Assembly (NCBI GenBank): GCA_051313645.2
Contig: JBNRSN020000020.1
Location: 98,580,001-98,644,000, forward strand
Reading direction: 5' to 3'
Length of the DNA stretch: 64,000 nucleotides
From: Centroscyllium fabricii
Lineage: Eukaryota
Part shown: piece after piece, positions 1 through 64,000 of the stretch
Position numbering within the stretch: the first letter of the stretch is position 1
How the letters are laid out: every line of letters begins with the position of its first letter
Program-made: the position numbers and the translations under genes
Notes under the pieces: generated by a model
The model's input: only the letters and a program-made list of their open reading frames with translations
What the model was told of the DNA's origin: nothing
Database searches by the model: none

Positions 1-408
1 GATAGGAGTAGGCCATTGGGCCCCTCGAGCCTGCAGGGACAGGGACAGGGTACTGGGTTTGGATGATCAGCCATGATCTCATTGAATGGCGGAGCAGGCT
101 CGAAGGGCCGAATGGCCTACTCCTGCTCCAAGTTTCTATGTTTCTAAAGCCCGCAACATCAGACCAGATTTATGGAGTCTCCATAAATTAGGAACGAATT
201 CCTTTGCCAGGATGCTTCTCCCTCAATCTGTGTTCCTTCTACAATCTTGAGGTGTTTTTTTAACAACCCCAAGCCTAGCCTCGTTTTAATCATTACTGCT
301 GCATTGGCCTTCTCCTCTGTTTTGAATTTCGCCTTTATGAGATCTTGCTCTGTGGGCCTTGACCCTTCCTTCAACTTGGACTCTCAAATTTGTGGGGGGG
401 TGGGATAC

Positions 409-1272
409 TTGTAGCAATTAGTATGCAGGTGCAGCAGGTGGTCAGGAAGGCCAACAGAATGTCGGCTTTTATTGCTGAGGGGATGGAGTATAAAAGCAGG
501 GAGGTCTTGCTGCAGTTGTGCAGGGTATTGGTGAGACCACACCTGGAGTACTGCGTGCAGTTCTGGTATCCATATTTAAGAAAGGACATACTTGCTCTCG
601 AGGCAGTGCAAAGAAGGTTCACTAGGTTAATTCTGGGGATGAGGGGCTGACATATGACGAGAGGTTGAGTAGATTGGGCCTCTACTCATTGGAGTTCAGA
701 AGAATGAGAGGCGATTTTATTGAAACATATAAGATTGTGAGAGGGCTTGATCGGGTGGATGCGGTGAGGATGTTCCCAATGGAGGGTGAAACTAGGACTA
801 GGGGGCATAATCTTAAAATAAGGGGCTGCCATTTCAAACTGAGATAAGGAGAAACTTCTTCACTCAGAGGGTGGTGGGGCTGTGGAATTTGCTGCCCCAG
901 AGAGCTGTGGAAGCTACAACATTATTAAATAAATTTAAAACCGAGAGACAGTTTCCTGGAAGTAAAGGGAATTAGGGATTACGGTGAGTGGGCAGGTAAG
1001 TGGACGTGAGGCTAGGTTCAGATCGGCCATGTGATCTCATGGACCAGTTTTCGATCGCCTAGATGGGTCGGAGAGGAATTTCCCAGATTTTTTTCTCCCA
1101 AATTGGCCACTGGGTTTTTAATCTGTTTTTTCGCCTCTCCCGGGTGATCACATGGGTTTGGGCGGGATGGAGAGTAAAAATAAAATTGAGGTTAGGATCA
1201 GATCAGCCATGATCTTGTTAAATGGCGGAGCAGGCTCGAGGGGCCGACTCCTGCTCCTATTTCTTATGTTCT
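409..1272 (+). mobile_element. CR1/HER1 LINE 3' fragment
   Basis: [13 protein letters not shown]...VQRRFTR and RRMRGD motifs; HER1-type 3' tail. Confidence 0.9.
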
Positions 1273-1357
1273 TAACTTATTTTCAGCGAACTTACAATTT
1301 TGGTGACTGGAGTGTGGAGGCTACTATTCTTTAATAATTGCTTTGTTGAATTCGCAG

Positions 1358-1412
1358 GGAATAAAACTGACCTGGAGAAGGATCGGACTGTGTCCGTGGA
1401 AGCAGCAGAGGC
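1358..1412 (+). CDS. RAB21: RAB21-type small GTPase, internal coding exon (equivalent to human exon 5)
   Basis: ttcgcag|GG...GAG GC|gtatgt; 55 nt encoding GNKTDLEKDRTVSVEAAE(A), with the G4 NKxD motif; matches RAB21 GNKIDLEKERHVSIQEAES and joins in frame to the next exon. Confidence 0.93.
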
Positions 1413-1896
1413 GTATGTATTAGGCACTGAATGGAACTGTTGGGGGAAACTGGAGCTGGATTTTACAGTCTCCTGACAGCTGCTGAGGAGTGTGTATGGG
1501 ACACAGCTTTGATATTGGAGTTGGTCTTCAGGGATTTATTGTAAACTGGTTTTTAAGTGATATTTTAATTTTAGCTTAGTGGGTAAATGCAGCACCCAGT
1601 GTGATATTGAGCCCTTCAAATCGTTACTAAGTGTGCAGTCTATTTAACGTCGAGAATCAGGACCGCAAAATCAATCCCTAGTTTGGGGATCTCGGTGTCC
1701 GTGCTGGTAGGGGACGTGAAAATTGGCCAGTTTCCAGTGTTTTCCTACTTCTAATCACTATCCAGTGACCCAGCAGGGAAGTGCATTTGAGCGGATGTTG
1801 AGTGAGGGGAGGATGACGTTTAGCTTTGCGCTGCCCCACCCTTGCAGTCAAACTGTTTTAATTCAACTTTCGAGGAAAGGATCTTAATCTCGGGAC

Positions 1897-2960
1897 ATAG
1901 AAACATAGAAGATAGGAGCAGGAGTAGGCTATTTGGCCCCTCGAGCCTGCTCTGCCATTCGATGAGATCATGGCTGATCATCCAAACTCAGTACCCCGTA
2001 CCTGCCTTCTCCCCATATCCCTTGATACCTTTCAAGAACTATATCTAACTCCTTCTTGAATATATTTAATGACTTGGCCTCAACTACATTCTGTGGTAGA
2101 GAATTCCACAGGTTCACCACTCTCTGGGTGAAGAAATTCTTCCTCATCTCTGTCCTAAATGGCTTACCTCTTATCCTTAGACTGTGCCCCCTGGTTCTGG
2201 ACTCTCTGACCATCGGCAACATTCTTCCTGCATCTAGTTTGTCCAGACCTGTCAGAATTTAATAATTTTCGATGAGATCCCCTCATTCTTCTAAACTCCA
2301 GCGAGTATAAGCCCAATCAACCCAATCTCTCCTCGTACGTCATTCCTGCCATTCCAGGTATCAGCCTTGTGAATCTTTGCTGAACTCCTTCCATGGCCAG
2401 AACATCCTTTCTCAGATAATGCGACCAAAACTGCACACAGTACTCAAGGTGTGGTCTCACTAAGGCCCTGTACAACTGCAGCAGGCCATCCTTGTTCCTG
2501 TACTCAAACCCTTTTCGCTACGAAGGCCAACATACCATTTGCCTTCTTCACTGCCTGCTGCACCTGCATGCTAACCTTCAGCGACTGGTGCACAAGAACG
2601 CACAGGTCTCGTTGCACTTCCCCGTCTCCCAATCTATTGCCATTCAGATAATAGTTTGCCTTTCTGTTTTTGACATCAGAGTGGATAACCTCACATTTAT
2701 CCACGGTATATTGCATCTGCCACGCTTCTGCCCAATCACCCAACCTGTCAAAATCATCCTGGAGTTTCTCGGTATCCTCCTCACAGCACACTCGCCCACC
2801 CAGGTTTGTGTCGTCTGCAAACTTGGAGATATTACATTTAGTTCCCATTCTATATCATTAATATATATTGTGAATAGCTGGGGTCCAAGGACTGATCCCT
2901 GCGGTACCCCACTAGTCACTGCCTGCCACTCGGGAAAGGACCTGTTAATTCCTACTCTCT
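1897..2960 (-). mobile_element. CR1/HER1 LINE RT 3' fragment
   Basis: SGVPQGSVLGPQLFTIYIND and SKFADDT motifs; 3' tail. Confidence 0.92.
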
Positions 2961-3403
2961 CTGCTAAGGATCTGTTCTGTTCTCTTCTGTTGTGTATATA
3001 TTTATGTAACGGAAATACGTGTAGTGCAATCAGCTGCTTCACAAGGACATTTATTGCTAAATCCTGCTCGGAGCACTCTGTATGGACAGCCATGCGCCAT
3101 TTCCCCCTCGCTTGGTGAGTGAAGTGATTGTACTCTGTTTCTGTGGAGAGGACATTGTGTTCTAATTGCGGGAATGGTTTGTCCTGGTTAGAAATTTGTT
3201 TTGAAGAAGGTTGGAAGTTTTCAAGTCTTTAAAACCACACAGCAGCTCAATTAGCCTTTGAAGTGCATCATTATAGCCAGCTCTTTTTTTTAACCTGTTT
3301 TATTTTGTAAACCTGCTTTTAAATCGGTGGGAAATGCGCTTTGCGCTGAGCTATCAAACCACACTCTTCATAAGTCCTGAATCATCTTGTTGCTCTTTTA
3401 ATG

Positions 3404-4052
3404 AAGAGGTTCTCAAACTGGGGTCCGCAGACCCCCAGGTGGGGGGGCCCCATAGAGACTTTCCAGGGGGTCTGCGAAATAATGGGTAAGTGCGGCCGCC
3501 ACATCTGCACAGAGTGGGCTGGCTGTCTCGCCTCGGAGGGGAAATGCCTGAAGGTTACAAACCCATTTAGAATCAATTCCCAAGTTGTTGTTTACAAACA
3601 AAAATCGCAAGTCCTCTTCCCTGGATCAAATGCCAAGGAAGGAAACCACAGAGAGGCTCCGCTTAACCCACGCGAAGAACCCTCTTCACAGCCAATCGCC
3701 GATCTCAGACTGCACGCTATGACGCACAGCAGTGCGTGGCCAAAATCATGCCACCTCTATACAGTTGGTACGGAGTTTCCTTAGCATTGCTACACCAACA
3801 TTTTCAGGAGATATGGCGGTAGAGTTTAAGTTGCCGCTGCTGGGGAGAAACATCACACGAAGGGTAGACAGACTCTGCAGTGAGAAGCAGGCACACCCAT
3901 CTGATTGATATGTTTTCTTAAAAGCATTATTGAAATGCTCTCTTTACACGCAGCACTTTCATATTATGAGTATTCTAATTTAGATGAGGGGTCCGTGATT
4001 ACTAATCTATTTGAAAAGGGGTCCTTCAACCAAAAATGTTTGCGAACCGCTG
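3404..4052. mobile_element. hAT (Charlie-like) non-autonomous element
   Basis: Termini AGAGGTTCTCAAACT...TTTGCGAACCGCTG resemble CAGTGGTTCTCAAAC hAT TIRs; subterminal GGGGTCC motifs. Confidence 0.6.
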
Positions 4053-4120
4053 ACGGAATGTACCTCCTGTCTTTAAACAAATGCTGTCAATTAAACCGAC
4101 GCGAGTCTCTTTGGAACATT

Positions 4121-4978
4121 GGGCCAGAAATTCGGGTGCCTGGGAGTAGCTGCACCCGCACGGAGGGGTGCCAATATGCCCCGTGCAATCATCGCACGGG
4201 GCATGCCCATGGATTGGAGCCTTCCGATGCTGAGGGAGAAGAGGCCTCCGCATGGAACGCACAAAAGAATTGCACCCAAAAATCCCGATGTTTTTGGGTG
4301 TGATTCTGTGCGTGAATCTGTGGGCAACTGGGCCTGAGGCTGCACGGGAAAAAAGGAGTCGTAACCTGTGCGTTGGTGAGAGCAGTGCCTTCCTAAACAC
4401 AGGTAATGGACTTTTTAACCTTTAATTTTAAGTTTTCTAAGTTTTTTGGAGTAATGTGGCCAGATTGCTATCATTAAATTTTACTGTTAAAGTTTTAAAA
4501 AAAACTTAAAAGTCCAAATTTCAATTGCTATACCTATTCCAAATCGCTTATTTTTAAATTTAAAGTTCAGAAATTTTTAACTCTTAATTAAAAAAACGAA
4601 GAGAAAAAATCTCTAAGACTCACCGACATTGAAAAGCTGCTCTGGCCGCGGTGCTCACTGCCGAGTTTGTGGGTGCAGCAGTGGGCATGGTCCCAATAAC
4701 GGCCTCCCATCCCTGCTCTCTCAGAAGTCCGACTGTGAAGCAGGGGGGCGTTTTTTATTTAAATTAGGGATCTGTGGGCGGGGCATCACTGCTACGCACG
4801 CACGACGGCAGCGCATATACTGCGCTCCTAGCGTGGCTGAACTGCCACGCAGCGTAGGAACGGGGCGGAGCCAACCGGAAGGTCTGGACGTAAATATTGT
4901 GAGATTCTGGTGCGGGTGCTAAAGGTGTCCGCTGGGTCCTTGCACCCGCACAAACCGGCACACTGGAATTTCTGGCCC
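4121..4978. mobile_element. PIF/Harbinger-like non-autonomous element
   Basis: TIR GGGCCAGAAATTC...GAATTTCTGGCCC with 3-bp TSD ATT; GC-rich ends and AT-rich middle. Confidence 0.82.
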
Positions 4979-5293
4979 ATTGTGTTGCGGTGACTTTTTC
5001 TTTAAAGAGCCACTTGTGTTTTATTTCCCTGCGCCTGGCTGAGAGGACCCGCTTCCGGGGTGCTGCCAATAGAAAAATAGATGGCTACAAGAGTGGCAGA
5101 AGGGGCATTCTGCCACCTCCACATGATTGCCTGGCTGAGGATATTAATCTTGTGGGTGCGAATCTACTGGACCGCTCTGACGCGCTGTGCCCCCCCCCCC
5201 CCAGGCCCCTGGATTAACGTTTTTGTTTAGTCTTTGACTGATGTTAAAATCTCTTGGCTCATGAAAATTCTTTAAATAATTCCTCCCCAACAG

Positions 5294-5382
5294 GTATGCA
5301 GAGTCTGTAGCAGCGAAGCATTTCCACACTTCGGCCAAAGTGAACAAAGGCATTGAGGAACTCTTTCTTGATGTCTGTAAAA
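5294..5382 (+). CDS. RAB21: RAB21-type small GTPase, penultimate coding exon
   Basis: ccccaacag|G TAT...AAA A|gtgagt; 89 nt encoding YAESVAAKHFHTSAKVNKGIEELFLDVCK, with the G5 TSAK motif. Confidence 0.95.
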
Positions 5383-5554
5383 GTGAGTGAGCATTCTCCA
5401 ACTCTGACTAGCTCTCAGCTGTGATGTGCTTCATCCAATTGTGCCTGTTCAACCTCTCCCACCTCCTTTTATTTTTGAAAGATGCTCCTTAAAACCTGCC
5501 TCTTTGACCAAGCTTTTGGTCTCACGTCCTAATCTCTCCTGATGTGGCTGGTGT

Positions 5555-6158
5555 CATAGAGTCATTGAGTTATACAGCACAGAAAGAGGCCCATCGTGTC
5601 CGCACCGGCCATCAAGCCCTGTCTATTCTAATCCCATTTTCCAGCACTTGGTCCGTAGCCTTGTATGCTATGGCATTTCAAGTGCTCATCTAAATGCTTC
5701 TTGAATGTTGAGGGTTCCTGCCTCTACCACCCTTTCAGGCAGTGAGTTCCAGATTCCAACCACCCTCTAGGTGGAAAAAGTTCTTCCTCAAATCCCCTCT
5801 AAACCTCCTGCCCCTTGCCTTGAAACTATGCCCCTGGGTTATTGACCCCTCTACTAAGGGGAAAAAGTTCCTTTCTATTTACCCTATCTATGCCCCTCAT
5901 AATTTTGTACACCTCAATCAGGTCCCCCCTCAGCTATCTCTGCTCCAAGGAAAACAACCCCAGCCTGTCCAGTCTTTCTTCATAGCTGAAATGCTCCAGC
6001 CCAGGTAACATCCTGGTGAATCTCCTCTGCACCCTCTCCAAAGCTATCACATCCTTCCTGTAGTGTGGCGACCAGAACTGCACACAGTATTCCAGCTGTG
6101 GCCTTACCAGCATTTTGTACAGCTCCATCATAAGCTCCCTGCTCTTATATTCTATGCT
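5555..6158 (-). mobile_element. CR1 LINE 3' fragment
   Basis: [33 protein letters not shown]. Confidence 0.9.
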
Positions 6159-6550
6159 ACATATTCAACCTTTTTAATAATTAAAAATACAGAAACTTAT
6201 TTGTGGAGGTTGGGGGATGGATGGGAAGTTTGTGTTAGTGTCCAGCATTGGAGCTGTGGTGTCTTTCAGAACAACGTTGCAGCTGTCCCAAAGACGCAGG
6301 AAACGTCCAGTGCAGCTATTTTAGGATAAGACGTTAAACTGAGGCCCCGTCTGCCCCCCCCCCCCCTCGAGTGGAAGCAAAAGATCCCACGGCACTATAT
6401 GAAGAGAAGCAAGGGACTTCTCCCTGATATCCTGGCCAATATTTGGCCCACAACCAACACCTAACGACAGATGGTCTGGTCATGTCATTATCACATTGCT
6501 GTTTGTGGGAGCTTGCTGTGTTAAAATTAGCTGCTGCATTTCCTGCAACA

Positions 6551-7126
6551 TGATGTGGAGGTGCCGGTGTTGGACTGGGGTGGACAAATGCAAGAAGTCA
6601 CACAACACCAGATTATAGGACAACAGTTTTATTTTAAATCACAAGCTTTCAGAGCTTTTGCCCCTTCGTCAGGCGAAAGAGAGACTGACTTAAAGAAGGC
6701 ACATATGGGACGATGGGAGAAATCCGATATCTCCCACATCTCACCTTAGCGGAGATAGACACACAAAGGCGTATTAACATATTTTAAGAGTTTCATTTAA
6801 ACATAGCATATATAGAGAGATAACTCTCTCTTGATTGCTTGGTGTCCCTCAGCTGAGGTGTGATGTGAAACAGCTGGAGAGACCACATTGTCATCTCTAT
6901 ATATGCTATGTTTAAATGAAACTCTTAAAATATGTTAATACGCCTTTGTGTGTCTATCTCTGCTAAGGTGAGATGTGGGAGATATCGGATTTCTCCCATC
7001 GTCCCATATGTGCGTTCTTTAAGTCAGCTTCTCTTTCACCTGACAAAGGGGCAGAAGATCTGAAAGCTTGTGATTTAAAATAAAACTGTTGGACTATAAT
7101 CTGGTGTTGTGTGACTTCTTGCATTT
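6551..7126. mobile_element. Penelope-like element remnant: inverted pseudo-LTR pair with hammerhead motifs
   Basis: 233-bp inverted arms at 6586-6818 and 6894-7126; extra tail at 6551-6585; TSD TTTCCTGCAACA at 6539-6550 and 7126-7137; CTGACGA..GAAAGCTT core on - in the left arm. Confidence 0.85.
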
Positions 7127-7318
7127 TTCCTGCAACAGTAACTACGAAAGCACATCATTGGCTATAAAGTGCTTTGGGGAGTCCTGAGGTGGTGAAAGGC
7201 GCTATATAAATGCAAGTCTTTTGTTCCCCTTTTTATCCCCCCCCCCTCCCCGTCTATTAATGACGTGGTCAGTACTTTGGGAGTTCATAAAAGGTTTTTA
7301 TTTTCCCTCCATTTTCAG

Positions 7319-7461
7319 AGATGCTTGAAGTTGCCCAAGCAGAGGAAGCGGCAAGAGAGAACGATCCCAGTCGGGCGGGCAACACACGGCGGGGCATACA
7401 GATCATTGATGATGAACCGCAGCCGCTAAGCAGTGGGGGCTGCTGCTCTGCTGCTTCTTAA
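7319..7461 (+). CDS. RAB21: RAB21-type small GTPase, last coding exon
   Basis: attttcag|AG ATG...TAA; encodes MLEVAQAEEAARENDPSRAGNTRRGIQIIDDEPQPLSSGGCCSAAS*, with the RAB21-typical RRGxQIIDDEP and a di-cysteine prenylation motif. Confidence 0.95.
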
Positions 7462-10400
7462 ACCGAAGCCCCCCCACTGCAAAGCCCGCCGCTTATGCAG
7501 AGAATGAGACTGCAGTGGTGACCGTGGGGCACTGGACAAGGCGGGACTCCCATGAACGAACACAAGCTGCAGGATGAACGGACTGGAGGCACCATTTGTG
7601 GTGTCGCCGGCCTCCGCGCCGAGCTATTGGAAAATGAAGATCTTCCGCTATTTCTGGCTGAAAGTTGTAATTTATTTATTATAGGAAAATAAGTCTTGAG
7701 GGGGGGGAGAAAAATGGCCTCTGCAGGACTTCCAAAGCAAAAAGCCATTGCTCTTGTGGGGACTGGATTGAGTGACAAAATAAAAGCTGCACAAGGCAGG
7801 ATTTAGTTTTGAAGGGATGGTCATGTACCTAGGGAGTAGCTCCGAAGTAATGACAATTTCCTGCTTGTTGTATGCCATCAGTTAATAGCCCAACAGTTTG
7901 GGCCTAACTCGAATATAATCCTTTGCGGTTGCTTGCCCACTGCAGGTGGCACACTACAGACGTTCCTGGTGATGTGGGGTCCCGTGAAAAGTATAGCATG
8001 TGGTGCTTCTCGCTGAAAGGGGAGAACCATGCTTGGAAGTATTTTTTTTATATACACTCCCACCCCCCCCAACACAAACCGATGAGGGCAAGGAGCTGAG
8101 TGCAATGCGCACGCTAGTGTTTTTTTTTGCATTGATTGGTAGATGCGTCTTTCTAGATTATTCTGGCAACTCCCCTACACTCTCCCATTTCAGACCTGCC
8201 GCCTTCTTGCACATTTTATTTTGCTGCCTCTCGGACAGAGATGGCTTGAGTTGGTGCCAATCAGATTTGAATGTGATGCTCGTGTTGAAATATCTCGCAC
8301 TGTGTGCTTTTAAAGGAGTTACACGCCATTAACCACGGAACATGCCGTTTCGACCTTTATCTGATCAGTGTTACAGAAGTTCCATTTTGGAACTTGTCTC
8401 CTCTCCAGCTTCTGCAGTGTGGCCGCCCAAGTAGCTGGCCCATTCCGTTATGTGTTCAACATAACCCCATGTGTCTATTTAAACTGAGCACAGCTATATT
8501 TTATAGAAGATGCTTGCAAAATGGAATCGTGTTACTGGAAAATAGCATGGATACACATTGGTGTGATTCTTGCAGCTTAAAGGTGTTGGGGCTATATCTA
8601 AGGCTTGTATGAAATTTCCCGTGGTTGGCGCCAAGAGGAAGTGCTGTATTGATAAGTGTACTGGAACTTTTTGAAATCTGTTGGGAGCACTTGAGTGTAT
8701 TTACTGACCGAGTACCTACAGTCCTCTGCCCTGATGATTATAGGTAACTATAATTTTGACTTTACTTTTTTATTTATTTGAAGAAACAGAGGATGTGATA
8801 ATCCACAGGCTGTTTGAGATAAAATAGCTACCGCAGGTTATCAGGCTGACATTTTTTGTCTAAATTTGTGTTTTTCATCTGCATTTACAAAGAAATGCCT
8901 AGCTTTAAGTTCAGTTCGGGTATTCAGTTACATTAGTGTGGCCTTGCCCATCAACTGTCAGTTGTATGCAAAATGTCTTTCGCATGATGAAATCCAGTAA
9001 ATATTTCTGGCAGTTATTAGATTTCTATCTCTTGCTCATATAGTCTGCTATTTATTTTAGTCACTTAATTTAAAATGTGACTTTCAGATTTAACTGTTGA
9101 ATTCTCACGTTGCTGTCTGTGTTGTTAACTCCTATTGAGCACAATGTGACTGAACAGCCAGGAGTCCTTGTGGACTGACTGTTCCCCACAACTGGACAGT
9201 TTGTCAGGTTTACTGTGGCTCAGATTTCTTTCATAAGTGCATTTTTGTTTTAGATGTAAACTCTTTCCCGCCCCCCCCCCCCCCCCCCCCCGTCCTTCTC
9301 GCCCTCCCCTTCCAGTGCCAAGCCACATGCTAATTCAGACTGAATAGAGGTCATTGTCTTGCTAATATGGTGCTGTGGTTTAGCAAACCAAGACTATATA
9401 TTTAAAAAAAGTCCCCTCAAATTTCAGCATCTTCGCAGAATTTTGTTGATGCTTTGTCATTTATCTTGTGTGTTCATGTTGTGCTATTTGAGTTTTTCTC
9501 CTGGAGTATAGCGGTGTGAGTAATCACGATTTGGTACAAGTAAAAGTGCATCTGATACACAGTAGATATTGTATGTGATTTTACTTGCTATATTCTCCAT
9601 CCGTTGCTTGGCACAGAGCTGAAAACAATCTTGTACTCTGATAACCTTGAATTTAAGCTAGTCGAACATTGTAACATGGTTTTCTAGGTTTGACTTCACA
9701 AATTGCTGTTGGTGGTGGTAGGTCAAAGGTTGGTTTGCTTCTATTGGGGAATAATGGGAACTCCAACTTGCTGTTTTCTTTCTCTTAGATTAGAGATACA
9801 ACACTGGTTCAATCAGTGCCCTTTCCCCTCAAACCTAGTACAGGCTTAAAGTAGCTTCACATCTAACAAGTTCACTTTTTTTCCCCCTTCTTGGTAACAT
9901 TGCCAAGCTGGCTGTTCAGGCAACTGGTTGATCGTTCAGGCAACTGGTCGATCACTGCATCATATTGCGTGGCAGGAAACTCGTCCGTTTTACCCACGGA
10001 CTAAACTGCAGTCGATCCACTGATGCACTGCTTATAACTGGGTTCGGTGCTATACAAACCTTTTTATCGTGTGCTCAATGTGAGATGCCCGTGACCGTTT
10101 GAGGTGAATTGTATTCTATTCCGAGGTGAAATGAGTAAAGGTAAAATACTTAAATGCACCACAGTAAACTTATGTAATGAGTGACCACAAGGTTGACGAA
10201 AATGGCATTGAGGACTTGCATCTGCTGTAGTAATGATGGTAAATGGACTATCAAAACACTTGGAAATCGGAATTCTGTTTTTGGTGCCATTTGTATAGGC
10301 TTGCATTGAAGTGAAAATAACATTCCCCTCATCAATTTTGGTGAGTTTGTGACAGAAATCTTGTGTAAACAACTTGTGGATGTTGGGGTAACATTTTGGT

Positions 10401-12250
10401 AATGGGAGTACTCCAGTGTCACAGATGGATTATGTAGGAACATTGCTCTCCTTTACAAAGAGGTTTGCTCCAGAATGGATAGTTGATTAAGAAACTAAGA
10501 CACTTGTGATTAATTTGTTATTAAAATATTGTTATGCAGACACTAGTTCTTCAACATTCTTTTAAGAACGACTTGAACTTCTATAGTGCCTTTCACGACT
10601 TCGACGTCCCAAAGTGCTTTACAGCCAAAGTTGTAATGTAGGAAACGCGGCAGGCAATTTGCGCACACCAAGCTCCCACAGACAGCAATGTGATAATTAA
10701 CAGAAAATGCTTTGGACGTGCTATGAAAGATCAGCTTAGTCCCCTGCAACTTAAGTTCTCTACAAAAATTACTGCAATGTCATGGGGTAGCATATACTAA
10801 TACAGAACAGGGAGGGTGCTCTCTGAAAATTCCTACATGTGAGCTGCTGGCTTACTATGAAGTAATTTTGTAAAATAGCCTGATGGTGATCCTCCTCCCC
10901 TCCCAATGTTTTTAAGCGGTTCTATAGGAATCCCTATCCATCCTTGGTAAACAGAGCTTTAATTTACCACACTGGTCCAAATGTGCTTGGTTCAAATATC
11001 AAACTCCACTGCAAAGTCGGTTATCTGCTGCCTTCAATTTTGGAAGTTTAAATGCCAATGAAGGAATATGGTGTGTTCTGACCAGCAAATATACTGTGAG
11101 GATCAAAACTTGTTTTACTCGTAGTTTCTGTGGCTGATTCCATCTATATTTAGGATTCCATTCCAATTAGCAATTGGGGGGGGGGGGGGGGGGGGGATTT
11201 TCCTGGAGGTGCAGGAACCTGGTGGGGATTGGTCAGAGCGGGTTCCTGACCTGCCCGGCCAAGGGCCTGGGAAGCCCACACTATTTTCGCCTACTCCATT
11301 AAATCCCCGTGTGCAGGGTGCCTCTGGTAAGTGCAGCAGTCCAGTCGCCAATTCCGGGTTGCAAACGGCATTCCAGCAGGCAGATGCGGCAATGGTTTGT
11401 CTACAGTTCCCATGGCAACACTCCACTGTGACATCACAGTGACAGGTGGGCGGGCGGGATCGGAATCTTTGACAGCTAGGTGCTGGCTGTCAGTGAATCT
11501 GGGAAGGTAAGTTTTTGGCCACAGCTGGTCTTAACCCAATGGAGTGACTTACTCCTCCAGGGTGCTGAAGGCCTGGGAAGCATTTTGCTGTAGGCCCTTC
11601 AACACCTTGAAGATTCGGGGCGGGGGGGACAGGGCGGCGGAAAATGCTAAAGCGGCGGGGTTCCTGGGGGGTGGTGGGGGTCGCGACCCACCAGTTCTGC
11701 TATTTTGCCGTCCTACCCGCCGAAAACCCTGCCTCACGGGGAGATGAAAATTTTGGCCTTTATGTTCAGTACTAGCTTTCTCTAGACAAAAGCTCATTAC
11801 TTAAACTGTTATAACAAATTAAATTATTGGGGGTTCCAGTTGATTTGAATGCTTTTTTTTTAAAAAAAAAAGAAAAATAACTTTACTGGAATCGGGACTG
11901 AATCCTATTGTGACTATAATTAATGAATTCTCGGGTGGGGGGGGGGGGGGGGAGGGAGGGAAAGAGAGCAAACCCCTAAACTGCTTCCCCCCATAGTTTT
12001 AATGACTAAATTAAAGTGCTTTATAGGATTAGGTGAAGAGCAAGCTTTTGTATATCCTGAATAATGATTAATACGATAGCAACTTGTGTGAGTTTTTATT
12101 TAACAACTATTCTATGGAGATTTTTCTTTCACTGTTTTCAATTAACTAAAGTATTAAAAAAATCTTGTATAGTGATGCACATCACGTGCAAAATACAGAA
12201 AAAGGGCAATTGGTGACGAGAAATAAACAAGCACCAGCTGTTTTATATAG
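7462..12250 (+). other. RAB21: Probable long 3'UTR of RAB21
   Basis: Repeat-poor, U-rich unique sequence after the stop; AATAAA at 7779-7784 and 12222-12227; the end point is inferred. Confidence 0.55.
11176..11758 (+). mobile_element. Poly-G-ended Harbinger-like MITE inside the putative RAB21 3'UTR
   Basis: G-run plus ATTTTCC start; ends GAAAATTTTGGCC; shares the CCATGG..ACACTCCACTGTGACATCACAGT core with other copies. Confidence 0.72.
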
Positions 12251-12256
12251 TTTATT
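12222..12256. terminator. Candidate back-to-back polyadenylation signals
   Basis: AATAAA on + at 12222-12227 and AATAAA on - at 12251-12256, each followed on its own strand by U/GU-rich sequence. Confidence 0.5.
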
Positions 12257-13904
12257 GTAAATGATCACACTTCACCGAGAACGATAAAGAAACCCGAGCC
12301 CCCTCTGCACCCAAGCAGATCATTAGGAGGCAAACGTGAACTTGGTACGTCCCTCGTGGGCTACAGGATGCCACTGTTGCTTGGTAGAGGCACCAAATGT
12401 TTTAAATGCTAAGCAGTCCCTTCAAGCATGTCGATCTGTGCCTGCACATTAATTTCCTTTACTTGTCGTAGTATGCACATTGGTATAGCCACCTACTGCA
12501 GCCATTTTGATCCGTCGAGCATACATGCCCCGCCTAAAAAATTACCAAAAATGACAACTCTGCAAATAGCACCAGAGTATAATCCAATGATGCATGAAAA
12601 CATTTGATGGGCTTTGTAGCCTAAGCTGTAGGTATAACCAACATTCTTTCACTTAGATTGGAGGGAAAATGTAGATGAAAGCCTGAAAGGGGAACTAGTG
12701 TGGAAGGAAGGAATGAAATTGGTGTATTTCCAGGAGGTTGGGCCATGCTCTTCATAGAATCCCTACAGTGCAGATAGAGGCCATTTCAGCCCATCGAGCC
12801 TGCACCGACACACATCCCACGCTATCCCCGTAACCCCACATATTTAATCCCCCTAACACTAAGGGTCAATTTATCCTGGTCAATCAACCTAACCCACACA
12901 TCTTTGGACTGTTTTATTGAATATTGAGCTTTACATTAAAAGCGCTGTGGTCAATTTTAAGCATGTTTATACTTAATTGATTTTTTTGGGGGGGATTGAT
13001 CTAAATGAAAGCTAGATCTGAACCAGACTATTTAAATAACATTTTAAAGGTCACTGTCTTGCAATCCGCCCCTTTTGGGACCTAGTTTGGGCAGAGTGAA
13101 GAGAGAAAGATAAATAGATTTGTCTTGGGTGGTAGCCCACTATATGAAATAGCTGGAATCGCTTCTAACTGACAGGCCATGAGTAGCCATGAGGCGGGGA
13201 GGATAAGTGGTCAGCACTGAATTTTGTTAGCAACTTGGAGCATCAGCTTGCAATAGTGGGATGGCCTGGTACCATGTGGTCTAATTCAAACCAGTCAATA
13301 AACATCCTACAGGATCCCAAAGTGGCGGTCTTGATCCCTTGGAGGATGAGGTCCAGTTAGGTTGAACTTTTTGCCAACTCCTCCCCAACCAGTACAACGG
13401 TCTATTTTCACTTTGAATATGTCGTATTCTCTCTGCACACAACTGGAGTGTCAGGCTGATCGCATGGCAGGAAAAACTATTTAATGGCAAAGTTGAGTGC
13501 TGTTGACCATCTGAAACTCTCTGCTCCTGTGACAATAAAAAAAAATGGCCCCAACAATGAAGCAGAAAATTGTTTACATCTACACCCAACAGACTATCGG
13601 AACCCTGCCTGCCCCCAATACATGACCTGAAGATTGCAGAGTCATATGGGGAGGATGGCTGTATTTTATGTATGACTAAGACTGTACCATGCAGGTTAAT
13701 TGTTTGCCATTCGACACCCTCTACAGATTGGATTAGTCTAGTGATGCTAATGGAGACCCTGTAGCTGGGGTCGGAGAAACAAATCAATGGAAGTTGTCAT
13801 CCAATCCTCTGTGGACTGATGTTTCTCAGCCTGTGGGATGACCTGAGTGCTGGTTGTGTGTCTCATTAAGGATACCATTCAGCCTTCAGCGGAGCTATCC
13901 AGCT

Positions 13905-14845
13905 ATTCACAATGTATATTAATGATCTGGATGAGGGAACTAGATGTAATCTCTCCAAGTTTGCAGACGACACAAAGCTGGGTGGGCGTGTGTGCTGTGA
14001 GGATGATGCTGAGAAACTCCAGTATGATTTGGACAGGTTAGGTGATTGGGCAGATGTAGTATAATGTGAATAAATGCGAGGTTATCCACTTTGGTGTCAA
14101 AGGAAGGCAGATTATTATCTGAATGGCAATAGATTGGGAGAAGGGGAAGTGCAACAAGACCTGGACGTCCTTGAGCACTGAAGGTAAGCATGCAGGTGCA
14201 ACAGGCGGTTAAGAAGGCAAATGGTATGTTGGCTTTTGTAGCAAGAGGGTTCGGGTACAAGAACAAGGATGTCTTGCTGCAGTTGTACAGGCCTTGGTGC
14301 GACCACACCTTGAGTATTGTGTGCAGTTTTGGTCACCTTATCTAAGGAAGGATGTTTTTGCCATGGAAGGAGTGCAGTGAAGATTCACCAGGCTGACACC
14401 TGGGATGGCAGGAATGACGTATGAGGATTGGGTCAATTGGGCTTGCACTTCCTGGAGTTTAGAAGAATGAGCGGGGATCTCATTGAAACTTATAAAATTC
14501 TAACAGGACTAGACAGACTAGATGCAGGAAGGATGTTCCCGATGGCGGGGAGTCCAGAACCAGGGGTCACAGTCTAAGGATAAGGGGTAAGCCATTTAGG
14601 ACTGATGAGGAGGAATTTCTTCACCCAGGGAGTGGTGAACCTGTGAAATTCTCTACCACAGAAGGCAGTAGAGGCCAATTCATTAAATATATTCAAGAAA
14701 GAGTTAGATATATTTCTTAAGGCTTAAGGGATATGGGGAGAAAGCAGGGACAGGGTACTGGGTTTGGATGATCAGCCAAGATCGCATTGAATGGCGGAGC
14801 AGGCTCGAGGGGCCGAATGGCCTACTCCTGCTCCTATCTTCTATG
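13905..14845 (+). mobile_element. CR1/HER1 LINE RT 3' fragment
   Basis: SKFADDTKLGG motif; homologous to the 1897-2960 copy. Confidence 0.9.
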
Positions 14846-15024
14846 GATCTATCCGATTATTTCTATCAAGTGTCAGTTGCTTGACATGCAGTAATGTTGC
14901 TATGTTGCAAGTTTTTAATGTCAAACCTGGTGATGAGTGGGCTTTTCACAGCAGAGCAGCTGGTCCTACCAACTGGGCCAACACTGATGATCTGAAATGA
15001 AAACAGCTAATTTTTTTTCAACAT

Positions 15025-18000
15025 CTCTTACTGTGACAAGTTAACTTTATTCCAAAAATCCTGTGGAAAAAATATAACACATTTATTCTATTTAACTAGA
15101 AAAAACATGACTGGCCAGATGTGCTTGTATTAACAGATGGTAAGTATCTCCAGCCACAAAGAGTTTGCAAGCCATTTAGCAGTCCAGAAATGATATGCTC
15201 ACAGTTGTGGGAATGCCACGCCGACAACCTCACACTCAAGATACTGTAATATCTCAGTGTGCTACTCCCAGGTGTTTCAATTGGAAATTTAAAAAAAATC
15301 AAAAAAATCTCCAAAGCGTTCACCAACACTCTAGGCATACAAGTCACCAACTGCGCAAATTCTAGATCGCTGGGCTAAAATTGCAGTATTAGCAGATACT
15401 GTAGAGAAGAAACCTGAAAATCCCATCCCGTCTGTAACCCATATACAAAAAAACAAGTTGCACCCTTTTCAACTATATCAATCCACAATCCAGCCAGGTT
15501 ACCAAGATGTAAACGAGTCTTTTTTAAAATACTAAAATGGTAAGGTTTTATTAGCTGAACCACGTACACAGTACTTCCTTTCTACAGCTAAATTCATAGA
15601 TTCATGCTTACAAACCAAACGCAGTATATAAAAATTATAAATCTGTAACCTATATACAAAAACAACTTGCACTCATTTCAATGCACTGGTTGAAATATTT
15701 ATAATCTGTGTGACCTTTATATCTGCAACAATTAAAATGTTTTACCTGATATTCAAAGCCCTTAATACTGAGTTTGCGTTACTCAGTCACTGTAGTTTGC
15801 GTTACTCAGTCACTGTATAGTTAATTGATGCAAGCGTAAAAAGGCAATATCTGGCTAACTGGTTCTTCTGGTGCATGTTTGGAAGGTTTTGCATTAGGAC
15901 TGGAGGAAATACTGAGTTTTGATTTCTGTTGATCACTCCAAGGTCTTTTCCACTTTACCCTCTGTTGCCCTCGAGTACTTCCTGGTCAATTGTGGGCTAG
16001 ACACAGGGTAAAACTCCTTGAACTCTACTCTATCACCGCGCTTTAATCCCCAACACTGAAGGACATGCACATGTGTGTTTGGAATTTCCACAGGGAAGGG
16101 TTTGCTGGTAGAACCCCATGCAAAACGATGTAAATAGCTAAAAACTACTGTTTTGCACTGTTTCTCTGGGGGGTTTGCCAATCCTCTGTTGGCAGGAGAA
16201 TCCCAAGGAACCTCCGAGCTGTAATATTTTCATTCCCACAACAATGGTCCTTTGCGTTGCCCAATTAATGGCAAATTATAGGCTGTTTTGTGGACTGCAA
16301 CATACTAGGAACTGAATTGATGGCGCGTACCCAAAATTCATTTAATTTAGGATTCTTTTAGCTACAAGAGATTTTCATCCCACCAGTACAGGTTGGATTT
16401 GAAATCTGGTCCACAGCTGAAAAGATATTTTCTCAGGCACTACACCTCCCCTGTTCCTGTAGACAGGAAAAAAAAACTTCATCTCCGGTCTACACACAGA
16501 AACACAGAAGATAGGAGCAGGAGTAGGCCATTCGGCCCTTCGAGCCTGCTCCGCCATTTCATGGCTGATCATTCAAACCCAGCAACCCCCCTCCTACTCT
16601 CTCCCCATATCTCCCGACACCCCCAACTCGAAGAACTATATCTCACACACATAGTTATGGGCAATTTTTTTGTAGTATCTCCAATTCACCTAACGTGAGG
16701 TTGGATTTGAAACCAAGTTCTAACACACGACTGCCCTACCAAGAAAATTCTGCAATTCCAACACATGCACTGAAGGGCCAGGATCAAGTGCTACATCAAG
16801 ACTGCCAAGTGTTTTCTTTAGCACGTTTAACAGCCATCCTGGAGGGCAGCTCTTTGTTCCCTTTTATCGGAGCTGGATTCTGAGCTGTTCCCTTTTTAAT
16901 CGGAGCTGGAGCTGGATTCTGAGCTATGTAAAGATGCGAAAGGATATTCTAACAGGCTTGCACCATATTCAGTTGCTCCAGCATGCAGTTTGACTGCTAT
17001 TTGAACCCAATCCTTGGCAGCTGAAGTCCTGTGCTTTAACACCCCACACAAGCCCCAGAGAAAATTAAACTTCACTTTTCTCTTTGCTGGATTTGAATAT
17101 AGGTCCCAGATGAAAAAAAGGACATTATAAAGTGTAAGCCAAATATTGCTTTCTAATGAGACAGTATCCCATTTTTTTTGGAAAAAACTTTAATTCATAA
17201 ATATAGGGATGTAATTGGCATATGCCAAAATAGTAAAATAAATCCAACTCTGCAATGGTGAAGGGACAACCATGCTAGAGGAAATGGTACTTTACGGTTG
17301 GATTGCACTTGTGCATACCATCTCCTTTTTAAATTTAGGAATAAAACTCATGCAACCTTTTCCTAGGGAAAAAACTAGTCTACCTTTTTAAAGGACAATA
17401 AAGAATACTGAAAATAACGACCATTTCTTGCAATGTGTTCCCTGCCCCAAGTCTCCTCTCCTGAAGCACCTACACATGCTCACATGCTGGAGTAAGGTTT
17501 CATTGACAGCAGCACACCTCTGCGACCACACCAAAGTGTCTTTTTTCATGCAAGCGGCAAGACAATGAACACTGGTGTGCCATCCAGTGGTGGAGGGCGT
17601 CGCTGAGCGGTCCTCACGCAACATCCGCATGTGCGGACTTTCCAGAAGACATTAGATGCCGGTCAGGAGTAGTAACCACAGCTGAATGTTCCGCGTGCCC
17701 TTCCTGCCCGAAGGCCCAGAGTTGAGGTCTGCTGCTGACCTGGCCGAGATCACCTAACTTAGGACAGATCAGAGATCGAACGTTGGACCATCTGGTCTGC
17801 AACGCTCAGTACTAGATCTCACGCTGCACTTACTTCCCAATTGGCAGCACATTCGATCACCCCTTTTGGGGGGGGAAAAAACACTTTCTTTGCTGCATTA
17901 CAGCCACATTTGAGGCACGAAAATGGCATCTAACTTACCATTTTCGTAAAATAAATTGTTTACCTCCCAAAATGGTTTACTGTCTCTCAAGAAGCAGTTT

Positions 18001-18659
18001 CTCTGCTACATTTTACTGAGTATTTGCATCATGTACACAAAGACATTTAAAAAAAATGCACTCATACATTATCCCTTAATTAACAAACACTGGAAAAAAA
18101 TACAAAATCATGTAAGTTTCATAACATACCATATGCATCATGAAAACCCTTCCCTCCCCACCCCCACCCATTACAAGATACCTTTATTCCAATCATATTT
18201 CCCCTCCCCCACCCCCCCCAAGAAGTCTTTGATAAACTTAATAAACGCACAGGACACTAATCTTTGACCTCCGCCAACTTTCTAAAAGTGGACAAAGTAT
18301 CAGGAGGGTTGACCCCCCCCCCCCCCACCCCACCAAAACTAATATAGACTACATACCATCACCACTGAAAGCAGTTTTAAAATTGGTTTTCGCCATCAGC
18401 ACTAAACAGTTACTCAAGGTCCTTTTTCTATTGAAGTGAGTTTTGTTGCCATTATTCATACTCCAGTACTTTTTAAGTCTTAAATTCTCAAAGGTTTGCA
18501 ACATAAAGCAGATTTGTCTGGAGAAGCCTGGTTTGTTGTAAAGCTCCCATTTCTGTTTCAGGAATGCAGGCGAGGCAGTCAATGTAGGAATACTGGACTG
18601 AGGCGAGACCATCAATTTTACTTGGTGCTCGTTTCAAAAGACTTGCATAAGGCAGAGGT
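15025..18659 (-). other. NFYA: Probable NFYA 3'UTR
   Basis: Repeat-poor sequence after the stop; minus-strand AATAAA at 15046-15051; may extend to the AATAAA at 12251-12256. Confidence 0.55.
15771..15816. repeat. Exact 23-bp tandem duplication in the NFYA 3'UTR
   Basis: AGTTTGCGTTACTCAGTCACTGT x2. Confidence 0.9.
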
Positions 18660-18713
18660 TTAGGCCACCCTGATCACCTGACCCACTATTTCTTCATTCT
18701 GCTGCTGGTGTTT
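18660..18713 (-). CDS. NFYA: NF-YA last coding exon
   Basis: Strong acceptor tttcccctctctgcag; encodes KHQQQNEEIVGQVIRVA*, same length and ending pattern as human DPNQADEEAMTQIIRVS*; total CDS 936 nt. Confidence 0.9.
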   Translation of the reverse strand, partial: KHQQQNEEIVGQVIRVA

Positions 18714-18846
18714 CTGCAGAGAGGGGAAAGATTGAAAAGATTAACTTAAGTTTTTTGTAAAATTTCCCATCAATAATAATGTTTATATAATTTAGTTGAT
18801 TCAGAAAACTGTCAGTTAAGAAATGCTCCCCAACACATTTGGGGGT

Positions 18847-19482
18847 AAGATGGCGGCACGCATAGACGCAGCGGCTTTGCATCTCCCGAGGTGATGCTGT
18901 CCGCTGGTGGTTCTGGGTCTGTTCGCTTGGAGGGGACGGCGGGGTGGTGCGCCGGAGAATGGCTGACGTCTTGCGGGCTCGTTCGTGCCGGGCAGCTTAA
19001 TGTCCTAGTTGCGCGGTGCGTTCGGGTAGCAGTAAGCTTTTCACTGTCGAAATTGTATTTAAACATGTGACAATAAATTTAACTTGAACTTGAGTTGTTG
19101 GAGCACCGGGATGTCTGCGATCGGAGCATTGGGGACGCACCGAAGCCGGCATGGTTGGAGCGCCGCCGGGGCCTTGAGGTCGCCGTGTTCGGAGCCGGAG
19201 CCTGCGTGGTCACCGAGGTCGGCTTGGTCGTAGCGCCGGAGGTCGGCGCGTTCGGAGCGCCGGGGCCTGCGTGGTCACCGGTCATAGCACCGGAGGTCGG
19301 TGAGTTCAGAGCGCCGGAGCCTACGTGGTCGGAGCACCAGGGCCGACATGGAATGGAACAGACTGGGACTTAAAGCAGTGGACATTTTATTATCTGCATC
19401 GTTTCTTGGGAGTTTGCAAGAATGCATTTCGTTGTATTGTGTTTATTCACTCTGCAATGACAATAAATTGAATCTTATCTTA
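18847..19482 (+). mobile_element. Non-autonomous Rex1-tailed retroposon with GC-rich VNTR, containing a nested second short retroposon (~18950-19092)
   Basis: Starts AAGATGGCGGC; ends CAATGACAATAAA..TCTTA; second copy at 36661-37322 (-). Confidence 0.75.
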
Positions 19483-20303
19483 TACAATTCCAGCTGAATT
19501 GGCGAGCCTAAATTGTTCACTATTGGGAAGGGTAGGTATAAGGACAGAGCATAAGCTAAAATGCAGAGCTCATCTCTCCCATGTTTATCTTAATGTCTTT
19601 GGTATAACACTATCTGTGCTTTAATTGATAGTGGATCCTCGTAACATTTTCCATTAACTCAGGGGTTCCTCAGAAATTTATACCCTCTCTCACGCTGATC
19701 CTTTTCATACTAATGTCCTGCTCCACATCATCAAACCATATCCACCTATTCTATATTCAGCAACTTTCTTGATTGCAGCTCCTCGCTGAACACAATCTCC
19801 GTTCCTCACGCAGTGCAATGCCTGAATCTCCTCCATGCCCTCCGACACAACAGCAAAAATCGCTCAAGTCTTTTTTATGTTTCTTGCAAATCGAACCAAT
19901 GGCGATCACCGTTTACCCTTGACGTCTCTATCCTTAGTCCTTCTTGGCCGATCTCCTCTGATCTTAAATAGAATTAACAAATCTCCATCATTTCTATGGC
20001 TTCCTCCAAGAAGCCCAGGTTCCTTTTCTCATGCCAAACACTTATCCCTCTCCTCCAGGAACTCCTAACTCTAAGTCGGCCCAGGATCTGAATATTTCCA
20101 TACCCGAGGAGGCTCTAATACCGCTCGTTATCTGATAGGCGATCCAACTCTCAGCTCTAGCCTCCAATGTCACAACCATTCCTGTCCCCCACTTTATTTC
20201 ATCAGTGCCACTATGGCCAGTGCTCCAAGCCTTCCTCGCATGTCTCCCAAGGTGCACATATGCCGTCCTACACCCATTTCCTCCTCCCAACTATTAACTG
20301 TTA

Positions 20304-20774
20304 CAGGTTGAGCACCGTTAATCTGGCACGGTCGGGACCAGGACCGTGCCGAATTTGTGAAAACTCCGAATGATTGAAGCTTCGGCGAGCGCATGCGCAG
20401 ACCATTCAAAATGGCCGCCGCGAAAGGCCGGCGGCCATTTTGAATGGTCTGCGCATGCGCTCATCGGCCGGGGAGGCCTGGGACAATACCAAGGTCGACT
20501 TTTTAAATTTAGAGAAAGTAATTCTGTTCCATTGTAAATGCATCTTGCCTCAGTTTCAAAGTTGAAAGCTAACAAACTATGCGGCCAGACGTCACACCCT
20601 TTGTGGGTTGGGAGGAAACTTTAGTTTTAACATTGAAGCTTCGGTCTGCGCATGTGCTCATCATTCACCAAGTGCGGTGGCCATATTGCGCATGCGCCGA
20701 CCACTTGGGGAAATCTGTGCCGGACGTCGGAAGCTGCCGGTTTTTCGGGTGCCGGATTCACGGTGCCCAACCTG
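20304..20774. mobile_element. Tigger/pogo-like MITE with NRF1/YY1 motif arrays and AT-rich cargo (~20485-20630)
   Basis: TA|CAGGTTGAGCACCG...CGGTGCCCAACCTG|TA; TA target-site duplication (TSD) and Tigger4/MER46-like TIR start. Confidence 0.85.
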
Positions 20775-22433
20775 TACAATCAAGACTTGTCACATTCTAA
20801 CTCAACCAAAACTGTAACTATTTACCTCCCTAAATCGCTACCTCCTCCCTACAATCTTCAGGCTTTTAAAACCAAATCTTGGCATCACCTAATTATTGTT
20901 TCATTCGCCTCTTTTTTAAATCTTTTCAATCTTGGTGATGATGTCTCGCACTGTGGGTATTAAATTTTAATCTTGAGTTCGCAATGAAAAAAAACTCTGA
21001 AGGATTTTCACCACTTACAAATACTTCATCAGTGTTTCATGATGCTGCCGACTGCTGTGATAGTCGCTCATTATATAGTTTTGCCTCACTAATCCCGAAT
21101 CAATCCAACACCACAAAATCTGCTGGATTAATGGCGGTCAGAACAACCTATTCAAGATGGCTGCTCCAGTGCGGCACAAATATACACAATCCCGTTGTTT
21201 ACACTGGCAGAGCAAACTGAAACTCCTGCAGTACGTGAAAACAAAGCACAGAAAAAGCTGGAAGTACTCAGGTCAGGAAGCATCTGTGAAGAAACAGAAG
21301 TCAGTCAATGGTTCAGGTATAAAACCCTTAGGACTGAAGGATCTGTGACCTGAAGTGCTGACTGAATGACTTCTGTTACTCCGAAGATGCTGCCGGACCT
21401 GCTAAGCTGTTTCGGTTTTTGTTTTTAGATTTCCAACATCCGACGGTATTTTGCCTTTTGTTTATCTTGTGTGAAGAGTCCATAGAAATGCTGCTACCGT
21501 TGTTCAATTTCTTTTGGCGTTGAGTGTCCAGGGATAGCGATCAGACGGCAACAATCAAGACTAAAAAAACGTCAGTAGGAGAAACAGAGCAAGGTGACCA
21601 GAGGGAGCGTGGACTTGCTTTGCTAAGTGCACTTTCCTTGATAAACTGAGGGTTGTTGGTTTATCAAGAAAAGGAACACGTGCCTAAATCGCTTTGTTTC
21701 CAGATCAGAGCGCTGGAGTCAGAGTGCAATTTTTCCATTTGCCAAGTGCCTTATGTACTGCTCCAAACTGTGGGCCAATGAGTGAGCCGTTAAGATTATT
21801 GTGGATTCCAGATAAGAATCCCAGATTAAACTAGATTGTACCGCAGTATTGTCAATTTGGTGATTTTTTCTGTGGTCAAAGAGCTAAGACTTTGGTGTTT
21901 AATGGCTTTAACAAGCTCAAGTGTGTGCAGAGACACAGGTTTGTCAATCTACTTGCCCTATTGTTAATTGTACCTCTACTGAAACTGCACTGTAGGAGAA
22001 AGTTTGTTGAGAAGAATGTCAGAGTGCAGGGTGAATACAGTACCTCACATCACTCTGAAAATGTAACCGAATAATACTTTACCTTTTTGTTTTTTTCTCT
22101 AGCCTACCCAGAAATCATTCAGGCTGTTGAATAAATATAAATGTACAAATAAATATCATAGAAATCAAAGGTGACAACCTTAAGGGTTGGTTTTCAACAT
22201 ATTCTTAGGGCTACCGCCATAGAATTTTCATTTTTCACAAGGGTTTAACTTGAGGCGTGAAGAAAATAAAACGTATTAATGTTCTTTGCACAACTTTCAA
22301 TATTTTCATTTTATTGTACACATTCAAGAGTGGGAGAGATGGCAAGATAATCTCAAGAAACAGATGACGGGATTGCCCCTAACCTATATTGCATGCACAC
22401 TTACATATGATATCTGCGTATTTTAGTAACCGT

Positions 22434-23163
22434 GAGGGGGACTTTGCCAGAAGGGCGGGAACTGGTCTGGGCGCCCAAACAGCTGGGAAGGCCACGCAAT
22501 TTTAATTTGATTGGGTTGTTAAATCCACGTCGGCGGCAGCGGGTGGTAATTAAGTCAATCGAGTCGGGCTCCAGCGGGGCTGCGAGGAGTTTGATTGACA
22601 GTTCCAGCACTGGTTGTTGACACTTCCCATGGAAGCACTCCACTGTGACATCACAGTCGAGTGGAACCAATGGGAAAGGTCAAGTGCTGGTGACTGACAG
22701 GTGGGCGGGCGGGCTCAGAATCCTTGACAGCTCGGCAGCGGCTGTGAGCAAATGTGCAGAGCTGAGGTTTCTCAGTTTTTGCTCACAGCTGGTGCAGACA
22801 GAACGGAGTTACTTACTCCTCTAAGGTGCTGGAGGCATGCCAAGCATTTGGCAGCATGTCCTTTACACCTTGAAGGAGAAAGTGGTAACCAGCGCTGTGC
22901 TCCCGCTGGGGTTTAAGGTGACGGGGTTAGGGCGGGAAACAGGTCAAAATGGCTGAGGGCCCTTAAAATGGCATTAAAGATGCCAATTAAGGGCCCTTAA
23001 CGAGGTGACAACCCATCCCCGCCGGCCGGAAGGTTTTGGGGTGGGGAATCTGGGCGGGCGAAAATGAAAAAGCGGCGGGGAGGGGTCGCAACCCGTCGGT
23101 TCCGCTATTTTGCCAGCCGAGCTGCCGAAAACCCTGCCTCACGGGGACATGAGATTCCCCCCC
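22434..23163 (+). mobile_element. Poly-G-ended Harbinger-like MITE
   Basis: Collinear with the 47951, 55682 and 62286 copies; internal dyad AGGGCCCTTAA...TTAAGGGCCCT; C-run end. Confidence 0.78.
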
Positions 23164-24246
23164 AGTGTATGCGAGTTTATAACATGCATCTGATACAAGA
23201 GACCAGGTTAATGAAGTCAAAGTCAGGCAATGTTGGAAATATACAGCAGATCTGTCAGCACTGAAAATAAATTGTGGGTTATTGCTTTGACTAAAGACCC
23301 TTTGTCAGGACTCAAAGATATTTTGGTGTTTTCAATGCTCCTTTGACCACTGCGGCTGCCACTTGATGTGATCCATCCTCTCTATCAGATCAAGTTTCAA
23401 GTTAACTTTATTTGTTACATACATCATTATACATGTACAAAGTGTAGTGAGATGCGGTTGTAAGCATTCTCTTGCTCTCTCTCCAGCACCATTTGCATCT
23501 ATCTGCATCAGATCCACCCTGGTTTTCAGTTTCACATCGACATTTGGCACTTTTAATAAATTATTTTTCTCTTTCAGAAAGACACTCAATGGGTGCAGCC
23601 CAATCTCCTGCCCCCTCTTGCCTTTCACTGTCTTCTGATCCCATTTATCCTTCGAGCCCCACCGTTGTTTGGATTCCCATCTGCCAGGTTTTCACCATTC
23701 TTTGACCTTGCCCTTTATCACTCCAAATGATTTGTTCTCAGCTTCACTGCCTTACAGCCTCAGCAGGTTACAAGCTTGACAATGATGCCCCAGCTCGGAT
23801 TCTGCTGTCCTCATTCCTGTGCTTTCTCCCCTCACGCCTCCACCGCTTCTCCTTCCACCAGAGTCCTTTTGGACCTCTCGCGTGCCCTCTTTTCATCGAG
23901 AGCTGCCAAAATCAGTTGTTCTGCACTCCCTTTACCCATTCTAATCTACCTCTCTCTGACTCTTCTCGCTCTCTTGGATCCCTAACCTAGTTTAAAAGTC
24001 TGCTGGGTGTGTTGCTATTTTGTGGCACTATTACAATTCAGCCTTTTACATAAGAACATAAGAAATAGGAGCAGGAGTAGGCCAATCGGCCATTCAATAA
24101 GATCATGGCTGATCTGATCCTACCCTCAAATCTCCTTACACTCTCCATCGCACCCTAGCCCATGTGATCTCCTGGGAGAGGCAAAAAACCAGGTAATTAA
24201 AAGTTATCCTGCTGAAAAGGATTGATGATAGGTGCCGTCAGAGACT

Positions 24247-24891
24247 GGGGGGGGGGGGGGGGGGAAATGGGGTTGCTTTGCGCCTCCCGTTAGCGCCCTA
24301 AGAGGGCGCAAAGCAACTAGTGCCCGGGCGTGGCACCACCCACGTCTCCCGCAAAATTCAGCGGGAGGTTAGCAGCAGCACTAACCGGTAGCGCCCCGCG
24401 GCGATGACGCATTTGCCGTGTGCAGCGCTCCGGCAACGATTTTCGGAAGCGCCCGACGCTATGTCTGATGGGGTCAGGAGGCCTACCTGCGGCCGGGGCG
24501 GCGCAATTTAAAGGCAAGGTGCAGGGCGGCCGCTTTTGTTGCTTGCCGCCTGCCAGCGCTCCCGTCCCCGGCCTCCTGAACGCCCCCCCCCGCCCGAAGG
24601 GCCGGCTGCGCTCCAAGAGTCTGGCACTCCCGAGCCCCGGTGCGCAAAGCCCCTCCCCCTTAAGAAGGGGAGGAAGGCCTTCAACACCGTGGCACAACGT
24701 GGTGCAGCGCTGCAGCACGTAGCGCCACGATACTGACTCGCAGCACCCCAAGAGGGAAGCGGGGCGTTTCCAGTAGCGCCCCACTTCCCTCTTGGGGCGA
24801 AACCACTCAATTTCCAGCGCGAGGGCGCTAATTTTTCTGGGGTGCTAAAAGTAGCACCCTGGAAAAGGTAGGCTACTCAACCTTCAGCCCC
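24247..24891. mobile_element. GC/CpG-rich non-autonomous DNA element, probably Harbinger-like
   Basis: G-run plus GAAATGG start and CAGCCCC end; internal TAGCGC repeats; no clear TSD. Confidence 0.5.
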
Positions 24892-25009
24892 GTGTCTTTT
24901 AAGATCTGGGATTTGCATATTTTGTTTTCTTTCTTTGCAGATATAATGTAGCCCAAAGTAACTACACAGGTCTGTTGCATATTAAGATTCAAATCATTCT
25001 CTAATAATA

Positions 25010-26125
25010 CAATAGCAAAATACTGCGGATGCTGGAAATCCACAACAACAACAGAAAACGCCGGAGAAGCTCAGCAGGCCAGGCAGCATCGGTGGAGAGA
25101 GAAACAGAGTTAACGTTTCAGGTCGAAGACCTTCCGTCAGAACTGGAAAAAAACAGGAGAGGGGACAGACTTTAAAGCAAGTAGGAGCTGGGGAAATGGG
25201 GAGGGGAGGTCAGCGACAGGATAGCAAGCAGGAGAGATTAAGGGACATTGAGAGATATTCAAGAAACACAGGATGAAGTGTGAACGGCTCTGGCAAAGAG
25301 GAGAAAAAAGAAAAAAGCCCAGACGAAAGTGTGGATTAAAAAAAAAGAGAATATATACAGGTGTATATATATATATATATATATGTGATGGGGCCGATGT
25401 TATGATCTGAAATTGTTGAAATCTATGTTTAGTCCAGAGAGCTGTAGAGTGTCTAAGCGAAAGATGAGGTCCCTCACCACTTTTTCCGATACATTGATGA
25501 ATGTATCAGTGCCGTCTCCTGCTCTCACCCTGAACTAAACAATTTCATTCACTTTGCTTCCAATTTCCACCCTTCCCTCACCTTCACATGGTCCACATCC
25601 GACTCTTCCCTTCCCTTCCTTGACTTCTCCGTCTCCATCTCTGAGGATAGGTTGTTGACTAACATTCACTACAAGCCCACTGACTCCCACGGCTACCTGG
25701 ACTACACTTCCTCCCACCCCGCTTCCTGTAAGGACTCTATTCCATTCTCCCAGTTTCTCCATCTCCGCCGCATCTGCTCCGACGATGCCACCTTCCACAC
25801 CAGTGCTTCCGACATGTCCTCCTTTTTCCCCAACCGGGGATTCCCCTCTACTGTGGTTGACACGGCCCTCGACCGCGTCCGCTCTAGCTCCTGCACTTCT
25901 GCCCTCACCCCTGCCCCTCCCTCCCGGAACCATGATAGAGTTCCCCTTGTCCTCACCCATCACCCCCACCAGTCTCCACATTCAACAGATCATCCTCTGT
26001 CATTTCCACCACCTCCAGCGTGATCCCACCACCAAATGCACCTCCCCTTTCAGCATTCTGCAGGGACCGCTCCCTCCGCGACACCCTAGTCCACTCCTCT
26101 ACCACCCTCAGCACCCCTTCCCCTG
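25010..26125. mobile_element. Penelope-like retroelement: inverted pLTR (-, mutated hammerhead at 25107-25144) plus RT fragment (+)
   Basis: FRYIDE at ~25483; HYKPTDSHGYLDYTSSHPASCKDSIPFSQFLHLRRICSDD is typical of the PLE RT C-terminal region. Confidence 0.85.
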
Positions 26126-27999
26126 GCACCTTCTATACATACAAAACTGCTCTTCCTCCTCCTGGACACGCAGACATGCTCTTTCCTCTCTGCTGCTCAG
26201 CCAGCTACAGATTTCTTTGCGTTTCCAGTCTTGCCACTTTGTTTGATCTGACCTGATACTCGTGGTACTGTCTTTTAATTCAGATGGGTTCCACTTTGAT
26301 CTCTGACACTGATCCCATCTTTGCTTTCATGAACTGTTAAGTTTTGGATTTTAAAATACAATCTTTTTCATTCAAACAGCCCAACAGTTTCTGGAAGAAA
26401 AACAGCTCTAAATCAACGGAAATTTGTGCCTTTTGTTTACTGCCCCAGTAAAGAGAATGTAGCCCAGATCTAACAATGAACCCTCAAAATGCAAAAACTG
26501 CATACTGGGCTCATGCAGGATTCTCACGACTGCGTAAGACTTGGGTGTCGGGAGCCAGAGGCACGAAACGCACATTGGAACTGAGTAAAGGGGTACTGAA
26601 TTTGCATCCAGTTCCTTCGAAGAAGAAAGCAATTTCATTGACGGAGAAACTAGGCATTCTATAATTATCCTGCACATCACTGAAACAACAGGGAGTCTGT
26701 TTTGTGCGAAATCAGAACCCATCACATGCAGCTTTCACGCATAACAGCCAGCCATTTCAACGTGACAATAATCAGAAGTCACATTTCCATCTGACATCAA
26801 ACCATAACAAACTACGTTAAAAAGAATTTTCTAGACAAACAATTTTATTGGCTCAATGTTACAGGAACCAGCTTCACAGTATATATTGCTGCCAGATAGC
26901 TGAGTTGAATGACATGCTCCATGAAAGAACATTTAACACATTAAAATTAGCTACCTGATCTAATTTCACAGGAGGAACAAAGCCAAGTAATTCTCTTTGA
27001 AATAAGGAAAACAAGCTTTTTAACCCTCATTTGGAATAAAATACACTTTTTAAATACACATCATTAAAATAAAAGCACAAATTTCAGAATTTGTGAAAGA
27101 CAAGTACATCGGCCTGGCTGAGACTCAGCAGCAATGATCTGACTCCTCTTCCCATCTCCGCCAGAAGCCTAGCCCTATTACTGAATACCATGCCATTATA
27201 TCCCAGACTGTACCTGATTTCACATGAATATCTTCTCCAATGCTGCTCCAATCTCTTAGTTCCCCAATCCATACTCCCACTTTCTACCTTCTCCCCAAAT
27301 TTCACAAACAGAAATGGTTGCCAGAACCATTGTTTTAGTTTTCTCTTGTCCCACCAAACTCATATCCTCTTATCTTATAGAATCTTACAGTATAGGAGGA
27401 GGCCATTCGGCCCATCGTGCCTGTGCCGGCTCTTTGAACGAGCTCTCCAATCAATCCCGCTCCCTCCACTCTTCCCCCACAGCCCTGCAAATTTTTCCCT
27501 TTCAAGTATTTGTCCAAATCCTTTTTGAAAGTTACTATTGAATCTGTTTCCACCGCCCTTTCAGGCAGCGCATTCCAAATCATAACAACTCGCTGCGTAA
27601 AATATTTCTCCTCAACTCTGCTCTAGTTATTTTGCCAATTGTACTAAATCTGTGCCCTCTGGTTACCGACCCTCCTGCCAGCATAAACAGTTTTTCTCTA
27701 TCTACTCTATCAATACCTTTTATAATCTTGAACACCTCTATTAAATTTCCCCTTAACCTTCTCTATTCTAAGGAGAACAGTCCCAGCGTCTCCAGTCTAT
27801 CCACATACTGAAGTACCTCATGCCTGGTACCGTACCATTCTACTAACTCCTCTCTGCACCCTCTCCAAGAGCTAATTTAATTTAAATCAAATCTTAATTT
27901 CTCTTGCCCAGGCTCTGCTCATTTACTCTTTTGATGTCCTCCTCCATTTTGACGATGACAGATTTTCTGGTTTCAATTGTCAACAATTGATGTCCAATC

Positions 28000-30275
28000 A
28001 CTCTAAATGTCCATCTCTCACAGGACTTCTTGCTTGAGTAATATCTCAACCAGTTTTCATCTACCACCAATCTCCTATGCTTGGCTGAACCTGTTCATAC
28101 CCTCAACAATTTCTCTTTTAATTCCACATAATTTCCCGAAATCAAAAAGGGTCAACTATGGAAGTCCACAACAGCCCCAGTTATGGTTTTCTTTTTGTAG
28201 CATATGTGGAACACTGCTTGTTCCAGTCCTATTCAGAGCAACTCCCATGTCTTTTCTTCTGTTACATTGACAACTGTGTTATTACTGCTTCCTGCTTCCA
28301 CATTGACCTGCAGCAATTCACTGACTGCACTTCCCATTTCCACCAATCACTCAGCTCTACAATGTCCATCTTGAAGTCCTCCCTCCCCACCCCTGGTGGT
28401 GGACTTTTGATCTATATTCCTGAACCGCCATGAATTCACGGGCAGACTTGATAGGCCGACTGGCTTCCTTCTGTATTATTCTATATACTGTTCTATCAAT
28501 TCCCACAACTGGTTGGAATGATTATTTAAATGGAGAGAGATTACAAAATGCTAGTGTTCAGAGGGACCTGGGGGTCCTTGTGCATGAAACACAAAAAGTT
28601 AGCATGTAGATACAGCAAGTAATCAAAAAGGTAAATGGAATGGTGGCCTTTATTTCAAGGCGTATAAAAGCAGGGAAGTCCTGCTACAACTGTACAGGGT
28701 ATTGGTGAGCCCACACCTGGAGTACTGCGTACAGTTTTGGTCTCCTTATTTAAGGAAGGATATACTTGCATTGGAGGCAGTTCAGAGACGATTCACTCGG
28801 TTAATTCCAGAGATCAGGGGTTGACTTATGAAGAAAGGTTGAGCAGGTTGGGCCTCTACTCATTGGAATTCAGAAGAATGAGAGGTGATCTTATCGAAAC
28901 ATACAAGATACTGAGGGGGCTTGACAGGGTAGATGCAGAGAGGATGTTTCCCCTCGTGGGGAAATCTAGGACACGGGGGCATAGTTTCGGAATAAAGGGT
29001 CGCCCTTTTAGAACTGAGATGAGGAGGAACTTCTTCTCTCAGAGGGTCATAAATCTGTGGAATTCTCTGCCCCAGAGAGCTGTGGAGGCTGGGTCATTAA
29101 ATACATTTAAGGTGGAGACAGACAGATTTTTGCAAGATAAGGGAGTGAAGGGTTATGGGGATCGAGCAGGGAAGTGGAGTTGAGGTCGAAGATCAGCCAT
29201 GATCTTGTTGAATGGCGGAGCAGGCTCGAGGGGCCAAGTGGCCTATTCCTGCTCCTATTTCTTATGTTCTTCTGAATTTTTCAACTGACATCTCTTTGTG
29301 AAAACACTTCATCTTGTTTCCTCAGTTTCTTTCTCTGCTTGGACGAGTTCTTTGTCCCCCGCCATGGTTTTCCTTTGCTGTGGTTGACCAGGTGCTCGAT
29401 AATGTCTGTCCCATTTCCTGTGTCCCCACTCTCGCCCCCAATGACGACGGCAGGCTTCCTCTCGGCCTCATTTCCAATTCTACTTGCCGCCACATTCGCT
29501 AGACCATCTTCCGCCAACTGCAATGTAAACCCACCATCAAAGCACATGATTTCCCTTCTGCTCAGCTTTCCAGAGGTACATCTCCCTCATTAACACATTC
29601 ACTTTCCCATCACCTCAGCTCCAGCTACTCCTCTCTGGACACTTTCCAAGGCAACCACAGCAGTTGCAACACCTGTCCAATCCTTTCTTCCCACATTACT
29701 GTCTAGGGCTCTAGACACGCTTCTTGTGGCAGACGGTGATTCAGATGTACTTTCTCAAATCTACTCCACCATATTAGCCGCTCATTTTCAGTCTCTGTAA
29801 TGGGGAAGCCAAGTGCAGCTTGGGCTACTCCTCTGCTCAACATTGCCGACTTATTTGAACGTATCACCTTGACTTCCCTGTGCCTCGTCATAAAAAGCCC
29901 CCTCATTCACTGAACTTTCGATCCTTGTCATCTTGCACTGTTCCAACCAAGCTTAGCCCGCCAATATAAACTGCGACTTCAGCACTTAGCTGACTCCACC
30001 ATTTTCCCACCGGTCTTTCTTATGGATATTCCACTACACTCCCTTCTATTTATGAGCTATTTTACTCACCTTTACTCTGCCTTATGCCTTTTCACAGCCT
30101 GACTGAGATGACCTTTATGAAAAGAAAAAAGTATCAAAAAGTTTACTTGCTTAAAATAACCAATTCTGATGATGGGACTCTATCCAAAATGTAAAACTAT
30201 CTTTGCTTCAGACGCTGACGGACCTGCTGTACATTTCCAGTATTGTCAGTTTTTATTTCCGGTTGACAGCGTATG
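28000..30275 (+). mobile_element. Degraded Penelope-like element interrupted by CR1 (28515-29270)
   Basis: YIDN RT-like motif at ~28263; decayed 3' pLTR with hammerhead remnant at ~30165. Confidence 0.6.
28515..29270 (+). mobile_element. CR1/HER1 LINE 3' fragment
   Basis: [31 protein letters not shown]...FFSQRVINLWNSLP. Confidence 0.9.
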
Positions 30276-31067
30276 CAATTTCTTTTCTTTTTATGTCTAG
30301 GCCGAAGTCAGGGAGACAAGAGAGGATATATTACCAGAGCTGTTGCATAACAGCTTTTCAAAGTAGGCTTGGATGAAAATATTAGAGTATATCACCATCA
30401 CAATTCACGTAAAAATACCATCACAAAGAATCATGATTATCTTGAAAACTTTTTGCCACTCTCTCCCGCTCCATGTCTTGATCATTTTTGAACAAAAAAA
30501 ACTCTTTTGTAATGTGCTCGTGGCACTCCAGATAGCACAAATGTCACACTCAAGAAAAGTATTATTTTTTTGACCTTGAGGAGAAGCACGGTATTTACAA
30601 GCACCTGCCAATCCAGAAATAAAAAACCCAGGACACAACTATTTACAGACTTTGCGACCTTAAGGGACACACCCGTTATATAAAATAATTCATTGCGTGT
30701 TACATGATATAATCTTTTTTTGCTTCAGCCTATCTTCTTGTTTATTGTCAGCCACACCACGGCAGATTCGCTCGTGAGATTTAAACAAGAAGCCCGGATG
30801 GCATCATTGGGGTAACTTCTTGAAGGAGTTACTGAAGCCAACAGTTGTTGGAGTTGAATAGACCTCAACTGAAATAATTAATCTATGGTTCGGATGAAGG
30901 GTCCAGAACCCGAAACGTCAACTCAATTTCTCTCTCCACGGATGCTGCCGGGCCTGCTGAGTTTTTTCCAGCATTTTCTGTTGTTATTTCAGATTTCCAG
31001 CATCTGCATTATTTTGGTATTATAATCTATGGTACTTCAGGGTTGACTGAATGAGAATTCAATTCCT

Positions 31068-31471
31068 TCATAGAAACATAGAAACTAGGAGCAGGAGTAG
31101 GCCATTCGGCCCTTCGAGCCTGCTCCGCCATTCAATGAGATCATGGCTGATCATCCAAACCCAGTACCCCGCCCCTGCCCTCTCCCCATATCCCTCGATC
31201 CCTATCGAGCCTGCACCGACACATATCGCACCCTATCCCCGTAACCCCACATATTCAATCCCCCTAACACTAAGGGTCAATTTATCCTGGCCAATCAACC
31301 TAACCCGCACATCTTTGGACTGTGGGAGGAAACCGGAGCACCCGGAGGAAACCCACGCAGACACGGGGAGAATGTGCAAACTCCACACAGATAGTCACCC
31401 GAGGCCGGATTTGAACCCGGGTCTCCAGTGCTGTGAGACAACAGTGCTAACCGCTGTGCCACCGTGCCGCC
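31068..31471 (-). mobile_element. HE1-type V-SINE
   Basis: Reverse complement of the same SINE. Confidence 0.9.
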
Positions 31472-32410
31472 AATGGCGGGATTAGTAATTCCTCTAAACC
31501 AGCCCCCACCCCAGGAAATGTCTTCAGCACTCACTTTTTACATAAAATCATGAAAGACAGAAATCAAAGGGATGGCAAGGTTGGTACAAATTGTTTTTAA
31601 ACGGTTTGAATTTTAAATAATGTATCACTGAAAAATTTGGCGCAAATGTCTGTTTACAACAAACCACAGCTGCTTTAACACACGGTGACAGTAACACTGG
31701 TGATCAATGAACTGTGACATCATTACTGATAGAGGAATGATCTTTCAGGATTTAGATGGAATTCTATCTACTGTTAAATATAATGCTGAGTCGAAGGTCT
31801 GATAGGGCACAAGAGAAAGGGCCATCCAAGTGATTATGCACCCTGCAGAAATGTTGCACCACAGATTGCTACTATTACAGTATAAATGGGCAATGGTAAC
31901 CTTCATTACCCCAATGCATGGTGTCCCACTGTAACAGCTAAATGCTTCAGTCCATCCTTTACAGCAATGATTCTCAAACTGCAGAATGAGACCGGGCCCA
32001 TTCTCAATGAATACAGTTTAAACATTCCAAATGTAAGTTTAGTTCTATGCTGGTTGGCACAGAGTTATTTCATGCAAAAGAATGCAGAGGTCTAGCATTT
32101 TAAAAAAAGCACACAAGCCACGTCATCTGGAGAGCTTAGTCAAGGCCTGGAGTTTTATTTACAATTTAGGAACTGTAAAAATGACTGTAAATCACACACA
32201 GCATGTGCACTACCTATTGAAGTGGTCATCACAGGCACTGAGGAGTTAAATATCTTAGGTGTTATTACCAGCATCAATATCTACAGCTAGTGGAGCATCA
32301 GAAGCTTTGTGAATCTTTTGATTAGGTGGCCCAGGCAAAGTTTGAGAACCACTGCTGGAGCATATAAACCTTTGTTTCATAATAGTTCCATATTGGAAAA
32401 CAACACGTAC

Positions 32411-32503
32411 AATCTCTTCACCCTCCTTGGGAGAAAAAAAGCGCCCGCCTTCTCCACGCTTTCGCTGCATTGCGTGGCGATGACGTGACTCATGGAGGTA
32501 TTT
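32411..32503 (-). CDS. NFYA: NF-YA exon 9 equivalent (DNA-binding helix A2 and GxGGRF motif)
   Basis: tttttacag|AAA...ATT|gtacgt; 93 nt encoding KYLHESRHRHAMQRKRGEGGRFFSPKEGEEI; the donor position is less certain than the acceptor. Confidence 0.93.
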
Positions 32504-32770
32504 CTGTAAAAAGAAAGAAAAAGCTACAAGGTTTCAGCAATAAACGAACAGCCTTAATGAGGAGACATTTCAACCCAAATGGACAGCCTATTCAACACCA
32601 GCAGATAGAAGTTAGATAACCTGCTTTGCAGGTTGTCTTCATTCTTGGTGCATGAGCATCCTCCGCATTCTATGCCTGGACCCAGGTTGCTGAGAGAGAA
32701 GAAAACACTCGAACATCACCCCTTTAAGAGATGCTCAGGTCATCCATGTGAATTTCCCTTTCAACATAAT

Positions 32771-33539
32771 GGCCCAGAAATTCGGGTCGGGGGCTTCCCA
32801 CGAGTGCAAGCCTCCAACCCACACTTACCGAGCGCGCCAGCCATTGAGCAGCGCCCCCGCATGGAATCCCGATGCGGGGCCTTCCTGAAGTGCCGGCGCG
32901 CTGTGCTCCTGGATCCCAGCGGCAAAGATAGTGCAAGATATCGCGCGGGATCACGTGGGCCATGGAGAGCCAATCGGCGCACAGAATGCTCCATTCATAA
33001 GTTTGACAGGAAGACCTGCCAAACTTATGAATAATACAAACCCCAAAACCTCAGTAAATCTTAATATACATTTGAAAAAAACATCACATTTTTTAAAATA
33101 ACTATCAATCACATAAAGTAGCCAATTTAAACAACAATTAAAAATCTTGAAAAAAATAATTAAAGTATTTAACAGGGCTAAAAATCAACTTACCTTTCTT
33201 TAAAGTATTTAAAAATGAAAAACCTGTGGAATTTTTTTTTAAAATTGAATTAATTCACCACTTACCTGCTGAAAAGGGGTCTTTGCGCTTGAAAATAGGA
33301 GACGTAACTTTTTCCAATACTTACCTGGATAAAGACCTGCGAAAAAAATCGCAAGTGCATTGCGCACCCGCTGCTGCGCACGCGTTCCTGACATTCCGAC
33401 CCCTGAACCCTTCTGTCAGGGGATCGGTAGTGCCAGTTTCGCGTGCATGCGCTGTGCTTGCACGAAACCGCCTCTTCGGATGGGCCTACGGGTGAGTACC
33501 CAGCGCGTACTCACCAGGGGCCATCGGAATTTCTGGGCC
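32771..33539. mobile_element. PIF/Harbinger-like non-autonomous element
   Basis: TIR GGCCCAGAAATTC...GAATTTCTGGGCC; flanks AAT/AAC. Confidence 0.78.
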
Positions 33540-33626
33540 AACATAAAATGCATTTCCCTAGAATATCCCTTAGTTACTTTTCCAGCGCAGGCAGTAGCCC
33601 AAATTTCACAGTAAGCGATGTAAGTA

Positions 33627-34430
33627 TTCAATTCAAGTTTTATTGTCATTGCAGAGTACGAGTACAATACAACGAAACGAAGACTTGCCGCTCCTGAGAA
33701 TAGTGCAAATAAGTTACATACAATAAAGTACATTTCAGGTGTGCAGATACTGGAGTTTTTTGTTACAGTTCAGGAGACTGACAGCCCTGGGGAAGAAGCT
33801 GTTCTTGAATCTGGTCGTGCGGGTGAGGATTGATCTGTAGCGTCTCCCGGAGGGCAGGGGGGGGGGGCGAACAGACTGTGGCTGGGGTGTGTGGGGTCTT
33901 TAATAATGTTCAGAGACCTCCGTAGGCAACATTTGAGGTAGGTGCGTTTGATTGACGGTAGCTGGGTACCGGTGATTCGTTGGGCAGTTTTGACTACCCG
34001 CTGCAGGGCCGAGATGGTGCCGTTTCCATAACAGACTGTGATGCAGCTTGTCAGTATGCTTTCGATTGTGCAGCGGTAGAAGTTGGTGAGGATGCCGGAT
34101 GTCAGCTTGGCTTTCTTCAGCTTCCTTAGGAAGTACAGGCGCTGTTGGGCCTTCTTAATCAGAGAGAAGGTGTTTAGTGACCAGGAGAGGTCTTCCGAGA
34201 TGTGGACCCCGAGGAACTTCAATTCAATTCAAGTTTTATTGTCATTGCAGAGTACTAGTACAATACAACGAGACGAAGAATACAACTTGAAGCTGGACAC
34301 CCTTTCCACCTCAGCCCCTTGGATGAAGATGGGGGTGTGTCTTCTGCTTTTAGTCTTCTGGAAGTCCACTATGATCTCCTTGGTTTCCAGTGCCAGGTTG
34401 TTGTCGGCACACCATCCCACAAGGCGCTTC
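33627..34430 (-). mobile_element. Rex1/Babar LINE 3' fragment with a nested short Rex1 tail
   Basis: KFLGVHISEDLSWS...KKAQQRLYFLRKL; (TTGAA)n tail at ~33627. Confidence 0.92.
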
Positions 34431-34590
34431 TGTGGAGGGATTGTTAGCTGTTTGGGTGAGATCTTGGTCTGAGAAAGATGCTTCCATTCAAAAAATGAAG
34501 TGTTTGTCTCTTTGCTAAGGCGAGATGTGGGAGAGATCAGATTTCTCTCTCCCTTGCATATGTGCTTTCTTTGGATCAACTCTCTTCCAA

Positions 34591-34619
34591 CTGACGAAGG
34601 AGCAGTGCTCCGAAAGCTT
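34591..34619 (+). ncRNA. Minimal type I hammerhead ribozyme core in a Penelope pLTR (pLTR ~34480-34680)
   Basis: CUGACGA-A-GGAGC-AGU-GCUCC-GAAA-GC-UU: perfect helix II and palindromic AGCU helix III; helix I is degenerate. Confidence 0.68.
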
Positions 34620-35954
34620 GTGATTTAAAATAAAACTGTTGGACTATAACCTGGTGTTGTGTGACTTCTTGCATTTGTCAAAAAATGAAGGCAGCCCTTC
34701 AAAGCAGGCAATCTAAATTTCTTAATTTCTTTCAACCACCTATCTGAGGAGACGGACTTCGGATTACACTTAGTAAGAGAGAGAATTTCTCCTGAGCTAG
34801 GTTTTTGGCCTGCATCAATTATAGACCCAGCAAACAATTTCACTGACAAGCCCAGACAGTAACATTTGGTAGACAAGGCCAATCATTAAAAAAAATGCAA
34901 GGTTTGCCCGAGGTGCAGAATTCAAATTAGCAGAATGCCCATTGATATTCCTGGAAGATTTTCCATCTGCTGTATGATAACAGAACATGATACACTGCAC
35001 CATTCAGTGTGCTGAACGTTTAATGCAACACTGGGTATGTATCTCATAGCATATGAAAGGTTGCCAAGCCTTGTGAATACATTTGATTCTATCAATGTGC
35101 ATCAAAGTTCTCAGCGTCAAAATGAACCAGGTGCTCCAACTCCACGCGTACAGGACAGTCAATTCCCAGTTAGCAGGAACTTATGGACTGAAATTTTAAT
35201 TCCATGAATTAATCCATCTGGGAGTTCATGGGGAGTTTTGGTTTATTTAACCCTGAAATTAAGGGACACAAAACAGCCTTTCCTAAAGGAGTAAGGCTTC
35301 TTTTGCCCAGAGCCCCATATTAGCAGAGATTAAGGTTTCTGGGATACTGAGGAGAGGGAGGTCATTCCCATTTCCCCATGAGGCAGCCGTACAACTTCCC
35401 TCGAAGGCAATCAACAGTTTCAATTCTAAAATGGTCTGGAGCCTGAAATGGCTTCACTTGCCCCTACTCTGGGTATTGCACCCTTTTTACAAAGATGCAA
35501 GCATCTTGTTTTAAGGGGTTCATGCATCCACTTACGTGAATGATAGTTGGGTGCCTGTGTGGGAACGGTAGTGGGGTGGAGGGCGGGATGTCAGCTTCCA
35601 TCCAATGCCAAAGACAGGCAGCCTCTTATAGTCTGTACTGCGCTAGTGTAGGGCCCTGTCTCTGCCTCTTGCAGCATATTCTTTGCCAAGTTTACCAAGT
35701 TAACATTGGCATATAAAGGAACATATTTAGGCAAGAACCAATATCCTTAAGGGGCAGAGTCCAAGCTTTTGGATAAAGAAGGATTAACTCCCGATAACTC
35801 TAATTGCGTCCTCCCCACTTTTCCAATTTGGTTGCGAGTTCTCGTTAGAGTAATACATATTTAACAGGAAGGGGGGCATCTTAGAAAATTTGGTCTGACG
35901 TGGAATAAGTTAAAACTCTTCCAGGACAGTTATTTGAATTCTGTGTCTGTGTGT

Positions 35955-36350
35955 GAAACATAGAAGATAGGAGCAGGAGTCGGCCATTCGGCCCCTCGAG
36001 CCCGCTCCGCCATTCAATGAGATCATGGCTGATCATCCAAACTCAGTACCCCGCCCCTGCCCTCCCCCCATATCCCTCGATCCCTCTCGAGCCTGCACCG
36101 ACACATATCCCACCCTATCCCCGTAACCCCACATATTCAATCCCCCTAACACTAAGTGTCAATCTACCATGGCCAATCAACCTAACCCGCACATCTTTGG
36201 ACTGTGGGAGGAAACCGGAGCACCCGGAGGAAACCCACGCAGACACGGGGAGAATGTGCAAACTCCACACAGATAGTACCCGAGGCTGGATTTGAACCCG
36301 GGTCTCCAATGCTGTAAGGCAACAGTGCTAACCACTGCGCCACTGTGCCG
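35955..36350 (-). mobile_element. HE1-type V-SINE
   Basis: Reverse complement of the same SINE. Confidence 0.9.
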
Positions 36351-36660
36351 TGAAGGTGAGTTTGTGACTGTGTAAGCCTTATGTCTGTCCATTTATTCAT
36401 TTCCCAATTTGTTTAATATCATTCCCTTGCTTTTACATATTTTAGTTGAAAAAAAGACAACAGGTAAAATGCTAGTTTGCACCAGCCTTCCTTGTGACAG
36501 TATGCTAGCATATCAGCATTCATAAAGTGCTTGGATCATAGAGACCAGGGATGCTCATTACTAGACTAGTCATGTACCTCCAGATATGGTAGCCCAGCAA
36601 TGGCATACTGAGACCAAGTGTAAACCACTCTGGTGCACAGAGGAACATGACACAGAAGAA

Positions 36661-37322
36661 AAGATAAGATAAGATAAGATAAGATAAGATTTATTGTCAT
36701 TGCATAGTGAGCAAACACAATACAACGAAATGCATTCTTGCAAACTACCCAAGAAACGATGCAGATGTTAAAATGTCCATTGCTTCAAGTCCCAGACTGT
36801 TCAACTCCATGTTGGCCCTGGTGCTCCGACCACGCAGGCTCTGGCGCTCCGAACTCGCCGACCCCCGACGCTACGACCACCTCGGTGACCACGCAGGCAC
36901 CGGCACTCCGACTCTGCAGGCCCCAGTGCTCCGAACTCGCCGACCTCCGGCGCTCCGAACTCACTGACCTCTGACGCTACGACCACCTCGGTGACCACGC
37001 AGGCACCGGCACTCCGACTCTGCAGGCCCCAGTGCTCCGAACTTGCCGACCTCCGGCGCTCCGACCTCGGTGACCACGCAGGCTCTGGCGCTCCGAGCAC
37101 ACCGACCTCAGTGACCACGCAGGCTCCGGCTACGATCTCAAGGCCCCGGCGCTCCGACCATGTCGGCCTCGGTGCATCTCCAATGCAGACATCCCGGTGC
37201 TCCAACAAGTCCGTTGCACTGACTACCACGCCGAACCCGCCAAGCGAACAGACCCAGAACTGCCAGCGGACAGCATCACCCGGGAGACGCAAAGCCGCTG
37301 CGTGTACACGCGCCGCCATCTT
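36661..37322 (-). mobile_element. Non-autonomous Rex1-tailed retroposon with GC-rich VNTR
   Basis: AAGATGGCGGC start, tandem CCTGCGTGGTCACCGAGG units and (TCTTA)n tail. Confidence 0.78.
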
Positions 37323-37454
37323 GCCTCCAACTCCAATTGTTGAAGTAAAGGATAAGGTACTTGGGAAGTACCAGAGGATTGAGTGTATTAAATTGGTCTG
37401 TAGGATTCTTGCAGTCAGTCACTCATAAGGAATGTGTTCCTTGTTTACTTTACA

Positions 37455-38372
37455 ACAAGGCTGTGTGCTGAGCCCCCTCCTCTACTCCCTCTTCACTCAC
37501 GACTGTGCGGCTGTCCATGGCTCCAGCACGATCATCAAGTTTGCGGACGACACCACAGTGGTTGGCCAGATCACCAACAACGACGAGTCAGCCTACAGGG
37601 ATGAGATCCAGCGCCTTGTGGGATGGTGTGCCGACAACAACCTGGCACTGAACACCAAGAAAACTAAGCAGATCATAGTGGACTTCCGGAGGACTGGAAG
37701 CAGAAGACACACCCCCATCTTCATCCAAGGGGCTGAGGTGGAAAGGGTGTCCAGCTTCAAGTTCCTCGGGGTCCACATCTCGGAAGATCTCTCCTGGTCA
37801 CTAAACACCTCCTCTCTGGTTAAGAAGGCCCAACAGCGCCTGTACTTGCTAAGGAAGCTGAAGAAAGCCAGGCTGTCATCCGGCATCCTCTCCAACTTCT
37901 ACCGCTGCACAATCAAAAGCATACTGACAAGCTGCATCACAGTCTGGTATGGAAATTGCACCATCTCGGACCGGAAGACCCTGCAGTGGGTAGTCAAAAC
38001 TGCCCAATGAATCACCGGTACCCGGCTACCGTCAATGGAAAGCATCTACCTCAAACACTGCTTACGGAGGTCTCTGAACATTATTAAAGACCCCACACAC
38101 CCCAGCCACAGTCTGTTCGGCCCCTGCCCTCCGGGAGACGCTACAGATCAATTCGCACCCGCACGTCTAGATTTAAGAACAGCTTCTTCCCCAGGGCTGT
38201 CAGCCTCCTGAACTCTAAAAATAAACTCCGGTACCTGCACGCCTGATAATGTACTTTACTGTATGCAATTTGCATGTAATTTATTTGCACTACTCTCGGG
38301 AGCGTCGAGTCTTCGTCTCGTTGTATTGTAGTAGTACTCTGCAATGACAATAAAACTTGAATTGAATTGAAA
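37455..38372 (+). mobile_element. Rex1/Babar LINE RT 3' fragment
   Basis: QGCVLSPLLYSLFTHDC...IIKFADDTTVVG...KKAQQRLY; CAATGACAATAAA plus (TTGAA)n tail. Confidence 0.93.
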
Positions 38373-38959
38373 TTTCTCTTAATGAAAATGAACACGAAGT
38401 GCAATTGTGGTACCACGGCACAAAGAAGTAGCTTTATTTGGTCGCTGAGTGGAGGGAATACTCTCAGGTGGGAGGACGCTCGTGGAGCATAAATGCTGGC
38501 ACGGACCAACTGGGCCAACTGGCCTGTTTCTGTGCTGTCGACGCCATGTAAAATGAATAAAATTAATTTATTTCTGACTCCTGCAGCATAGTGCTGGGTA
38601 AACATTGGCCTCGCTTGGTGCCGGATGCTTAAGCGGTCAGAATAAACGAGATTAAACCACAGTGCTGTTTTTAGGAGGATTTCAAGGAGCTGAGAAGGTT
38701 TTGGTGCTCATACAACAGAACTGACATCCAGCCTATAAACAAAATAAAGACATAAACCATGGATGATATTTTTCAAGCAAATATATGCAGGCTCCAGTTG
38801 CAATGAGGTTTGTGTTAGTAGTTGAGGCATACAATGCAAGAAAAACAAGCCTAGACCAAATGTGTAATTTTTCCCCCAGTCTTCCAAAATATTGAAATGT
38901 TATTACCAGAATACACATCAGTACAAAACAGGAAGTTCTGGTTCCGGCTGGAGCGGCTG

Positions 38960-39470
38960 GTATCACCTCCAGGCTCAATCTACCTGCTCAAATCGGCCGC
39001 CATCCGCAACGCCAGGAGGGAGCCCGGTAGGGCGGTAAGATGCGGGGCGCCGATCGGCCGTCGGAGGGGAGCTCGGAAGACTCGAGGAGATCCGGGATGG
39101 CGCCGGGCCGAGCGCTAGGCCCCAGGCCGGAGGAGCAGGAGGGTGCTGGGCTAGGCCCCAGGGACGCTGCTCCTGGAGTTCGGAGCCCCGTGGATTCGGG
39201 GAGCCGGCATGGCGTTAGGCCGAAATGAGTCAAGTCAAGAAAACAATGGAAGAAACAGCGGCAGAGCAAGTTAACGGAGCGGTAGAGGACAATTAACATC
39301 GAACTGAGAGGCCGGAGCAGGAACAGGACCCACGATGATGGCGCCGGAGAATGGCTGACGTCTTGCGTGCCGGGCAGCTTAATGTCCTTGTTGCGCGGTG
39401 CGTTCGGATCGCAGTAAGCATTTCACTGTCTAGATTGTATTTAGTACATGTGACAATAAACTTGAACTTG
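38960..39470 (+). mobile_element. GC-rich retroposon ending in a Rex1-like tail
   Basis: 3' part GCGCCGGAGAATGGCTGACG...GTGACAATAAACTTGAACTTG is shared with the insert at 18950-19092; 5' boundary uncertain. Confidence 0.62.
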
Positions 39471-39574
39471 GATATACTTTACCCACCACTAAGGATATTT
39501 ACTCAAAAACATTTGTCTGTGGTGAAATTTTCTCATCTCAAGAAGGCAGACCTACTTTGTCCCATTTTACTTAC

Positions 39575-39748
39575 CCTCCTTTCTTTTGGAATTCGGCCTT
39601 CTGCCTCTAGCTTGGCTCTTGCCTGTCTCCTTTTTAAGATCCGGTGATACTGTTTGGCGTTTACATATAACGGTTCTTCTTCCAGCAGCTCTGCACCTGG
39701 CAAGGGGATTCTCTGCATCGCTGGAACTGTGCTGGCCCCTGGCACCAT
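39575..39748 (-). CDS. NFYA: NF-YA exon 8 equivalent (subunit-association helix A1)
   Basis: atgcag|ATG...AGG|gtaagt; 174 nt encoding MVPGASTVPAMQRIPLPGAELLEEEPLYVNAKQYHRILKRRQARAKLEAEGRIPKERR. Confidence 0.98.
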
Positions 39749-40730
39749 CTGCATGGGTTGCCATAAAAAAGAGACAATGGAAAGATTGGTAAGAAGAAGG
39801 CAGCTTGCTCTCCTGTATAGATGATAATTTTGCAACATATATATCGTACTTCTTCCATGGTTTAGTAAGCTAGTGTATCCTAGGAGAACCAGGAAGCCTC
39901 AAACTTGCTGTTTATCACAGCTTAGGTGACACAAAGAAGAGATGTTCCTGTTAACCCTGCAAGGAATGCAGTACCATTTCCTCACCAAATTCAAAGCTAC
40001 GGCAAGCGGCTTTTTAGTAGAGCGTCATGGAATGGTAAAATGCAGATCTGTGCCAATGAGACAAAACCTCTACCCAGCTGTGCCACTGGGAAGACTCTCT
40101 GGCAATGGTTTGGTTCAATGGGATTATGAAATGTTAAATGAAAGGCACCCTGCATCACTATCACGCCTTAAATAGCTTGTTCAAGAGTGTGACTAGTAGT
40201 AGCTCGTGGACTGATTGTTCATCTTCATGGGTCGGGTCCAGGGATATTGGGTGGGGTTAGGAAATAAGGAACTTAATCACAAAAATGTTACAAGAGAAAT
40301 ATTCAGAGAAGACTACATTAATGATTATGTGGCTATATACATTTTTAACTCTACATTACTCATAATTAGAAAAAGAAATATGAGGAGTGGGTGGGCAGGT
40401 AACCCGCCTCAAAACCTGTGCTTATAACACACAATTGGTCTGCTTTACAGGAAAGCAGGAAAACCAGCACAGGGTAGCATGGCTGAGATGCCTCCTAAGG
40501 TATCACTTTGTCTTTGCTCAGTACACTCCCTAGTCAGGTTGACTAACAGCTGGACCAGAGCAGAGAACCACGGACAGGAACCTATGTCCTACCATATTAC
40601 AACATAGCACATCTTTATCACCACATGTAATTCTGACAGATGACCAATGATTCAAAATGCATTCGCCTCAAGGGTAGAATCCTCTTTTTGTTAACTTAAA
40701 CAGACCTGGTTATGATTTGAGTAATAAGTA

Positions 40731-41213
40731 CAGGTTGAGCACTGGTAATCCGTTACCCGGAAAGCCGGCAGCTTCAGTTTCACGGCATAAATTGCCCCGA
40801 CTGCCATACGCAAAATGGCCACCGCGATCGAGGCTTCGGCGAATGATCTGCGCATGCGCCGCTGGACGGCGAGCGCATGCGCAGATCATTCAAAATGGCC
40901 ACCGGACGAGCCGGGCCTTCTGTGGCGTCAGGGCGCGGCGGCTCGCGCCGCGTTTTGAATGTGCGAGTCCCGGGCGCCCGCCATGGCGAAGCACGCGGTT
41001 CCCCGGAGCAGCCTGCTGGTTGTCATCAGGAGGCACAAACCGCAGCTGAGACTCCGCAAGGACGTCCGGCAGCAATTTCCAATGTTGTGCGCATGCGCGT
41101 GGCCATTTTGAATGGTGCGCGTATGCGTACTGACCGACTTCATTCTGCCGGTTTTTTTACTTTCCCGGCACGGGCCTGGTGCCGCCCGTGCCGGATTAAC
41201 GGTGCTCAACCTG
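40731..41213. mobile_element. Tigger/pogo-like MITE carrying CENPW-like cargo
   Basis: TA|CAGGTTGAGCAC...GTGCTCAACCTG|TA; internal GCGCATGCGC and CAAAATGGCC repeats flank a foreign segment at ~40921-41086. Confidence 0.88.
40983..41066 (+). pseudogene. CENPW: Captured fragment of CENP-W-like exon 1 inside the MITE
   Basis: Kozak ccgccATGG; encodes MAKHAVPRSSLLVVIRRHKPQLRLRKDV, resembling vertebrate CENP-W N-termini as recalled (chicken VPRGTLRKIIKKHKPHLRL, human APRGFLKRVFKRKKPQLRL); ORF runs on into MITE sequence and stops at 41111. Confidence 0.72.
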
Positions 41214-41272
41214 TATTCTGTAAATGTTTAAAGCTGTGCTCTATTCACTATATTGCTCCAAACTAGACTTAC

Positions 41273-41439
41273 CATCACCATACCGCCTGCATTGACCATA
41301 CTTCCAGTGACTGGTAGTGTTACCGTTACAGTGCCCTGGCTGCTATTTGTGGTGCTTGTGCTGGCTCCTGTCTGGACAATTTGGGCCCCAGCAAGGCTGG
41401 CAGCTGGAATGGTGATCATGCCTGTAACAGGGACTGCAA
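41273..41439 (-). CDS. NFYA: NF-YA exon 7 equivalent (alternative acceptor 18 nt inside, exon start 41421)
   Basis: ctaaag|TT GCA...ATG|gtaagt; 167 nt encoding VAVPVTGMITIPAASLAGAQIVQTGASTSTTNSSQGTVTVTLPVTGSMVNAGGMVM. Confidence 0.95.
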
Positions 41440-43083
41440 CTTTAGCACATAACACAAAGAGGAGAAAGACAAGACAAAACAAAAAGAGAAGCAAAAAGAG
41501 GGCAGAGTAAAATCAGAGGAGAGGATCGAGAGAGAGAGGACAGAGGGAAAAGGAAAAATGAAAGGAACAAGATTAATCCCTTCACTTTTTAAGAAAACGA
41601 TACACATCATCTTTCAAACCTTGCATAGTAGTCATACAAGTTTAAAGTAAACAACTAAAGTAAGCTTGCTCAAAAAAATGCAAATTAAACTTTTTTTTTT
41701 ACAAAATTGATCTAAAAGTAATGCAATGCACAGATCATTGCAAATTAAAACGGTTCAGATTTTCAAATATTTAGCCAATATGCTTTAGCCCTGTTGTGAA
41801 CAGTGTACTACCTCAGAGCCTGGGTTCCAAGGTTCCATGTCTGTTTTGTGCTGGTGCAGAGTTTGGAGACATCGGTGGCATAGTGCGAGTTTGGCACGCT
41901 TTTGGGGTTAATTTTATGGTGACACATGCAGTGAGCTCCCAACCTCAGTCGTGCTACGGGATGGAGGCACTGAACTGAAACTAGATGCTTTCCCAGAGAA
42001 AGTATAAGAGAATACAAATTGGAAGGTATGTTAGCTTAGGCTCTCCATTTGCCTCAAAACGGTATAGCAGAAACCTGTGAATAGGTTGCTTGCCTTACTC
42101 ACTGAAGAACAGTGCCACCGTATGACCCAAAAAGGGCTGGGAGAAAGGGCCAGAAAATGAGATAGATTTTTGTTGAAATTTAAAGCAAGGTAAAATAAAC
42201 ACATTATATTTTATCTCTGGAGTTTACTAAGTGAAAATTAATAGCCCCATTTGTTATGGAGTGATTTTTGCTTTCAAATCTAAATGTTTATATGCAAATA
42301 TATATTAGAAAATGAGTACTGACTTGCTCCAGGAGGCTTGATTCATGACTGTATTAGCTCAGCACAGTAGCTCTTATTCAGACACATTTAGCTATTGCCA
42401 AAAATGGCATCTCTGAATAATGCATGTAACTTTCATTTAAATATTCTGCAGTAAATGTCAATGCTTACCACTTCATCATTTGCTTAAACTTTTAAAATTT
42501 CAATTTAAATGTTGAAACTTCTCCAAATGAGAATTAGAGGAACAGCAAAATGCTGTGGCTCCCAGTAGTTAACACCGGACAAGTTCCTTGCACCTTGTAG
42601 TGCTGGCTGTAAATGCGGTAGCATGTTCCAAAAAGGCTGCAGCCACAAGGCTGTGTTTCTCTCCCCCACCTCTCACTTTCTATCTTCATTTATTTTTCTC
42701 ACCAGCTGCATTACTCTGCTGCCAGCTGCCCAGAGCTGTGCCACAGCATGGGGCGGTGTGTCCTTCAATTCTCCTCCCCCCCCACAATGTAGGGAAATGC
42801 CCAGTCTTGACTCAACATTTCACACTGGCAGTACCGTGGAGATCTTGGATTGTGCCGCCCACAGCTATAAAGGTGGCCTTATTATTTTGACAAATGTTTT
42901 GAATAAGTGAATTAGAAACACACAATACTAGTAGACTTTGCTAGGTGTTAATAACAAGATGCCCTCATGCGAACAAATACAGGCTCATTAGTGCACTCAT
43001 TGATGCAAAAATAATGGAGCAGATTTGCTTGTTCCTGTGCCTGGAGCTATTGGATTGTCTGGGCACAGTGAATATAAGAATAT

Positions 43084-43725
43084 GGGGGGATGGGGGATTT
43101 TTGCAAAGGTGTAGAAAGCTGGCGGGTTTTGGGCGTGTCAGTATTCTGACACAAATGTTTGAGGGCCTGGGAATCCCACGCAATTTTGGCTTAATTGGCC
43201 AATTAATTGCCTGCGTGTGGGAAGCCCCTGCCAATACACAATTTCCAGTCGGAAAGCAGCGGCCTGCAGATGACAGCCGGAGGTTTGATTGGCAGTTCTA
43301 GGAACTGTGTGTTGTCAGTTTCTCTGGAAACAGTCCATTGTGACATCACAATGGAGTGCAACCAATCTCAAAGCCCAAGTGGGTTGAGTCACAGGTCTAA
43401 GGACACGCTGCAAAGCTTTCACAGTGAGGGGCCGTCTCTCTATGAAGCAGTGCAGCATCTGTCAAGGTAAGTCTTTTCAGTGTTTTCTCCACAGCTGGTC
43501 TTCACCCAAGGGAGTCACTTACACCTCCAGGGTGTTGAAAGCCTGGAAGGCATTCTGCTGTAGGTCCTTCAATACCTTGAAGGTGAAAGTGACCAAGCCG
43601 ACTGAGAGCCCGCTAGCTTTCACCGGCAGGGTTTCAGGATGGCGGGGAATGGGTGGGAAGGGCTTAAAAATCGTGAGGGGCCCTTAAAATGGGATTACCC
43701 ATGTCAATTAAGGGCCCCTAATTAC
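43084..43725 (+). mobile_element. Older, truncated copy of the poly-G-ended Harbinger-like MITE
   Basis: Diverged core CATTGTGACATCACAAT and the GGGCCCTTAA dyad. Confidence 0.62.
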
Positions 43726-44516
43726 CTCAACGATCAATTCCAAAAATGGACTTACTATAAGTGTCTGTAATTGTTTTGCTCAATGTGCAATTTTATACAT
43801 TTATTGTTGCTTTACTTCTTGCTCTTAACAGCTTACCTCAGTAAATTCTTGTTACTTTTGAAGGTGCTCCTTGAAAGAGCAGGGAAGTATCAAATTTGAA
43901 CCTTTTTATCCTTCATATCTTTTAATTTTATCACCCCTTTTCAAATAAATCCTTTATCCAGAACTATATTACCAGCTGTTGATGCCTTTCTTGAATAGAC
44001 AGTCAAAGTCTGTTTTAATTTTTTTTTTAAATCTACTCCTTCTGTTTTGTTTTGTAATATTTTACCATTATTATGGTCACCAAATAATTCTCACCATCAG
44101 CAAAGAAAACATTAAATCTCAAGCCACGATCCCATCCATACCCTGCTCTCGGTTCAGTTTTGGACTTGGGAAAAGTGGCAACCCTACCTATCTAAAGGTT
44201 GACACTGGTATGCATTTTGCACATATATCGTGGTGTGCTCCACTGGATAGCAGACAAGTGAACACCAATTCATCCATTAGCATCATGGCTTCTCTGTGTA
44301 CTGGGCATACAATGTATTCAGTTTTCAAAGCACGTACCGAGCAAAGGACACATGGGGCAAGCATGCACGAGCAAAATCAGCTTTTAGCCAGTATGTGGTG
44401 CAAGTGCATAATTATTGATGCTCACCCTTTCAGAAGGGATGAGAAAAGGGAAAATTTACATTACCAACTCATAACATGTTTATAGGAGAAAACAAAATGC
44501 TCATCGTTCAATAATG

Positions 44517-44905
44517 TACGGTGGCATAGTGGTTAGCACTGTTGCCTTACAGCACTAGAGACCCGGGTTCAAATCCAGCCTCGGGGACTATCTGTGTGGA
44601 GTTTGCACATTCTCCCCGTGTCTGCGTGGGTTTCCTCCGGGTGCTCCGGTTTCCTCCCACAGACCAAAGATGTGCGGGTTAGGTTGATTGGCCAGGATAA
44701 ATTGACCCTTAGTGGTAGGGGGATTGAATATGTGGGGTTACGGGGATAGGGTGGGATATGTGTCGGTGCAGGCTCGAGAGGGATATGGGGAGAGGGCAGG
44801 GACAGGGTGCTGGGTTTGGATGATCAGCCATGATCTCATTGAATGGCGGAGCAGGCTCGAGGGGCCCAATGGCCTACTCCTGCTTCTATCTTCTATGTTT
44901 CTATG
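44517..44905 (+). mobile_element. HE1-type V-SINE
   Basis: Near-identical to 58872-59256; partial copies at 45847-46086, 59663-59910 and 12750-12910. Confidence 0.9.
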
Positions 44906-45068
44906 AACAGTTTTTCAAAGAAATGCGGCCCAGTGACCCACCAGAAATTCTGTAGTGACAAGTCGGAAAGCGGTGAGGGAGGGAAGATCAGCTGGTTAAG
45001 GCACTGCTGTTTGCTCTTAGCATTCCAACCACCATCAAAAAATGAATTCCAACAAACTTGCTGGTTAC

Positions 45069-45171
45069 CTTGCTGGAGTATGGTGCCGTCTGCATTCACC
45101 GGCTGGTACACAATTGTCTGCCCCTCTGCAGTCTGTGCCACCTGCTGTCCTTGCACTATTTGCTGTTGACC
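45069..45171 (-). CDS. NFYA: NF-YA exon 6 equivalent
   Basis: ctag|GGT...CAA G|gtaacc; 103 nt encoding GQQQIVQGQQVAQTAEGQTIVYQPVNADGTILQQ. Confidence 0.95.
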
Positions 45172-46502
45172 CTAGTCAGTTATGAAAACAATTCAATTTT
45201 TTTTGTTGCCATTGTTCGGAGTGGAACACAGTTAGACATTTGTACATTGCTGGTAGTGTACAGAAAACACGGTTTAGTATATACAATAGAGCCATACACA
45301 AAGCATTGTAGACAGCCCAGAGGATCTATTCTAGTGAGCGGTTTTGATTTTCAGTTGTACTTTTGTAGATGCCTGGTTTAGTGATGTTGATGACTGTTGG
45401 TTCTTTTTACAGGTAGGTTGGATATATGGGAGATGTCACTGTGCTGGGCAGCCACTGGCAGGTCAAAGCTGTTCACAGAATTTCTTCTGGCTCAGCCTCA
45501 ATGAGGGCATTAGGTAAATATTCACATCTATAACCCAACATATTCTTTTTCAGCTCTTCTCTGGCTTTGCATCCATTCGCCATGAAGAATTCCTCCCTCT
45601 GACCACAAGAGGTTCTAATACGCTCTTCTGCAGGACTGCTGGGAATGACTAGTAGTATCATTCAACATCAAGAGTCGTTGGGTGTCGTATTTCAGCTGAG
45701 GAATTCATCCATCTTGACTGCAAGCTGATGACACTCATTCATCTGAGCCAAATGGATTGGGGCAGCAGTTTTTAGACTTGGATAAGCAACTTCTAGTGGG
45801 ACAGTAACCCTTCTCCTATCTGCACGAGTTAAAAAACAAGCTTGAAAAGATGTGCGGGTTAGATTGACTGGCCAGGAAAAATTGACCCTTAGTGTTAGGG
45901 GGATTGAATGTGTGGGGTTACGGGGATAGGGTGGGATGTGTGTCGGTGCAGGCTCGATAGGGATCGCGGGATATGGGGACAAGGCAGGGATGGGGTGCTG
46001 GGTTTGGATGATCAGCCATGATCTCATTGAATGGCGGAGCAGGCTCGAAGGGCCGAATGGCCTACTCCTGCTCCTAGTTTCTATGTAACATTTTGATGCT
46101 TAAAAAATGCATCAAGGATTGACTGAGCTTCATCATTAATGGGACCACGTTAATTTTTGGCGTTTCAAACCTTAACTAGTTGAACAAGGGGCCTTTGGAG
46201 CCAGTTTCAAAAGTTACTTATATTATGAAATGTCTCAGAAACAGCCCAAAATGTTTCAGATACAAATTGAAACGCAATGACTATTTTATGCAGACAAATG
46301 TGGCAGCCATTTTGTGCATGCCAAGGTCTTAGGAACAACAGTGAGATGAATGACATTATTAGTGGTATTGGTCGAGGAAGGAATGTTGGCCCTAACACCA
46401 GGAAAACCCCCTGCTCTTCTTCAAGTCGTATCATGGGATTTTTAATGTCCAACTGAACAGTAGAGGGGACTTCTTCAAAACTGCACTAAGTGTCAGCCTA
46501 TA

Positions 46503-47082
46503 CAGGTCCGACACCGTTAATCCAGCACGGTCAGGACCAGGCCGGTGCCGCACTAATGAAAAATCCGAACGACTGAAGTTTCGGTGAGCGCATGTGCAGA
46601 CCATTCAAAATGGCCACCGCGCGTGCATGCGCAGACCATTTAAAATGGCCGCAGCGCATGCGCAGCCATTCAAACTGGCCGCTGTGGAAGTAGTTTCATG
46701 GCGCTGTGGGAGCCCAATTTAGATATGTTAATAAGTATTCCACCGCTCCACAATGGGACACTTGGGCACCCCGATATCCGCCGCCCTTTACGCGCATGGC
46801 GTTGGGTTTGGGTTGCATTCCCTGCGTTACACTTTTTAACCCTCGCCTGTTCGTCACGGGGGAGGGGTTAATATCGAGGCCGTTAACTGATTCTCTTTCC
46901 GCAGCTGCTGCCTGACCATTCAAAATGGCCGCCGCGCATGCGCAGACCATTCAAAATGGCCGCAGCGCGCGCACAGCCATTCAAAACGGCCGCTGCGCAT
47001 GCGCAGACCAGCCAGACGTATTCGTGCCAAGACCACTGAAGTTCCCGGATTAACGGTTTCCGTATTAACAGTGTCGGACCTG
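46503..47082. mobile_element. Tigger/pogo-like MITE with tandem NRF1/YY1 units and CpG-rich cargo (~46684-46910)
   Basis: TA|CAGGTCCGACAC...GTGTCGGACCTG|TA. Confidence 0.85.
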
Positions 47083-47950
47083 TATTATGTGTCCAAGTCC
47101 GAGAGTAGGGCCTGAACCCATAAACTGAGTCAGAGGTGAGAGTGATACCAATTGAGTCAAGCATCCTTAAGTCACTTTTTTAAACAGTAAATTATATATA
47201 AGGATAAAGTTCAAAAACAAATTAAAATAGAAACCAATGAGAGACAACATATAAAATACAAAAGACTGGGTGAGCAGAAGTGGTTTCATTGTTTATCTTT
47301 GTCATATAGGGTTAACATTCACGAGATTTAAGTAGCTTTAATATTGCAATACTGAAGTACGTTTCAGCATTAGAGATGCATGCTGAAAACTCGCTATTGC
47401 TAACATGATTGTCAAAGCATAATGGATGCTCTGTTAGTATAGTCAAGATGATTGATTTCAACAAGTACCAGCAATGATTTTAGATTAGACAAAAATCTGT
47501 ATGATTCATTAGTATATGGAAATATTGCAACACAATATAGATCCAGAATTTGCATTGGTATTTCTAGATGTAATGTGAAAGAGAAAGCAAAAATGGAAAG
47601 GCAAGTTGCCAATGTCCACTCTCACATACCCCTCAAATCAGTTGGAGTGGTACTGACAGAGGCTCGCCTTCTGTCTTAGTAGGAATTATGCTTTTGATGA
47701 GGTATAGGGAATTATATGGAAAGTAATAAGATATTGCAAAAAAAATTACTTCTAGGGTGACCACTCACCTGGTTTCATCCACAGCTCAGTTGGTAGCACC
47801 CTCGCCTGGGAGTTAGAAGGTTGTGGGTTCAAGTCCCACTCCAGAGACTTGAGCACAAAATCTAGCCTGACACCGAATACTGAGGGAGTGCTGCACGGTC
47901 AGGTGCGACATTAAACTGAGGCCCTGCATCTGCTTTCAGGTGGACATAAA

Positions 47951-48673
47951 GGGGGGGGGGGATTTTGCTGGAAGTGCGGGAACCTGGCGGGGATTGGTCG
48001 GGGTGGGTTCCAGTCCCGCCTGGCCAAAGACCTGGGAACCCCACACAATTTCCATTGAATTGAGTTATTAAATCCCCGTCTGCGGCAGCCGGTGGTAGTT
48101 GACTCAATCGAGTCGGGGCTGCAGCGGGGATCGAGCAGTTTGATTGACAGTTCCCATGGAAACACTCCACTGTGACATCACAGTTGAGTGGAACCAATGG
48201 GAAAGGTCAAGTGCTGGTGACTGACAGGTGGGCGGGCGGGCTCCGAATCGATGACAACTCGGCACCGGCTGTGAGGAAATGTGCAAAGCTGAGATTTCTG
48301 TTTTTGCCCACAGCTGGTGCACCCACCACGGAGTGACTTACTCCTCTAAGGTGCTGGAGGCATGCCAAGCATTTTGCAGCATGTCCTTCACGACCTTGAA
48401 GGAGAAAATAATGACCAGCGCTGTGCTCCCGCTGGGTTTCAGCCAGCGGGGTTTAGGGTGGGAAACAGCTGAAAATTGCTAAGGGCCCTTAAAATGGCAT
48501 TACAGATGCCAATTAAGGGCCCTTAAGGACCTTAACAATCATCCCCGCCGGCGGGAAAGATTCGGGGCGAGGAAAGTGACCGTCCGAAAATGCAAAACCA
48601 GCGGGGTTCCGGAGAGCTGGGGCAGGACCCAAAAATGTCCTATTTTCACCTCCCAGCCGCCCAAAATCCCCCC
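47951..48673 (+). mobile_element. Poly-G-ended Harbinger-like MITE inserted in a DeuSINE
   Basis: GGGGGGATTTTG...CAAAATCCCCCC termini with 3-bp TSD AAA; removing it restores the SINE sequence CATAAAAGATCCC. Confidence 0.82.
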
Positions 48674-48869
48674 AAAAGATCCCATGGCACTATTTCAAAG
48701 AAGAGCCGGGGAACTCTCCCTGGTCCTGGTATCCTGGTCAGTATTTATCCCTCAACCAGCATCACTAAATCAGATTATCAGGTCATTATCCTTGCATGTT
48801 TGCGCAAAATTGGCCGCCACAGTTCCTGCATTACAACAGTGACCACACTTCAAAAATGACTTCATTAGC

Positions 48870-49380
48870 AACGGCCAGAGGAGATTCACCAGGCTGATAC
48901 CTGGGATGGCAGGATTGACATATGAGGAGAGACTGGGTAGACTGGGTTTGTACTCTCTGGAGTTTAGAAGATTGAGAGGGGATCTCATCGAAACGTATAA
49001 AATTCTAACTGGTCTGGACAAACTTGATGCAGGAAGAATGTTCCCGATGGTCGGAGAGTCCAGAACCAGGGGTCATAGTCTAAGGATAAGGGGTAACTCA
49101 TTTAGGACAGAGATGAGGAGGAATTTCTTCACCCAGAGAGTGGTGAACCTGTGGAATTCTCTACCACAGAGGGCGGTGGAAGCTAGTTCATTGAATATAT
49201 TCAAGAAGGAGCTGGATGTATTTCTTAAGGCTAGAGGGATCAAGGGATATGGGGAGAAGGCAGGGACAGGGTACTGGGTTTGGATGATCAGCCATGATCT
49301 CATTGAATGGCGGAGCAGGCTCGAGGGGCCGAATGGCCTTCTCCTGCTCCTATCTTCTATGTCTTTTTCTATGTTTCTAT
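48870..49380 (+). mobile_element. CR1/HER1 LINE 3' fragment
   Basis: ORF 48906-49382 encodes the CR1 ORF2 C-terminus; (TTTCTATG)n tail. Confidence 0.92.
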
Positions 49381-49880
49381 GAGTTTGTGAAAGTCCACTG
49401 GATAGTCAACTTTATTGACTGATGCAATTTTTGAAAAGGCATGCATGAGCAGACCAATTTTACAAATGTACACAGCCCTTAAAAATATTACCTCTGCTGG
49501 GTCCTGGACTGGGCAAAAGTTGGCGGTCCTATGCCCGTTTACAGATCAAACACAAGACAGCTTGGAACGGAAAAGGTACTTTGATCCATCAAACCTATTC
49601 CTGCCACAGCTCATGCATGACTACGTCAATCATGGGCTGTCCTTCCTCCTCCACCCACTCCCCCCACCCGATAGCATCAGATGCACGGTGTTGATTGTCC
49701 CGTTAGTGTTCATGGAATCATACAGCACAGAAGGCGGCCATTCGGCTCATCATGCCTGTGCTGGCCCTCTGAAAGAGCGATCCAATTAGTCTCACTCCCC
49801 CGCTCTTTCTTCACCGCCCTGAAAATATTTCCTTTTTAAGGATATTTCTAATTCCCTTTTGAAGTGTTGAGGTGACTTAC

Positions 49881-50012
49881 CTGTGTTTGTCCTGCTGTCA
49901 CAGCTGCCTGAGGCTGTTGAATAATAATTTGTTGTGCCTGACCTTGTTGGTTCTGGACCTGAACAGTCTGCCCACTTTGGAGCTGCAGCTGACTTGGTTG
50001 AACCAGCTGAAT
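49881..50012 (-). CDS. NFYA: NF-YA exon 5 equivalent
   Basis: cttttcag|ATT...CAG|gtaagt; 132 nt encoding IQLVQPSQLQLQSGQTVQVQNQQGQAQQIIIQQPQAAVTAGQTQ. Confidence 0.96.
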
Positions 50013-50784
50013 CTGAAAAGAATGGAAACAGTCCATACTTGTAACGGCAGATTATGTGAAGATGCAGCAGATTCCTTGTGGGTTAGAGCATGCTTACAAG
50101 TCCTGAAAAGTACTCAAGTTTAGCAAATGATATCAATGATTCTATTATAAATAGGAAGCTACAGGGTACACCCATCATGGATCTATTATGAACAGAATCC
50201 GCTACCGTGCTACTTTTGTTTGAAGTGGCTACCGTTTTAACAGCATAAAAATATAATGAAACAAGAAAAGATAATTCCAGCTGTCAGGCAGATCACTGCT
50301 GCAGCTGCCTTTGTTCAGCCTTATTCGCCGATTCCCTTTACCTCAAAGCCGCAAACCATCCATCAACACGCTGTTCCAAATGTTTCTCAATATACAGCAG
50401 AGGCACTCAAAGTTATGCTTACATTTTGAAGACCCTAAAAACAGGTTACATTGTTAACAGAACAATTTAACTAGCCAACAGCACATTAGATCAGCACACT
50501 TAGCGATATGCTTCGTCCAATTCTGCCGGTTACACCCCCAGCGCTCTCTCCTTCTTTAAGACGCTCCTTAAAGCCCAGCTCTTTGACCAAACTTTAGGTC
50601 ACCTGCCCTAGTATCTCCTTATGTGGTTCGGCGACAAATTCTGTTTAATAACACTCGTGTGAAGCACCTTGGTACGTTTAAGGCACTATATAAATGCAAG
50701 TTGTTGTTAACAAGGATACACACAATTATGAATTTATGGAATATCCAAGTTATTAAGCAAGGAAACCCCATAAACTCAAATACA

Positions 50785-51230
50785 GATGGTAGCACCCTCG
50801 TCTTTGAGTCAGAAGGTTGTGGGTTCAAGCTCCACTCCAAAAGCTTGAGCACAACAAATCTAGGCCGACACTCCAGCGCAGTACTGAGGGAGTGCTGCAC
50901 TGTTGGAGGTGCCGTCTTTCGGATGAGACGTTAGAGTTATCAGGTGGATGTAAAAGGTCCCATGGCACTATTTCGAAGAGCAGCAGCGAAGTTATCCCCA
51001 GTGTCCTGGGGCCAATATTTATCCCTGAATCAACATCACTAAAACAGATTATCTGGTCATTATCACATTTTTGCTGTTTGTGGGAGCTTGCTGTGCGCAA
51101 ATTGGCTGTCGCGTTTCCTACATTACAACAGAGACTACACTTCAAAAAATACTTCATTGGCTGTGAAGCACTTTGGGACATCCGATGGTCGTGAAAGGCG
51201 CTATATAAATGAAATTCTTTCTTTCTTTTC
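50785..51230 (+). mobile_element. DeuSINE (SacSINE1/AmnSINE1-like)
   Basis: tRNA-like head GGTTCAAG; Deu core GATGAGACGTTA..CCCATGGCACTATTTCGAAG; L2-like tail GGCGCTATATAAATG; interrupted copies at ~6322-7222 and ~47782-48868. Confidence 0.85.
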
Positions 51231-52008
51231 AAATTAGTTTACTGTAGTTAGTCACCCCTTGGCAGTGTAGTCATAACAGAACACTATTGGAATAATCACA
51301 TCACTCTGTTTGGCCATTCACTTCAGCCAGTTTAGATGCATTATTGCACCAAAAACAATTTCCCTCATTCCCCTCCTGAAGGTGCTGTCTCTTGCTTGCA
51401 CAGACAGCAGTAACCCTCTCTAGTACCTTGCCTCATTGGCCATTCTTCATGTGCGAGCAGCTAATGTCAGCAGGCTATTCAACTTGCAGAGTGTCATGAC
51501 TGAGCCGGAGGCTGTCCTGACCGGACATTCACACATATACATTTTCCAGCAGGTGGCACCTGAAAGCAATCAGGGCAGACCCCTGGCTGATTGTAAACCT
51601 CCAGAGCAATGTGTTCCCGTTAAATTTTCTTTGTTGTGCATGGCCCGTTTATGTCAATGCGCGGTTCCTTTAAGTTTCTGCGCATCCACGGTATTTCAAT
51701 TGGAAAAGTTGGTGAGCGGCCTGCGCGGTGCCTTGCAGATTACTGTGCGGCCGTGCACCCGTGCAGCTTAGAGGGAACATTGCTCAAGAGGTGTGGAGAC
51801 CAATTGAGTCGCCCTAACTACCTCCGGCTGAGATCAGCTAACTCAGCACTGGCCAGGGATCGAACCTAGTCTGCATGGCTTAGTACACCCATGTGCTATT
51901 TAGTGACAATGGTTACACAGCAATACAATAGAAATAATATCCCTAAATCAAAGGAATTAATCCAGGAGAGAAAAAAAACGATTTTACGAGAAGGAAATAT
52001 GTGCTGAC

Positions 52009-52149
52009 CTGTTGTATACCCTGTCCTCCGGAGACAGGAACCTGCATAATTGTCTGTCCCTGACCTGTAGGCACTGCTTGAACCATGATTGGCTGACCAG
52101 TGGATGTGATTAGCTGACCACCACTAACTTGGACCATTAACGGCTGACC
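52009..52149 (-). CDS. NFYA: NF-YA exon 4 equivalent (Q-rich activation domain)
   Basis: tctag|GGT...CAG|gtcagc; 141 nt encoding GQPLMVQVSGGQLITSTGQPIMVQAVPTGQGQTIMQVPVSGGQGIQQ. Confidence 0.95.
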
Positions 52150-52719
52150 CTAGACCAATAAACAACAGAGAGGAGTCAAATAAAAGATAAAAGCAGAGAA
52201 TTAGTGCTGTATTACAGAGTCAAAAATACAGTACTTGTAAAACACCCAAATCATTTTCAATCCCACAATCAAGCCAATAAAAGCTGAAGTTATATTATCC
52301 CCTTTGTCGTTTTCTCCTGAAGGTTTGGATTCTTGATGGATAGCCGGCAATAGCTGTCCTCCGTAACCGCTCCCAAAACAGTGAGTGTTGGCCGGATCCT
52401 TGAGGAAAACAGAACCGAGCTCAATCGTGCCCTTGCCCAATGTCTACACAGACAATTTCCTGCGGGAGTTGCTGCACAGCAGCCAAAAACAGGACGTACT
52501 GAGGCCAAATGCCATCTTGTCTGAATTTCAGCTCAAATTGGGAACATTGCCATTTGACTAAACACAGCAATTGCAAGTGCACAAAGTTACAGTATAGATT
52601 AAGGTGTTACTGTACAATACTATAGTGGCACAGAGCATTGTGCTCAGGATACCATGCCGGTGGTACGATATGGTTTGCAACTGGCAGAGTTGCCCATACA
52701 GCAAGGCTCCAATCTTGTA

Positions 52720-53058
52720 CAGGGCCGACACCGTTAATCCGGCACCGGCGGGACCAGACCGGTGCCGGACTAGTGAAAAATCCGAACGATTGAAGTTTCA
52801 GCGAGCGCATACGCAGACCATTCAAAATGGCCGCCGCTCATGCCGGCGGCCATTTTGAATGGTCTGCACATGCGCTTGCTGAAGCTTCAATCGTTCGGGG
52901 AGAGGCCCGGGCATGCGCAGACCAGTCGGGCAGAGGCCCGGGCATGCGCAGCCAAGCGCGGTGGCCATTTTGCGCATGCGCAGACCAGTCGGCCGGATTC
53001 GCTCTGGACGACTGAAGTTTCCGATTTAACGGTGTCCAGATTAACGGTGACGGACCTG
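52720..53058. mobile_element. Tigger/pogo-like MITE, cargo-free copy
   Basis: TA|CAGGGCCGACACCG...CGGTGACGGACCTG|TA; internal GCGCATGCGC and CAAAATGGCCGCC dyads. Confidence 0.85.
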
Positions 53059-53332
53059 TAGTTGGTTTTGAAAAAGGACGGGAAAAACATAGAGAAAGAG
53101 AAAGCTATCCTGGGCTACTCTTGCACATTGCCTGGAGACTGGCAAGAGAGTGACATTAACAGAAGGTTTTGAGCAAATCACAGGTTGCCTCCCTCCGTAA
53201 ACACTATCACGATGGCAAAATGTGTGTTCTGGCTGCCATTTCCTGCCACCAAAAACTAGAATAATATTTTATACAATCTGTACATGCAAACCACATGCAC
53301 AAATGAAAGTATTCGGCATATACGATTCATAC

Positions 53333-53404
53333 CTGTTGTTGAATTTGTCCCTGAACCACTATTTGTTCGGTGGAATTGCTATTATTCGCCGTGTACTGTT
53401 CCAT
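53333..53404 (-). CDS. NFYA: NF-YA first coding exon (exon 2; full exon 53333-53467 including 63 nt of 5'UTR)
   Basis: Acceptor tttttttag before 53467; ATG at 53404; encodes MEQYTANNSNSTEQIVVQGQIQQQ; donor CAG|gtatga. Confidence 0.96.
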
Positions 53405-53879
53405 TATTAGCTTGAATGTGTAAGCAGCTTCTTGGCAGAATGTTGCTCAAATTGAACGCAGCAAAACCTAAAAAAAGTTACAGGAAGATGTGAAATTCTC
53501 ATTCATTCTGTAAACCTTCAGGCATCAGTTATAGTATCTTAGAATTATCACAACACTCAAACACAAAGAGATAAAACAGGCAAGACAGTGGGATGCGGGT
53601 CGCATGAGGTGCAAAACTCACAATTGCAATATATAGATATACACCAATGCATCCAACCAAACATACTGTAGGAAGGAGTTTGACCATGGAAGTCAGACCA
53701 TGAACATTTCCATTTCTCCGACCTTCTTGATGTTTTGGACATTTTGATAAGGTGCTGCAAGAAAAACTATATGCAAAATTGCAACTTAAATAAGGTCTTG
53801 TACAACAATACCCCCTGGTTGTTATATTCCTTTCCTTTGCTTCCTGCCCGCCAGCTATTGGTGAGGTCGTAGGAAGATG

Positions 53880-55530
53880 GTCGTGATTATCAAAGGCTAG
53901 CCAGCAAGTTTCTCAGGGCAGTGCTCTTAACCGAACAATCTTCAGCTCCTTCATCAATGAGCTTTCCTCCATTCTAAGGTCAGAAGTGGGGCTGTTTACT
54001 GACTATTTCACAATATTCAGCTCAATTCAAAACTCCCTCAAGATAATGAAGCAGCCCACGCCATCTTACAGCAGGAGCTGGACAGCATCCAGGCTTGGGC
54101 TGACAAATGGCAGCTATCATTAGTGCCATACAAGTGCCAGGCAATTACCATCTCCAACAAATCCAACCAGCTCCCTTTGACCTTCAATAGCATCACTGAT
54201 CCCCACTTTCAACAGCTTGGGGATCCTCACTGACCAGAACCCTAACTGGGTCAGCCACATCAACACCGTGGCAATATCAGCAGAGTAGTGGCTGTGTACT
54301 CGGATGAGTGGATCACCTCCTGATTCCTCACAATCTCTCTATCATCTTAAGGCTTAAGTCAGGACTGTGTACACCATAACACCACCGGGGACGCCCCGTG
54401 AACTGCAAAACACCCCCACTGACACATGGGGCAGGATTTTCCTGACGGTGCGGGAAATGGGTGGGATCCCCACTGATCACTCTATCTTCCCACTTTCTGA
54501 AGGGTGTGGAATCCCCACGCAATTTTGGCTTAATTGGCCAATTAATTCCCCCGAGTGTGGGAAGATCCGAGCAATTGAGGGATTTTGCCTCGAAACTGGG
54601 CGTGCTTTTTGACCCGTGTCAGCAGCAGAGCCCATGATTAGCAGCAGTACTGATAGGCTTGGTGTTTCTCTTTCCGTGGTTTCAGGGCATTATGATGTCC
54701 CAGGAGTTAAGAAGAATGAGAGGGGATCTCATTGAAACTTATAAAATTCTGACAGGTCTGGACAGACTAGATGCAGGAAGGATGTTCCCGATGGTCGGGG
54801 AGTCCAGAACCAGGGGTCACAGTCTAAGGATAAGGGGTAAGCCATTTAGGACTGAGATGAGGAGGAATTTCTTCACCCAGAGAGTGGTGAACCTGTGGAA
54901 TTCTCTACCACAGAATGTAGTTGAGGCCAATTCATTAAATATATTCAAGAAGGAGTTGGATATATTTCTTAAGGCTAAAGGGATCAAGGGATATGGGGAG
55001 AGGGCAGGGACAGGGTGCTGGGTTTGGATGATCAGCCATGATCGCATTGAATGGCGGAGCAGGCTCGAGGGGCCGAATGGCCGACTCCTGCTCCTATCTT
55101 CTATGTTTCTATGACTGTGATGGAATTATCACTGGACATGTGCAGCTGCAAAAATACGCAAGACACCATCCAGGACAGAATGGCCTGTTTGATCTGCACC
55201 CCTGCCACTGGACACAATATCCACCACCAGCACACTGCAGTGTGCACTATCTACAGGATGCACTCCAGCAACTCACCAAATTTAATTTGACAGCACCACT
55301 GATCCCTGTAACCTCTACCTCTGAGAAGGATAAGAGCAGAAATATCATGGTATACAATCACTTCCAAGATCCCCGCCAAGTCACACACCATTCTGATTTG
55401 GATCAACATCACCTCTCCCTCATTGTGGTTGGGCATAAATCCTGGAATTCCCTACCTAACACCATCATTGAAGCACCATGACTACAAAGAAGGTAACAGT
55501 TCAAGGCAGCAGCTTTCTCAGCCAATAAAT
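53880..55530 (+). mobile_element. Old CR1-clade LINE RT fragment interrupted by a Harbinger-like piece (~54428-54700) and a HER1 tail (54703-55112)
   Basis: SQGSALxxTIFSSFINELS RT-like motif at ~53911; CR1 ORF 54659-55114. Confidence 0.7.
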
Positions 55531-55681
55531 ATAGCTTTCCCCCTGTCACCCACATCGCAAGAACAATAAAATAACGTAGCCACATTCCCTGTACCATCAT
55601 CTTTGCCACAAGTCTCATTTTTCCCCTTCTTTTCACCAACCCTCAAAAGCTTCTGACGAAGGGCCATCGACCTGAAACATT

Positions 55682-57045
55682 GGGGGGGGACTTTACCGGA
55701 AGGGCGGGAACCTGGCGGGGATTGGTCGGGACGGCTTCCTGTCCCGCCCGCCCAAACAGCTGGGAAGCCCACGCAATTTTAATTTAATTGGGTTGTTAAA
55801 TCCCCGCCGGCGGCAGCGGGTGGTAATTAACTCAATCCAGTCGGGCTCCAGCGGGGCTGCGAGGAGTTTGATTGACAGTTCCAGCACTGGTTGTTGACAG
55901 TTCCCATGGAAACACTCCACTGTGACATCACAGTCGAGTGGAACCAATGGGACAGGTCAAGGGCTGGTGACTGACAGGTGGGCGGGCGGGCTCCGAATCC
56001 CTGACAGCTCATACCGGCTGTGAACAAATGTGCAAAGCTGAGTGTTCTCAGTTTCTGCTCACAGCTGGTGCAGACAGCACAGAGTATAACTTACTCCTCT
56101 AAGGTGCTGGAGGCATGCCAAGCATTTGGCAGCATGTCCTTCACATCCTGAAGGAGAAAGTTATAACCAGCGCGGGGTTAGGGCAGGAAACAGCTCAAAA
56201 TGGCTGAGGGCCCTTAAAATGGCATTAAACATGCCAATTAAGGGCCCTTAACGAGGTGACAACCCATCCCCACCGGCGGGAAAGTTTCGGGGTGGGGAAA
56301 AATGTAAAAGCGGCGGGGAGGGGGCGTCGCGACGCACTGGTTGCGCTATTTTGCCGGCCGAGCCACCGAAACCCGCCGGGTGTCCAGCTTCAAGTTCCTC
56401 GGGGTCCACATCTCGGAAGACCTCTCCTGGTCACTAAACACCTCCTCTCTGATAAAGAAGGCCCAACAGCGCCTGTATTTCCTAAGGAAGCTGAAAAAGG
56501 CCAAGCTGACATCCGGCATCCTCACCAACTTCTACCGCTGCACAATCGAAAGCATACTGACAAGCTGCATCACAGTCTGGTATGGAAACTGCACCATCTC
56601 AGACCGGATGGCCCTGCAGCGGGTATTGAAAACTGCCCAACGAATCACCGGCACCCAGCTACCATCAATTGAATGCACCTACCTCAAACGTTGCCTACGG
56701 AGGTCTCAGAACATTATTAAAGACCCCACACACCCCAGCCATAGTCTGTTCGCCCTCCTGCCTTCCGGGAGACGCTACAGATCAATTCGCACCCGCACGG
56801 CCAGATTCAAGAACAGCTTCTTCCCCAGGGTTGTAAGTCTTCTGAACTCTAACAAAAAACTCCAGTATCTGCACACCTGAAATGTACTTTATTGTATGCA
56901 ATTGTATGTAACCTATTTGCACTACTCTCGGGAGCGACGAGTCTTCGTTTCGTTGTATTGTATTAGTACACTGCAATGGCAATAAAATTGAATTGAATTG
57001 AATTCAATTGAAAACCCCGCCTCACGGGACATGAAAATCCCCCCC
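55682..57045 (+). mobile_element. Poly-G-ended Harbinger-like MITE, inserted in a Penelope hammerhead motif and itself interrupted by Rex1
   Basis: TSD ATT at 55679-55681 and 57046-57048; the flanks rejoin as CTGACGAAGGGCCATCGACCTGAAACATTAACTCAG. Confidence 0.82.
56378..57010 (+). mobile_element. Rex1/Babar LINE 3' fragment nested in a Harbinger-like MITE
   Basis: Uninterrupted frame VSSFKFLGVHISEDL...SFFPRVVSLLN; (TTGAA)n tail. Confidence 0.93.
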
Positions 57046-57399
57046 ATTAACTCAGTTTCTTTCTCCACAGATGCTGCCTGGCCTGCTGAATGTTTCCAGC
57101 ATTTTCTGTTTTTACCTCAAAAACTCTGATGTTCCAAAGGCTCTGCTTATGGAGCTCAATCCATACCTGTCTCAGGTAGCAGCCACATGATAAATAGAAA
57201 AAAACAGAGTAACAAGAAGATCCCTAGGTTATAAAGGATGTTTTCACTTTGATGGTCAAGTAATTAAAGATGCTATCATCCATCATCTTGATTACATTAA
57301 GCTTCAATGCAACAATGATGCTATCCAAAATAACAACAGGAAACGCTGGAAAAACTCAGCAGGCCAGGCAGCATCGGTGGAGAGAGAAACAGAGTTAAC

Positions 57400-57627
57400 A
57401 GCCAAAATTTTCATGCCGCAGCTGTCTGACAACCTCCTAGAATCCCGCTTGAGCTCCGTAATTGCCGACTCGACTGAGGCAATTACCGGGGCACCCCGCA
57501 CGCGGGGATTTAATTGAACACTTAAAGGAAAATAGCGTCGGCTTCCCAGGCCCTTGGGCGGGCGGGACAGGAACCCGCCCCGACCAATCACTGCCAGGTT
57601 CCCGCACCTGCAGGAAAATCCCCCCCC
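57400..57627 (-). mobile_element. Internally deleted Harbinger-like MITE inserted in a Penelope hammerhead motif
   Basis: TSD AAC at 57397-57399 and 57628-57630; ends match the 11176 subfamily. Confidence 0.8.
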
Positions 57628-57660
57628 AACGTTTCAGGTCGATAACCTTTCGTCAGAACT
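57628..57660 (-). ncRNA. Penelope-type minimal hammerhead ribozyme core, split from its helix I partner by a MITE
   Basis: AGUU-CUGACGA-A-AGGUU-AUC-GACCU-GAAA-CG-UU; the partner strand AACUC is displaced to 57396-57392. Confidence 0.7.
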
Positions 57661-57989
57661 GGGAAAAAAAAGCAGGAAATGGAAAGCAAGTTTGGGGGCC
57701 GGGAAAAGGAAATGATCCTATCCATCCTAATCTGCAATTTACAGTGGATCACCATTTGCTTAACAATTATGGGAACAAAGAGCCTTATGCTCCAGCATTT
57801 AAGTCAGGTGCTAGAATACCAACAGTATTAATGAGAATCTCATAAGTACAAGATCATTAAAAAAACTAAAAAAAGTAGAAAATAGTCTGACCGTTTGACA
57901 CTAAATTCTGCCAAATGGTCAATCCTGTGAAGTACTGGCATTTCGCAAGTTTTTGTTTGAACACTAAATTCTGCTGCCAAATGGTCAAC

Positions 57990-58392
57990 CCTGTTAGACT
58001 CTGTAGAAAAGATCACACTAAGACGTCTCTGAAAGATCAAGGGTGCAATAAATGTGATAGCCCTTGAACTGTTATCTGGAGGTTGTACAACTGACCCATC
58101 CTGTAGTAAAAGTGATAACACTGACTCTTTGAGTTGTTACTATAGCAGAAGATTGTGCAGCTGTGAAGAATGTGTAGTGTAAGACTGCTGATTGGTTGAA
58201 GGATGTATAAAAATCTAGCTTTCTGTATGCCAAATTGCTTTTTGCTCTGGGCACTCGACAGACTCTATTGTGAATCTGTGCAGAGTTTTCAGAGTATTAG
58301 CCCGCGGAATAATAAATGTGTTGAACCTTCCGACTGTATTCGACTCAGTGATTGCTCAGACTGAGGGAAAATAACTCAGATCGTCATTAACA
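57990..58392 (+). mobile_element. Possible solo LTR
   Basis: CTGATTGGTT at 58188-58197, TATAAAA at 58206-58212, AATAAA at 58311-58316, ending ..AACA; 5' boundary and TSD not resolved. Confidence 0.45.
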
Positions 58393-58871
58393 CACGAGTT
58401 GAAAGCAACATTCCTCAGGGGTCTTCATGGATTTTGCATTTAAACTGCCCCATTCACTAATTGATAACCTCCGACTTGACTAATACTCAATCAAAACTGC
58501 TTAGGGTTTTGAAACAGAAAAACTGCTGCCCTGTAGGCATTAGTTTTCTAGCGACATACTCAGCGCTACGACTATTTTAAAAGGATACATACAGTATACG
58601 TCTCATAACATGTAAATTCTATTTTCATCACATATGGGTGTAGATGACCAGTGAGGGCAGGATTGGGATTGCCTGCAATGCTTCCCTGCAAAAAAGTCTC
58701 TGTACTCAGAATCTACTCATACATGAAGAATTGCCTCTTGGCAATCCAGGGGCCCCTGTTGCCTGCGGAACCATGCCCCAGCAAGGAGCCGAGAGAGAAG
58801 AACATTCATGGAACGGGACAGAAGAAAATACACTGATCTGTAAACTTGCTTGGAATAATTCAAAATCTTCA

Positions 58872-59256
58872 GGGCGGCACGGTGGCATAGTGGTTAGCAC
58901 TGTTGCCTCACAGCACTGGAGACCCGGGTTCAAATCCGGCCTCGGGTACTATCTGTGTGGAGTTTGCACATTCTCCCCGTGTCTGCGTGGGTTTCCTCCG
59001 GGTGCTCCGGTTTCCTCCCACAGTCTAAAGATGTGCGGGTTAGGTTGATTGGCCAGGATAAATTGACCCTTCGTGTTAGGGGGATTGAATGTGTGGGGTT
59101 ACGGGGATAGGGTGGGATATGTGTCGGTGCAGGCTCGATAGGGATATGGGGATAAGGTAGGGACAGGGTACTGAATTTGGATGATCAGCCATGATCTCAT
59201 TGAATGGCAGAGCAGACTCGAAGGGCCGAATGGCCTACTCCTATCTTCTATGTTTC
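58872..59256 (+). mobile_element. HE1-type V-SINE (tRNA head, V core, HER1 tail)
   Basis: A/B boxes GTGGCATAGTGG and GGTTCAAATCC; V-domain GTTTGCACATTCTCCCCGTGTCTGCGTGGGTTTCCTCC. Confidence 0.9.
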
Positions 59257-60277
59257 AGGAGAATTCTGTCAACTCTCCTGAAAGTATATTGCAAATAAAT
59301 GATCAAAATTGATCCATTTGTAACAACAGTGGTTTAATAAAGCTGATAGTCATACCCGCTTATTTTCAACTCCCGTTTTAACGCAAGTTTCTAAAGTTTG
59401 GTTTTCCCCTATGCTTCCAATTGTGCAAAGTTCTCTTTATTGCAATTCCTGCTTATATGCAACTGTGGTGTGCCGAAATCCTGCTCGTCACCTTTGAACC
59501 TGAGGCTTTCACCTCCCAATCTGGGTTTGTTGGTCAACGTACCAGTTTGAACCGGTTTCCACCTGTTTGTTAGTGCTGTGCGGGCGAGGGAGGAATGGAA
59601 GTCGAGTTTCCAAATTGTTCAGCAAAGGTAGCACCGTGGCCCGTCACTGCATAAGCACGTGGATGTCCAAAGATGTGCGGATTAGGTTGATTGGCCATGA
59701 TAAATTGACCCTTAGTGTTAGGGGGATTGAATATGTGGGGTTACGGGGATAGGGTGGGATATGTGTCGGTGCAGGCTCGATAGGGATCGAGGGATATGGG
59801 GAGAGGGCAGGGGCGGGATACTGGGTTTGGATGATCAGCCGTGATCTCATTGAATGGCGGAGCAGGCTCAAAGGGCTGAATGGCCGACTCCTGCTCCTAT
59901 CTTCTATGTTTTGAACAGTTTTGAGGCATTGAAGATTCAAAAGCTCGTCGCACAAAAACATGACATTTCTGAATCTCAGGTTTCCAGAATTCAGAGGTTT
60001 CACAATATACTTTGCAGCATAAAAAATTCACAAGCATTTTCCTCTTAAAAAAAAATGTTATACAGGTACTGTATTACTGTTGCAAGGTGTACGAAATTCA
60101 GGTAAATAATAGGTTGTCAAGCACCAAGCCAGCCTTGATTTTTGTTGCTTTTGCTGCTTCATCGCAGTTTGTGAGGTTGTCTCGAGCGGGTGTGATTAAG
60201 CGGGTTCCACTGTATCTATCACCTTCCAAACTTTGCTGCTATTGGTTAGAAAAGCCTCAATGTTTCAATTACAAGTA

Positions 60278-60523
60278 CAGGTCCGGCAGTTAATCCGGAA
60301 ATTTCAGCTGTCCGGAACGAATCCGGACGGCTGGCCTGCGCATGCGCAAAATGGCCGCGCTTGCCCGGGCCTCTCCCCGAATGATTGATGCTTCGGCGAG
60401 CGCATGTGCAGACCATTCAAAATGGCCACCGGCCTTCGGCGGCCATTTTGAACGGTCTGCGCATGCGCTCGCCGAAGCATCAATCGTTCGGATTTTTCAC
60501 TAATCCCGACGGCGTCGGACCTG
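60278..60523. mobile_element. Tigger/pogo-like MITE, short cargo-free copy
   Basis: TA|CAGGTCCG...CGGACCTG|TA; same internal motifs, reversed relative to the 52720 copy. Confidence 0.82.
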
Positions 60524-62285
60524 TATAACCAGTAGGGGTTGGACTACCACATCAGGGCAAAGCAAAATAAAGTTTGAAGAAATGGAAAATGGACTGAGAG
60601 CAATGGAAGTAGGCCACCATGGTGTCTGCATTAAATTTTCAACTCGTGACTCCCAGATTTATTTACACATCCAATGAAAGCTGTACAAGAAATATTAGCA
60701 CACCCTCCCTTCATGTGCCCTTGTAAAAAAATAATGTTCCCTAACTGAACCACAGTTTGTAAACTGTTGGATGAGGGGGTAGAAAGGAAGTGGAGACAAG
60801 AGATACAGTGTTTACTGCAACTTTATTGAAGTATTAATTCCAAAAGGAACAATTTTAATTATGTTTAAGATCTTTAGAAATGGCAAATATATAAATTTAC
60901 AAAACTGTGACATTTTTAAGGCTGTTGTAGTACTTACTTCCTAACACATGAGGGAACTCTGCATAGCTCTGAGGACCTAGAAATTGCTTCACAATAGAGA
61001 CCCAGTAAAATATTTAACATTTATTGCCCAGTGTGTTATTTTTTTTTAAACTCTGTGATTCACCCCCAGACCCGAAACGTTAACTCTGTTTCTCTCTCCA
61101 CGGATGCTGCCTGGCCTGCTGAGTATTTCCAGCATTTCCTGTTATCCCTGATTCACTACCTATTTCTACCAATATTTGGAAGTACAGTACTTCTACTATT
61201 CAATACGGCACTTCCATTGGCAGTTCAATTAAGAGATTAGACGCACTGGATAAACGCTACATGGAAGGAACAGAATAGACATTTGGACTGCATGAACTCA
61301 CCACTATTTTTAAATCACCATTTGCACTGTAAGCATCACGTAGATATATTTTCTATCCTGAAATAGCAATGGTTTATTGTTCTGGAATGAGACCCGTCAC
61401 ATTTCAAACTGGCTTAGAGGTGCAATCTATAGGTCAGACTGCTATAAATATATATATATATATATATTGCATATTTCATGTAAACACTTTATATAAAATT
61501 AAGGACATTAGTAACAGCAGGTATAACTAACTCAGCCTGTGCGGTAAGAGGCCTACTGATAGTTCACTCTTGTGGAGTGTTCGCAAGGTTTCAAACCTAG
61601 GCTCCATCTTTAAAGAAACTATTCAGGTAAACTGGAGACATTGATCAGGCAGCAAGGCTACCTTTGCAGGCAGACTTAGCACGTTAACAGACAGAGTGAT
61701 CGCTCAAACTATCTGCTCCCCCCCTCACAATGTTCTCCCTTTATCCCATCGTGGCCGATACTCAATAGTTCAATCGATGTCGCCTGGTATATTACGTACA
61801 TACCATTTGCCAAGTGGGGTGTGTCACAACTGAACTTTATCTGGTCCACACCAGACCAGCTACATATATGCACTTCCCAGTACGTGTCACTGGACAGTGG
61901 TCAGGAATGGGAACCTGATCTGATTTTATCCCTCCCTTGCCCACAGGTGCCGAGACCAACTGCAGCACCTCTTCATCTGCTTTGGCCAAGACATGGAACA
62001 TGGATCCAATTTTTATAAACTAGAACACCTACAGTCAGATCTGCTGTTCCACTGCTCAAAGTAAATTAGAGTATTGTCATTTTATAATCGTCTATGACAT
62101 ATTAAAGATCTTAGGTTTGTACGCACTGGCTGTCTACGAAATTTTACTTTCTGTTTATCACATTTCTGTCACACTTCTGTGTCTATAATATTTATAATGG
62201 AAATTGGCTGGTTCAGATTGTTACCGTGTAATTATACCCTCCTCCCAGTGGTGGCACTGTAGCACCTCAGTTTTGCACACACTTC

Positions 62286-63123
62286 GGGGGGGGGGGGGGG
62301 GATTTTTCCGGAAGGGCGGGAACCTGGCGGGGATTGGTCTGGGCGGCTTCCGGTCCCACCTGCCCAAACAGCTGGGAAGCCCACACAATTTTAGTTTAAT
62401 GAGGTTGTTAAATCCCCGTCGGCGGCAGCGGGAGGTAATTAGGTCAATCGAGTCGGGCTGCAGCGGGGCTGCGAGCACTTTGATTGACAGTTCCAGCACT
62501 GGTTGTTGTCAGTTCCCATGGAAACATTCCACTGTGACATCACAGTGGAGTGGAGCCAATGGGAAAGGCCAAGTGCTGGTGACTGACAGGTGGGCGGGCG
62601 GGCTCAGAATCCCTCACAGCTCGCAGCGGCTGTGAGGACATGGAGAGAACTGAGATTGCTCAGTTTATGTTCACAGCTGATGCTGAAGCCAGAACGGAGT
62701 TACTTACTCCTATAAGGTGCTGGAGGCATGTCAAGCATTTGGCAGCATGTCCTTCACACCTTAAAAGGAGAAAGTAATAAATTCACAAAGTCACACAACA
62801 TCAGGTTATAGTCCAAAAGTAATAAGCAGCGCTGTGCTCCCGCTGGGTATCACCCAGCGGGGTTTAAGGTGGCGGGGTTAGGGCGGCAAACACGGCAAAA
62901 TGGCTGAGGGCCCTTAAAATGGCATTAAAGATGCCAATTAAGGGCCCTTAACGAGGTGACAACCCATCCCCACCGGTCGGCGGCGGGAAGGTTTCGGGGC
63001 GGGGAATCTGGGCGAGCGAAAATGAGAAAGCGGCGGGGAGGGGCGGGACCCGCCAGTTGCACTATTTTGCCGGCCGGGCCGCCCAGAACCCCGCGTCATG
63101 GGGACATGAAACCCCTCCCCCCC
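62286..63123 (+). mobile_element. Poly-G-ended Harbinger-like MITE
   Basis: G-run start, C-run end and 3-bp TSD TTC. Confidence 0.82.
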
Positions 63124-63439
63124 TTCTCTCCTCAACCTCTACTGCAGAATAAATTCTATGCTCCAACCAACTCGACTTTTGCTTCCCAAATTCCTGCTAA
63201 TTCTTCGTTTTAACTAAAAATATAAAAATAAGGTCAAAATGTATGACTTTAAAATGGGGATTGAATTATTTGCCTGGTCTAATTATCTCCTACTCTCTAA
63301 CCCAAATTCAGCTGGTCATGACTCGGTGTGTAACACCACAGGAAATTGATAATTATTGAATGAATGAATAAATGCACATATAAACACACATTAGTATTAT
63401 GACCAGGAATATATAGTCTGTTAAACGGTAAGTTGATCA

Positions 63440-63760
63440 AGTGGCTTGGGTCATGCAGATGGGGGAGGGGGGATTGCACCACTGGAGCAGAGGGAGGGGT
63501 AAGGCCATAACGGGATTTAAACACAAGAATGAGGATTTAAAATGAGGTGTATGAGGCCAGGAGCCAAAATAGATCAGTGGCGACAGGGATAATGGCCGAG
63601 CGTGGCCTGGTACCGGATAGGATACAGGCAGTGGCATTCTGGTTGGGCTGAGGTTTATGGAAGGCGGAGGACGCGAGAAGAGCATTGGAGTCACCGAGTT
63701 TAAAGGATGAGAGTTTCAACAATAGGTGGGATGAGAGGAGCTGGTGCGGGGGATGTAAGC
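63440..63760 (-). mobile_element. L2-clade LINE 3' fragment
   Basis: Decayed L2-type QNATACIL...HFKILILVFK frame; L2 tails also at ~5460-5555 and 50520-50708. Confidence 0.6.
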
Positions 63761-64000
63761 AGTTTTTGCGATGGATGGGGGAGCTAGATGCTCAGCTCGA
63801 TGTTGACTAAGGGGCCATGATTGTGAACAGTCTGGTTCAACCTGAGACAGTGGCGAGGGCACGGATTTTGTGGTGAAGACTGAAGCAGACAGCTTCTGTT
63901 TTCCCAATGTTTAGAAACATAGAAACTAGGAGCAGGAGTCGGCCATTCGGCCCTTCGAGCCTGCTCCGCCATTCAATGAGATCATGGCTGATCATCCAAA

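Follow-up and report, generated by a model that had tools for sequence, protein, structure and literature searches.

A CENPW first-exon piece inside a TA-flanked MITE is found at more than 5,000 places in the genome of Centroscyllium fabricii

An element in an NF-YA intron and its CENPW piece

The window analysed here is a stretch of 64,000 nucleotides from the shark Centroscyllium fabricii (assembly GCA_051313645.2, contig JBNRSN020000020.1, positions 98,580,001 to 98,644,000), which forms part of G000:C712 in a genome of 7.2 Gb. The host gene context is NF-YA, of which one exon, with a match to PF02045, lies on the reverse strand at 39575-39715. In the intron immediately before this exon, antisense to NF-YA and ~60 nt from the donor of the NF-YA exon ending at 41274, sits a MITE (40731-41213). 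An earlier note on this DNA had described it as a TA-flanked TIR element, and the inverted repeat and the TA at each side bear this out: TA target duplication and left TIR occupy 40729-40752, right TIR and TA 41192-41215 (both given on the forward strand, as are all features of the element), and the inverted repeat measures 24 nt with the TA counted and is 92% complementary. The TIR pattern has four matches in the window, against 0.55 expected. TA duplication and short TIR are features of pogo/Tigger MITEs, and the TIR start is common to a Tigger-like lizard family; the name "Tigger-like" that the element had been given refers to the TA duplication and the TIR likeness only.

The left arm (40753-40918) contains internal hairpins and repeated GCGCATGCGC and CAAAATGGC motifs, which we take to be NRF1-like and YY1-like, respectively. 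Over both arms (40753-40918 and 41064-41191), GCGCATGCGC occurs three times, and CAAAATGGC or its reverse likewise three times. The 3' end of the left arm reads GAGCCGGGCCT and is also present in minisatellite-type relatives without cargo, while the right arm (41064-41191) has a start that is kept in a daughter family with other cargo. Between the arms lies a captured CENPW piece of 145 bp (40919-41063), which matches the native gene at G000:C1:428958824-428958973. The GC-rich insert outlined earlier at ~40921-41086 is thus real, but its gene-derived part is shorter, as from 41064 onward the sequence belongs to the MITE arm. The piece comprises what is presumably a CRE-like site (40923-40930; TGACGTCA in the native gene, mutated in the window copy), a CHR-type TTTGAA at 40954-40959, which native CENPW also has 24 nt upstream of its ATG, and the CENPW start codon with the first 27 codons (40983-41063), ending 12 nt before the native splice donor, or 8 nt when a TTC that nearly matches is included. 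The positions of TTTGAA and of ccgccATGG at 40983 were as previously described, as was the frame of 42 codons, the stop of which lies at 41109-41111.

A second match to the piece is not found in the window, which agrees with the claim that it is absent from four other copies there; these copies are however different subfamilies rather than empty versions of the same element, two having other internal sequence and two variant TIRs. Related MITE copies with yet other interiors lie at 20302-20776 and 46501-47010, and the interior of the latter ends in a pyrimidine tract and CAG, resembling a splice acceptor.

The native CENPW gene lies on another contig (G000:C1), has three exons with GT/AG sites, and encodes a protein of 77 aa that is identical at 72 of 77 residues to P0001 of the horn shark Heterodontus francisci. 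A search of the genome with the Pfam CENP-W profile gave 20 matches, of which the sole one above the cut-off is exon 2 on C1, and of the remaining 19 loci, 18 are copies of the cargo. Within 130 kb of sequence around exon 2, exon 1 was found 10.7 kb upstream, with its ATG at C1:428958893 and a GT donor at its end; several MITEs of the same clade lie in this region. Exon 1 matches the cargo only, has no MITE arms beside it and is followed by exons 2 and 3. The window cargo and the gene are identical in 128 of 150 columns (85%), with one 5-nt gap, and the cargo corresponds to the CENPW 5' region plus most of exon 1, as had been proposed. The likeness to CENP-W holds at the DNA level and through better-preserved copies, but not for the window peptide taken alone, for which a Pfam scan matched none of three queries. 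That missing match could suggest that the cargo is native transposon sequence resembling CENPW by chance or through a transposon-derived exon. We give this reading practically no credence: it is ruled out by the native three-exon gene, by the DNA identity over 150 columns to a real exon and by the wide conservation of the N-terminus, which is common to the CENP-W of sharks, rays, chimaera, coelacanth and caecilians; the CENPW piece is moreover missing from other MITEs of the clade. Since the same N-terminus occurs in rays, chimaera, coelacanth and caecilians, the direction of transfer was from gene to transposon. The cargo was also not seen in any autonomous element found here, so that it does not appear as a standard part of one. 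A horn shark CENP-W-like protein on another contig (P0006) has an altered N-terminus and is perhaps a retrocopy.

Copy number and turnover of the cargo

The CENPW first-exon piece inside the MITE has been copied to more than 5,000 places in the genome. An exact 21-mer from the coding cargo has 5,242 genome matches (its reversed control has none), and at least one TIR is present in 29 of the 30 loci that come first in genome order, both TIRs in 22 and TA on both sides in 18, with differing flanks and their own target duplications. A query with the cargo returned 1,689 candidates; those scored, 39 apart from the window copy, have 94-96% identity. The decay-corrected 21-mer count is ~12,500 and a protein search gave 10,747 candidates, from which we estimate ~10,000-12,000 copies of the chimera, counts that include ~100 copies of another element, family B (see below). 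The copy count proposed in the earlier note thus shows that the chimera transposed after capture and exists in thousands of copies with TIRs and cargo. Exact ends of the MITE clade number 124,365, equivalent to at least 62,000 elements, and the CENPW-bearing form is therefore a minority. In one locus (L022), three cargo-bearing copies stand in tandem within ~1.7 kb.

By the features tested, the CENPW-bearing MITE is a multicopy Pack-TIR: more than 100 bp of host sequence (145 bp) lie between the ends of one TIR element, the parental locus is identifiable and without element flanks, the cargo is not a retrocopy of a spliced mRNA (exon-2 sequence is absent, and family B holds the donor and the intron start), and the same chimera is present at unrelated sites. 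A DDE_1 partner with the ends of the MITE was not found in the 50 loci read out of 150 scored, among 1,715 candidates; the paired ends that were found at DDE_1 loci start TACAGG(A/G)AACTC and differ from those of the MITE. On one small contig (G000:C967:6.98-9.29 Mb), eight DDE_1 matches have open frames of 558 aa free of stops. Paired TA-CAG ends are absent at both of the loci read there (L207 and L208, two of the eight), and the cluster possibly represents domesticated Tigger-derived genes.

By five diagnostic sites the copies can be placed on a ladder: at one end, 5 of 76 have the haplotype closest to the gene, and at the other, 28 of 76, the window copy among them, have the most derived haplotype. 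In a second organism, a contig that starts at the left edge of the cargo and has five gapped positions carries the diagnostic letters, a hint that the chimera may predate a species split.

The cargo itself has been exchanged. A daughter MITE family, younger than the CENPW-bearing MITE, has retained 17 bases from the start of the cargo, the derived allele included, and continues with ~270 other bases. This GC-rich cargo contains a CCAAT box and, in antisense, a splice-donor-like site (L110:2375-3078, L227-L256). This structure was present in 30 of 30 loci, with both TIRs in 29; the family has 1,274 candidates, and the scored ones are 98-99% identical. The source of the daughter cargo was not located among the scored matches, which copies filled. 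A further MITE subfamily (L053:1719-2245, L062:349-883, L206:592-1126) has a GC-rich interior with an ATG in good context and a motif that we assume to be X-box-like; to judge from these features, its interior looks like a further gene start. The interiors of the daughter family and of other members of the clade may be gene starts in general.

Family B and the route of the piece

Among the top protein matches to the piece, 19 of the 20 fetched belong to an element different from the MITE, which we call family B. It is ~2 kb long and ends in CAGGG(T/C)GC. Of 25 full elements, 12 have perfect target duplications of 5-6 bp and seven more have such duplications with one mismatch; duplications of 4, 7 and 8 bp occur once each, and three elements have none. 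A 5- or 6-bp target duplication defines hAT5 and hAT6, but IS3EU also makes 6 bp (PMC12730594), and family B is provisionally assigned as hAT5/6-like. Its CENPW piece corresponds to native positions 8810-9004 (L052 coordinates throughout) and comprises a GC box, exon 1, the splice donor and 19 intron bases; the donor is kept in part of the copies, and at least 109 copies carry the stretch adjoining the CENPW promoter. Because family B holds the splice donor and 19 intron bases, it shows that the start of CENPW was captured at the DNA level. The same conclusion had been drawn before from the fact that similarity in the MITE stops short of the end of exon 1, which alone would be insufficient.

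Family B also carries, head to head with the CENPW piece, a first exon with donor that matches STAR_dimer (57.8 bits) and that we take to be QKI-type. With the STAR_dimer profile, nearly all of the 150 scored copies stop at model position 35 (1,181 candidates). At L145:4150-4420 and genome-wide, this first exon with its donor is dispersed by family B, with 1,652 candidates at the DNA level. The native QKI exon 1 was not located among the scored matches, which copies filled.

In family B copies without CENPW, the sequence joins directly across the insertion point, and the motif at this point is similar to the native sequence at the start of the upstream match. Pieces of family B lie beside the gene itself (6611-6950 and 7103-7601, 1.3-2.3 kb upstream of the ATG). 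From this relic we infer that family B captured CENPW locally, with the reservation that the relic could be a later arrival. Between the upstream match and the promoter, ~550 bp of family B are absent from the present CENPW gene, and would once have been part of the gene and since been lost.

The capture of a host first exon by the MITE, which the earlier note proposed, is supported, but the piece is likely to have come from family B rather than directly from the gene. On sequence comparison, a relay from gene to hAT-like element to MITE appears quite probable to us. The MITE piece (8824-8973) is wholly contained in the B piece, and the majorities of MITE and B agree against the gene at 8863, 8883, 8884, 8887, 8888, 8910, 8919 and 8942; at four of these eight positions a related organism's CENPW-like contig has the letter of the gene (depth table). 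Non-CpG divergence is 0.042 in B (34 copies) versus 0.028 in the MITE (76 copies, a sample that leans to close copies; 26 genome-order copies give 0.029), and CpG divergence is 0.145 versus 0.098. Within the aligned cargo, the oldest MITE haplotype and B are one base and a short deletion apart. At the left junction, cargo-free relatives end in GAGCCGGGCCTTCC and the gene reads GAGTCC, with TCC in common. At the right junction, the MITE arm starts CGTTC and the gene has CATTC; CGTTC, a 5-nt junction match, occurs in 3 of 14 B2 copies and in none of 23 other B copies, and its G is not in the gene.

Against the relay, the eight common letters could be old states of the gene, and the two changed residues are variable among other sharks and rays. 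A B copy with all MITE-specific changes together was not present among 39 aligned and four added copies. The short deletion was rejected as a marker of the relay, as it recurs in several B branches. Also set aside was a FastTree phylogeny of the cargo with the gene as root, built from 111 rows of 150 columns and drawn without support values, after three MITE and five B rows had been left out because of low cover or identity; in it, the majority of MITE rows cluster together among B rows, and a few stray.

If the common letters are ancestral, the ancestral CENPW gene itself could have been the DNA-level source of the MITE piece, independently of family B; MITEs of the clade are dense around the gene, with several in the 130 kb read. 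Such a direct capture is unlikely in our view: two unrelated transposons would have had to take one and the same exon in an identical ancestral sequence state, with one piece falling wholly inside the other, and the junction G, seen in one B branch only, would still have to be accounted for, while family B offers more than 100 templates (at least 109 copies, against one gene). Copying of a 5' fragment of the CENPW transcript in RNA-templated repair would fit the lack of intron sequence in the cargo, and a related organism's CENPW mRNA-like contig ends at 8829, 5 nt inside the left edge of the cargo. Contigs, however, cannot show where transcription starts, on which strand or at what level, and the RNA status of that run is a guess; no exon-2 sequence follows the cargo, and its letters are common to family B, an element with DNA from the intron and from upstream of the gene. 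An RNA template is thus very unlikely.

Under the relay, a hAT5/6-like element with the QKI-type first exon, likely adjoining the CENPW gene, would have copied the upstream region, exon 1 and 19 intron bases, giving rise to the structure now seen in family B. A break in the hairpin-rich interior of a MITE may then have been repaired on a family B copy, with a switch in at the shared TCC and out at the shared CGTTC. A pogo/Tigger-type transposase acting in trans would have spread the resulting chimera, which is found in successive subfamilies, and in the daughter family 17 cargo bases were kept and the rest replaced. The window element is therefore best described as a non-autonomous TA-flanked MITE that likely obtained its piece through repair-type template switching from an older hAT-like copy, and that likely carries it passively.

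Passive cargo and comparison with known systems

CHR elements act in G2/M genes, according to the parts of PMC5729532 considered here, a paper that mentions CENPW once. The short ORF and the CHR site had been pointed out in the earlier note; there is no clear sign of selection on them. In 79 copies, the coding cargo has 25 synonymous and 60 non-synonymous changes (omega, dN/dS, 1.08; p 0.82), and the CHR and the ATG are kept in 67 and 72 of 76 copies, near neutral expectations of 0.84 and 0.92. Cargo and arms show the same CpG change (10-14%), which points to germline methylation. The CRE-like site is intact in 4 of 76 copies and lost in large subfamilies, and the daughter family has spread without CHR or ORF. 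As the MITE lacks the donor, it cannot splice to downstream exons via the CENPW site.

Some data lean towards function, in which CHR, Kozak context and motif-rich arms would act as a portable G2/M promoter, or the copies as a source of small RNAs on CENPW, and spread would have been favoured. Besides the retained CHR and ATG, non-CpG change is slightly low in the coding cargo (in 41 copies 1.5%, versus ~2.9% in the arms, p 4e-5, a set biased by the way its copies were found; after removal of the search seed, 1.8% versus 3.1% in 15 copies, p 0.07), cargo-like contigs occur in two runs guessed to be RNA, and in bats copy numbers are higher for Helitrons that carry promoters or 5' ends, some of them driving transcripts (in the parts considered of PMC4224331, PMC4778049). 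In view of the near-neutral retention, the omega value and the decay described above, a functional cargo is decidedly improbable, and it is likely that the CENPW piece rides as passive cargo. A few copies may have been exapted; that some became cell-cycle promoters or a source of small RNAs acting on CENPW is a doubtful proposition.

Thousands of copies of one host first exon are present in this genome, and candidates for a second, of QKI type, number about a thousand. A single chain appears to connect two TIR superfamilies, and a relic lies next to the donor gene. Gene, family B, MITE subfamilies and daughter, as dated layers, form a natural record of capture and preserve the CENPW promoter in an old form, and the thousands of copies of one CHR-bearing fragment offer a test of when a dispersed promoter piece turns regulatory. 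In such genomes, repeat masking will hide exon 1 of CENPW and QKI, and reads from the copies pile onto them. A literature search found no report of capture of CENPW or another host gene by a shark or other chondrichthyan transposon or MITE; the families may be catalogued in Repbase or Dfam without note of the cargo.

Among the TIR elements of plants, Pack-MULE and Pack-TYPE elements are non-autonomous and collect fragments of several genes. The elements described here are alike in being non-autonomous TIR elements with gene pieces, but the host is a vertebrate, the ends are pogo-like and hAT-like rather than of MULE or CACTA type, and the copy number of a single cargo is far higher. We lean towards the view that in this shark, cut-and-paste transposons are first-exon collectors on the scale of plant Pack-MULEs and pass cargo between superfamilies: the starts of QKI and CENPW would have been brought together in a hAT-like element, from which a Tigger-like MITE would have taken the CENPW piece and spread it ~10,000-fold, with its daughters swapping in new promoter-like pieces.

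The Anolis family TcMar-N17_AC, whose ends have been likened to those of marsupial Tigger4, has the TA duplication and a TIR starting CAGGTTGAG, but its TIR diverges after the first bases, and no cargo is reported in the part of the source considered (PMC3014272). In bats, Helitrons brought promoters and first exons to thousands of copies, and HelibatN3 amplified the NUBPL promoter, start codon and first exon ~thousandfold, according to the parts considered of both sources (PMC4778049, PMC4224331). The two systems have in common a vertebrate host, a bias to 5' gene ends and sequential captures. HelibatN3 is however a rolling-circle element, in contrast to the cut-and-paste elements here, keeps the splice donor and was shown to drive chimeric transcripts, whereas the CENPW MITE has no donor.

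Closest are the animal Pack-TIRs, which likewise have host sequence between TIR ends, an element-free parental locus and repeated transposition. In the sections covered of the survey of Tan et al. (2021; PMC8277862), these number 370 cases, almost all single-copy, with four multicopy in reference genomes. The multicopy case that the survey describes in detail, the frog CAPSL 5' UTR in hAT-N8_XT, is also a 5' gene piece but has three copies, versus thousands here (PMC8277862). The sole cartilaginous fish of the survey, the elephant shark, had no cases, and the CENPW cargo, at 85%, falls below the 90% identity limit of the search, as described in the same sections (PMC8277862). A relay between superfamilies is not reported in the sections covered (PMC8277862), and what is new and notable compared with known Pack-TIRs is the scale together with the likely hand-over of cargo from one superfamily to another.

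Follow-up and report, generated by a model that had tools for sequence, protein, structure and literature searches.

PIF/Harbinger transposons and Tourist-like MITEs are described as duplicating 3 bp within an extended palindromic target, a preference that reaches past the duplication and spans 9 bp in plant and 15 bp in vertebrate genomes (the part of PMC2836001 consulted). In the descriptions drawn on here, maize PIF, rice mPing and zebrafish Harbinger3_DR have short terminal inverted repeats, and the parent elements carry two genes, Myb/SANT and DDE_Tnp_4. The minimal hammerheads of Penelope elements, in the consulted portions of Cervera and De la Pena (2014, PMC4209133), sit in the pLTR, with a C-terminal GIY-YIG frame upstream; they have a short helix I, an unpaired base ahead of helix II and a palindrome replacing helix III, and occur mostly as single motifs in truncated copies, with inverted neighbours. 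For Neptune-type Penelope-like elements, the marks given in the part of PMC8557442 consulted are a C-terminal GIY-YIG domain with extra cysteines (CCHH) and a linker. In each of these respects the elements described below resemble those systems; the relation between them is of another kind, with the first sort of element landing again and again at one base of the second.

The window (the whole 64,000-nt stretch of Centroscyllium fabricii DNA that was analysed) has a repeat content that we take to be like that of cartilaginous fish genomes. Two of its repeats form an inverted pair (82%), and both read AGTT-CTGACGA-stem-GAAAC-RTT-AACTC; each is split behind RTT by an insert, with RTT repeated on the far side (Table 1). 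Motif 1 was already mutated in the 5' strand of helix I and in the palindrome. An unsplit copy lies near 25,110-25,150. A different hammerhead-like motif (CTGACGAAGG...CCGAAAGCTT), probably of another Penelope family, occurs unsplit at 34591 (+) and 6672 (-).

Table 1. Features assigned at the two split motifs.
Feature	Position	Strand
pLTR hammerhead motif 1, 5' part (core CTGACGA 55653-59, stem II, GAAAC 55674-78)	55645..55678	+
Target-site duplication ATT, left copy; CpG-decayed form of GTT	55679..55681	+
Harbinger MITE, poly-G/poly-C-ended subfamily, ~730 bp minus nested piece	55682..57045	+
LINE 3' fragment nested in insert 1, (GAATT)n tail	56371..57010	+
Target-site duplication ATT, right copy	57046..57048	+
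pLTR 1, 3' part (AACTC... tail)	57049..57115	+
pLTR 2, 3' part	57325..57396	-
Target-site duplication GTT	57397..57399	-
Harbinger MITE, GGCC-ended subfamily, internally deleted (228 bp of ~800)	57400..57627	-
Target-site duplication GTT	57628..57630	-
pLTR hammerhead motif 2, 5' part (AGTT-CTGACGA-stem II-GAAAC), consensus-like	57631..57680	-

Insert 1 consists of a MITE and a nested 640-bp LINE 3' piece; the latter has an open C-terminal frame of 169 codons with a PF09004 match, and two more copies of it (90-91%) lie in the window at 33626-34222 and 37745-38371. Insert 2 is a deletion derivative, in which 213 nt from one end run straight into the final 16 nt of the opposite end; those first 213 nt match genomic copies ~800 bp long at 93-96%. 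The two inserts are 77% identical across their first 162 nt and differ at their far ends; they represent two subfamilies of a single family. The window contains six more copies or fragments of this family (11190-11758, 22434-23164, 43090-43720, 47955-48575, 54429-54600 and 62295-63100), none at a hammerhead and several with expanded terminal G runs. Long hairpin-like inverted repeats, probably other MITEs, were seen at window 20384-20465 and at L349:7093-7301.

The repeat that was hit is supported as the pLTR of a Penelope-like element, with putative Neptune-type endonuclease marks. Longer genomic copies have up to 1.1 kb of common upstream sequence, a broken GIY-YIG endonuclease frame in which two cysteines precede YIG and a CX-CxxC linker is present; when two upstream copies were scanned with PF01541, one matched at E 2.4e-4 (21.7 bits, just below the 22.6 cut-off) and the other gave no match. 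The pLTR motif fits a predicted minimal type I hammerhead, with a CUGANGA...GAAA core, helices I and II, an NUH triplet and palindromic 15.2-16.2. Among 34 distinct uninterrupted motifs, chosen by a pattern that itself required the core, the AGTT/AACT pairing of helix I holds in 27-33 of 34 at each position; the same motifs have GGTC-loop-GACC with a variable loop, and CGTT in 25. Hammerhead numbering places the scissile bond behind the second U, which here is the predicted cleavage position. An Rfam scan of the window (E<=1) gave three weak unrelated matches and no hammerhead; the split minimal motif lies below Rfam's reach. One pLTR subtype (L221, L223, L225, L230 and L232) has the core TTGATAA, with U3-A8 replacing C3-G8, and stem changes AGTC/GACT and GGGTC/GACCC; covariation of the TTGATAA type is described for schistosome motifs in the portions of PMC4209133 consulted.

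The target is abundant. The 7.2-Gb genome contains 45,865 exact copies of the 17-mer core, and sampling of forty evenly spaced 10-kb stretches (ten rows, one of them a duplicate, hence 9 motifs in 400 kb) gives ~160,000 motifs genome-wide, with a range of 74,000-308,000. Most pLTR copies are short truncated ends.

The inserts are assigned to a PIF/Harbinger MITE family on their 3-bp duplications and on ends that they have in common with two-gene elements. Thirty transposase loci were fetched, and three of them match the MITE ends; in the other 27 the ends were unmatched inside the 3.4 kb fetched per locus. One of the three, L349, holds a 5.6-kb element (1042-6627) in which both MITE ends flank a Myb/SANT-like gene (L349:1159-1590; PF13873, E 3.6e-9, over the cut-off) and a convergent transposase gene; the transposase of the element bearing the MITE ends matches PF13359 at E 1e-40. 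L351 likewise has both MITE ends around its genes, L350-L352 are relatives, and the MITEs match the end segments of L349 and L351 at 68-94%. The flanks of these parents are less tidy: the right end of L349 is degraded, L351 is bordered by TAT/TCT, and the left end of L350 was not found. Among MITE copies with both ends located, matching 3-bp triplets were present in 35 of 61 and 36 of 65, a few of which may be chance matches, as the search tolerated slippage in G runs. We infer that the proteins of the two-gene elements moved the MITEs. The DDE_Tnp_4 family as a whole gave 72,583 first-look candidates genome-wide, in several families and with many frames of >400 codons; the Harbinger expansion in this 7.2-Gb genome (G+C 51% in the sample) is very large.

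The two insertions in the window are instances of a genome-wide pattern. A search for GACCTGAAAC-NNN-GGGGGGGA (core, three bases, MITE end) gave 1,843 genome matches, as against 1 for the reversed control, a junction count far beyond chance. With offsets of 0-14 permitted there were 2,608 junctions; in the 100 matches listed, read by eye, 90 were at offset 0, the predicted cleavage position, 7 at +6 and 3 elsewhere. The ~2,350 filled cores, a lower bound since other end types were uncounted, compare with 45,865 intact ones, so that 4-5% are split. Viewed from the side of the inserts, in samples that are the first rows in contig order and chiefly from contig C1, the poly-G subfamily has 13 of 88 copies at the site (15%, 8-24%), with 4 others that are ambiguous or lie at adjoining positions of the pLTR, and 3 of the 12 remaining rows listed also read as the hammerhead site; the GGCC subfamily has 3 of 90 at the site and 2 more at +8, 2 of its 29 best matches at the site, and, by exact count, 28 right junctions (24 with RTT) among ~1,245 ends. 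Uniform insertion would place 0.002% of copies there; the observed excess is 1,500- to 6,600-fold. The subfamilies differ (13/88 versus 3/90, p 0.009), as do their exact right junctions (~6% for poly-G, ~2% for GGCC). Most copies are outside pLTRs altogether, 71 of 88 and 85 of 90 in the two samples, and 85-97% of sampled copies are away from the hammerhead site. Adjoining or inverted hammerheads with two inserts, or with both offset 0 and +6 occupied, were seen at L032, L033, L040 and L079/L080, giving nested or tandem MITEs. Recurrent landing sites also exist in other repeats (L103:3898-4777, L164, L145, L180, C1:121729761 and C1:282168092), showing that hotspots are a general outcome of the target preference; these other repeats are probably CR1-type LINEs.

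Such numbers might in principle be reached without any targeting, if a few pLTR-MITE composites had been multiplied by Penelope retrotransposition or by duplication. Penelope does copy its own 3' end, and three loci (L032, L033 and L040) hold two filled motifs side by side. The inserts themselves tell against it. A tree was built from 75 aligned MITEs, of which 23 are at the site, 48 lie elsewhere and 4 are at neighbouring positions; it omitted seven hammerhead inserts of other groups or of odd length, as well as copies that lacked both ends or fell outside 650-900 bp. The 23 are scattered across the tree and form no clade. They lie in both orientations (10 and 13 of 23), and their identity to one another (mean 86%, maximum 93%) is similar to that of other pairs. 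For 10 of the 23 the nearest neighbour was also a hammerhead insert (6.8 expected, p 0.17), and for 5 it was one of the same orientation (3.3 expected, p 0.26); the 22 loci with both ends include three or more groups of MITE, as well as several subtypes of pLTR. Amplification of composites is thus largely refuted by the tree and the nearest-neighbour test, and we regard it as very improbable; both orientations and the scatter through the tree make the insertions independent events.

These results bear on several points in the earlier note. It had placed both window insertions within GAAAC-NTT-AACTC, at the boundaries given in Table 1, and these are correct, with the ATT and GTT duplications confirmed. 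It took the two for separate events and not one duplication; their divergence and different far ends agree, as does the genome-wide scatter. Its reading of the host repeat as a Penelope pLTR with a minimal hammerhead is borne out by the upstream GIY-YIG frame and the pattern of core and helices, and its Harbinger assignment by the duplications and by the ends shared with elements encoding Myb/SANT and DDE_Tnp_4 proteins. The genome-wide check that it proposed has given strong enrichment at one base. It had also noted that the poly-G end abuts NTT: the same end does so in both window inserts, but a fixed orientation is ruled out genome-wide, where both are found.

Why this base? We think it probable that these thousands of independent MITE insertions gather at one base of the pLTR because the DNA there matches the general Harbinger target. 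The transposase would choose its target by direct read-out of ~13 bp of DNA, with two halves whose effects multiply; GAAAC-RTT-AACTC would fit both halves of a putative palindromic target, approximately GASWY-WWW-RWSTC; and ~160,000 motif copies with two good halves could then draw 4-15% of all insertions. The overlap with the predicted cleavage position would be a coincidence, arising from the way in which the GAAAC core and the AACT of stem I flank the NUH triplet at the spacing that the transposase requires.

The target was derived from insertions outside pLTRs. For the GGCC subfamily (7 pLTR rows and exact duplicates removed), 104 insertions with 138 half-sites give, outward from the duplication, G 84, W 111, G 62, T 111 and C 64 of 138; the palindrome runs outward G/A, T/A, G/T/C, T, C/G around an A/T-rich triplet. 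When this matrix was passed over 30 intact pLTRs, the cleavage position ranked 1st of 150 offsets, followed by +8 and +6; its weight is 130-178 times the average, within the top 0.09-0.15% of genome positions. The matrix of the poly-G subfamily, from which 17 pLTR and 2 microsatellite rows were removed and whose boundaries are blurred by G runs, likewise puts the cleavage position 1st.

Natural variants of the motif bear on the same question. In the GACCC type, with rows classed by eye, 15 of the 100 matches listed have inserts at +8, with GTCGA still in place after GAAAC; 3 of 100 have GTC or ATC duplicated at the cleavage site, a lower bound since some GTC duplications may have turned to GTT after insertion; and 72 of 100 are still at offset 0, mostly with GTT or ATT. 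Filled motifs have ATT and GTT at 37:54, intact ones at 14:86 (odds ratio 4.2, p 4e-5), an excess of ATT that the general preference for A/T-rich duplications predicts. At 16 of the 18 loci that could be scored, out of 22 with both ends, the two copies of the duplication agree in their first letter (p 8e-4), so the ATT mutation mostly predates insertion; part of the excess may reflect an age gap between filled and intact copies. A dimer helix III would need the ACGT palindrome, according to the consulted part of PMC4209133, and ATT copies are without it. Less in keeping with the general target, GTT/AAC duplications make up 3 of 104 and 0 of 57 elsewhere, yet they are the majority at the hammerhead site. 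A second repeat, with a GAGTT-AAC half and a poor other half, is similar in abundance to the hammerhead motif (4 copies in 400 kb) and accounts for 0 of 100 junctions listed.

These observations also bear on two readings that give the ribozyme a part. Ribozyme RNA, or its cleavage, might mark the site through an RNA-DNA hybrid or a nick and so guide the transposase. The only point that speaks for this is that the duplicated triplet happens to be the predicted NUH triplet; DNA outside pLTRs predicts the position, insertion in the GTC variant mostly shifts to +8, on the downstream side, and ATT copies, in which the palindrome is lost, are inserted more often, not less. We give a mark of this kind very little weight. 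Still harder to credit is random insertion followed by selection retaining those inserts that silence Penelope ribozymes: nothing specific favours it, selection acting on repeats that are mostly truncated could not produce a 1,500- to 6,600-fold excess at one base, and the motif would be disabled just as well by inserts at other places in the core.

How large an excess the general target should produce is a separate matter. Matrices with independent positions predict 0.08-0.47% of insertions at the site, as against 3-15% seen, and so fail as a full quantitative account; for the poly-G subfamily the shortfall is 30- to 200-fold. Their predicted contrast between offset 0 and +6 is ~3-9 (13 seen), and that between 0 and +8 is ~3-7, with no clear +8 case among the matches listed. 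Counts of ends by what they adjoin give a closer result: 2,285 adjoin GAAACRTT (6-8 of 100 matches listed outside the motif), 1,627 adjoin GAGTTAAY (2-3 of 100) and 5,028 adjoin AAY (57 of 100). Weights for the half-sites, from non-pLTR ends against background counts, are 45-59 and 14-20; multiplied together, they give predicted odds of 0.29-0.57 for an AAY end to lie in the motif, as against 0.76 seen. With corrections for triplet type and flank decay, which are assumptions, the residual has medians of 0.9-4.7 (95% range 0.2 to 35); the model draws on 9 motifs from 400 kb and on the above 6-8 and 2-3 rows, which were classed by eye. Half-site preference covers most of the several-thousand-fold excess; it may or may not explain a further few-fold excess or the three- to four-fold difference between subfamilies.

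A different reading, which we hold to be unlikely, supposes that the poly-G subfamily has gone some way towards specialising on the Penelope pLTR beyond the general consensus, by longer recognition, a tethering protein or local chromatin, with the pLTR serving as a harmless multicopy landing site and one copy in six on the scissile base. The share of this subfamily at a single base of one repeat (15-16%), the three- to four-fold difference between subfamilies, the further 4 of 88 at the +6 and +8 neighbours together and the 30- to 200-fold matrix shortfall are what one might expect of it; moreover, 92-94 of 100 listed inserts adjoining GAAACRTT are in the motif, as against 4 of 31 empty GAAACRTT. 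A single consensus common to both subfamilies leaves their difference (13/88 versus 3/90) unexplained. Set against this, information past position 5 never exceeds 0.16 bit in either matrix, 71 of 88 copies are outside pLTRs, the residual from the half-site product is compatible with 1, and the hammerhead-inserted MITEs form no clade.

An insert at this base parts helix I from the core, so that cleavage of that copy would end and its predicted ribozyme would be destroyed. About 95% of cores are intact, however, and most targets are short truncated copies, many already decayed; the hotspot should not be read as showing that Penelope is controlled by this means. The earlier note had suggested that the transposon may use the ribozyme as a landing signal and disable it. 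The first part is not supported in that form, and the ribozyme itself is probably not the signal: a general DNA target predicts the base, in the GTC variant the hotspot moves off the cleavage position, motifs decayed to ATT are favoured and 85-97% of sampled copies are elsewhere. Nor is there support for the disabling being of consequence, with ~5% of motifs split, mostly in truncated copies.

The hotspot is real and apparently unreported: the literature search, whose coverage lay outside subscription papers, supplements and Repbase entries, returned no DNA transposon hotspot in Penelope hammerheads. It is likely a by-product of the known Harbinger target preference. On a genome scale, it illustrates how an RNA motif conserved in one mobile element can turn into the largest single sink for another, and it yields a Harbinger target consensus. 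Motif variants, two subfamilies and thousands of events together form a natural experiment, in which one can ask if half-site effects simply multiply in target choice. Should the residual excess prove real, the family would be a rarity, a DNA transposon on its way to a multicopy target, and candidate parents are at hand. Split motifs also escape ribozyme scans.

Comparison with the known systems brings out what is particular here. PIF/Harbinger duplications are TTA or TAA, whereas the duplication here is broadly A/T-rich (TAA in 16 of 104), within a consensus of ~13 bp that has a strong T at position 4. The MITEs here are 750-920 bp long, as against the 100-500 bp given for MITEs in the consulted part of PMC2836001, and 4-15% of copies are at one base of another mobile element. 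For the Penelope motifs, the portions of PMC4209133 consulted describe no DNA transposon in the motif. Pokey (piggyBac-type, in rRNA genes) and Dada (in snRNA and tRNA genes) likewise occupy fixed positions in multicopy RNA sequences, as far as the consulted part of PMC3706591 describes them; Pokey, like the Harbinger MITE family here, inserts elsewhere too, whereas Dada is strictly target-specific, makes 6-7 bp duplications and uses another transposase. Strict specificity of the Dada type fails here, with 71 of 88 and 85 of 90 sampled copies outside pLTRs. The multicopy target of this family is the RNA motif of another transposon, and most of its copies are elsewhere.
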